Of a DNA stretch of 64,000 nucleotides, positions 1-64,000 are shown piece by piece; the stretch's first letter is position 1, and every line of letters starts with the position of its first letter. Made by a program: the position numbers and the translations under genes. Location: positions 27,962,001 through 28,026,000 of the forward strand of contig NC_135665.1 of NCBI RefSeq assembly GCF_964188315.1, in the 5' to 3' direction. Under the pieces are notes generated by a model. That model did no database searches. It worked only from the letters and a program-made list of their open reading frames with translations, and had not been told where the DNA came from. The DNA comes from Podarcis muralis. Lineage: Eukaryota.

Positions 1-1369
1 TTACATAAAAGATGCTTCTTTCATCAGGGCCTTTAGGCCACTGCAGTAATGATCATCCCCACCATAGACAAGAGACACAATCTATACTCCTGTCATGCAG
101 CCTACTGAATGAATAGTCGCTGAGAAGGAGTGCAGTCACTGAAGCAGGAGGTGGTTCAGGAAGATGGTGCCAACAGGCCATGCAGTTGAAATTACATTAT
201 CAGTTTAGGACTTTTCTTCACTGCAGCTGATATTTCCTCATCTACAGTCTTGAGTGAAAAAACAGTTATCCTGAAGTTCAGGTGTGAGGAACCTGAAGCT
301 CTCCATCAATCCCTGAAAGGCATGGTCAATGGACAAGAGTGATGGGATTTGTAGGGGAAGAAAGTGTATTCTATCCAAGGTTGAGCGAGGCTGACTGATC
401 AGCCTGCCATGTGGTTGAAAGCTTAGAAGAAGTGACTGCCTGGATGGCAGCAGGCTTTTGGGTGGCATTGAGGGTTTTCTGTATATGATTGGCTTGTTGC
501 TGCTGCTGTTGCTATTGTTTGAAATATGATCAGGTTAATTTCTAATGCTGTGTTGTTCCTGGGAGCCACCTTGAATTCAGAAACATCATACAAATACAAC
601 ATCAAATGAAAAACAACAACAGCCATTCAAAAGGCCCTACAGTCCAATTTATCCTTCTATTAATATATATTAATCAAAATATATTGCAGAGTTCACCACC
701 ATAAGGTTATTAGAAAGACAATATACTGAAGGTTGGGACAAAAAACCCCTACATTTTGAATGACGTATGATAATGAAATGATCAGATGTTGTCTTATTGA
801 AAGTCCTTATCACCCACTCATTTCTTCATACTGTATCTGGACCAGGATTAAAAGCCATTTGACTTCTTTTTGACTATCTTCATAATTAGTATCTGCTCCT
901 TCAGTTTATTATTGGGCTGTGAAATTCTCCATTGACTTCAATTTTGCAGAGTAGTAGGGTTTTCTTTTACTGTTATGATTAATTAAAAAGGTGAGGGTGA
1001 TTCTAAGGTTCCAGGGCTTTTTCCCCAGCCGGAACTATGTTTGATTGAGGGTTGGTTTCCATACCTATATCTCCCGTGAGAGTTATTGCTTGATAGGCTT
1101 CCTGTTCTTATTGATGAGAAGATGGCTGAGAAGAAGGTTCTGCATGATGGGAATTTGAAAGGGTCAGGCCACCATGTTGTAGAAATAGGGGCCATCATGT
1201 GAAAAGCAGTGTAGAGCCCCCTCTGTAATAACTGATTGAGTGATCATTCATGACTGGTGATGTTCCTATTTGCACATATCTGCCAATGACTGGTGAATAC
1301 CACAAATGGATCAGCAACTAGCGCTGTCATTGCACAGAGTGCAATGGAATAAATAAATAATGGATTTTG

Positions 1370-1632
1370 CTCCTGCAAGATGTGGTGATGGCCATCAACT
1401 TGGATGGCTTTAAGACAGGGTTGAGCAGATTGATAGATGACAGTGACTGCAAATCACAATGGCTGTGCTCTACTTCTGTTGCTAGAATATGCAGTTGCTG
1501 GGAAACACAAGCTGGGAGACCACAGTTGCACTCAGGCCCTACTTGTAGATAGGCATCTTGTTGGCCACTGTGAGAACAGGATGCTGGAGTAGATGACCCT
1601 TTGGCCTGATCCAGCAGGGGTCTTGTTATGTT
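1370..1632 (+). mobile_element. CR1 LINE 3' fragment
   Basis: GATGTGGTGATGGCC...TTGGATGGCTTTAA ORF2-end motif followed by GGCCACTGTGAGAACAGGATGCTGG...GCCTGATCCAGCAGGG, the recalled squamate CR1 3' UTR. Boundaries approximate. Confidence 0.7.
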
Positions 1633-1719
1633 TTTCGTAGATGTTACTCAGTTGAGAGCAAATTATAAACATTTTTCAAGGTTGCATTTTTGTTGTGGAA
1701 ATAATGCATGTTCATAGTA

Positions 1720-1951
1720 CAGTGGTACCTCAGCTTAAGTACTTAATTCGTTCTGGAGGTCTGTTCTTAACCTGAAACTGTTCTTAACCTGAAGCACCAC
1801 TTTAGCTAATGGGGCCTCCTGCTGCCACTGCACCGCCAGAGCACAATTTCTGTTCTCATCCTGAAGCAAAGTTCTTAACCCGAGGTAATATTTCTGGGTT
1901 AGTGGAGTCTGTAACCTGAAGCGTATGTAACCTGAAGCGTATGTAACCCGA

Positions 1952-1997
<46 letters not shown>

Positions 1998-2001
1998 TCT
2001 G
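1720..2001. mobile_element. Tc1/mariner (Tigger/pogo-like) MITE, copy 1 of 5; right TIR interrupted by (AAT)14
   Basis: TA|CAGTGGTACCTC left end and internal GTAACCTGAAGC repeats. The right end reads AGGTA-(AAT)n-ATCTG|TA rather than AGGTACCACTG|TA. Confidence 0.85.
1955..1996. repeat. (AAT)14 microsatellite
   Basis: Counted directly. Confidence 0.95.
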
Positions 2002-3177
2002 TACTCAAATTACATTACCTGCCCCCCTGCGATTATGAACAACCACTTGCAACGTGTTTTGGTGTATGTCACTGGGATCTTTTTTTTGCGGTAAGGAAAA
2101 ATCCTGTATTAAAATGACAAGGAGAAATGATGTGGCATTTTGATGCTTACAATGGCCAACACTGTGAGAAACATGTGTGCAAGAGCAGTCCTGATTCCGG
2201 AACAAATATCTGAAGAAAGATATCCAGTTCTTTTTAACATTGTGTTTTGAAATCCTCTCCTCATCTCTTTTGCATATACAATGTGAGCAGTCTTCTATTT
2301 TAAAGCTTAATTTAATTTTTAATATTTTCCCTCCTCCCTGTTCCACATGTGGTGCACTTCCTTTGTTCTTTAGTGGCATATGGCTCAGAATTATCCCTAG
2401 GAGCAAAGTACCAGGATGATTCTCGGTGAATTTTCCATAGGCGGAAAGACCCTTCATTACTCAAGCAATCAATACTGCACACAAGCAGAGTGGCGTATCA
2501 ACAGTGTTTGAAATGCTCTAAAGGGCAGCCCCGTTTCCCATTCAGTCTTGCTTAATGGGCTTTGAATGCCTGCAGGTGAACATTTTATTGTTAATGTAAT
2601 GATTTAATTTGGTTTGGGGGTGAAATGATATCTGCTCATAAATACGATGCAAGCTTAATGGAAAAAACCTCCCTTTTTGCTCTGCCTGCCAGTATTTTGT
2701 CAGATGCTTGTCTTTAAAAGTCACCATACACTGAGGCTGTTTTAAGACAGGTAACTCCCAAATGATTATAACTCATTGCTCTTCTGCTGTCAGCCACAAG
2801 CGGAATTGAGTAGCCACACTATCTGGAATATTGCACTTTTCCCATATGTTCATTCCACTATGTTCCATCCACACCAGTGAGTATGGTGTAGCTGTTGGTG
2901 GTGGAAAACAGAAAAAAAGCTTGCTTAATGCTATTCCCAGTAGAACAACGCAAGAAACCCCCAATCAATAAACCTAACTCCTGCCCTCCTGCGAATAACA
3001 TGTGGAAGTTAGCCTAAAAATGGGGAGACAAAACCTTCATGCACACTAAAAGCTTGGTGAAACAAAAAGTTCTGACATGGAAAAGAAAGGAAGCCAGACC
3101 AACTTATCTAGGGCAGAATCTCCATAACCTAAACAGAAATGGCCCTATATCGCATCCCAACCAATTGCTGTGAAAGT

Positions 3178-3525
3178 GTTGTTGTTGTTTAGTCGTGTCC
3201 GACTCTCCGTGACCCCATGGACCAGAGCACGCCAGGCACTCCTGTCTTCTACTGCCTCCCGCAGTTTGGTCAAACTCATGTTTGTAGCTTCGAGAACACT
3301 GTCCAACCATCTCGTCCTCCGCCGTCCCCTTCTCCTTGTGCCCTCAATCTTTCCCAACATCAGGGTCTTTTCCAGGGAGTCTTCTCTTCTCATGAGGTGG
3401 CCAAAGTATTGGAGCCTCAGCTTCACGATCTGTCCTTCCAATGAGCACTCAGGGCTAATTTCCTTAAGAATGGATGCGTTTGATCTTCTTGCAGTCCATG
3501 GGACTCTCAAGAGTCTCCTCCAGCA
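3178..3525 (-). mobile_element. Bov-B (RTE clade) LINE, 5'-truncated 3' end
   Basis: Minus strand encodes MRREDSLEKTLMLGKIEGTRRRGRRRTRWLDSVLEATNMSLTKLREAVEDRSAWRALVHGVT (Bov-B ORF C-terminus) with a (CAA)n tail. Confidence 0.92.
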
Positions 3526-3589
3526 GTGGTAGGGCATACCAAAGTGGTAGGGCATACCAAAAGGTCTCCAATGTTGGGTACAATGGGTG

Positions 3590-3936
3590 CATAGGCGCCG
3601 ACTCCATGGGGCTTGAGCGGGCCCAAGCCCCCTCAAAAATTCGTTTGGGGGGGCTCCGCCCCCCCAATAATCTCCGGCGCCCCTCCAGCAGAGCGCCATC
3701 GCCGCCCCTCCCCCAGCCCAAAATGCACAGGGAGGGGCGGGCTGCATGCCTCCTGCCCTCCCTCCCGAGCAAAAGCTCCACCCAATTTCCTTTGGAGCTG
3801 ATTAATAGGCGCAGCACGCTCTCCCCTATTCGCTCACGAGGAGGCGGCGCCACTTTATTTGCATATTCATGAGCTTATTTATTATTCATGAGCTTTCCCG
3901 GGCCCCCCCAATATTTTTTATAAGTCCGCGTCCCTG
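3590..3936. mobile_element. hAT MITE with 8-bp TSD
   Basis: Ends CATAGGCGCCGACT / AAGTCCGCGTCCCTG (imperfect TIR). Identical flanks AATGGGTG at 3582-3589 and 3937-3944. Confidence 0.85.
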
Positions 3937-4075
3937 AATGGGTGGGCAAGAACATATCCTGTTTCCAAACAATGCAGTTTTTTGTAGGTAAGAATCAGCA
4001 CTTTAGATTGTGCCTTAAAACAAAGTGGAAGGAAATGCAGATGAAACAAAACTGGGGTGAAATGGTCAGCTAAGT
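3937..4075 (-). mobile_element. L2 LINE ORF2 remnant
   Basis: Minus strand HFTPVLFHLHFLPLCFKAQSKVLILTYK resembles the L2 motif HITPVLxxLHWLPxxFRxxFKVLxLTYK. Confidence 0.65.
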
Positions 4076-4340
4076 GGGCTCGGAAATCAGTGGATGTCTG
4101 CCATATTGTGTAGCAACCTGATTGTGAGAAACAGCCATCACAGACCAAGCATGGCTGACAATATGTTTTGCATCAGGTGCAGAATGCTCAGGCAGAATGC
4201 TTTTTCTCATGGAGGGCGGATCACACCTTCAGCGGAGAGTCAACCAACTCATGTACATACATTTATGAAATCAGCTCTGAATTGAGTAATGGCACGAGTA
4301 TGACTTTTATCATTTGTCTGCTTCACCTGCTTCCTACTAG

Positions 4341-4488
4341 CAAAGTTGTGGCAGCAGCTGATGGCAGCTGATTCCATTTCTGAGATGCTTGAAGAATTTC
4401 TGGAGAAGTCGGATCAGATCTGGATTTAAAGAAAACAGAGGAATAGACTGGAAGCTCCTGCGGTATAAGAGACCTGGCTCTTGAGATG
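4341..4488 (+). other. Candidate exon (unassigned)
   Basis: Pyrimidine tract plus TAG acceptor at 4340; ATG|GTGAGT donor at 4489. One frame reads KLWQQLMAADSISEMLEEFLEKSDQIWI*. No homology recognised. Confidence 0.2.
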
Positions 4489-5310
4489 GTGAGTATAATA
4501 ATGACTTGATACAAAATTGCAGTATTTACAAAAATGATTTTATATCCAATTTACATTATGCATCTGCTAGAAATGACTGTTAAAACAAACACCATAAAAA
4601 ACCAGTTTTTATATTTCACTAAAAACCCTTGAGTTGCTGCCTAATCTCTTAAATGAACCAATCTCCTAAGTTAGTAAATCTGTGAGATGTTCATATATTG
4701 CAATGTAAGTGTCTTTTCATTCAGATGCAACCATACGACTCTCCAGTAGTATTAAACCATTCAGATTTGACAAAATGCCTTATTTCCTCTATGTCCAGTT
4801 TCATATTAACGGTTACAATAAAATCTGTCACAGAGCTTAGTCTGTGCTCCACAAAGTCTTATCCTGCCTCATCAAATTTTCCAGTAGTACCCCACAGAAG
4901 TTATTGATCGTTCTGATTTGCAACACTTTGGAAAGTTAATGACTGAATACTCTAAATGTGCACCCAGTACTTGAAAATCAATCGCTTGCATGGATTCTCA
5001 AAAACAAACAAAACACAAGAGAGCTGTTTAGTTATCGTTTCCAAGCTTGGCTGTCTTTTTCTATCCACTTCAGTAATTACATTGAATCACCCTTAGTATG
5101 TTCTCCCGTGTTCTGAAATTGAAAGGTTGGGCTTGCCTGCTCAGTAGCTGTTGCCAGGGGAGGTGGAAGTTAAATCTGTAGGTTTCCTAATGTGTTAGGA
5201 AGACAGTTCCTTGCTTAGTCCACAACAAATTAACTGTGTATTCCAAAGCAGAATTGAGGCCCACAGAATTAAGGCCCACTGAGATTAATTCCCAGGTAAG
5301 TGTGTGTGAA

Positions 5311-5640
5311 GGGACGCGGGTGGAGCTGTGGTCTAAACCACAGAGCCTAGGGCTTGCCAATTGGAAGGTCGGTGATTCGAATCCCCATGATGGGGTGAGC
5401 TCCCGTTGTTCGGTCCCTGCTCCTGCCAACCTAGCAATTCGAAAGCATGTCAAAGTGCAATAGATAAATAGGTACCGCTCCGGCGGGAAAGTAAATGGCA
5501 TTTACGTGCGCTGCTCTGGTTTCGCCAGAAGCGGCTTAGTCATGCTGGCCACATGAACTGGAAAAACTGTCTGCGGACAAATATCGGCTCCCTCGGCCAG
5601 TAAAGCGACTCAACTTAACTGTCAGGGGTCCTTTACCTTT
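5311..5640 (+). mobile_element. Sauria SINE (subfamily type B)
   Basis: GGGACGCGGGTGG..CTGTGG tRNA-like head, GGTTCGAATCCCC B-box, Bov-B-like tail ending CTTTACCTTT. TAAGTGTGT is duplicated on both flanks. Confidence 0.92.
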
Positions 5641-7084
5641 TTAAGTGTGTATAGGACAGCAGCCTTAGGCTGAAAAAAAGGGGGATGGCAGCAACTTGGA
5701 AAAATTGTAATTCTTAGGCTGCTAACATAGCAAAAACTATGCAGGAGGAAGCAGTTATGAGCTACTAGTCTCTTCAGCCACAGCAGGTGCTGTGATTCTC
5801 CAGCAGCTTGACTTCACCCCTGAGGCGTGAGACACCCCATTGTCTCTCAATACAGACAGATGCCAACAACAACAACAAATGGGGTATATAAATATAGAAG
5901 AGACAGTGTAAAAGCGATGTGATGTTTCCCCAGGCAATTCTGTAAGCAGGAACCAACAGCAAAATTAGGGGAACCATCCAAGCATACAGGATTCTTACGG
6001 GATTAAACTGCACTGGTAATTCATTCAAATGTAATTTTGTGGAAGTGTACACCGAGGGGGAACACGTCGAAAATGTATAATGTAAGCAAGAAAGAGGATG
6101 CCAGAACTGGCCAGCAGCCAGGGGATAGGCAAAAAGCCTTACTGCAAGGACTGGGAGTTTTAAGATAAGCAAAATAATTCAATCTAACAAAATAAATCCA
6201 ACAAAACAGGGGACTCTGTGGAAAGTTCAAGGCAGCACACCAGGAGGCCAAGGTTAAAATTGAGAAAGAAAAACCTCTCCGGGGCTTCCTTCTTTATTCA
6301 CAGCTGGAGTGACTTCAGAATAAAAAGTAGCATTGTATAATGTCAGGGGCTCCCTTCCACGCTTGCATAATTTTATGGAATCTGAGGATTTAAGGAAGGG
6401 AGAGAGAGAGAAGGCGCTCGGAGCTCAGTTTTCTAGAACTCTGTGAATTCCCATTTCCCCTTCTGAAGCATTTCGTTTATAATCTTCGAGAAAATCACTC
6501 TGTGTTTAATTAACGTAATATCGAGTCCCACCGTCGCTGATTTAGAAATAGGCCTCATGTTTCCCCCAACATCAAAGGAAGGGAAGGAATTCTCACCTCA
6601 CTTATCCTCTTGAATTCTGCCTATAGCAGCTTTCACAAGATGTGACCGGCATCAGCTCAGGATTTAATACAAATCTTTCAAGGCAACCTAGAAAACCCCC
6701 AGTGATATTTACAAGGATGATCAAGGTTTGCACTTGTGGCAAGTGTTTCTGACCAGAGAGACTCTCCTTCCCCCATGACATGAAAGGCTTTGAAATCCAC
6801 TCAGGCACAAGCTATGGAATGAGAAACAAGAAAACCCTCTCTGGCAAACTGTTTTCAAAGAGAAGCATGGCACAGCAGTATATTACGTCCAGAGGAACAC
6901 CCCCCCCCCCGCAAAAAAGCTCATGTTGATGTGATGCATTCTAATGCAGCTAGAAAGTTGATCACAGTTAAATGACTGAAACTTAAAATTTATCACTTAA
7001 AACAATCTTTTCATGGGGAGTGCATTTTGTATTATTTTTCACCAATGGAGATGTAATGACTCACCGGAGCAAGACGGTCTGAGC

Positions 7085-7935
7085 ATATTATACCGATCCC
7101 GGTCCAACTGCACTGGCTACTGATTCGTTTCCAGGCCAAATTCAAAGTGCTGGTTTTGACCTACAAAGCCTTAAATGGCTCAGGACCGCAGTACCTCAAG
7201 GACCGCCTCTTTCCATATAAACCTACCTGAGATCATCTTCTGAGGCCCTTCTTTGTGTGCCTCCTCCCTGAGAGGTCAGGAGGGTGGCAACACGAGAATG
7301 GGCCTTCTCTGCAGTGGCTCCCCATCTATGGAATGTTCTCCCCAGGGAAGTTCACTTGGCACCTTCATTATATACATTTAGGTACCAGGCAAAAAGGGAC
7401 GCGGGTGGTGCTGTGGGTAAAAGCCTCAGCGCCTAGGGCTTGCTGATCGAAAGGTCGGCGGTTCGAATCCCCGCGGCGGGGTGCGCTCCCGTCATTCGGT
7501 CCCAGCGCCTGCCAACCTAGCAGTTCGAAAGCACTCCCGGGTGCAAGTAGATAAATAGGTACCGCTTACTAGCGGGAAGGTAAACGGCGTTACCGTGTGC
7601 TGCGCTGGCTCGCCAGATGCAGCTTTGTCACGCTGGCCACGTGACCCGGAAGTGTCTCCGGACAGCGCTGGCCCCTGGCCTATAGAGTGAGATGGGCGCA
7701 CAACCCTAGAGTCTGTCAAGACTGGCCCATACAGGCAGGGCTACGTTTACCTTTTACCAGGCAAAAGCGTTCCTTTTTAACCAGGCCTTTGGTTGACTTG
7801 ATAAAATCTGGCTCTTTCGGGGGGGGGGTATTATTGGGTTATTGCTTTTATTTTTATTTTATATACTGTGATCTTTGTATGTGAACCTCCCTGAGTCCTC
7901 CAGGTAGAGGGCAGTATATAAATTTGATAAACAGC

Positions 7936-7976
<41 letters not shown>

Positions 7977-7977
7977 C
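7085..7977 (+). mobile_element. L2 LINE 3' end, split by a Sauria SINE, with (CAA)n tail
   Basis: LHWLLIRFQAKFKVLVLTYKALNGSGPQYLKDRL L2 motif. Sequence resumes after the SINE and ends in GAGGGCAGTATATAAAT + (CAA)n. Confidence 0.85.
7396..7754 (+). mobile_element. Sauria SINE (young type A) with 12-bp TSD
   Basis: Full head and tail; TACCAGGCAAAA at 7383-7394 and 7755-7766. Confidence 0.95.
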
Positions 7978-8688
7978 TCCCTTGCTGCCTTGGGATGACA
8001 GACTCTGGAGAAATGAATGGGAAGGGCATGCTGGAAGAGATGAAAGTGCTTCTCTTCCCTTCTCATCCCACCTGGCTCTAGAGTGGTGATAGGGCTCCCA
8101 GCTTGAGGATTTCCTGAGCCACAGAGCCTCTCTTTATAAGCTTTGCATCCATGGTGTTTCTGAAGACTGTTGCTTCCCCTTTTGTTCTTCCAGGTTTGAG
8201 CTCCAAATTTATAGGCAAAGTATTCAAATACTGTGCAAGGAGCAGGTTATACCACCTGCCTTGGCTTTTCTGCTCCTAATTGCCTCCATTCTCTTGCTAC
8301 TTTGCTCTGCACTTTTAGCAAACATTGCGCTTCCAATTTATTCTACGGCTTTTCTTTAAATGCATGCGGCTTGCCCCCCCCCCTCTATCTCTCTCTCTCT
8401 TTCTCTCTCTCAAGATTTTAAAAGTCTTCTCAAACTTTGGATCAAGGGAAGCAGCTTTACTTCAATGTGACAGATAGACTCTTTCATGAGTGAAAGAGTA
8501 AAGCAGCTGATTTATTTTGTACATAAAACATCCACTCACTTCAGAGCAGAATAGCACTCGCCTCAGCCATTTAAAACCTGTTTCCCCCCCCCTCGCTGAT
8601 CAGAGGGATTGAATCATAGCCCAGTTTTCAGATACAATACTGCTTCTGCCGAAGAATCCTTAGGAAATAATATTTGGGGCTGCATTTG

Positions 8689-8812
8689 CACTGCACATTT
8701 AAAGCACTGTGATAGCAATTTAAACAGTCCTGGCTTCCCACAAAGAATTATGGGAACTGTAGTTTGATAAGGGTACTGAGTGCTATTAGGATACCCCTAT
8801 TCCCCTCACAGA
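8689..8812. mobile_element. Partial palindromic MITE (same family as 17597-17898)
   Basis: CATTTAAAGCAC...GGCTTCCCACAAAGAATTATGGGAACTGTAGTTT shared with the other copies. Confidence 0.6.
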
Positions 8813-8857
8813 TACATTGAAGAAAGCCCTGCTGTGCTCTGGTTCTGATTGTGGTCT

Positions 8858-8945
8858 TCCCATAGGCATCTGGTTGGCCGCTGTGAGAACAGGATGCTGG
8901 TCCAAATGGACCGCTGGCCTGATCCAGCAGGGTTACTGTCTGTCC
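8858..8945 (+). mobile_element. CR1 3' UTR fragment
   Basis: GGCCGCTGTGAGAACAGGATGCTGG...CCTGATCCAGCAGGG, near-identical to 1561-1620. Confidence 0.7.
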
Positions 8946-9521
8946 TGACTTTTCTATTAGTGGTAGCAATTTCTCTTACTTCCAACACCATTTCTAGTGC
9001 TAGATTTTTCACAGAAGAACTGGCAAAGCAGTATAGGCAGATGCTCATGTGGCTGAGGAAGACTCCGCTTTCCTGCATTTCTTGCCCTGCGATTCCTGGT
9101 TGCACTGCCACCATTACTTCCCTGCACTAATGGAGTCCTTTCAACATTTTAAAAATTCCATAGGTCAACCGTTCAGGGAATTGTGGAAGAGATTTAGCCT
9201 CGCTCACCCCCCCCACTGAATAGTGGTATTTTAATCTGCGTTGACTGCTTACACTTCATCATATGTCAACATGGCTTCGAACTTCCATTCTGTTTCAGCT
9301 GCTGTGGTTGCCTTGGTCTTGACATTCCCCACAGTTTCATGCAGTGTTGTGTGTGTGTGTGTGCCCGTGCTGCAGTGCAAGTGCATTCATACAAAATGGT
9401 CCTCCGTCTAATATGTTTGTATTAATGAAAGATGCTTTTATTTTAAAAAAATCTGTGAGGAATTATTCATACTATTTTCTTGGGGACTGCTATGGCTGGC
9501 ACAGTAAAGTACCACCCACAA

Positions 9522-9748
9522 CAGTGGTACCTCGGGTTACATACGCTTCAGGTTACAGACTCCGCTAACCCAGAAATAGTGCTTCAGGTTAAGAACTTTG
9601 CTTCAGGATAAGAACAGAAATCGTGCTCTGGCGGCGCAGCAGCAGCAGGAGGCCCCCATTAGCTAAAGTGGTGCTTCAGGTTAAGAACAGTTTCAGGTTA
9701 AGAACAGACCTCCGGAACGAATTCAGTACTTAACCCGAGGCACCACTG
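9522..9748. mobile_element. Tc1/mariner MITE, copy 2 (opposite orientation to copy 1)
   Basis: CAGTGGTACCTCGGGTT ... AACCCGAGGCACCACTG|TA. Confidence 0.9.
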
Positions 9749-12700
9749 TATTGCCTTGGCTGTGGCAATGGGCATTTTGGGATTGAAATAGGCTCCCTAC
9801 AGTGAAACAACAGTGACTGGCCCATTTCCAGTCTACTGCAGAAAATCAGTGCCTCAGTGGCACTAAAGGGCTCCTGATATCACTACATTTCCCCACTGTC
9901 AAGTTGAATTAGTACTTTCTAGACTTCAGTATGCATGCATACACACAATTCCTGCACTCATTCATGGGCCAGTCTTGGCCCAGAAAGAGGACCAATTTGG
10001 CTCAAATCACACCCACCCATCAACTGATGCCACACCTTGCTTGTGTCAGATGTGGGAAGACTGTGTTGCCCTTATCCTCGGGCAGAAAGATGTATTGGCC
10101 AGCTCTGACCTAATGTATCACATTTTAAAGGTTATTTGTGTGTGCGTGTGTAAAAGGTTTCCAACAAACTTACGCGCATTTAGAATCCATCAAGCAAGTA
10201 AATCAAGAAATGTTTTACACCTCCATTTGTAAATGAATAGGATACTTCCCCTTTTGTGTTTTTGTGATGAATGCAAGCAGGTGCATTTTCTGCTTTGAAA
10301 TCTCATCCCTCCAGGATTTATATCAAAGATTAAAGAATTCACTAGACCATTTGAATCAAAAGGGAATGGCTTATACTTCAGTGAGAATCTCACCACTGAG
10401 CTGTTCAACTGTTGCCTTTTGTCCCTCGTTACAATGTCGTACGATAAACACTGATGTGAATCGGGAATCAGTTTACTGGTAATGTTGACAGAGATGGGGA
10501 AAAACCCACATAAAGATTAAAGAATTGGTTCTTAAGAGCTTAAAACAACTTAACACAGACAAAGCAGCATCTAGCCAAGGCGGAAAGAATCCATGAACTG
10601 CAGGCCACAATAAGGGAAGGAAGCAAAGCTGTAGCTTTACAGTGTGCTTTCTTTTTTTGCATTCACTTGGTTCAGGAATTTAGAAGGCTCAAAGTTGAAG
10701 GCAGGAGACAAAAATACTTCTTTAAAAGACCCAGAGGCTTTCATGGGTCAGGTAGCATATTGGAGGAGGCATTTGCATTGGGGAAAGAGCAGGGGTGAAA
10801 GGGTTAAATCTGCTTACCCAGTGTCAGGGTCCAAATGTAATTCAGAACCCTGTAGGTGGCTTTTAAAAAAAAATCCCTTAAACAGATGCAAGATGTGATC
10901 ATGCATGTCCAAAGCCTTTCCTAGTTTTGTTAAACTCTGATGGTGGGGAACATTTGGAGACCCGACTAAATGATAAAAACCGATACCATGGGTTGGCATG
11001 ACATTATTCATGCAATAAGCAATTGTATGAATGGTTTTCTTAAACCATTATGTAAGGCCCTAGTCTGGACCATAGTAGGATAGATTTAAGAAGACCCTTA
11101 ACTGTTTGCTCCATCCATCAGTCCTTGGTAAGTGTCTAGATCTGGGGACTGAGTTATATTATTTGTACTCTAAACGAAGTTCCCCTTGATGTGAATGGGA
11201 GATTGTATTTCAATGCAAATAGCAGGTTTTCCACAATCGTGATCTAAATCAGTACTATTGTGTGGGGCAAAGAGTTAATCCACTAAAACAAAACAGCCTT
11301 CCATGGCTGCTATTTACTGATCAATTGAAAATTCTTTAAATGGAAAATGTTTTATGATTATTATGTCAATCCAGTGTTGTGTACTACTATTGTCTATATT
11401 TAAAGTAAATAGCGACAATAAAAATATATAGTTTGTCTTTAATTTTCTGCAGTTAATTGAAATGCAACCAATGAAATTGTGCACAATTATATAAGTCTAA
11501 GAAACTCTGCTTATGTTTTTGCTGTGCAAAATGAAAAACTAGCTCGTGCAATGTTGCAGCTTCAGGAATCTGAAAGTTGGTGCAGAATAGGTGTCTCTGA
11601 TCCTCACCCACAGAGGGTGCCCAAGCACAGAGGACCAAATTTCCCATTACAACATCAGCCCTGTCAGCTTCTTCCCCAAATATTAAAGGGGGAAGCTGAA
11701 CCATCCTAGATTTTTCTTTGAAAATTTCCTCCTCCCAATGAGAACCTAAGACTGGAAGCAATCCCCCACTGAGAGAAAAATGGTGGAGAAAATTGCTTTG
11801 TGGGAGAGAGACGGTATAGTGTGGGCAAGGTAGTGACGACGCAGATCACAGTGCTGTTGGTCAACAGGACCACAAGTTTTCTTCCTGCACCCTAGCACTG
11901 ACCAAGGCTGAGCATTAACTCAAAATCATGACCCTTAGTCCACTGGGTGCCAACTTTCCCAGGTTGCTTAAATCGTGCTGTACCTTTGCTGATTTTGTTT
12001 TCTTGGATTCCTTCATAAACTTGCATTGCTTTGATGCTGCACTGTATCTTACTGTATTGTTGTATATTCTTTCAGTGCTGTGAGCCAACCAGATAGCTTT
12101 TTGTCATGGGGTGGTCTACAAACAAAGAAATAGCTAGTGCCGGTCAGGTATCTGTATGGTAGGAATGAAAGCCACATTTCAAATAGCGTGCACCCACCTA
12201 ATAATGCTTAGAATACATTGAGCTATTATTGACTAAACTTGCAGGAAATTTCAAGAGTCTGCTTACTATTATTATTGTTGTTGTCGTTATTATTCCTCTG
12301 CATGCTAATATTCAAAACCCTGAAGAGGGGGAGGTGGGTTAGACTGTGCTAGAGGGCTAATTCATTAGCATATCAAAGCCAAAGACATAGAAAGGATGTT
12401 AGTTTGAGATGCTTAGATAGTGATCCAATTAGCTTGCTTTTACATTTCTGCCAGGAAGCTAATCCAATAAAAAGTAGCATCTTGACCTACTCAGCGTCTC
12501 CCAATATGTGAGTGCAACGTGGGATTTTTATTTTTATTTTTTGTAAAGGCAATTGGGGATTTAGCTGGTATAAAAGATTCTATGCAAAATAAAATTGAGG
12601 GTTTTATTATTATTGTTATTATCGCATTGCAATTATAGATAAGGAAACTCTAGCATTGATTATATACAGTAGTATGGCTTGCCACCCTGAACTTAATTTC

Positions 12701-13443
12701 TACTTCAGCAGGAGATAAAAAGTGATTCCCACAGGCAGGGCATGTGTCTATTGCAGCTTCCACTGATATTTGTTTAATGCTGAAAGGCTACACAGGAGCG
12801 CGGCAGACACATAGGAAAAGTCAGTGGAGGAGAGCCCTTTCCCCCATTTAGGCAACCTTTCAAGTTCATATTCACTGCATAGCCGCTGGCTTCTAGACAT
12901 AGACGATTTAGCAGCACCTAATCATTGCTGTTCTGCTTTAAACTGGAAGTGGATTAGCACATCTGCTTCTAGGCTTCTAGAATCCAAATAATATTCTGTA
13001 GCTAAGTGATCAGCCTCCCTTTCCCTAGTACCAAATATTGTGTAGCACAATTTTCATGGGGACCATGGTGCATATTGAGAAAGGCTACTGCACTTCCAAT
13101 CACGATTCCCCACTCCCTGCAGCAACTGAAGGAGAGGAAGAAAAGAAATGGAATAAAAAAGCAATTTTTGAAAGGATGATGTTGATTCCTAGAGAGGAGA
13201 GAAGGAGCATAGAGAAGGAAATTGCTGGAGCACTATATATAAACCATTAACAGTCTGTATAGGCCAGAATAGCTGCGTGATCTGTCAGATGCACCTGGGG
13301 AAATGGTGCAGCTGCTGCGTTGTGTGAAGTAAATCAAAATTTCTGAGCTCTGAAAAAAATGAAAGCTGAACAGGGAAGACATGGGAGGAAACTGTTCATG
13401 TCTTCAGGCAGATGCCTCAAAGGGAGCGAACAAAGCATGGCTA

Positions 13444-13519
13444 ATCTAGAGGACATGTCAAGTATGGAAGAAACCCAGATTTTATTTTGTGGCATCAAGT
13501 GTCACAACGGAAAGAAGTC
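13444..13519 (+). repeat. 76-bp direct repeat, left copy
   Basis: 75/76 identical to 14787-14862 (C13493 vs T14836); begins ATCTAGAG. Confidence 0.97.
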
Positions 13520-13538
13520 AAAGTCAACGGAAAGAAAG

Positions 13539-14786
13539 CAGTGTTTCCCAACCGGTGTTCCGCGGCACGCTAGTGTGCCGCGACACGTTGCCTGGTGTGC
13601 CGTGGGAGGGAGGCGGGCGAGTCGGGCGGCGAGAGGCGGGGCGGAGGCGGCGGGGAGAGGCCGCCCAGCGCGGGGCTCTCGCCGTCTGCCTGCCTGGCTG
13701 CCTGCATGGCATGGCGCTGACGTCACGGGGCTGTAACGTGCCCCACATAGGCACGCTTAGACCCTGGCTAGGAAGCGCCTTTGCCCTTGCCTTTTGCTCT
13801 CCTTACTTCCAGAAAGCTGGGCTGGTCGCCCGCTCCTCTCGGCGGTGGGAAGTGGTGCCGCTGGGAGCTCCGGGAGGCGGCGGAGGGGGCGCCGTGGGCC
13901 GGGAAGCCCCTCTCCGTCGGGGCCGGCAGGCGGCTGCCACTGCTGCTACGGGTGCTGTACAGCCTGGTGCTGGCGATGCCTTCGGAGCCGCCGCCGCCTC
14001 CGCTGCTGCGCGGGAACTCCTTGTGCGAGCGGCTCAGCTGCTTGCCTTTGCTGCGGAAAACCTCGCGCTTGTAGGTGCCGCTGGCTTGCGGTGTCGGCGC
14101 CGCGCTCTTGGGCAGCGGCTGCAGCGTGCGCTCCGTCCTGCCGGGCTCGTTGGTGAAGTGGACGGGCCTCAGGAAGCAGATGTCGATGCTGGACTCGGAC
14201 GAGGCCAGCGAGCACGCTTCGAAGGCGGGCAGGTTCCGCAGCGGCTCCACCTCCTCGTAAGGGTTGCCCCGGTACTCGAAGCCCTCGTAGTCCGGTGTGA
14301 AGCCGGAGCTGTCCTGCAGGAGGTCCGCCGCCGAGGCCCGCCGACGGGGCCGCTCGCGGTTGCCGTCGGGGCCCGTCGAAGGAGGCGCACTGCTGCCGCC
14401 GTACTCCAGGTCCGGGAGGGCGTGCAGGGAGGCGGCCAGAGCTTTCAGGTCGTGCTCGCTGAGCTGAGAGGGCGCCAGGTCGTGCTCGGGCCGCCGCCCG
14501 TCCGTTTCCCACTCGCAAGGGGAAGCGCCTTGCAGGCCGTCGAGGCCTTGCTGGGGGCTCGCTTTCATGTGGGACCTCGAGTGCCTTGGAAGGGAGACCA
14601 ATCAGTGTCGGATTTAGGTATAAGCTAAACAAGCTATAGCTTACCATTACCTTCTATGCTGTTACTATTTTTTTTTTTTTTTACATAGGTAAAAAGTGAC
14701 CTTTCCCCATCTGGCATGGTGGTGTGCCTCGAGATTTTTTTCATGAAACAAGTGTGCCTTTGCCCAAAAAAGGTTGGGAAACACTG
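13539..14786. mobile_element. Non-autonomous hAT (Charlie-like) transposon carrying a captured gene fragment (Pack-TIR-like)
   Basis: Perfect 15-bp TIRs CAGTGTTTCCCAACC (13539-13553) and GGTTGGGAAACACTG (14772-14786). Subterminal GTGTGCC motifs at both ends. Right flank ATCTAGAG matches the Charlie NTCTAGAN target. No transposase ORF. Confidence 0.92.
13768..14601 (-). pseudogene. Captured fragment of a vertebrate terminal coding exon (Ser/Pro/Arg/Gly-rich, probably disordered C-terminal tail); parent gene not recognised
   Basis: 277-codon open frame with strong G/C-ending codons (e.g. GAC CTG GCG CCC TCT CAG CTC AGC GAG CAC GAC CTG) and protein-like motifs (RRASAADLL, YEGFEYRGNPYEEV, SSESSIDICFLRPV). 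Ends ...AKGKGKGAS*. Entirely inside the TIRs. The listed start is a TTG at the junction, so the true 5' end is missing. Confidence 0.75.
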
Positions 14787-14862
14787 ATCTAGAGGACATG
14801 TCAAGTATGGAAGAAACCCAGATTTTATTTTGTGGTATCAAGTGTCACAACGGAAAGAAGTC
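14787..14862 (+). repeat. 76-bp direct repeat, right copy
   Basis: Abuts the right TIR; 75/76 identical to 13444-13519. Confidence 0.97.
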
Positions 14863-16069
14863 CCACTACCTACCTCATATTACCTGCTTTGTGGCAGAGG
14901 CAAACAGGGCCTTCCGCAGCATGGCTTCTGCTCTTTAGGCAAAGGGAGATCTCAAGGACATCCTATATACCAGGGTCGGTACAAGCTGAATACAGTCCAT
15001 CTACCAGGAAGCGTAACCTTTCAGGGGGTTGACAAGTGACCCTGTAGGACCACCAAAATCCAGTTTATCAAGGCCGCGATGAGCTGTCGTATATAGCTAG
15101 TGTGTGGGGATCCTTGTCGGGTCACAGCTTGTGTTGGCCTGCCGAGAACCCCCACATTGTCTACCTGTCTTCCCCCTTTTATTTCTTTAACTTAAAATAC
15201 ACACCAAGGAAGATGAAACTGAAGTCTACAGGGCAAATCAGGCCCACCAAGCTGTTTGATGTGGCTCACCAGCCCCCACATCCTTATCCATCGTCACACT
15301 AGTCTAGGAGGAGAACCCTCTGGGCCTCTCCATCTTATCATCGGGACTCTCTCTGAGCCATGCCTGCTCCTCAGCCCACACCCCCTCTCCTCAGGCCACT
15401 CCCCTCAATGGCCAGGATGTGCATCCTTCTCAGGTGCTTCTGCATGACTGAAATGTGTAGAGAAAGCCACTTGCTTGCTTGCCTGGATGGTGGTTACAGA
15501 GGTGTGGTCACTTTTGCATGGCTGAAATGGCATATTGTACAAAGGTAAGAGTCGCATCCCTTGCTCCGCCTACTTTTCCTCTTCTGGCCCCACCCACTTT
15601 TGCCTCTGGCACCCACCAGAAGGCTGCCCTCTAAGGAATGTAGCCCTTTGACTTGAAAAAGATCCCTCACCCCTGCTTTAAATGTCAACACCAGCACTTC
15701 AAAGTGGGCTTGGAAACAGACTCACAACTAATACAGCTGGCACAGTATCAGACACCACTGGAGAAGGGATGGGGGGGGGGAGGAAATTGTTAAGACATTT
15801 GGATTAAGAAGGAGAAGAGGCTGTAATAGATTCTTTTCAAGTTGGAAAAGGGATTTTGTAGTCAAAAGACTCACTTCTAGGAATTCAGTTGTTAATGACA
15901 CAAAAGGTGTACACTGTAATCCCCATCTTGCTTTCTGCAGCACGGCTTGTACAGCATGTAAAATAATGCTGCATTCTATGGCATGTAAAATAAACTAAGA
16001 AGTGTGTGTGCAACAATTTACATCCTGAGGATTTCTCGTGAATATTCCAGGATTTTTGATCCACAGTAT

Positions 16070-16423
16070 GGACGCGGGTGGCGCTGTGGTCTAAACCACA
16101 GAGCCTAGGGCTTGCTGATCAGAAGGTTGCCGGTTCGAATCCCCATGACAGGGTGAGCTCCTGCTGCTCAGTCCCTGCTCCTGCCAACCTAGCAGTTTGA
16201 AAGCATGCCAAAGTGCAAGTAGATAAATAGGTATCGCTCCAGCGGGAAGGTAAACGGTGTTTCCGTGCGCTGCTCTGGTTCGCCAGGAGCGGCTTAGTCA
16301 TTCTGGCCACATGAACCGGAAGCTGTACGCTGGCTCCCTCGGCCAGTAAAGTGAGATGAGCGCTGCAACCCCAGAGTCGTCTGCAACTGGACCTAACGGT
16401 CAGGGGTCCCTTTACCTTTACCT
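16070..16423 (+). mobile_element. Sauria SINE (type B)
   Basis: Head GGACGCGGGTGGCGCTGTGG; tail GGGGTCCCTTTACCTTTACCT. Confidence 0.93.
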
Positions 16424-17596
16424 ATGTGGATCTTATTAAGAACATATACGAAAGGAAGAGGGCACTTGTGGCTACACAGTGGTACAGCAATCTGACCATT
16501 ATGGGCTAGAGCAATGCTCCATCTTCAGACTTTTCTTTCAGGTTCTATCCAGTGTTATTCCGACAATAAACAGCCGGTTTGTCCTCCTGCCAATAAATTC
16601 AACCCATTTACTTTTATGCCTGAAAGTATCCTTATTCAAAAGGAAGACCTCCTCTTTACTTCATTGCTTTGTCAATGAAACTAGGCTGTCAGGCAACCCC
16701 ACATTTAATAAGGGCCAGACAGCATGCTATGCTAGCTATGTTATCTGTGCCCTTAACTGCAGGTTTTTTGTTTTCTTTTTCTTTTAAAGCCAACTTGTAA
16801 AAGCACATATTGCCAGTGCAGTGGAGGAGGAGGTGGGGGCAGTCATTGGGCTATCCAGATCCCAATCCGAATCAGGACTCTTAACCCTTTCTGTGGTCTT
16901 TATCCAAATTGGACTGCTGCCCCTGCAATTTGCACTGGTGAAAAACTCCCATTCATTTCAGTGGAAGATTTCCTCCTCCAGTGCAGGTGCAGAGCCCCTG
17001 ATCCAGATCAAGACCATAGTGGTGGACAAAGGATTGAAGACCCATCTCTTCCCACTAGGGTCCCAAACTGGATTGCACCTTGCAGACAATCTCCCCCCCC
17101 CCCTTCTTTCCCCCCTCTCTCTTCATTTAAGGCACAAGTAGACAGACTGGCTTTAAGCTGTATGAATAAGTGGGAAAGGAATGGATACCTTGTCCAAAAT
17201 CACTCAGCACATCATGGCTATGTAATAAGGGATCTAGGATTTCTATGATGCCCTCTGTTTTTATGCATCAATTGGAGATTTTATATTCATCACCCAGATA
17301 GAAATCAGCAGGTGAAGCATTTCATTGCATGCAGGTAAGCTAATGTCTCTTTTCCAATCTACTGTTAAGAGCATAAGCAGAGGAGCCTGTAAAGAGCAAC
17401 TCTCATTGGATCTGCCTTTGAAAATATATGAGAATCAGCAAAAAAGATGGATGAATTTTGTGTTGTAAGATAAAATCTGATTGAACTATCTTCTAGCCAT
17501 TGGAAATTATATGCCCAAGGCATGGTTTTGTGATAGGCTCACAGATACACAGAAAGGTGCACCTCAAGAATTACTGGACTTGCTTTGAACTCAGAT

Positions 17597-17898
17597 CACA
17601 TCTGTGCCATGTGCTTAAAGCACTATTATGCCCCTTTAACGGTCATGGACTCCTACGAAGAATTCTGGGAACTGTAGTTTGTAGCTTTGTGAAGGGAATT
17701 GCAATTAATCTCTATAGTTGCCTGGGAAAACAGAGATTGATTTATAAACCTTTAGGAGAACTGTAGCTCTGTGAGGGCAGAAGGGGTCTCCTAACATCTC
17801 TAAGCACCCTCAACAAACTACAGTTCCCAGGATTCTTTGGGGGAAGCCATGGCTGTTAATGTGGCATAATGCTGCTTTAAACATATGGTGTGGATGTG
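17597..17898. mobile_element. Palindromic (fold-back) MITE-like element
   Basis: Imperfect TIRs CACATCTGTGCCATGTGCTTAAAGCA / TGCTTTAAACATATGGTGTGGATGTG, plus internal inverted GGGAACTGTAGTTT / AAACTACAGTTCCC. Superfamily not determined. Confidence 0.75.
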
Positions 17899-18149
17899 TG
17901 TTAACTCAGTGTTCATTATCATCATCATAGAAGGCAAATGCTATTTAATAGTATTGTTATGGGTTTTGGGGTGCCAGAGTCTGGGGGTGCCTGGATTTAG
18001 TAAGTGCTAACATCTGGTCAATGCTTGGAGAGTTAAACTGGAAGTCAGACCCTTAATAGCAGCTTCCTGTGTCCAGGCCAGGCTGATAATGGCAGAGTTG
18101 TTCATGATCCATGTCATCTGTCATGGATGCTTTAGCTGAGATTCCTGCA

Positions 18150-18214
18150 TTGTGGGTGGGTGGGTGTGGACTAGATGACTCTTGTGTCCCTTCCAACTCT
18201 ACAATTCTATGATT
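18150..18214 (+). mobile_element. CR1-type 3' tail (SINE or LINE)
   Basis: GGACTAGATGAC...TCCCTTCCAACTCTACAATTCTATGATTC. Confidence 0.7.
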
Positions 18215-18228
18215 CAAACAAAGGGGGC

Positions 18229-18623
18229 AGTGAGATGGGCAATTAACCAAGCAGAGACTCTGTGCTAGCTAGCAAATGGGTGGAACCCACCCACCCTGGG
18301 CTCTGGTTAGTTAGTAGAAGGTAATGCCAGAGTTTTTGAGAAGGAAGAAGATTCAGGATTGCAGCTGTGGGTGATTTAAGCTGCAGGAGGAATAGTTGCA
18401 GATGGGAAGTGGAGGAAAGCTGAAGAGGGGGTGGATCAGGGCATAATGGGGCTAACCATTTTTGAAGCAGAGGGAGAAATGAAACCCTATTGGAGTGTAA
18501 TGATGGATGCCCCTCCATCGTAGGCTCAGGTAGTATATTTGTGCAAATAAACCATATATCCTAAAGACTCTGCTGTGCCTCATTTCCAAAAGAAACACAA
18601 ACCCTGGATCCAGGAATCTCACA
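18229..18623 (+). mobile_element. Possible degenerate solo LTR
   Basis: (A)GTGAGA ... TCTCACA inverted ends and AATAAA at 18547 near the 3' end. No TSD found. Confidence 0.35.
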
Positions 18624-19509
18624 GTATTATAGTATTCTGCATTCAGAATGTCCCAAGGAAATAAACTTATTGGACATGCCAGTGAAATAACCTCCCATGT
18701 TTTAGACAAGGCCAGATGTAAGAAGTTTGCCTCCTTCTTTCTCGTCACCCCATGGCCCCTGCCAGGATTATTATGGGTCAAGGAGCCTTCGAACAAATGG
18801 AAATCAATAGACTGCAGTGCCAGCTGATTCACTCAGACAGGTCTGAGTGAACCTAGTCGTGACAAGCGATAGATTTATCAACAATGGACTGTGCACGAAC
18901 AAAAGGTGCGGGTCATTGTCTGTTATTGCCTTAGCCTCCCAGCAGGAGATCTGAGTCAGTCACAGAGGCGTGTGTATGAATAATAATATCATAATGTGCA
19001 TTCGTAAGAGTGTGGAATCATTTGCACTGCTCAATTTACCTTCTGTACAGTGCCATATAATGAAATAGCACCGGACAAATAATAACAGGATAATCACCTT
19101 CATCCTGATCCATGAAGGATGTTTAGGAATGAGAGTTTCTCTGATGATATATCAAACTGACGCAAAGAAAGGGAAAGAGCTGTAATTTTAATTTCCATCT
19201 GTTTCAGCTAGGCTTCCTCTCCTTCCTTAACACAGAGCAGCCCCGAGATCCCATACCTGTAACCATTTCCCATACAGACTGCCTCTTCTCTGCCTCTTGT
19301 CCTGCACTGCAGTGGGTTGCAATAGATGACCCTTGGTGTCCCTTCCACCTCTATGATTCTGTGATGGTGTATAATATTTCCAGCTGTGGCTCAAGGACAG
19401 GGTGCTGGTAGGGAGAGAAGATGACAACCATTATATTTTATTATTATATTACATTTATATCCCACTTTTCCTCTAAGGAGCTCAAGGTGACATATATGGT
19501 TGTTCTCCC

Positions 19510-19632
19510 TGAGACTCTTAATCTCAGAGTTGAGGGTTTGAGTCCCACGTTGGGCAAAATATTCCTGCATTTCAGGGGGTTGGACTAGATGACCCTCGTA
19601 GTCCCTTCCAACTCTACTGTTCTATGATTCTA
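19510..19632 (+). mobile_element. tRNA-Lys-headed SINE with CR1-type tail, inserted in an older L2/CORE-type element
   Basis: TGAGACTCTTAATCTCAG...GAGTCCCACGTTGGGC matches tRNA-Lys(CTT); tail GGGGGTTGGACTAGATGACC...TTCTATGATTCT. Confidence 0.8.
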
Positions 19633-19872
19633 TTATTTTATCCCACTCACAATAACCCTGTGAAGTGGGTTAGGCTGAGAGACCGAAACAGCTTCCTAAA
19701 TGCTGGGCTAACCCTATGCATGTCCTTACCTCCTGTAAGTGCCACAGACCTTAGGTAACAATGCGGTTTAAGGACAGAGCATTGTGTTATGTCTCTCCCT
19801 GCTCCAAAGGCAGCAAGTACGGAAATATTCCTGTTCCAGGAAGCTCAGAGGACCAGGCTGCAAATGACTTAC

Positions 19873-19894
19873 CTGAGGAATTGGCTGTCAGATG
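19873..19894 (-). other. Candidate 22-nt micro-exon
   Basis: Minus strand TCTAAC branch motif, CTTTTATGTTCCTACCAG acceptor, CATCTGACAGCCAATTCCTCAG, then GTAAGT donor. Confidence 0.25.
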
Positions 19895-20554
19895 CTGGTA
19901 GGAACATAAAAGGTTAGATTACCTGGGTTTTCCTTATAGGCTGCTTTAATAGTAAGGCTCGCCCAGACCTAACGCTTTCGCCTCAGCAGAGAGTTTTGGG
20001 GAACCGTAATTAGTTTCTGTGGAATACAGTTAAATTAAAGCAGGATGATGTTCAAGGGCCCTCAATACTGGAATTAATTTTCTCCCTTGGTCTCAAATAG
20101 CCTGAATCAGTCGAGCTTCAGTGCATGGTGCACAGCTTATCTGTTTGAATGGGTCTTCGGGGATGGCTGAGGTGAAAGGGGCATAAAGAAAGCATAGGTT
20201 CAGGATTTTTCTTTTGCCTGAATTATTTTCTAGCTTTTGTTCTCTCTCTCTCTCAGCTTAACAGCAACACATTACACTTCACGCTTTGTTCCAAACACTG
20301 TGCCTGGTTTCCTAATAGTTTGCTGCTACAGCATGTAGTCACATTTTTAATAACGGGAATGGAGGACCAAGAGCTGCTATGTTCTTTTACGGCAGCTATT
20401 ACCTTGTTCGTTTCTGTTTATTTAAACTTGAATGGACATGCAGTCAATTATTTATTACTATCCCACTTTCTCCAAGGAGCTCAGAGTGACTTATAAGCTC
20501 CTTCACATTTTATCCTCAGAACAGTCCTGCAGGTGGGCTGCGATCCCTAAGGGT

Positions 20555-20890
20555 GGGTTCTATGGGGAGCTGGCACCAGGCCCATTGGCAGAGCAACTCT
20601 GTGTTACAAAGGTGTCTATGAATGTGACATGAAGGCTGGCAACAACAACCCAGCCGTGTGGGAATCCCTTGCAGATGATCACAGTGCCTGGAGACAGGCA
20701 GTCAAGTTGTGTATCCACAGCAGTGACCAAGGAGAAATGACCGCTGGGAGGAATGCAGTGAGAAGGCACGCCATGGTGCATCTGCAGCAGCACAACTGGA
20801 CTCCTTCATCTGCCCAGCTGCAACAACACATGTCTCTCTCGCATCGGTCTCTACAGCCACAGCAGGCGCTGCAACTGAGTCTAAGACAAG
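20555..20890 (+). mobile_element. RTE-clade LINE (non-Bov-B) 3' end, degraded
   Basis: YGELAPG..., WESLADDHSAWRQAV and a C-terminal CCHH-like remnant (TTCATCTGCCC...CGCATCGGTCTCTACAGCCACAGC). Confidence 0.8.
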
Positions 20891-21489
20891 GAATTCCAGA
20901 ATATTAGCCTTGTTTCACCGTCCTAGGCTTCATCAGTAGTACAAACACATATATGATATCACAGGACAGTGGATCTTATAGCATAGTAGTAGCATAGCAT
21001 AGAAAGGATTCTGTGGAACTGCAACAACCTTTCGTGTGGATTGTTGGACTCTATGAACAGACAGGTGGAATAGACACTTTCACATATATGGACCTTATGC
21101 ATAAACTGATTAGAGAATGAACTGAGCCACTGGGTCTTCTACTTTTTCCGTTGAACTTTACGAGCTACTTCTGTTGAAATCTACAATTCAGTACAATGAA
21201 TAGTATATACTAGTTTTTCAAACGTGCAGCCAGTTACGCCTTGTGTGTTTATTGAAGATGTTTCACGTAACCAGAGGTTTGTTGTTGTTTTGCAACTGTC
21301 CAACAAGCTTGACCTCACCCCCTAAGGCGCACTTCTCCATTGTCTCCTCAGATGCCAACCTATCGTGCTGGCTAGGAAGGAATCAGAAAAAGCGTTCTCT
21401 TGGAGGATTATGACAACGTTATTCTGGTATAGCCCTTGGACATGACAGCCAGAAGTTGGATATATGGTGCTTTTCCTGGATGGAGAGGA

Positions 21490-21652
21490 AGGGATGTAGC
21501 TCCGTGGCAGAGCATTGGCCTTGAATATAGGTTCAATCCCTGGCAATTCCAGGTAAGGCTGTGAATGTCCCCAGTTGGAAACCCAGAGAGCTCCTGCCAG
21601 TCAGTAGCTGATAGAGCAATGGGTTGACTAGTATGAAGCACCTTCCTTTGTT
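21490..21652 (+). mobile_element. tRNA-derived SINE with CR1-type tail, degraded
   Basis: GTAGCTCCGTGGCAGAGCA A-box and GGTTCAATCCC B-box; similar to 35418-35600. Confidence 0.6.
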
Positions 21653-22665
21653 CCCAGGCTGAAGAAATGGAGATGTGAGATTTCTGTCTGCAAGGCAACT
21701 GCAGAAAGTGCAAGAGCCTAGTTAAAAAATATATGCACCTGCAGTTGAACAGAACACAAATAAATGGCTGTTGAAGTTGCAGGAATTATTTTGAACTGGT
21801 ACTATAAAAATCAATGATCTATCAGAATAATAATAATAATAGTGTGTGTGTGTGTGTGTATATATATAATGATAAACACAAGATTTCAGTTCAGAAAATA
21901 AGTAGAGGTTTATAGTGTTTTGTTCCTTAATTCAGTTTAGAGACCCAGTATATGGTATAAGTTCCAATGGAGGGCTTTTTAGCACTGCCAGAGCATTGCT
22001 TTCCCCCAGTTGGAAAAAAAAGCAGAATTCCACACAGTGCTATATTATTAGGCAAAGCTAATTTTTTGGCCAAGATCTTACAAGAACGTCCCATTTACCA
22101 AAGGACACCTGCAACTTTAATGAGCATTGTCTGCCTTGCCGCTTCTATCCCTGTTATTGTTTTCTGTTTAGTGCAGCACCACTGACTAATTGCAGGGCAA
22201 TTAAGAGGCAATTCGGCAGTTAATTACCAACAATTAGAGAAAGAAGCTATTTCTTCTGGAGGAGGAAGCTTCTGATTAAAGGTACAAGAGTCCTGAGAAG
22301 CCTAATAGCTTCTTGTGAGTCTTCTACACATGATAGACGGGTACAACTGTATTTTATTGGGGGGGGGGGAGTCTCTCTAAATTAGGGCCCAGAAAGACAA
22401 TACACTGGAATGCAATGGGCTGGATCAGGCCATGTATTCCAGCACCCTTTTTTAAGTTACATGTTTACGGGAAGCCTGCAAACAGGATGCGAATACAATA
22501 GTTCATTCATGTTCCCCAGCAAACGGTGGTGTTTAGAGATTTTCTTTTATCTCCTGTACTGGATGGAGGTGGTTCACAACCATCATGGCTAGTAGCCATT
22601 GATAACCTTATTTTTCATAGATCTGTCCCTAATCTGCTTTTAAAGCTATTCAAGTTAACAGCCAT

Positions 22666-22993
22666 TGTGAGTTGAGGACCCACCCCCCGCTTAGGGATAA
22701 ATAAGACACAAGGACACAAGTATTTAGGTTAATGGGCTAAATACGGCCACAACTTTATTGGTTACAGCATGTGAGTGGTATTGGCTTAGGCACTGGATCA
22801 AATAACCTATGGATGACTCCACCCTGCACAGCGGGGAGTCATTTGAAGGTTAACAACCAGTGGGAGGAGCTTGTTGATGTAAATACAACTGAAGGCTTCC
22901 CCTGTTGTCACTGGGGGTCGTGCCATGGCCTTAGCCACCAGCAGGGCATTGGACAGGATGTGGGGATGGCTCCCGCTCACAACACCTCCCCTC
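22666..22993 (-). mobile_element. Truncated LTR retroelement: 3' LTR (22666-22984) plus polypurine tract, within a CR1 remnant
   Basis: Minus strand GAGGGGAGG|TGTTGTGAG...AATAAAGTTGTGGCC...CTCACA. CR1 sequence on both sides; no TSD. Confidence 0.55.
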
Positions 22994-24296
22994 AGGTAAG
23001 AGGAGAAGATTTACTACAACTTGTGATAGCAAAGCACTCAGTTTAACTATGAGCAGCATGGAGGAACTGATTCCTTTTGTCTGTCCTGAGTCTTCACTCA
23101 GCTTCATTGCATGGCCCCAGGTTTCTTTATTGTAAAGTTGAGCAGCTCCAGCTGCTTCCACCAATTCAAGCACCGAATCAGTCTAGTTGATACACAGCAG
23201 TTAATGGCAAGGGAAAGCTAATTCATTTTTAAGAGCATATTACAATCTGAGCCTAAGCATGTTCACTCCAAAGTAGGTCACCCTGAGTTCAATAGGACTT
23301 TATAGTGAGTAAGCAAACTTGCTTGCAAGTGTAATAGGTAACAGATCTATTTTTTAAAAAGCCCATTTGGTATGAGCAGCTAGTAGATAATACTGAATGC
23401 AGTTTGTGTTTATATTGCTTTGCACTTCCCAAAGCATTAAGAGGTTCCTGGATAGTTTTGCATTTTCCTGTTTAAGGGAAAAGTACAATAAACCGAAGGT
23501 GTTGTTTTGTTTTAAATTCTCTTTATTTGCAGCTGGGTATGGGCTGATCATCGAAATGGCCAAGAAAATCTGTTGCACTGATTACTTGTTAATTTGTATT
23601 CATTGTTAGTAGCCAATCTAAAGCTGAAAGAAAGCTTTGAAGGAAAGCACAACGCAGCTCACAATAGTTTTGTTTTTACATTCCTAGATGTAAAGTATGT
23701 GAAAATATATTCCATCAAAATCAATAGGATTTGCAAACACTGTTTGATCTTCAGGAAGACAACAGTAATGCAGAGTCCCATATTATTATTATTTCACAAA
23801 TTCTTGTTCATATTGAAACTTAACTCCAGATCATTTCTTTTTCTTTCCTCCCTGATCTTTAAATCATCCCAATCTCATCCCTTTTTTATTCCGTATCAGA
23901 TAAAAAGTCCTCCCATCTTCCTGCCCAACAATCTGTGTCACATCCCAGCTGCCAGCCTCACCATCCAACCCTGTGGATGTTTATCAATATGAAGGCTGCC
24001 TCCAGATGCTCAGAAAGCCCTTTTATGTTCAGAAACAGCCAATCAGTCTTCTTCATGACTCAGAAAAACAGGTCTAAGGGCATTGTTCCCTCAGCAGGGT
24101 AGCATCTCAGCAGCTGACAGGACTCGGATTACCTAACTATAGCAAACACAAAGAGCAGAAAAGTCACAGAAAGCAATAGGATTTTGATTGACGAGTCAAC
24201 CTATTCCAATACTTATGATGTATTGGTTTGTTGTGGAGGGAGCAGATGTTGTGTGTTTGGTTCTGGTAATTACACACATACTTGAAAGGGTTAGAA

Positions 24297-24403
24297 CATG
24301 TTTGGAAACCTGTGGCTCTCCAGATGTTGTTGAACTGCACCTCCCATCATGATTGTGGGAGCTGGATGCCCACATCTGGAGGGTCACAGCTTCCCCACCC
24401 CCT
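24297..24403. mobile_element. Short hAT-type MITE remnant
   Basis: CTCCAGATG ... CATCTGGAG internal inversion; ends CCCCTG. Same family as 36790-36926. Confidence 0.6.
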
Positions 24404-25338
24404 GGTTAAAAGACACAGTAAAGCTTCCAGAAGGTTGTAAAATGTGAGTGTGTGCCTAAGAAGCAGTTGTAGAATCTGGATGTTGATGTGCCAGGACATT
24501 ACAGAAGGAAGCACGGTAACAACAAAGATGCAAAGGAACAATGTCTGAGAAAGCCAGGATCTCATAGGGCTTAAAGGTGTGTGAAGGGTTTTTACCACCA
24601 ATGAGCTTTAAATGGACTTCTCCTGGGCTGTTAATATGAATAGGAAACAGAAGGTGCACAATTTGGGCAGTGCAGGCGTGATTCCACATTAGGCATTTAC
24701 TTTGCAGTAGCCGGGATTTGCTCACTCACTTTTGCCCGATCATTGTTCTCCTGTGTTTTCTCTGTGATTAGGTTTTATGGTCACATAATACAGTGCTTTA
24801 AATGTTTTAAGTTTCATGTGCTGAAAATGCCCACAATCTTTTCAGGGCCAGGTCTGGGAGGGCAGGAAGAATGCTGGGACAAGGACAACATAGTTGAAGA
24901 GGCAAAATTGTATCTCATAGCCCTGCATTGGACCTGAGAAATATATGACAGGTAAGGGTGGAGATCATTAAGAGTCTTGAGTTCCTGCAGATGTCGAGAG
25001 CGTCATCACTTGGGGGAGAAGCTCTGGTATTAGTACCAGAAAACCAGTAACAGAGAGACTGTCTGGAATTGATTAGACCAGAGTTAAGAACAGGGCCTCA
25101 TTTTTTACTGGAATATTGTTTCTGCAGCTATGTTGGTGTTTCACTTATGAAACATGTCAGCTGTGGGCAACTGGTGCGTGTTCTGCAACACCTGTTTATG
25201 TGCATCCTGGCCCAACTGTAGGAAGTACCAACCCACTTTCCATGGGTGTAATGACTGGATGAGAGACAGGAACTGCATAGAACAGCCACCAGCCAAACTC
25301 GTTTTCACCATCAGATTCTGAGAAGTTGGGATGTGCGT

Positions 25339-25478
25339 GGGTATCTCGGTTGGTGAGCATGGTGCTGATAATGTCAAGGCTTCAGGTTCGATTCCCTTAT
25401 GGGATAGGTGCATATACCTGCATTGCAGGGAGTTGGACTAGATGATCCTCATGGTCCCTTCTGACTCTACAATTCTAT
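25339..25478 (+). mobile_element. tRNA-Ile-headed SINE with CR1-type tail
   Basis: TCTCGGTTGGTGAGCATGGTGCTGATAATGTCAAGG...GGTTCGATTCCC aligns to tRNA-Ile. Same CCTGCATTGCAGGG...GGACTAGATGA tail as 19510. Confidence 0.75.
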
Positions 25479-26000
25479 CATCTAAGTCTATGGAATCTCA
25501 TAAACAGGGCCAACGTATTTCCAGGCACTGACTGTTGTTTGCTGGGGTATCCCAAGTTCTTTCAGTGTTCAACTCCAGGAAAGGAATGACAACTTGGGGA
25601 GGGGAAAGCTTTCAGCCAGCAAAGGAAGCCAAAAGAGTGTATTTCCTAAAAACTTTGAAGTGAGACAAGGGGCACTTCCAGACTTTTGCTATTTTCAGCT
25701 GAGATTCAGTAACACACAGGAAAATGCATAATTAATAGTGACAGAGAGCTTTTGTGAAAGGAACATGTTGCCCCACCCCCATGATTTATTTATTTTTGCA
25801 ATCAGGAAAGTGTTGGGGAGTATGCACTGCAAAGTGTAGTGTAACACTTACTTAATGCAATGTTGTATAACCACCCCTCAAAAAAATATTTTATTATTAT
25901 TATTGAATTTATATACCGCCCTATACCCGGAAGACTCAGGATGAACTAAATCAAGATATAAAACCACAAAATTTGCTCAACAAATTGCCGACAGCATCTA

Positions 26001-26215
26001 CAGTGGTACCTCAGGTTAAGAACTTAATTTGTTCTGGAGGTCCGTTCTTAATCTGAAACTGTTCTTAACCTGAGGTACCACTTTAGCTAATGGGGCCTCC
26101 CGCCGCCGCCGCACAATTTCTGTTCTCATCCTGAAGCAAAGTTCTTAACCCGAGGTACTATTTCTGGGTTAGCAGAGTCTGTAACCTGAAGCGTCTGTAA
26201 CCTGAGGTACCACTG
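26001..26215. mobile_element. Tc1/mariner MITE, copy 3
   Basis: TA|CAGTGGTACCTCAGG ... CCTGAGGTACCACTG|TA. Confidence 0.92.
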
Positions 26216-26549
26216 TAATTCCAGTGCAAACTTTGTGAAAACAAATCAGGATGAATGCTCAAGAAGCAGGATGTTTGGAAGTGACCCGAGAATCCTTAGT
26301 CAAAAGGATTCTCTATCAGTTAATGCCTAAACAGAGACCTTCAGCATGAAACCTATGCTCTTAATCATTATGCTCTTGCTAAGGTGTACTGAATGTGATG
26401 CCATCCAGAGGTTTTGGTACTCCCAATTCCAGGATGGGCTGATGGGAGATGGAAGTTCAAAACATCTGAAGGGCAACACACTGGCACTACAGGCCCTGGA
26501 CTTTCCTGAACTGCAGAGGGCATCATGTCTAGGCAAAGCAACTGCAACA

Positions 26550-26850
26550 GTCCGTTTTCTTGACCAGGGAGATGGAGGAAAATGCTGCTTTTATCTCCCA
26601 GTTCCATATGTGAGGAGCAGCAGAAAAGCACCACTTCTGTTTGTGACTCATGATAATGAAACGGTTATCCAAGTTGCTGCTTCACATTATAGAATACGCC
26701 TGGATTCATTCAGCCATGTGAAACAAATTTCTGAGATGCCAAATGTGTGCTGCAGGATAGTCCCTTGGGGCAGAAGGAATAACATTTGTGCCGCTCTTCT
26801 AATACCCATCAGCCCGGGAAAGAGAACGTATCTGGCATCACGTTTAGTCT
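26550..26850 (-). mobile_element. Old L2 ORF2 C-terminal remnant
   Basis: Minus frame FSAAPHIWNWEIKAAFSSISLVKKT resembles the L2 end RAFSxxAPxLWNxLPxEIR. Confidence 0.5.
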
Positions 26851-27688
26851 AATAAACATGATGATAATATGAATAAAATTTCCTTAAGCATTCGGCAGCA
26901 TGTATTTACTACTACAAGCCTATCAGTGCTGTCAGGTTGCATAAGGGAAGTCGTATCAGAGGACAGCCGCATAGGGAGTCCGTTATGTAACAAGATGAAG
27001 GCAATGGAAGCCTGGTACCCGACTGTAATTCCTCTAACAGTATTGACTGCCAGCTTATCCACTGACTCCCCCCCCCCCATTTCTTCCCATGTTATCCACA
27101 AAACGTACACCGTATCTTAACCTACAGCTGCTCCGAAAGCCACCTGGACGGGAGGAGGTCTATGGCTAGGCAGCTCCGAAGCTTTCTTGTATTTAAATAT
27201 GCTGAGTGAGAATCAAAAAGCCACAGTCTCCAACCATCTGGCGATCAATAATTCAGGATCTCACCGGTTAGATTAGGCCTAGGTTACCCTAAGTTCCTCT
27301 GTAAGGCAGGCACCAAGTTGTCTTTTAAGAAAAGCTAATTTTGCTGATTACAGCAAACCTCATTTATAAATTGTTTATTGTTTATTCCCTTTCCCTAGCC
27401 TTAATAAATGATTAAGGCGGCTCCATTGGCTTTTAAGGGCATGCAAGTGTTCTGGAACATAATGGGGCACTCCTTGAAAACAGTCATGACAGTCTCCGAG
27501 CACATTTGCTCACAGCCCTGACTAATATGAGTTGCTGATCATTTTTGAGGGGGGTGGGGGAGAAGGAAGAAGAATACCCCCAAATCGCATTAGATGGCTT
27601 TACAGTTCAAGTTAAAGCATTTGCTAGACATTTAAGCTTTGGTACTTTCTTAGACTTCGCATGATAAGACCACACTATGAGATGTTAA

Positions 27689-28047
27689 GGGACGCGGGTG
27701 GTGCTGTGGGTAAAAGCCTCAGCGCCTAGGGCTTGCCGATCGAAAGGTCGGCGCTTCGAATCCCCGCGGTGGGGTGCGCTCCCGCTGCTCGGTCCCAGCG
27801 CCTGCCAACCTAGCAGTTCGAAAGCACCTCCGGGTGCAAGTAGATAAATAGGGACCGCTTACTGGCGGGAAGGTAAACGGCATTCCGTGTGCTGCGCTGG
27901 CTCGCCAGATGCAGCTTGTCACGCTGGCCACGTGACCCGGAAGTGTCTTCGGACAGCGCTGGCCCCCGGCCTATAGAGTGAGATGGGCGCACAACCCTAG
28001 AGTCTGTCAAGACTGGCCCGTACGGGCAGGGGTACCTTTACCTTTAC
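27689..28047 (+). mobile_element. Sauria SINE (young type A)
   Basis: Full length; TSD TATGAGATG(T/A)TAA. Confidence 0.95.
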
Positions 28048-30373
28048 TTATGAGATGATAATAAAAGACAAAACACAGCATCATGTTATGAACAGTGCAG
28101 CTATTTACACACCATTGCTTATTTGGGGAGGTTGCTTGTTAATCAGCCTTAATGGTCAGCCAATGTCTCTTTGTAGGAGGAGATACTGATTAGTATTTTT
28201 TAAATTTATATTAGTCTAGAGAGATCTCTCGTTTTTCAATGGGGGAGCCACCAGGGGATAGGGAAATGACTTCCAAGCTAAGGAAAGGGGGCAGTTGTGT
28301 AGGTGGGTGTACAAAGAAACAGTTGCTTGGTAGCCTGGGAACAGATGGTGGCGGGTGAGAGATGAGCAGAAGGCTGGACCTGGGGGTGGTGTCACATGGG
28401 GATCCTATGTGAAGTAGTGAATCTGCTACGCAGTAGGAGCACAGACAGTTTGCTTCCACTTATGCTCTTCCTGTATATTTGTAAATCAGCAGTATTACAA
28501 AGACATGTGTCTCCAGCATTAATGCTTAGCAACTTGGAGCATCACTGTAATCGGAGGGAGCAATCCTTTGCACAAGAACATGGCAGAAAGCATGCTGGTG
28601 TGAGTTAAGCCGATGTAAAATTATACACAATCCAAACCCTGTTCAGTAGCAGGGCTGCTGTACTCTGCCTAATCCTGACAGAGGGGAAATGGTGTTCTAT
28701 GTCAGGTTGCCAGGTCATGTGACCAAGCTAAATAGGCTAAGATCCAGCCTAAGTGCCCCACTTTCTGGTCCTGCCCTGCCACACCCCTTTTTTGATGACT
28801 TCCACTGGCCTTGGCTCATTCAAGGGAAAAAAGAAAATATAGAAAGGAGAATTCCTGGATGCCAAGATCCAAGTTTGGGGGAAGTACTCTTTGGTGAGAA
28901 AAACCCAGCAGAGATTTAAAGTCATAAAATATGCAGCAAGGTAAAGTGCAAAAATATAGGCTGTTAGATCTTTAAAATATGTGTTTTAAAGTGAGTTCCA
29001 AAGTTTCCTTCTCTTAGCGTAGGAAAAGACCACATGTTAAAAATTTTAAAAATGGTTTTCTTACAAATTCTCCAAAGGTCAGCTTCAGAAAGCTCCACAG
29101 GCAATAAAACCTGGCTTAGTATAAAAAATGGAGAAAGTTCCTAAATTATTGGTATAGGACCTCAAGAGTGGCTTGTGAGAGCCATGCAGTCTGAGCTGGA
29201 GCAACCAGCTGAAACATCTTCACACATGGAGCTTCTTAGGTAGACTGGGAAGAACAAAGGCTTGATTACCCAGTTCCTCCCAAGGTGAGGGGAAGTGGAC
29301 ATAGTTAAGCCTGGCAGGACAGCTTATTCTATGGTATTAACCCCTTCATGCATTAATTAGACCTAAGTATGTTAGTATATGAGGCTGTATAACCCACAGG
29401 TTTAGCTTATCCAGGATGAGCGAGTTACACCAGTGTATCTTCAGCTGAGCCACAGTTGGAGATTTAATGCCGTGGTGCACATTGCACCTTTTCCACAGAT
29501 GTGAGAGTTTTGACAACTCTCAAACATCACAGCACCACAGTCATGGATTGTGGCTAACATCCTGTGTACATGGCTTCAAACACTGGTGGCGAGAGGGCCC
29601 TGGGGCCAGAGCAAATGGATGCGGGTCCACAGCCTTAGATGGGGTTTTCCAGTCCAGGAAAATGTGTATGCAGCAACCCATTGCTATATATCTGATGCTG
29701 GACTGACGCCAGTGCATTTATGCTTCAATAAAATGCAATGTGCAGAATCGCATCCATTCCATTACAAGAGAATTACATTTAGACAACGCATTCCTTCCTC
29801 TGTTCAGCGAGGGGATAAATGTCCACTGACAATCTGTTTAAGCAGAACAAATAAACAGCATATGCATTTCTATAAACCTCTTTCCTGAAACCCTAAGCAA
29901 TCTAGTTTAAGATATTCAGTCAATTGGCAAAGACAAATGGAAGAGGAAACAAAAATATGTTTCTTTGGCTTCTAACCAAAGCTGCAGGGAATCCAAGAAC
30001 TGTTTGAGAATCAGTTTCATTTTAGTTTGTAAATGGTAATGAAACATAAGATGATGTCTATCAGAGAAAATGAATGCACACGAACACACTCATACTAGGA
30101 GGAAGACACAGTACTTTTAGCTGACAAACTAAGTTGCTTTAAATTAACCTCAGGCCTTCCTCTAGCACTTTTTTAAAGCAAAAACTACCAAACACTGCAA
30201 GAATGAAGTCTGTCTCCAATATATTTTCCTTTGGCTTGTACCCAATGGTTTGGCAAACAGAAGGCAGCTTCCATAACTGATCTTTCTCTTCTATTCCTCC
30301 CCCTCTGCATACTCAAAAAAGCCTCTCCAGAGGGAATGAGGGCAGAGTGTTCCTGAACAGTGTGGGCTGTGGT

Positions 30374-30529
30374 CACATCCACACCAAACATTTAAATAAC
30401 ATGTCTTCCCCCAAGCAATCCTGGGAACTCTAGCTTGTTAAGGGTGCTAGGAATTGTAGTTTTGTGAGGGGTAACTACAGTTCCCAGGATTCTTTGGGGG
30501 AAGCCCCGTGCTTCAAACATATGGTGTGG
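30374..30529. mobile_element. Internally deleted palindromic MITE (17597 family)
   Basis: CACATCCACACCAAACATTTAAA ... TTCAAACATATGGTGTGG. Confidence 0.7.
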
Positions 30530-33142
30530 TTATATGGGGAGGCAGTGGGAGGGAACAATTGGGCACACAAATCTTGCACGAGTGGAGTTGTGCTGGTGCT
30601 CCCTACAATTCCAGGTGATTTCCCCTTTTCAATTTGCAGGCTTCTACGGCATGGCTCACACCACTCACGAACTCCCACCCTTTGGAGAGGCTGATACCCC
30701 ATAGGGTACAGAAACATGGTGAGGAAGGAAAAGAGGAAGAGGAAGATTAATTGCATTACATTGTGTCCCTCTTACACTATAATTGAATGGAGCTCAATAT
30801 TTTAATTTATTTACTCCCCACCTTCTAATCATAGGGATTCATGAGGCAGCTAATAGAAAACTACAACAAAATTTTAAGAACATAAACAGCAACTGAAACT
30901 AATTGGCAACAGAAACCAACTATTAATAGCAGCACCAGACTGTGTTCAAAGTAGCAGAAAAGGTTTCAGATTCTTTTTATAACAAGACAGTAAGGAGGGA
31001 GATTGATGGAGGGACAAGGGAGGGGTTTTCTTCATGTGAGGTGCTACAGTAAAAAGGCAGTGTTCCTCACTGGTACCCTTCAGAAGGTGAGGTCACTCAG
31101 AGAAGGACCTCTGAAGAAGATATCAAAGGTCAGGTGTGCTCATATGAGAAGCTTGGTTCCAAGCTCTTTAAAGTTGCAATCCTATAGCCCAATGGTAGGC
31201 CCATTTTATTCAGCCCTTTGGGTCCTCTCCCCCCATTGGGTGCAGCCAAGAAGCAAAAAGGCCTTGATGTTGTGCATAGTATGCAACTACAACTCCTTCA
31301 GCAAGAAGATAAAAGCAGAGGGGGAAAGGTCTCAATAGAGAGTTAGACTGTGCCCCTTGCAAATATGTAAGAACAACCAAGAGACAGACTTGTGTTCCTT
31401 GCAAACCTTCAAAAATGTTGATGCATTTTGCCATTGCTTGCACTCATGTAATTTTCAAGATGCAATTACATTTTGAAGTTCTGGGAGTTTGAAGGGCTGT
31501 CCATTCAGAAGAATGTTTGCATTCAGTCTGGATTTTTTCATACCTTTCCTTTTAGTAGCTCCCATAGAGCTTTCTCACTTCTCCCACTGACAAAAAAACC
31601 CAAACCTATAAAGGAGTATTTGATAGTCATGACAAACATACTGCTTTCTGTGAATTTAGTGGTGGAGAAAAAAGCATCCTTTGTCTGAAAAAATAGAAAA
31701 AAACCAACATGGTAAGAAACTGTACCTACCAATTTTAATTTGCTTTCCACTAGGTAAATGATTGCAATATTGGGTGTAACATTTCCCTCACCACTTCCCC
31801 TTGAATAAACTGCTTTAGCTCACCATCTGTCTTAAAATGTGCATTAGGAAATGTGAATGTTGTGGCAATCTTGCAGCAAACTGAAAAACCAAAAGTTACC
31901 TAAAAGAGACAGTTACCTAAGATTCTTTACAGAAAGTGCAACCTAGGGGTTGAAATATCTGAAGCAACAGCACAATGGAACTTAAGCAGTTATATTTCAT
32001 TCCCCCCACCCCTCCAGAAGCTCCTTTTAATCCACATAATTATTCATTGGATGCCCCCCCCATTTTTATACCAGCTTCTTCAAAAAGCTTCCTGAGTTGT
32101 GGAAGCTAACAGATGGCAAGAAAAAGATGTCTACCTAGTCTTCGGAACAAGCTTTTGATATATTGTATTGTTCCTGTTTGGCTTTCCTTGCATAGATTCT
32201 TTGTAACTTCATACAAGAGGTTAAGGGCACTTAAACATCTATGCAAATCATTCTTCCCTTTTGAAAATAAGCCAAGGAAAGTGACCGGCAAATAGCAACA
32301 CTCCTGTATAGATGACATGACTTGCAAGTGGGCGTTTGATTCATAAGTCTCATCTTCTGAGAGAAGCAGATGCATCCATCATAATTGCTTTGGTTGTTTG
32401 CTGGAAAAGCATCTCTAAAGTTCAAGAACAAATGTTCTCACTGAGAATTACCAATAGAAAAGACAGATAATACATCAGCAATGATTCTTTCTCCCCCCAA
32501 AGCATCACCCTCCTATAAAATCTCAGTAGTATATAACTATATCTACAATTTCTCATATCAGGCTGCTAAAATCTCATTAGTAATGAGTGCTTCTGGAAAC
32601 AATTTACCATTATGTGTCAGCCTAGTGCTTTAAATATTTGTGTTTCTTTTGATTTATACATCTGTCTTAAGCTAGGTGTGTTTCAGCAATTATGCTCAAG
32701 GAAGACAGCTTTCTCTTTCCTGTCCCTCCCTCCAAAATGGCATGGTATCAATGAGACAGTCATGGGTCTGGATGGAAATAATTCTATGCAGCCTCAAAAG
32801 TTGACAAACTAAACACTCCCAAGCCTCACTCAATTCAGTGGTATTTTTTTGAAAAAGCATGGATAGGACTGAATTCTGATAAATGCAATTTGTGCATGTG
32901 GAACCAGCTCCAGGCTTATTTATGTATTTAGTTAGTTATTTTCAACATGTAGTGTACCTATCCGCCAAGGAAAGTGAAGTTGACCGAAAGCTTGTTTTCC
33001 TTTTTTGCTGTCTCCATTGGATGGTGAGCTTACGGGCAGGGACTGTCTTTAATACCTGTACAATTAATGTTAATTTCTTAATATAAGTTATCAGGCCAAA
33101 GGACCATCTAGCCCAATATCCTGCTCTCACATTGGCCAACCC

Positions 33143-33371
33143 TGTGGTGTAGTGGTTAAGAGCGGTAGTCTCGTAATCTGGGGAACCGGGTTCGCGTCTC
33201 CGCTCCTCCACATGCAGCTGCTGGGTGACCTTGGGCCAGTCACACTTCTTTGAAGTCTCTCAGCCCCACTCACCTCACAGAGTGTTTGTTGTGGGGGAGG
33301 AAGGGAAAGGAGAATGTTGACCGCTTTGAGACTCCTGAAGGGGAGTGAAAGGCGGGATATCAAATCCAAAC
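33143..33371 (+). mobile_element. CORE/MIR-derived SINE (Squam3-like), inserted in a minus-strand CR1 remnant
   Basis: TGTGGTGTAGTGGTTAAGAG tRNA head, GCTGGGTGACCTTGGGCCAGTCAC CORE-like segment, L2-like tail; near-identical to 61965. Confidence 0.88.
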
Positions 33372-35051
33372 CTGCCAGCAAGACCTGAGTGCAACAGCAC
33401 CCTCAAGTTCAGTGTTGCGTACATGTACCATAAAAACTGAGTAAACAAAGAGCACTACATTCCATAATAAATGCCTCACCTGGAAGCATCCCTAGTCATA
33501 TTATTTCCCAGTCACCTGTTCAGAGCTCATCTTCTTACAATTCCATGCCTGATCATACATAAATCCTCATCTCTGAGGTAGATGTTGGCAATAAAAAGAT
33601 CCCATCTTGTTCAGTTCACAACACAACAGTAAATCATTTACCTGCTTCCGAGACCGTTCCTTGTGTTTTTGGCAGACATTTAGATCCTAAATGTCCTTTC
33701 CTAATCAAGATAAGTTAACAAGGGAGCACAATATGATCTAACCCATGGTGCCCTTCAAAGCCAATGGCCAGAAAAAGAAAAAGATTCTAAAATACTGTGT
33801 CTGCTTTTTTACATGGGGAGCATGGTTGCTGTGTTCAGGTTTGCCAAATGAAGCCTACTTTGTGAACATCTTCTGTAGCTAATTTAGACATCAAAAATAA
33901 GGATAAGTTGGAGGACTCCGGTGACAACTAGTTCGCTGTCCCAGGCGGATAACCTGAAAAAAAAAACCCCCAGAGAAGATTCAATTTTGTGCTCAGTGCC
34001 CATGAACAGTCCAGGAGTTGCAGATTCAGCAGTGTGCACCTGAAATTAAAGACAAACACAGAAGCTGTGCGTGGTTTAGCAATTTAGAGGAATAAGGCTA
34101 AGGAAGCCAGATTGTACATCCTTAGGCTGCAGCTGTTAGGAAGAATTTTGCTGGGGATATGGCATTCAGAGCACCTGAGGGAAGGAAGACATTGTTGCAA
34201 TCCAAGAGAAGGCAGTGGAGGTTTCGATGAGAGAGAATGAGGGAGAGAAATCAGATGTCAGAGACCCTTATTAGAAGTCAGGGCAATGCTTTGCTCAAGA
34301 AGAAGGTAAACTATTAAAACAGCAGCGTCTCACACTGAAACTATTCCCGGTGCTCCCGCAGCAACCCCAAGTAACGTGTTTCTATATTAAGTGCAGAATA
34401 AGGCTTAACTGTACTAACAACCTTGCAGTAGGAAAATCCTGCTGAAATTAAATAATCAAAAAAGATAGGTGAGTGGTGATTTTATGAAGTAAACAGTGAT
34501 TGAGGAAAGGAGAGCAAACAGCAGGTCTCTGCGTGAAGTAAATTAATTCATGCTGGAGTTTTATACTCCTGAAGAAATTAAATGGCCCACTTCTTAATCA
34601 GCACTGTTTGCTCCCATGCCCCCATTCTTGTCTTAAACTTTCTTTCCATGTGCAAGTAGCATGATTATTATTTTTAATAGCATCTATTCAAATTTTGTCA
34701 TTCTGTGACAGTACTTCATTTTATTTTTAGACTTTTAAGAGGAACGATTAGTCTTCTTTTAAAAAAATGTTTTCCCCCTTTCATCTTTGCCCATTGCATT
34801 ATTTTTTTTTAGTGGTTTAGATCTCTGTGTGTCTCTCTTCCTAAATAAAATAGAGGCTACAGAATAATACTGGATACTGGCAGAAATTCAAAGACCAGGT
34901 TGGCTAATCCTCATTTTTATATTTAGATCTGGAGCCGTTTCTTTCCCCAAAGGTAACCACATTTGAAATAAATGATATTATACAATTAGATTGAGCCAAG
35001 GCTAAAGAGCAGCCTAAAAAAACGCATTATATTGATTTTGTAAGAAGCATT

Positions 35052-35400
35052 GGAGCAGGTGGCACTGTGGGTTAAACCATAGAGCCTAGGGCTTGCCGGT
35101 CAGAAGGTAGGCGGTTCGAATCCCCGTGATGGGGTGAGCTCCCGTTGCTCGGTCCCTGCTCCTGCCAACCTAGTAGTTCGAAAGCATGTCAAAGTGCAAG
35201 TGGATAAATCGGTACCGCTCCAGCGGGAAGGTAAACAGCGTTTCTGTGCGCTGCTCTGGTTCGCCAGAATCAGCTTAGTCATGCTGGCCACATGACCCGG
35301 AAGCTGTACGCCGGCTCCCTCGGCCTATAAAGCGAGATGAGTGCCACAACCCCAGAGTCGTCCACGACTGGACCTAATGGTCAGGGGTCCTTTTACCTTT
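35052..35400 (+). mobile_element. Sauria SINE (type B)
   Basis: GGTGGCACTGTGGG head, GGTTCGAATCCCC, tail GGGGTCCTTTTACCTTT. Confidence 0.92.
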
Positions 35401-35417
35401 AAAACCTCCACAGTAGA

Positions 35418-35600
35418 TAGGGGAAAGGCTCAGTGGCAGAGTGTTTGTTTTCCTTGCAGAAGGTCTCAGGTTCAACCGCTGACATCTCCAGGTAGGGGAC
35501 CTCTTCCTGAAACCCTGGAGAGACGTTGCTAGTCAGTGTTGGTGATACTGAGCTCGTTGGACCAATGGTCTGACTCAATAAAAGGCAGCTTCAGTATGTA
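35418..35600 (+). mobile_element. tRNA-derived SINE with CR1-type tail
   Basis: GCTCAGTGGCAGAG A-box; tail GGACCAATGGTCTGACTCAATAAAAGGCAGCTTC. Confidence 0.7.
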
Positions 35601-36789
35601 TTGTGCCAAGTACATTGTCAGGGACAAATGGTGGATGTGGGGAGCTGTAACCAAATCTAAATCTAGAGAGTTTATTGCTTTAGTTCAGGTTCCCTAAGGT
35701 CGGTTGCTGCAGCTAAAATCAGGATTTGACCTGAAGAGGAGCAAGCGGAGATGGTACTGCCTGCTTCCCCAAGCAATATCAGAAGGCTAGGCTTCAAGCA
35801 TATATATATCGGACCAGGCCTATCCAGTGCCCTCGTCTTTGCAGCAGGGCTTTATTTAGGTTGCTCAGCCTCCCTGCCTAGCAGCTGACACGTGTTGTAG
35901 TGCAGCCGCTGTCGCTGCCACTTTCCCACACATCATCCAGCCGGCACCAGAACTTCAACTCTAGTTGAAAAGAGAATTATGTGAAGAGATCGCTGGAGAG
36001 CAGGAAAAAATGGGCATTTAGAGGCTTTTTAGAGGGTTCCCCCCACTTACGCAATTCTCGCTTATGTCTGTGGAGGCCCAGAATGTAACCCCCATGTAAG
36101 TTGGAAGGACGCTCTACTCTAATGAGTGCTGAGTGACTGGGTTGCTGTCATTTAAATCCCACACAATGCCCCAGATTGATGCTACTTTGGGCACATAATG
36201 GGAAAATAAAATGGTGGTAGTTCCCACACCCAGCTGCCTGGCCTTCATTGGAGCGCCGGACAAAGAGTGATGAGTCCTACTGGGGCTTGAGGAGTTGGCC
36301 CAAGGGTGCTTCACACTGATGCTGGGCCTGCATATAATACATTGCAATGGCCAAGCTTCAAAAATGAAAATCATGCAGCCATTTATATTGCTACATCTAG
36401 ATCAGTCAGCAGGAAGCAATGCCCATAACTACCATTGATGTCTGAGTTTCAGTCACAGTAAGAGATTCAGAAGCACCCCAAGACTGCGAGGAAAATTCCA
36501 GGGAGCACTTAAGACCATTAGTAATTAGTTTCTTTATTTGCCACCCAGAATGGAAGTGATCACACACTTACTTGTGAGTTACAGTGCACTCCTAGGTGTG
36601 TCTAATTAGAAATAAGCCCCGCTGAATTCAATGCTACTCTCAGATAAGTGTGCATAGAGTTTGTCTTAGTTTTATTGACCTCAGTGGGGCTTACCACTTA
36701 ATATGATTGCACTGTTAGCCACCTTGCAGACGTCCTATTCCAGCACTTGGATCCAATTAGGCATGGTTTGGATCACAAGCAGGTGGAGC

Positions 36790-36926
36790 TGGGCACCCCC
36801 CAACCTGTGGCCCTCCAGATGTTTTGGCCTACAACTCCCATGATCCCTAGCTAACAGGACCAGTGGTCAGGGATGATGGGAATTGTAGTCCAAAACTTCT
36901 GGAGGGCCGAAGGTTGGGTATGCCTG
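36790..36926. mobile_element. Short hAT-type MITE
   Basis: GGCACCCCCAACC / GGTTGGGTATGCCTG ends; CTACAACTCCCAT / ATGGGAATTGTAG internal inversion. Confidence 0.75.
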
Positions 36927-37506
36927 GCATAAGCTCTCAGCTCTCAAATCATTTACCATTATTGTTTCTCATCCAACTGGCTCCAGATTTCTGGCTGCAT
37001 TGCCAGTAAATATTATAAGCTATATATAGCTTTAGGAATAAATCACAGTATTTTGGAAGTGACATCAGCTTTGGCAAGCCGGCAGTCAGAATATAGACAT
37101 AAAGCTAGATGCAGTACGTCTCAGTTTTGGGTTATTTGCTAAGCATTCTATTAATAATCCCAGCTGTCCTTATACTTGGCAGTCCTGCATAAATTGCTAT
37201 TTAATTATGTGCTATTTATATGGATTACAAAATGTGGTGCAAAAAGTGCTGAAAAATAAAATATTTCATTTGTGGGTCAGCACATCACTGGGACGTGGGT
37301 GGCATCAATAATCCATTCATGTCTAGAATCAGACTAATTAGGGTTATTGAACCAGGACACGATTTGTACTACAACCATTCTAAGGTGGCCCGTTGCAAAA
37401 ATTAGAGGTTGATGCTGGCCCCATACGTACAGCTCACAGAAGCTTTGAAGCTACTCCCCTGTGCTGCTGTGGTACGAATTTGGATGTTAAAGCTACGTGG
37501 TCAGAG

Positions 37507-37766
37507 CAGCAGTGGAGCAAGCTGATTGGGCGCCTGGGACGGCGTGCGTGCTCTGCACCCAGGGGCGGGGCCAGCTGCCTGTGGGGCGGGGCTAGCTGGG
37601 GAAGGACGCTCCGCAGGGCCTCTGAGGAATCTGCCTGCCTCCTCCCACTCAGCCACACTACAACGGGGGGCGGGGCCGGCGGGTGGACCATTTGGGCGTG
37701 GCTTGGGCATGCTGCAGGCCTCACAGTGAGTGCTGTCCCCACCGCACCCCCCTTCCTCCGCCCCTG
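37507..37766. mobile_element. GC-rich hAT MITE with 8-bp TSD
   Basis: GGTCAGAG at 37499-37506 and 37767-37774; imperfect TIRs CAGCAGTGGAGCAAG / CTTCCTCCGCCCCTG. Confidence 0.85.
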
Positions 37767-37854
37767 GGTCAGAGCCAATCAGGTGTGCCTTTCAACTCAG
37801 TCACATGGCTGGGAGGGGAGAGCAATGATCAGGTTCCCCCACTCAGTAAATTCT

Positions 37855-38071
37855 TTCCAGTAGCACCTTAAAGACCAACTAAGTTAGTTCTTGGTATGAG
37901 CTTTCGTGTGCATGCACACTTCTTCAGATATTCTTCAGATATGTATCTGAAGAAGTGTGCATGCACACGAAAGCTCATACCAAGAACTAACTTAGTTGGT
38001 CTTTAAGGTGCTACTGGAAGGAATTTTTTTTGTTTTGACTATGGCAGACCAACACGGCTACCCATCTGTAA
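37855..38071 (+). mobile_element. Penelope-like element: truncated pLTR with inverted copy (fold-back) and 12-bp flanking duplication
   Basis: Perfect 76-bp inverted arms at 37855-37930 and 37944-38019; TCAGTAAATTCT at 37843-37854 and 38072-38083; CTGAAGAAG...CGAAAGCTC pLTR motif. Confidence 0.85.
37943..37980 (+). ncRNA. Putative minimal type I hammerhead ribozyme (mirror copy on the minus strand in the left arm)
   Basis: GTAT-CTGAAGA-A-GTGTGCATGCACAC-GAAA-GC-TC-ATAC gives stem I, the catalytic core, palindromic stem II and a self-complementary AGCU stem III. Confidence 0.6.
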
Positions 38072-38276
38072 TCAGTAAATTCTGGCATTCACACACATAT
38101 TACAACAACATGGGATCACACTACGGATAAGTGGAGCTTGCACTGCTCTCTGTGTGAATGTGAAGCTGCTCTTACAACCGTTTGAATCTAATCAGTTATG
38201 ACTATAATACTTTACAAGCAGTCAGGTAACCCAGAATATTTATCCTATGTTCTTGCTCATTCCATAGCACATCATA

Positions 38277-38518
38277 CAGTGGTACTTCAGGTTACATACG
38301 CTTCAGGTTACATACGCTTCAGGTTACATACTCTGCTAACCCAGAAATAGTGCTTCAGGTTAAGAACTTTGCTTCAGGATGAGAACAGAAATCGTGCTCT
38401 GGCGGCACGGCAGCAGCAGGAGGCCCCATTAGCTAAAGTGGTGCTTCAGGTTAAGTACAGTTTCAGGTTAAGAACGGACCTCCAGAACGAATTATGTACT
38501 TAACCCGAGGTACCACTG
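38277..38518. mobile_element. Tc1/mariner MITE, copy 4
   Basis: TA|CAGTGGTAC ... GTACCACTG|TA. Confidence 0.92.
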
Positions 38519-40868
38519 TATATTTAACCATGCCAACATGCTGTTTTCTTATCATGTCTCTATTTCCCATTTTCTGATTACTCCTTTGCTTGTTTATGGT
38601 TTGCAAGTCTTGCTTGGAAGCGGGGAGAGGCATTCACCATTTCCTGTTGCAGTTCCCTTTGCTGGTGGTGTGTGGTAATAATGATGAAGATGATAATAAC
38701 AATAATAATTCAAAGTAGAGTACAATGTAGTCAACATGGGGGTCACCAGATGTTAGGGCCCTACAACTCCCATCAGCCCCAGCCAGGGATATTGGAAATT
38801 GCAGTGCATAGATAGCATCTGGAGGGCACCATGTTGGCTACTCCTGTTCTCGATACAGCAGTTGCACTGAATATTGGCCACCGTTGTTTTCTATCACAAA
38901 GTGGAAGATAATGGGGTGGCTGAATGCCCGAGAATCCTGGCTTCCATATATCTTTGGTTGGAATGATTCTTAGGCTAACATGGCATCACCTTTTGAGTGG
39001 TAGTACGAACAGAGTGATAGAGTTGCCAACCTGAAAAAGTAAACCTTTTACTTAACTGGCAGAACGTCTCCCTCCCCTGCGTTAAAGTTAAAATTCCTTC
39101 CAACGCCATCGCAGGCGATTGTTTAACACAAGTGATTTTTGATAGGGGTTGACACAGTGGCAGCGACTTTTCTTACAGCTTCTTAACCTCCCTGCTTTCC
39201 CTGTTGTAATACATGTTTTATTTTCCTCGGCGAAAATAACTGGAAGTGCCTTTCCTGCACTTTCCTGCGCCGCAGAAAGAGAATAAATGAGGGCAGATTT
39301 GCATTCGTCCCACGTCAATTTCTCTTTCTGCTTTCTTCTTCTTTTTTCTTTTGAGCAGCTAACATGTGGTCCCAAACTTCCCATTACTCCTGACATACTG
39401 GGAGATCACTTCAGGTACTGTTCTCTTTCATTCTGACAAGTGAAATTAAAAAAGGCCAAATGATAAAATTTGTATTTGACACAGTCAAAAAGACTTGACA
39501 ATTATTCCAGAAGCCTTCTGCTCCCAGACTCGCTTCTGGAGCCAGCAGTAAGGCATATTTCTTTTCAACGAGGGCCGTGTTGTGAATTCTAAATGCGCTT
39601 AAGATATTGTGCTTCCTGGGAGTTATACAAAATACTCTAAATATGTGGCAGGGGAAGTCAGATGATACTGTGGCTGCCAAAGCAGGGAGAACTGATAGAG
39701 GCAAAAGAAAAAAGAAAAAAAAAAGATGAGTGATTTTCTTCCATGTATCTTCTAAACTGAATGTGCATTTACATTTCAAAACATGCAGATGCCCTTCATT
39801 GCTATTTTTGCCCCTGTATTTTAATTTGTTCATATCTTTTCAATTGGTGGTATGTATCTAGAATAAAACTGTGATAGGAAAGCATTACCTAAGCCAGGGT
39901 TGCTATGCAGACTGGGAGATGAGAGATTACCAAAGGTCAGGTGTCTGGTTCAAGTGCTCTGGTTGCCTAGAACAGGTGGGCACAGAGAAATAACCTGTTG
40001 GCTTTCCTCAAGCATCAGGCTGCTCCTCAGATGCAAGAGCTTCATAGCAAGCAGTAGCAAGAGATTGGTTATCTGGGACCACCTGATTCCCGGGACAATG
40101 TTCTGCTAGCCTACAGTTTTCTCTGCTAACCAATGTCCCTGGTGAAAACTGGTGCCTTAGGTGACCTGCCAGCATCCCAGCTCAAGACCTGATATCATAT
40201 TAGAGATACTTTCTCAGCTTTCAGTATGGAAGAATTTGTTCAGGTTCTTAAGATAATTTTTAAAAAATATATTTCTCAGTGGATTTGCAGATGATGTACT
40301 GGTCTTGTGGATGGTTCAGCTTTTGTCTAGCCTATGTAGCAGCGTACTTGAGAATGTGGCCCTTAGCAGGTGGAGAGGAGCACCGGGCTAGGCTGTGCTG
40401 GGGGCACCTGCGTGGGGGTGCTTGAGTTGTGCCCACTCAAAAATTGTGCGTCTGGGGTCACGGCCCCTTTGGCACCCCCCATGCAACACCCCTGAGCCTA
40501 TGACTCAACAGTTTTGAGAAATCTTTGACAAGTTTGCTAAACTATGATGAGTTGGTTTGTGATCTGGACACCTCTGGTTTGATACCTGGAGATCCAATGT
40601 AAAAATATTTTCAGCAAATATTTGATTTCAACATGCAAAATATGGGTGTATGAGTTAATAAGTTCACCCCATCATTTTTTTTTTGAAGTTTCTTATCTAT
40701 ATTGGCTTTTTCAGATCACAGGTAGATTTCAAGAGAAGGAAAACGATTTTTAAAATAATAATGAGACTGTTTTTATTTATTTTCATGGTTCATAAGATAA
40801 ATTTTGAGAAAACAATTGTTACAACAGTAAACAACATTGTCCTGATAAAATTTTGAGTGTCCATAAAA

Positions 40869-40871
<3 letters not shown>

Positions 40872-40904
<33 letters not shown>
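40872..40904. repeat. (TG)n microsatellite
   Basis: Seen directly. Confidence 0.95.
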
Positions 40905-40908
<4 letters not shown>

Positions 40909-41832
40909 AATGAAATAATTAGAATCATTAACAGAAAGAGGACATCAATTGTACTATGCTACTGACAAACGATGTCAAAATATGAAACAATAGGTCGTGA
41001 GTTAGAATTTACTCCATGCATATACTTGCTTAATTATATATTGGACTAGAGTTCAAAACAACTTCATGTATCGACAGTGAATCTCATTATATAAGCTAGG
41101 ATCATGTTCAGTAGATATTGAAAATCTACAAAATGTCCATCAAAGGAGGTATGGTAAGAAACTGTTTGGCATGCCATGGCAAAATTAAATGCTTATAGAA
41201 AAGTGCATTATAGAGAGGAGAAATCAATTGAGCTTGCTGATAGTCTGCTGATTCATCATACGAAAAATAATAGTGCGTGTGTAATGCTTGGAATTTCCAC
41301 TTTATGAATCTGTTTTTGCACATGTTTGAACTAATTTTAAAACATTTAAAACATGAAAATTAACAGCGAGCAGAAACTTCCCTGCCCAGTATCACTGGGA
41401 GAGTATTGATCTGGGCCACTACTTTTTGATTTTGTAATAAATAAAAGCTTTTTGTTTTTCACCCAAACGGAAGCAGTGTGCTCTATTGTAACCCCACTCC
41501 ACAACTGATGTGAAGGACAATATCTCTCTGACACACCATGACTCTTAGCCCAGAATCTTGGACATTGAGCGTCAGTTGGTGACTCGTGTAAACTGTGTGT
41601 TTGCTTTAGGTAAGTGGGATCGTGAAAGACGGGGAGTGTTAATAGGTGATAGATTTCAAAATCCAAAAAACAGAATCACCGTGTTCCTAGTATCAATGAT
41701 CTGCTAAAATAATCTTACTGTGCATTGGCTGCCCAAGACTTGACTAAACTTCAGTCACCAAAAGGAAGTACTGTAGAAACAGCAGCTTCTTCCTTATACA
41801 AAGCTGTAACATACCCTCCAACATCCCATTCC

Positions 41833-42118
41833 ATAATGATAATTTTACTGTTTATACCCCACACTTCTTACTGGGTTGCCCCAGCCACTCTGGGCAGCTT
41901 CTAACATATATCAAAATATTATAAAACATTAAACTTCCCTATACAGGATTGCCTTCAGATGGCTCAGGGATTGGGTAACTCCGTACCCTCCAACATTTCT
42001 CCAATGAAAATAGGGATATCCTAAGGAAAAGGTGGACATTCCGGGATCAACTCAGAAACTGGGACAGCTTCTCTAAATCAGGGACATCCCTGGAAAATAG
42101 GGAAGCTTGGAGGGTCTG
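41833..42118 (-). mobile_element. Composite repeat: hAT-like MITE (41982-42118) fused to an L2-like 3' tail
   Basis: TIR pair CGTACCCTCCAA / TTGGAGGGTCTG. The tail GAGTGGCTGGGGCAACCCAGT...GGGGTATAAA recurs without the MITE at 60670-60790. Confidence 0.6.
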
Positions 42119-42699
42119 ATGTAATTTCCGCAATAAAAGATTTGTTGGAAATGGCTGGATTTTCTTTGCACATTTCCAAGTGTACACCATTTCTTTGCTT
42201 CAACAGCATGAAAATATGCCAAGGCTGGCACTCATCTCAGAATGGTCACTTTGTCATGAGGGCTCCATGACTCATGTGGATTGTTGTTTTTCAATGACAG
42301 GTATTATAAAAAATTATCCCAGCACTTTGAAAGTACATTCTGATGTAAGGCTAATTCAAAAGGTTTTGCATTATGCTTTTAAAAATAATGATTTGAACAA
42401 TGATACGCTGGTATGTTGACACCCTGTAGCACACCAGTGTCTTTGTACAAGTCCCTTATGAAATCATTTGCTTAAAAAGCCCAGTAAATCATAGGGGTAC
42501 CTGATCTTTCTAGTATGTATCTAGCTATGTTATTCTATCAGAGGAAAATAATTAATAGCTTTCCTGTTGCTGCAGTTCCTCTGCCATGAAACGTCTCTGT
42601 GTTTAATTTTTGTGTATTTGTTATCGCTTTATGATTATTTTTTAAAAAATAATTATCCCAGTTTTTTTTTTTATTTATAATATTTCTAGTCTGCCTTTC

Positions 42700-42817
42700 T
42701 TTTTTTTATAAATAATTTTTATTAATTTACAACAAAACAAAACATACATGCTAATTTCACATCTAATTTTTCACAAATTGTTTCTTTTCTGAACTTCCTT
42801 CAGCTGTTCCGTAAATC
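42700..42817 (-). mobile_element. 118-bp L1-like 3' stub with 18-bp TSD
   Basis: ATTTCTAGTCTGCCTTTC at 42682-42699 and 42818-42835; T-run and TTTATT at the left end. Confidence 0.8.
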
Positions 42818-43012
42818 ATTTCTAGTCTGCCTTTCATCGATAAGGAGTGCAGGATGTATTACAATATTCATATTTAAACATCAATATAAACAGTTGCAAA
42901 ATAATAATCAAGGCTGTAGTCCTAACTGCATCTAATTGTTTCAATGAAACCTATCCCAGGTAGGTGAGGTTACAATTGTAGCGAAAACAAATTAATACAA
43001 CCAAACAGTTAA

Positions 43013-43127
43013 GAATAGGTCTGAGATAAATTGTGTTCGCTGAGCCTGTATTTTATACAGTCTGTATATGATGTTTGTTTGATAATGTGTGGTGTGATAT
43101 GCCTAATAAAGGATTTTGAATTAAAAT
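43013..43127 (+). mobile_element. 115-bp LINE 3' stub with 17-bp TSD
   Basis: TACAACCAAACAGTTAA at 42996-43012 and 43128-43144; AATAAA near the 3' end. Confidence 0.75.
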
Positions 43128-45352
43128 TACAACCAAACAGTTAAAACAACTGTTGCAGCAACTTGCACCTCTGCAGCAAACTGAGGCCTTTAATTGCATT
43201 AGGTCTCATCAAATATCTCAACTCAACACCTCCCCAAAAGCCCTGGATGACAAAGTATGTAAGGTGCCAAGGGGCGGGAGTTGGACTCAGCTACATTAGT
43301 AACGAAAAAGCGTTTTATAGGCGTTATAACACTGTGACACCAGATGGCGCTGTGGAGTCCCGTCTTTTGCCAATGTGATTTCCCACTATGAGGTTTACAA
43401 CACGTTTCCTGAACTGCTTTTTTTGATGTTTCTAGATCCAGCCTTAGGCTTCCACACAAGCTACTGACCACTCTGTTCAGTACAAAACATACTTGGAGCT
43501 TTTGAGTTTCTACACAAATTCTCCAGACTTCAACAGGGCACCCATTAAAAGGGCTGTTCCCATTCCCTGTGCTGATGCTGTTCAGGCACTCTTTTCTCTG
43601 TCTCTCTAAGCTACAGAAAAGGGTAAAGTTTGCCAGGTCAGAAACAACTCATTGCCTTCTTTCTCTCTCCCTATGAATATGAGACTCTCATTATCAGCTG
43701 TTGACTATGCAACACACCATGGCTGCATTAACATTTGGGGGACAGACGGGTTTGATGGTTGTTATTAGAAATGCTGGTATGTGCTATTTAAATTATATTG
43801 TATGTTGTCTTTTGTTTTCGCTAGCTGCCTTGAGTTCCTATTTGGAAACATCATGAGGTATAGATTTTAAATTAAATAAATAATAATGGTTGCCTCAGTT
43901 TCCTGAGCGCTATTTGCCTCGACTTCCCTGTCCCTGAAGATGCTTCTTTACTCTTGGTTCTGTTTCTAGCTGGCCTCCCTGTTTCCGACATGCTCTCAGA
44001 TTGATTTACCAGCTTTGACCTTCTTGTTTTATCTCAGAGTTCTCATCCCATTGTCATAATAAGCTTGCTCAGCTCAGTCTTCTGACCTCTTTAGTACGCT
44101 TGGTTATGGGATTCTTGTATTTCTGTGATTGCGTATCCTCTGAGAATGCCTAAATCCTGAATATGTGGAAACCAAAAATCACCACTGTGTCCAAATATAT
44201 GCTGGCTCTGATCATATGAACCTGAACAAAGATGTGTAAGACAAAGATGAGAGTGGGTTTTTTGGAACTACCCAAATGGGTTTCAGTATTAGATTTTATA
44301 TTTTATTATCTCTTAAAACAGTAGCTTTTCATAACCATGTGATGCTGTTAGAGATAGACTGACATGTACCAGGACAGATTTAGTTATGCCTGTTGAAATG
44401 AGTGGAATTTAGATTGGTCATGGCTAATTTAAGCCCTATTGCTTTCAGCAGATCTACTCTAAATCCAGATCCAGCACACCTAAATGCACTTTTGCTCTCT
44501 GTTTATTCAGGGGCAATTGTTAACACCACAAGCCTACCTATGGGTTTTGTATCTTCAGCAAGACTTGGGGCTGCTTTTGTGTAAGCACTTTATAAGTTCT
44601 GATTCGACTGTTGAAAAGGGAAAGGAAATTTTGTTTAAAATGAACTTTGGGATCAATTAATCAAAAACCAGGAGGCTGTGAAGATGGCAACCATGTTTGA
44701 TGAGTTAAACCTGAATTATCCTTTTGGGGGGACTTAATTGTGACTGGTTTCTGAGAAGTGTATTACCTTGATGCAGAAAGGCCCTTTTGAGATGAGTTGT
44801 AAAGACAGATAAAGAGTAAATTATCTACAAGAAAAACACAAATCATATAAATTTGGCAACAGAGGTCTAGGCTAGCTGTCATACTACAATGGAGAAGGGG
44901 GCAAGGTAGAGAGGAGGTGAAGTGTGGTGGTGTGGGGACTAAATCAGGTAGGACTAAAAAGAAAAGCAACAATTTATTTTTGGCAAGCATAATAATGAGA
45001 ATAAAATGGATGGTATTTAGATCTTCAAGAGGATAAATATGTGAAACTCATATTGGTGTGTATTCTGATCATATGCAATATATTTCTGGGAACGCCAATG
45101 ATTTTTGGTGATAGATATTACATCCATGTGTGTGTTGGGAGAAATGAATACACTGTCATGGGAAACAAATTTACATGGCTGTTTCTTCATATATTCAAAA
45201 AATGGAAAGCCATGGAAAACATAATTTCTGGGCCATTTTGTCCTCTACTCTTGCTTTTTTTTTTATTATAAAACTCTGTGATCTTGTACCTCAGCTTTGA
45301 CTCTAGCACAGGGATATGGCCCTCCCAATGTTGTTGGACTACAGCTCCCATA

Positions 45353-45704
45353 GGTAAAGGTAAAGGGACCCCTGACCATTAGGTCCAGTCGTGGCCGACT
45401 CTGGGGTTGCGGCACTCATCTCACTTTACTGGCCGAGGGAGCCGGCGTACAGCTTCTGGGTCATGTGGCCAGCATGACTAAGCCGCTTCTGGTGAACCAG
45501 AGCAGCACATGGAAACACCGTTTACCTTCCCGCCAGAGTGGTACCTATTTATCTACTTGCACTTTGACGTGCTTTCAAACTGCTAGGTTGGCAGGAGCTG
45601 GGACCGAACAATGGGAGCTCACCCGTCGCGGGGATTTGAACCGCGACCTTCTGATGGGCAAGTCCTAGGCTCTGTGGTTTAACCCACAGCGCCACCCACA
45701 TCCC
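45353..45704 (-). mobile_element. Sauria SINE (type B) inserted in a short hAT MITE
   Basis: Reverse-complement head and tail; ACAGCTCCCATA duplicated on both sides. Confidence 0.92.
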
Positions 45705-46752
45705 ATAATCACAGCTCCCATAATGCCCAACTATTGTCTGTGCAGCCTGAGACTGATGAAGGTTGGAGTCTAACAATATCTGGAGAGCCACATGCTCACC
45801 ATCTTTACTCTAGTAGCCTCCCTCTGCTCTGGGTTTTTTCACCTTTACGTTCTGTGAAACAGCAGTCAACACTTCAAAATACAGAACAATGTGGCATAAA
45901 GGTTTGTTTCTTGGTTTCTAGTTCTTTATGACCCACAGCAGTGGGCAGAGCAATGCAAACTCCTGATCCAACACACTGGAGAAAGTTTGGACACCCCTGG
46001 CCAAGCCTACTTAGTTCTGTTGGCCTCTGTTAGCCATATGGAACCCCTAAAACTGTATGGTTTGGGGGCTAGGCTGCCACACACTCTACTCCTGTGCCAA
46101 CCCTGCTGTCAACACATTGCAATGTAAACCAGGTCCATTCTGGATTGGGTGCAGTGGAAGGATATTTTTTCCTGCCCCTGCCTTTGCTCTGACTCCGCTG
46201 TAGCCAGCTCTGGGTTCGATTTGACCCCTAATTCTTGAAAAAACCCACTAACAATTTAAATGAGCAGTGCCTGGTTTCTCCCCACAGTAAGTCCACAACT
46301 GAAGTCTTAAATAGACAGGTGGGAGAGTGAGGCAGGCAGGTAAAGAAGACATCAGAGCTTTCTCCAGCTCCATTCTCCATCCTCCTACCTCTGGATGACC
46401 ATGTGCCACCAACTGATCGAGAGACAAGAAAGGGAGGCAGGCAGGCAGGCAAAAATAGTCTATTAATAAGCACTTACTCCTAGTCTAGCTGGTCTGTTTA
46501 CCACCCTGACAGCATTGACTGACAACTGCCATGTAAGAAGTGTCTAGATGAATTACATTTCAGTATTTTCTTTCTGTGGTTTGATTACAGTATTTTTAAT
46601 TTATACATAAGCCACCTTGGGAGGATTTTGTACCATTCAAGATGGGATATGAATAATCATAGTAAGGAAGCAAAGTGCAATATAATGGCACCCTAGTGCC
46701 CCCTACTACACAAAAGTAGCACCCCCTGCTCCCCAATCCATGTCTCAATGTT

Positions 46753-47041
46753 CAGGCTGGGCAGTATATAGATATATCGCCCAAAACCGGGTTGAAGTCC
46801 ATATCGTGATACTGGTTTTATAAATCTTGACTTGGCAATATATCACAAATAATGATATCTGTGTGTGTGTGTGTGTGTGCGTGCGCGCGCTATGCAAAAA
46901 TCACAATGTGGGGGAAACCGTGAAGCCAGCCAGTGCCTCTATACAGCTCCATTCTTATTTCAGACATAGTGATATCTTTATATCACAATGTTTAACTGGT
47001 GATATATCATGATGTTGAAAACCAGATACTGCCCAGCCCTG
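46753..47041. mobile_element. hAT-like MITE
   Basis: CAGGCTGGGCAGTAT / ATACTGCCCAGCCCTG inverted ends; TSD not evident. Confidence 0.7.
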
Positions 47042-47325
47042 TGTGGCTTGTGGCTCAGACTACAGCAATAAGGAACAAGGGACACAGCGAAGAGAGAAGG
47101 CCTGATTTTGTCATAGCCAGGCCTTCAGACTCCTTTGCTAAAACTCCTCAGCTAACCCTCCCTAGCACCAATAAGACACGTTGGCTAACCATGGTTTAAG
47201 TGCTCTTAGAATCAGAGCTTGTTTCAGGAAAGTATCAGAAACCAAGCCTGTGCTTGGCAGCTGTGTATTTTGTTTGGCTTGCTGGTACAAATAGTGGACC
47301 AAATAGAGAAGGATACATGGAAATA

Positions 47326-47567
47326 CAGTGGTACCTCGGGTTAAGTACTTAATTCGTTCCGGAGGACCGTTCTTAACCTGAAGCTGTTCTTAACCTGAAG
47401 CACCACTTTAGCGAATGGGGCCTCCTGCTGCCGCCGTGGCGCCGGAGCACGATTTCTGTTCTCATCCTGAAGCAAAGTTCTTAACCCGAGGTACTATTTC
47501 TGGGTTAGCAGAGTCTGTAACCTGAAGCATATGTAACCTGAAGCGTATGTAACCCGAGGTATCACTG
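47326..47567. mobile_element. Tc1/mariner MITE, copy 5
   Basis: TA|CAGTGGTACCTCGGGTT ... AACCCGAGGTATCACTG. Confidence 0.92.
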
Positions 47568-48536
47568 TTACCTGAAAAGAAATTTCTGCAGCAGAAATGG
47601 CAGCTGTGAATCCACGTAATCAAATCTTCCTCTGCTTTTTAGCTGTCAGAGAGGTGGTCTTTTAAAGGAAACAGACAAAGAGGTTGTTTTATGCTAATGC
47701 GACCCTCTTTACATTTGGGCAAGTGCTTAAATTAACATGTCCAAATGTTAACGGAATCCCATCTCCCACATTTGAAACAGCTTTCCTCCTCCCAGTCATC
47801 TCCTGTGTTGAGCATGCAAAGAAAATTCCCGCAACACAGCATAGCATGGGCCCAGCACCCAAATCTGTTGATAACTGTTTGAATAGCAATTACTAACACA
47901 CTTACTTCACCATTTGGCTTGTATCCATTACTTCTAATTTCCAAGTCTGGGAGTAAATGGAGATGTGCATCTGAGGAAACAGACGAGGCATGGAGACAAA
48001 AATTGCATGGATAGATTCAAAACACACTCACTCACAAATCCAGTAATTTTATAGCTTGTTAAAGAACCATCTGAGGAATTAGTATGCATCATCGGGCTTC
48101 AGAATTCAGAGAAGATTAGCATTGTGCATTTAACCTACGTCCTATAAATGTATTGGTTTCATTTTGCATGGAAATAATATGTAGCTCAGCATCTTTCTCA
48201 TCCATCAAACTAGACTGATGATCAAACTACGATTACAAACGTGCTGTCATTTTATGTATTTTGATTCTCTTCTCCATTACCTTTTGATAATTAGCTGCTT
48301 GATCTTTTTATAAGGTAGTTTTTCTTTGCTCTTTAAATCTAATAGAAACTAAAGCTCAAATGAACACATTATCTGAACACTCACTCTCTAGAAGAAATGA
48401 TTGAACAGTCCATTCTTTTTAAAAAGTAGTTTGCATGTAGATATGTTTAATGCTCACCAGTATATAATTTTAATGTGAAAGAACTCTCTTTGTGGAGAAT
48501 TCAGCCTGCCACTGGATGTTTAAATTTTCAGTGTCT

Positions 48537-48550
48537 GTTGCCATGGCAAC
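48537..48550. promoter_or_regulatory. Perfect RFX X-box palindrome
   Basis: GTTGCCATGGCAAC. Confidence 0.55.
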
Positions 48551-49699
48551 CAGAACTGAATCTGGTACCCACTGTGTTCAACATAAATTAATTTAAAGTC
48601 ATAGCATCTGAAAGATTTTATTCATTTTATCTACCGCTCCCCAACCCCCCAAAAATCCTAACACTGCTCTGATTTATGTGAAGTTCAAGTAGCTATGTTT
48701 GAAATATCATTAAAACACATTTTCCCTGAGATAATTATTAGTGTTATTGGCAGGATTCCATACTTTGAACATAATGAATAATGTATGTAAAGAAATTGGT
48801 TCCTAGATTTCTTGTGGTATTGAAGCAGTGAAATAATATATAAACAGAATCTCTAAATGAATTTTCAGTTCAGTTCAGTCCTTAGCTGTATTTATGCTAG
48901 GCCATTCACTTTAAATTTAGTAAATGAAATGTTAATGTTTATATTTTTCTCAAATTTATTTGCTCTTTTGCAGTATTATGATCACTTTATGAAAGCAATA
49001 GACCTATTAAAGTCACTTCTTAAAAATCATGTTTATTCCATTAGGCATTATGAGAGAGAAAAAGAGAGAAATTATTTTAAAATTTAAGATACTAATCGGA
49101 GGAACTTAAATTTTTCATGGGCATCGTCTCATGAGGTTTCCAGACCTGCACAGAAAACTACAGTATAGATAATGAATGTAAGAGCTGAAGAAGTGGAGAG
49201 TTTAATGAGTATAACATGACTGGGTATTTCTGAACAACATTTGCCAGTGTCATGTATAGCTAATTTCCAAGACTAATTGTATTGTATTTAGCTCACACAA
49301 ATCTGCAGAAAAGCAGAGCTTATGAGAGGCTATTATTGCCTGCCATGGCTAGATGCTAGAAGGAGGTCAATGATGTCACTGTTTTGCATATCATATAACA
49401 GCTTTTCAATGTTCCCATTTAACAATCCCCCTGGCTGCAGAATCCTACATATTTCATAAATCACTTTTTGCTACAGTACAGTAGGTCCTTGCAAAGTCTG
49501 CTTTTGATTCTGCCTCCTTAAAAAGAAGAAGAAGAAGAATGTTGCATTTCATTTTCCTTTCAGTTTGATTTTGATTTGTGGGTAGCTCAACTCAACTAAA
49601 CACTCTACTTTAAAACAAAAAAAGCACACACACAGACAATCGCAACTAGGAAATAAAGGGAAAAACCCAGGATTTTATCAAAGGACAAAAATGGGCCTT

Positions 49700-61964: not shown

Positions 61965-62214
61965 CAGTGTGGTGTAGTGGTTAAGAGCGGTAGACTCCTA
62001 ATCTGGGGAACCGGGTTCGCGTCTCCGCTCCTCCACATGCAGCTGCTGGGTGACCTTGGGCCAGTCACACTTCTTTGAAGTCTCTCAGCCCCACTCACCT
62101 CACAGAGTGTTTGTTGTGGGGAAGGAAGGGAAAGGAGAATGTTAGCCACTTTGAGACTCCTGAAGGGGAGTGAAAGGCGGGATATCAAATCCAAACTCTT
62201 CTTCTTCTTCTTCT
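61965..62214 (+). mobile_element. Squam3-like SINE, full length, with (CTT)n tail
   Basis: Near-identical to 33143-33371. Confidence 0.9.
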
Positions 62215-62216
62215 AT

Positions 62217-62577
62217 GGTAAAGGTAAAGGTACCCCTGCCCGTACGGGCCAGTCTTGACAGACTCTAGGGTTGTGCGCCCATCTCACTCTATAGGCCGGG
62301 GGACAGCGCTGTCCGGAGACACTTCCGGGTCACGTGGCCAGCGTGACACCGCTGCTCTGGCGAGCCAGAGCCGCACACGGAAACGCCGTTTACCTTCCCG
62401 CTAGAAAGCGGTCCCTATTTATCTACTTGCACTCGGAGGTGCTTTCGAACTGCTAGGTTGGCAGGCGCTGGGACCGAGCAGCGGGAGCACACTCCGCCAC
62501 GGGGATTCGAACCGCCGACCTTTCAATCGGCAAGCCCTAGGCGCTGAGGCTTTTACCCACAGCGCCACCCGCGTCCC
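62217..62577 (-). mobile_element. Sauria SINE (young type A)
   Basis: Reverse complement of the 27689 type. Confidence 0.95.
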
Positions 62578-64000
62578 TTGACTTTGTCTAGTCCTCATTT
62601 AAAGCCATCCAAGGTAGTAGACATCACTATATCTTGTGGTGACAAATTCCAAGCGTGTTGTGTGAAGAAGAATTTATTTTTGTCTGTCCTGAATCTCTCA
62701 ACAGTTCTGGCCATTTGTGGTGTCTCATTGAAATATGTTTCTGAGTGAGGCTGGCCAGTGTAAGACTGCATATGCCAGAATAGACTCCACCACTTGCCTT
62801 AGAACATTGTTCCTCAACCTAATAGGTCTCCCTGGCTGGCAGTCCCCCCCCCCCTATAGTAAACTTACATTTACTTTACAATTTCTCATCAGTTAGTTTC
62901 ATGTTCAGGATCTTAAGCTGTTTCATCCTGTTCCAATATTTACTTTTCAGATTTTTCAGGGGATTGTTTGAAGCCAACAAAAAGACTCATCAATGCTATG
63001 TAAAGGGAAAAAAATTAAGCAATGTCATTATTATTTGTTTTTAAATTACAATATTTGGATTTGTTCTTTTAACTTCTCCAACTGTCCTTTGCATTCTTTG
63101 TATAATTCTAAATAGCAAAATTGGTTCTGCCTCCCGGATTATCAGGGTGAATTTAAGAAGGCATATTTGACCAGGTAAAAAGATATAGGAAAAGTACTTT
63201 ACAGTGCGCACAATATTCTCGATGCTGCTTGATGTTGGAAATTACTTGCATAAAACATGGACACGTTCCATCCATACCCAAATGGGTGCAGCTGCACGAG
63301 GAATAAGGAGGTGGCCTTCTCAGGCAGCAGCTGTGTATGGAAGGGGAGGTGGGAAATTGTCCAGCTCTTCTTTGCAATGGCAATTGGCCGGCTGCGGGCT
63401 AGCTCTGTTTAGCACATGTGGGGTAGATGGGGAACATCAGCTAGTTGATGGAGCTGTGTTCAGGGCCTTCATTATCCCTTGAACAGCAAGATTCAACTGC
63501 TAGTCCAGTCGGCTTCTGTATGTGGAATGAGAAGGAGGCACCTTCTTCACAGCAAGCAGCAAAAAATCTTGGGCAGCCCGGTAGTTAACACATTGCTAAT
63601 ATGCTGCCAAGAGATAATTATATTGCTAGGAGTGTCTTCAGTGAAAGCCTTTTGTTGAATTCAGCTACCTGATGGGCAGATGGAGAGGGATTTCGGTGGT
63701 ACAATTAAAGCCAATAGCAGACTGCAACAGGATCATGGCTAAGCTCAATCTAAAGAAGCCACAATTCATTTTCAGGATATTTAATGGGTTACTTTGCATT
63801 TAATTTTAATACTCAATTTGAATAATGTATCATGGTCTGAGAGAGTAATAACAATCGGCCTATTGATCTTCTTTATCTGGATGGAATAAAAATGCTGCAG
63901 CTCTTTGATTATGAGAATTGCAATTAGGAGTGGGTTTGTGTGTGTGTTCCTACTGGGACTTCAGACACTGAGAATTATATTGCTTTTATGTTAAGCAAAT

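What the first reader, a model, noticed from the sequence alone, without database searches (positions are those of the whole stretch)
13539..14786. hAT (Charlie-like) Pack-TIR element carrying an intact ~277-codon host exon fragment
Seen: perfect 15-bp TIRs and hAT subterminal motifs enclose about 1 kb of CpG/GC-rich DNA that differs sharply from its flanks. Most of it is one minus-strand open frame (13768-14601) with vertebrate-like GC3 bias and a natural-looking stop. There is no transposase, and no AATAAA or poly(A) after the stop. Known: capture of gene fragments by TIR elements is common in plants (Pack-MULEs) and has been reported only sparsely in animals (Pack-TIRs). Inference: a non-autonomous hAT captured the terminal exon of a cellular gene at the DNA level. 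The perfect TIRs and unbroken frame suggest the event is recent. If the element is multi-copy, it would be an active exon-shuffling vehicle in a lizard. I could not name the parent gene.
Basis: partly seen in the sequence, partly recalled or inferred. Interest (0 to 1): 0.9.

Follow-up and report, generated by a model that had tools for sequence, protein, structure and literature searches.

The report
Lizard hAT transposon carrying ARHGEF33 exon
A small, transposase-less hAT "jumping gene" in a wall-lizard (Podarcis-like) genome has swapped part of its interior for one exon of the host gene ARHGEF33 and now sits, slowly decaying, away from that gene: a clean animal example of a known but rarely documented kind of gene-fragment capture.

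Summary
Perfect 15-bp TIRs (13539-13553, 14772-14786) enclose 1,248 bp with no transposase, 71% GC, and a 277-codon minus-strand ORF.

The parent gene is ARHGEF33. Window 14643..13754 (minus strand) is 94-96% identical to the native loci of three Podarcis species. It holds the penultimate coding exon, not the terminal one, plus 59 nt and 53 nt of flanking intron with both splice sites. The "natural stop" is read-through into intron. No other ARHGEF33 exon lies in the 64-kb window, although the native gene spans only 17-22 kb.

The remaining parts (13539-13753, 14644-14786), including about 150 bp of GC-rich DNA with a CRE site, are family backbone. They match a P. muralis copy that has a perfect 8-bp TSD and an empty site in P. 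raffonei.

The copy carries 8 private changes, 7 of them CpG transitions. Two hit invariant residues, so it looks neutral and methylated.

At this site the 8-bp target ATCTAGAG is present, but its left copy is displaced by a 68-bp flank duplicate plus 19-bp filler.

The scan had already noted the 76-bp duplication (s1-152834) and many similar hAT elements in this genome.

This is a new member of a known kind (animal Pack-TIR, Tan et al. 2021). Multi-copy status is unproven.

The parts
13444..13519 (+). Upstream copy of the 76-bp flank duplication. Its first 8 bp (13444-13451, ATCTAGAG) are read as the displaced left target-site duplication.
   Evidence: identical to 14787-14862 except for 1 mismatch. 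ATCTAGAG matches the P. muralis copy's TSD GTCTACAG at 6 of 8 positions.
13520..13538 (+). 19-bp filler AAAGTCAACGGAAAGAAAG between the flank duplicate and the left TIR.
   Evidence: shares an exact 12-mer, CAACGGAAAGAA, with the sequence immediately upstream, as in templated repair synthesis.
13539..13553 (+). Left terminal inverted repeat CAGTGTTTCCCAACC.
13539..13753 (+). Family backbone, left arm: the TIR, GTGTGCC subterminal repeats, and a GC-rich promoter-like stretch with a CRE palindrome (TGACGTCA, 13718-13725) and GC boxes.
   Evidence: homologous to P. muralis copy L011 9014-9237 (11 substitutions, a 5-bp indel and an 11-bp indel). No homology to the native ARHGEF33 loci.
13754..13806 (-). 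Captured 53 nt of the ARHGEF33 intron downstream of the exon. It starts with the 5' splice site GTAAGG and contains the ORF's stop codon (13768-13770).
   Evidence: homology to all three native Podarcis loci ends at 13754.
13807..14584 (-). Captured penultimate coding exon of ARHGEF33: 778 nt, intron phase 2 at its start and phase 0 at its end.
   Evidence: matches residues 494-749 of the 794-aa P. muralis protein, and is 96.2% identical to residues 468-727 of P. raffonei. Private changes lie at 14389, 14296, 14265, 14207, 14092, 14024, 13939 and 13846.
14585..14643 (-). Captured 59 nt of the upstream ARHGEF33 intron with its 3' splice site (cccttccaag|G).
   Evidence: homology to the native loci starts at 14643.
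14644..14786 (+). Family backbone, right arm: AT-rich, with a T15 run (14668-14682), two GTGTGCC repeats and the right TIR (14772-14786).
   Evidence: 1 substitution and one 2-bp indel against P. muralis copy L011 9714-9870.
14787..14862 (+). Original right flank. Its first 8 bp (ATCTAGAG, 14787-14794) are the right target-site duplication.

Best explanation
This is a Pack-TIR: a non-autonomous hAT element whose interior has been partly replaced by host DNA.

The family is about 860 bp long. It has the TIR CAGTGTTTCCCAACC, an 8-bp TSD, and a CpG-island-like interior with CRE and GC-box motifs. It transposed in Podarcis after the species split.

In one copy, about 480 bp of interior was replaced by 890 bp copied from the host gene ARHGEF33. 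The copied piece is the penultimate coding exon plus 59 nt and 53 nt of flanking intron. In lacertids this piece is itself an isolated intragenic CpG island.

The junctions carry only 1-3 bp of microhomology. This fits template switching during double-strand-break or gap repair of the element (inferred).

The composite now lies outside the ARHGEF33 gene at the target ATCTAGAG. Its left junction carries an extra 68-bp copy of the right flank plus a 19-bp templated filler. That is a repair scar, either from an aberrant integration or from an aborted excision (inferred).

The cargo is not maintained as coding sequence. Since capture it has gained 8 private changes, 7 of them CpG-to-TpG/CpA transitions. 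These include P-to-L and L-to-H at residues invariant or nearly invariant across the vertebrate sequences aligned. This is the pattern of a methylated, neutrally decaying copy.

The element cannot move by itself. It would need a hAT transposase supplied in trans.
For: Shown:
- TIRs and composition.
- ARHGEF33 identity.
- Homology to the native P. raffonei, P. muralis and P. lilfordi loci is confined to 14643..13754 in all three: 96.1%, 94.3% and 96.3%.
- No other ARHGEF33 exon in the window at E<=1 with the Podarcis proteins, while the native genes span only 17-22 kb.
- Both arms match an independent copy in a P. muralis intron that has the perfect TSD GTCTACAG and a clean empty site in P. raffonei.
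- The cargo|backbone junction AAGCG|TGCCTATGTGG is present in two independent public read-set contigs, L008 and L009, so it is not a reference-assembly artefact.
- dN/dS of the cargo against other species is 0.06-0.19, the same as native-versus-native pairs. So nearly all of its divergence arose while it was a working exon.
- 8 private changes, 7 at CpG.
- The six changes shared by all Pack sequences but absent from the three native loci are all non-CpG. This is expected if they arose in the source species' native gene.
- The right-flank 8-mer ATCTAGAG matches the other copy's TSD at 6 of 8 positions and begins the upstream duplicate.
Against: - The window's own genome could not be searched. 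The true parent copy, its distance from this site, and the copy number are therefore unknown.
- The cargo is about as far from each of the three native Podarcis exons (1.5-2.1%) as they are from each other. An older capture with slow decay is not strictly excluded.
- L008 and L009 share none of the window's 8 private changes, an 8:0 asymmetry that is unexplained. They may be other or younger copies, or de Bruijn mosaics of the native exon with Pack ends.
- The microhomologies are too short to be significant by themselves.
- The family consensus rests on a single outside copy.
- No transposase source was identified.
Confidence: 0.85

Rival explanations
1. In-situ, transposition-independent gap filling. 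An ordinary family member already sat at this window site. A break in it, or an attempted excision, was repaired by copying the ARHGEF33 CpG-island exon from elsewhere. The same messy repair produced the 68-bp flank copy and the filler. On this reading the Pack element never transposed. (This is a variant of the main reading that differs only in where the capture happened.)
For: Tan et al. 2021 (PMC8277862) find that most single-copy animal Pack-TIRs arise this way. The window copy carries two separate repair signatures: the interior replacement with 1-3 bp microhomology, and the flank duplication with templated filler. One complex repair event explains both economically.
Against: That model shows a strong cis bias, with 56.9% of copies within 15 kb of the parent. 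No ARHGEF33 sequence lies within 13.5 kb on one side or 49 kb on the other. The Pack junction occurs in other read sets with a cleaner sequence, which hints at more than one copy or lineage. The family was demonstrably mobile recently.
Confidence: 0.3
2. Composite mobilisation. Two family members, or two stray ends, flanked the exon in the native gene, and transposase moved the whole interval. On this reading there was no template switching into one element.
For: P. muralis has a family member inside ARHGEF33 about 7 kb from the exon. So the family does land in this gene.
Against: The native loci of three Podarcis species have no family TIR or arm homology next to the exon. The two arms in the window equal the two halves of one ordinary element, with its middle replaced. 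The cargo ends only 53-59 nt outside the exon on both sides.
Confidence: 0.06
3. The copy is functional. It could be an exonised module in a host transcript, a new small protein (MKASPQQ..., 266 aa), or a source of antisense RNA against ARHGEF33 driven by the backbone's CRE/GC-box promoter-like arm.
For: Both splice sites are intact. The frame is open. The promoter-like arm lies upstream of the cargo in the antisense direction. [quoted passage not shown]
Against: 7 of the 8 private changes are CpG decay. Two replace residues invariant or nearly invariant across the vertebrates aligned. The open frame is expected by composition, since the antisense ORF is longer. The exon is not phase-symmetric (phase 2 at its start, phase 0 at its end). 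There is no poly(A) signal. No expression data are available.
Confidence: 0.07
4. Native exon, assembly chimera, or chance TIRs. On this reading the structure is not a real transposon insertion.
For: None beyond the initial possibility.
Against: - The flanks are a continuous sequence interrupted by the element.
- No neighbouring ARHGEF33 exons are present.
- The same cargo|backbone junction occurs in independent read sets.
- The arms match a transposon copy with a TSD and an empty site in another species.
Confidence: 0.01

Closest known systems
Animal Pack-TIRs, e.g. Pack-hAT-N8_XT carrying a CAPSL 5'UTR piece in Xenopus tropicalis (Tan et al. 2021, Nat Commun, PMC8277862)
   Same: A non-autonomous hAT with both termini intact. 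The interior is replaced by a few hundred bp of host genic DNA copied at the DNA level. The junctions carry short microhomology. The element is young and non-coding for transposase. hAT is the commonest superfamily among the 370 animal cases (208).
   Different: - The cargo here is a whole internal coding exon with both splice sites, and it is itself a CpG island.
- The copy lies outside the parent gene and shows no sign of the cis proximity typical of single-copy cases.
- The insertion site carries a 68-bp flank copy plus filler between the TSD and the TIR.
- The paper's main text does not mention lizards.
Pack-MULEs of rice and other plants
   Same: TIR elements carrying host gene fragments. 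From my own knowledge of Jiang et al. 2011 PNAS (not checked here), Pack-MULEs show a bias toward acquiring GC-rich gene pieces. That parallels the capture of a CpG island here.
   Different: The superfamily differs: Mutator with 9-10 bp TSDs and long TIRs, versus hAT with an 8-bp TSD and 15-bp TIRs. Plants have thousands of copies. Here one capture is documented.
Internally deleted or filler-containing Ac/Ds-type hAT derivatives made by abortive gap repair (established knowledge, not checked here)
   Same: The termini are retained and the interior is lost. Foreign or nearby 'filler' DNA is inserted at microhomology junctions. Repair scars occur at element ends.
   Different: Fillers in Ds derivatives are usually short. 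Here the filler is an 890-bp exon-bearing segment from a host gene.
Helitron gene capture (bats, maize)
   Same: A DNA transposon carrying host exon or promoter fragments and spreading them.
   Different: Helitrons have no TIRs and no TSD, and use a rolling-circle mechanism. None of their hallmarks is present here.

Membership tests
hAT superfamily | Short TIRs (about 10-25 bp) beginning with the YARNG motif | tested here: met
   The 15-bp perfect TIRs begin CAGTG. The YARNG rule is from established knowledge.
hAT superfamily | 8-bp target-site duplication | tested here: met
   The family copy in P. muralis (L011 9014-9870) has the perfect TSD GTCTACAG and a single-copy empty site in P. raffonei. 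In the window, the 8-mer ATCTAGAG abuts the right TIR. Its second copy lies 87 bp left of the left TIR, at the head of the flank duplicate. So the feature is met for the family and only in displaced form for this copy.
hAT superfamily | Target-site consensus (nTnnnnAn for the Ac group, nnnTAnnn for the Buster/Charlie group) | tested here: inconclusive
   Both known targets (GTCTACAG and ATCTAGAG) fit both consensus patterns. With n=2 this cannot separate the subgroups. The consensus patterns are recalled from the literature.
hAT superfamily | hAT transposase (BED zinc finger, RNase-H-like catalytic domain, hAT dimerisation domain) | tested here: not met
   No Pfam domain in any long ORF of the element. 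This is expected for a non-autonomous member. The autonomous partner was not identified.
   No TE consensus library is available here. The resemblance of CAGTG.TT.CCAACC to MER5/Charlie-type ends is from memory only.
Pack-TIR (criteria of Tan et al. 2021) | Both flanking ends cover at least 10 bp of the termini of the same TE | tested here: met
   The arms of 215 bp and 143 bp align end to end with the two ends of the P. muralis family copy.
Pack-TIR (criteria of Tan et al. 2021) | Internal non-TE sequence of 100-5000 bp, with a length ratio to the parental copy of 80-120% | tested here: met
   890 bp of cargo, against 894, 882 and 891 bp in the three native loci.
Pack-TIR (criteria of Tan et al. 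2021) | A unique parental copy at 90% identity or more in the same genome | not testable with these tools
   The window's genome cannot be searched. By proxy, identity is 94-96% to native exons of three congeners, and 99% to L008/L009.
Pack-TIR (criteria of Tan et al. 2021) | The parental copy is not itself flanked by TEs within 100 bp (this excludes segmental duplication), and the cargo is not an intronless retrocopy | tested here: met
   No family ends lie next to the exon in L010, L011 or L012. The cargo retains intron on both sides, with both splice sites. This was checked in congeners, not in the source genome.
ARHGEF33 (as a functional gene copy) | DH (RhoGEF) domain and the full exon set | tested here: not met
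   Only residues about 494-749 of 794 are present. There is no PF00621 hit and no other exon in the window. It is a gene fragment, not a gene.

The most novel reading that the evidence does not exclude
This Podarcis hAT family may be a serial collector and spreader of CpG islands.

Its standard interior is a mosaic of promoter-like CpG-island pieces with CRE, NRF1-like and GC-box motifs. The one identifiable fresh acquisition is again exactly a CpG island: the isolated intragenic island formed by the ARHGEF33 exon.

If capture is biased toward unmethylated, break-prone or hotspot DNA, and the Pack copies are multi-copy and mobile, the family would seed promoter-like or hotspot DNA and spliceable exons around a vertebrate genome. 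It would be an animal counterpart of GC-biased Pack-MULE acquisition.
Probability: 0.2. Interest if true: 0.7.

Novelty: new member of a known kind. Interest (0 to 1): 0.42.

Why it matters
Well-documented animal Pack-TIRs are few. This case has a named parent gene, base-pair breakpoints, an outside copy that defines the backbone, and a demonstrated recent insertion with an empty site in a sister species.

It offers a tractable case for asking how TIR elements pick up host DNA in vertebrates, and whether CpG islands are preferred.

It also has practical value for this scan. It shows that the many "hAT with CpG-island cargo" notes in this genome mostly describe one family's ordinary interior, not separate captures.

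For the host, this copy is most likely a neutral, decaying fragment.

Tried and rejected
- **Pfam on the ORF and the antisense ORFs:** no domains.
- **Pfam on ten other long window ORFs, to place the locus in a host gene:** nothing usable. The host gene context of the insertion remains unknown.
- **First homology search:** it returned only hits of 67% identity or less, because full-length ARHGEF33 falls outside the tool's length filter. This briefly suggested a fast-evolving or ancient copy on a long branch. Using long proteins as region queries revealed the lacertid orthologues at 91-96%. The lacertid native exon is itself GC3-rich.
- **L008/L009 as the native parent:** considered, then rejected. 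Their tails follow the hAT backbone, not the native intron of three Podarcis species.
- **The 13600-13753 GC-rich piece as a second captured promoter or as native intron:** rejected. It is shared with the P. muralis family copy.
- **Exact look-ups of the window's own ORFs in the protein collection:** not found. The P0163 contig was not on record.
- **Ancestral-sequence reconstruction in iqtree:** Polarity was inferred by parsimony using three native loci.
- **Other family copies in the window:** none.
- **Literature search for Podarcis hAT capture:** nothing specific.

Full report
**1. What is in the sequence**

- The element spans 13539-14786 (1,248 bp) and is bounded by perfect 15-bp inverted repeats, CAGTGTTTCCCAACC. 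These are the only two occurrences in the 64-kb window, even allowing two mismatches.
- GTGTGCC subterminal repeats occur twice near each end.
- The interior has GC 0.71 and CpG o/e 0.90. The flanks have GC 0.41-0.50 and CpG o/e 0.21-0.28.
- The minus strand carries a 277-codon ORF, 13768-14601.
- No ORF has a Pfam domain, and no poly(A) signal exists on either strand.

**2. The parent gene**

The ORF matches ARHGEF33. The first search returned only fragments: E 9e-92 and 67% identity to Logan contigs, and 52-54% to bird 'ARG33 factor'. Full-length proteins are excluded by that tool's length filter.

Region-restricted searches with long ARHGEF33 proteins and a cluster look-up brought in annotated squamate orthologues. 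The window peptide compares as follows:

| Species or group | Identity to window peptide |
|---|---|
| Podarcis raffonei | 96.2% |
| P. lilfordi | 95.8% |
| P. muralis | 94% |
| Zootoca | 91% |
| Lacerta | 90% |
| All other squamates | 57-67% |

The window therefore comes from a lacertid, most likely a Podarcis species.

**3. It is one exon with its intron edges, away from its gene**

Three native loci were fetched:

| Locus | Species | Gene span | Match to window | Identity |
|---|---|---|---|---|
| L010 | P. raffonei | 17 kb | 17248-18141 | 96.1% |
| L011 | P. muralis | 18.6 kb | 16988-17869 | 94.3% |
| L012 | P. lilfordi | 22 kb | 20426-21316 | 96.3% |

- In all three, DNA homology to the window is confined to exactly 14643..13754 on the minus strand.
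- This is the penultimate coding exon (window 14584..13807, 778 nt; residues 494-749 of 794 in P. muralis).
- It comes with 59 nt of upstream intron including the 3' splice site, and 53 nt of downstream intron beginning GTAAGG.
- The ORF's stop (13768-13770) is simply read-through into that intron. The same read-through peptide, VRRAKGKGK, appears in gene calls from other sauropsids.
- With the Podarcis proteins as queries, no other ARHGEF33 exon is detectable anywhere in the window at E<=1.
- In a bird locus the next exon lies 1.6 kb away.
- This is not the native locus, and the copy was made from genomic DNA, not from mRNA.

**4. The rest is transposon backbone**

The P. muralis locus unexpectedly contains a member of the same family in an upstream ARHGEF33 intron, at L011 9014-9870 (857 bp).

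- Window 13537-13754 aligns to one end of it: 11 substitutions and two indels.
- Window 14640-14794 aligns to the other end: 1 substitution and one 2-bp indel.
- That copy has a perfect 8-bp TSD, GTCTACAG. P. raffonei shows a clean empty site with a single GTCTCCAG, and P. lilfordi has no copy.
- So the family is a genuine hAT-type element that transposed after these species split.

About 150 bp of the window's GC-rich DNA (13600-13753) belongs to the family, not to the cargo. It carries a CRE palindrome at 13718-13725 and GC boxes.

The P. muralis copy's own 477-bp middle, which includes GCGCATGCGC, is what the ARHGEF33 segment replaces. The junctions are:

- **Upstream junction:** backbone ...GGTAATGG | TAAGCTATAGC... 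native. The replaced backbone read TTAGGCTAGCA.
- **Downstream junction:** native ...TCTAAGCG | TGCCTATGTGG... backbone. The backbone read ...CCGCGTGTGCC.

These give 1-3 bp of exact microhomology plus some imperfect similarity. This fits template switching during repair. By itself it is not statistically compelling.

**5. Independent support**

Two Logan contigs from other read sets are about 99% identical to the window over 900 bp: L008 from ERR14042333 and L009 from ERR14042001. They continue 17 bp and 45 bp past the cargo end into the backbone sequence, not into the native intron. The Pack junction is therefore real and present beyond the reference assembly.

**6. Age and selection**

- Against other species, the cargo's dN/dS is 0.06-0.19, the same as native-versus-native comparisons. 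Its GC3 of 0.90 is inherited.
- In native Podarcis genes this one exon is an isolated CpG island: GC 0.70-0.73, CpG o/e 0.92-1.03, GC3 0.91. The rest of the gene sits at 44% GC, with other exons at GC3 0.37-0.73.
- The orthologous exon in other sauropsids has GC 0.54-0.57 and CpG o/e 0.3-0.4.

Polarising with three native loci plus L008/L009 gives:

- **Window-private changes: 8.** Seven are CpG-to-TpG/CpA transitions. Three are non-synonymous: D-to-N, P-to-L and L-to-H. P-to-L and L-to-H fall at residues that are nearly invariant (conserved in at least 90% of sequences) in the 11-sequence alignment.
- **Changes shared by all Pack sequences but absent from the three natives: 6.** None is a CpG transition, as expected if they arose in the source species' functional gene.

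The copy thus looks like a recent duplicate, about 0.9% diverged, decaying under methylation. A rough inference puts its age in the order of a million years.

The open frame is not evidence of constraint. The antisense frame is open for 379 codons.

One point is unexplained. L008 and L009 carry none of the window's private changes. They may be other or younger copies, or de Bruijn mosaics of the native exon with Pack ends.

**7. The insertion site**

- The flanks carry a 76-bp direct duplication (13444-13519 = 14787-14862, 1 mismatch) and a 19-bp filler that repeats a 12-mer of the adjacent sequence.
- The 8 bp abutting the right TIR, ATCTAGAG, match the P. muralis copy's TSD at 6 of 8 positions (about 0.4% by chance, my estimate). 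The same 8-mer heads the upstream duplicate.
- My reading is a canonical 8-bp TSD whose left copy was separated from the TIR by 68 bp copied from the right flank plus a templated filler. This would be repair of a one-ended integration or of an aborted excision (inferred).
The TSD reading is added here.

**8. Where the capture happened is open**

- **Option 1 (about 50%).** The swap occurred in a copy elsewhere, possibly inside or near ARHGEF33, where P. muralis shows the family can land. The Pack element then transposed here.
- **Option 2 (about 30%).** A plain copy already sitting here was repaired with ARHGEF33 DNA in one complex event. That event also made the flank scar. This is the gap-filling model that Tan et al. 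favour for single-copy cases.
- The absence of the parent within 13.5 kb on one side and 49 kb on the other argues against Option 2's usual cis bias.

**9. Comparison and novelty**

- The element meets every criterion of Tan et al. 2021 for a Pack-TIR that could be tested.
- The requirement for a parental copy at 90% identity or more in the same genome could only be checked by proxy.
- hAT is the commonest carrier among their 370 animal cases.
- This is a new member of a known kind.
- Several first-reader notes in this genome describe 850-1000-bp hAT elements with CpG-island, CRE or NRF1 'cargo'. The P. muralis copy shows this to be the family's ordinary interior. I did not verify the other claimed host captures (PKD2, RANBP9, CRPPA).

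**10. Verdict**

The interest score of 0.9 is too high. The kind is known, this copy is decaying, and multi-copy activity is unproven.

Noticed in passing
L010 17248-18141 (P. raffonei), L011 16988-17869 (P. muralis), L012 20426-21316 (P. lilfordi): In native Podarcis ARHGEF33, only the penultimate coding exon is a CpG island: GC 0.70-0.73, CpG o/e 0.92-1.03, GC3 0.91. The rest of the gene is 44% GC, with other exons at GC3 0.37-0.73. The same exon in other squamates and birds has GC 0.54-0.57 and CpG o/e 0.3-0.4. This is a lacertid-specific intragenic CpG island, possibly a biased-gene-conversion hotspot or an internal promoter.
   Followed up: partly
L011 9014-9870: A P. muralis-specific insertion of the same hAT family in an ARHGEF33 intron. 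It has the perfect 8-bp TSD GTCTACAG, with a clean empty site in P. raffonei (L010 about 10765) and no copy in P. lilfordi. Its interior carries CRE, an NRF1-like GCGCATGCGC and GC boxes, with CpG o/e 0.99 in the GC-rich half.
   Followed up: yes
same genome, other windows (notes s1-153044, s1-176041, s1-152743, s1-179051, s1-152869, s1-184764, s1-189002): Many first-reader notes of 'hAT with CpG-island or promoter cargo' of about 850-1000 bp probably describe ordinary members of this one family, whose standard interior is CpG-island-like. They are probably not separate host captures.
   Followed up: partly
window 13777-13806 (minus strand); L001-L007: The 5' splice site and the first ~30 nt of the following intron (GTAAGGAGAGCAAAAGGCAAGGGCAAAGG, read-through peptide VRRAKGKGK) are conserved from birds to lizards. 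This may be a splicing regulatory element or an alternative C-terminus.
   Followed up: no
window 37848-38071: A fold-back repeat (noted earlier as a Penelope-like insertion, s1-152993) matches P. raffonei ARHGEF33 intron L010 13450-13653 in both orientations at 72-75% identity. It is an interspersed repeat family shared across Podarcis.
   Followed up: no
L008 and L009 (Logan ERR14042333, ERR14042001): These contigs carry the Pack junction but none of the window's 8 private cargo changes. Both contigs start at the same base, 5 bp inside the cargo boundary. The 8:0 asymmetry is unexplained.
   Followed up: partly
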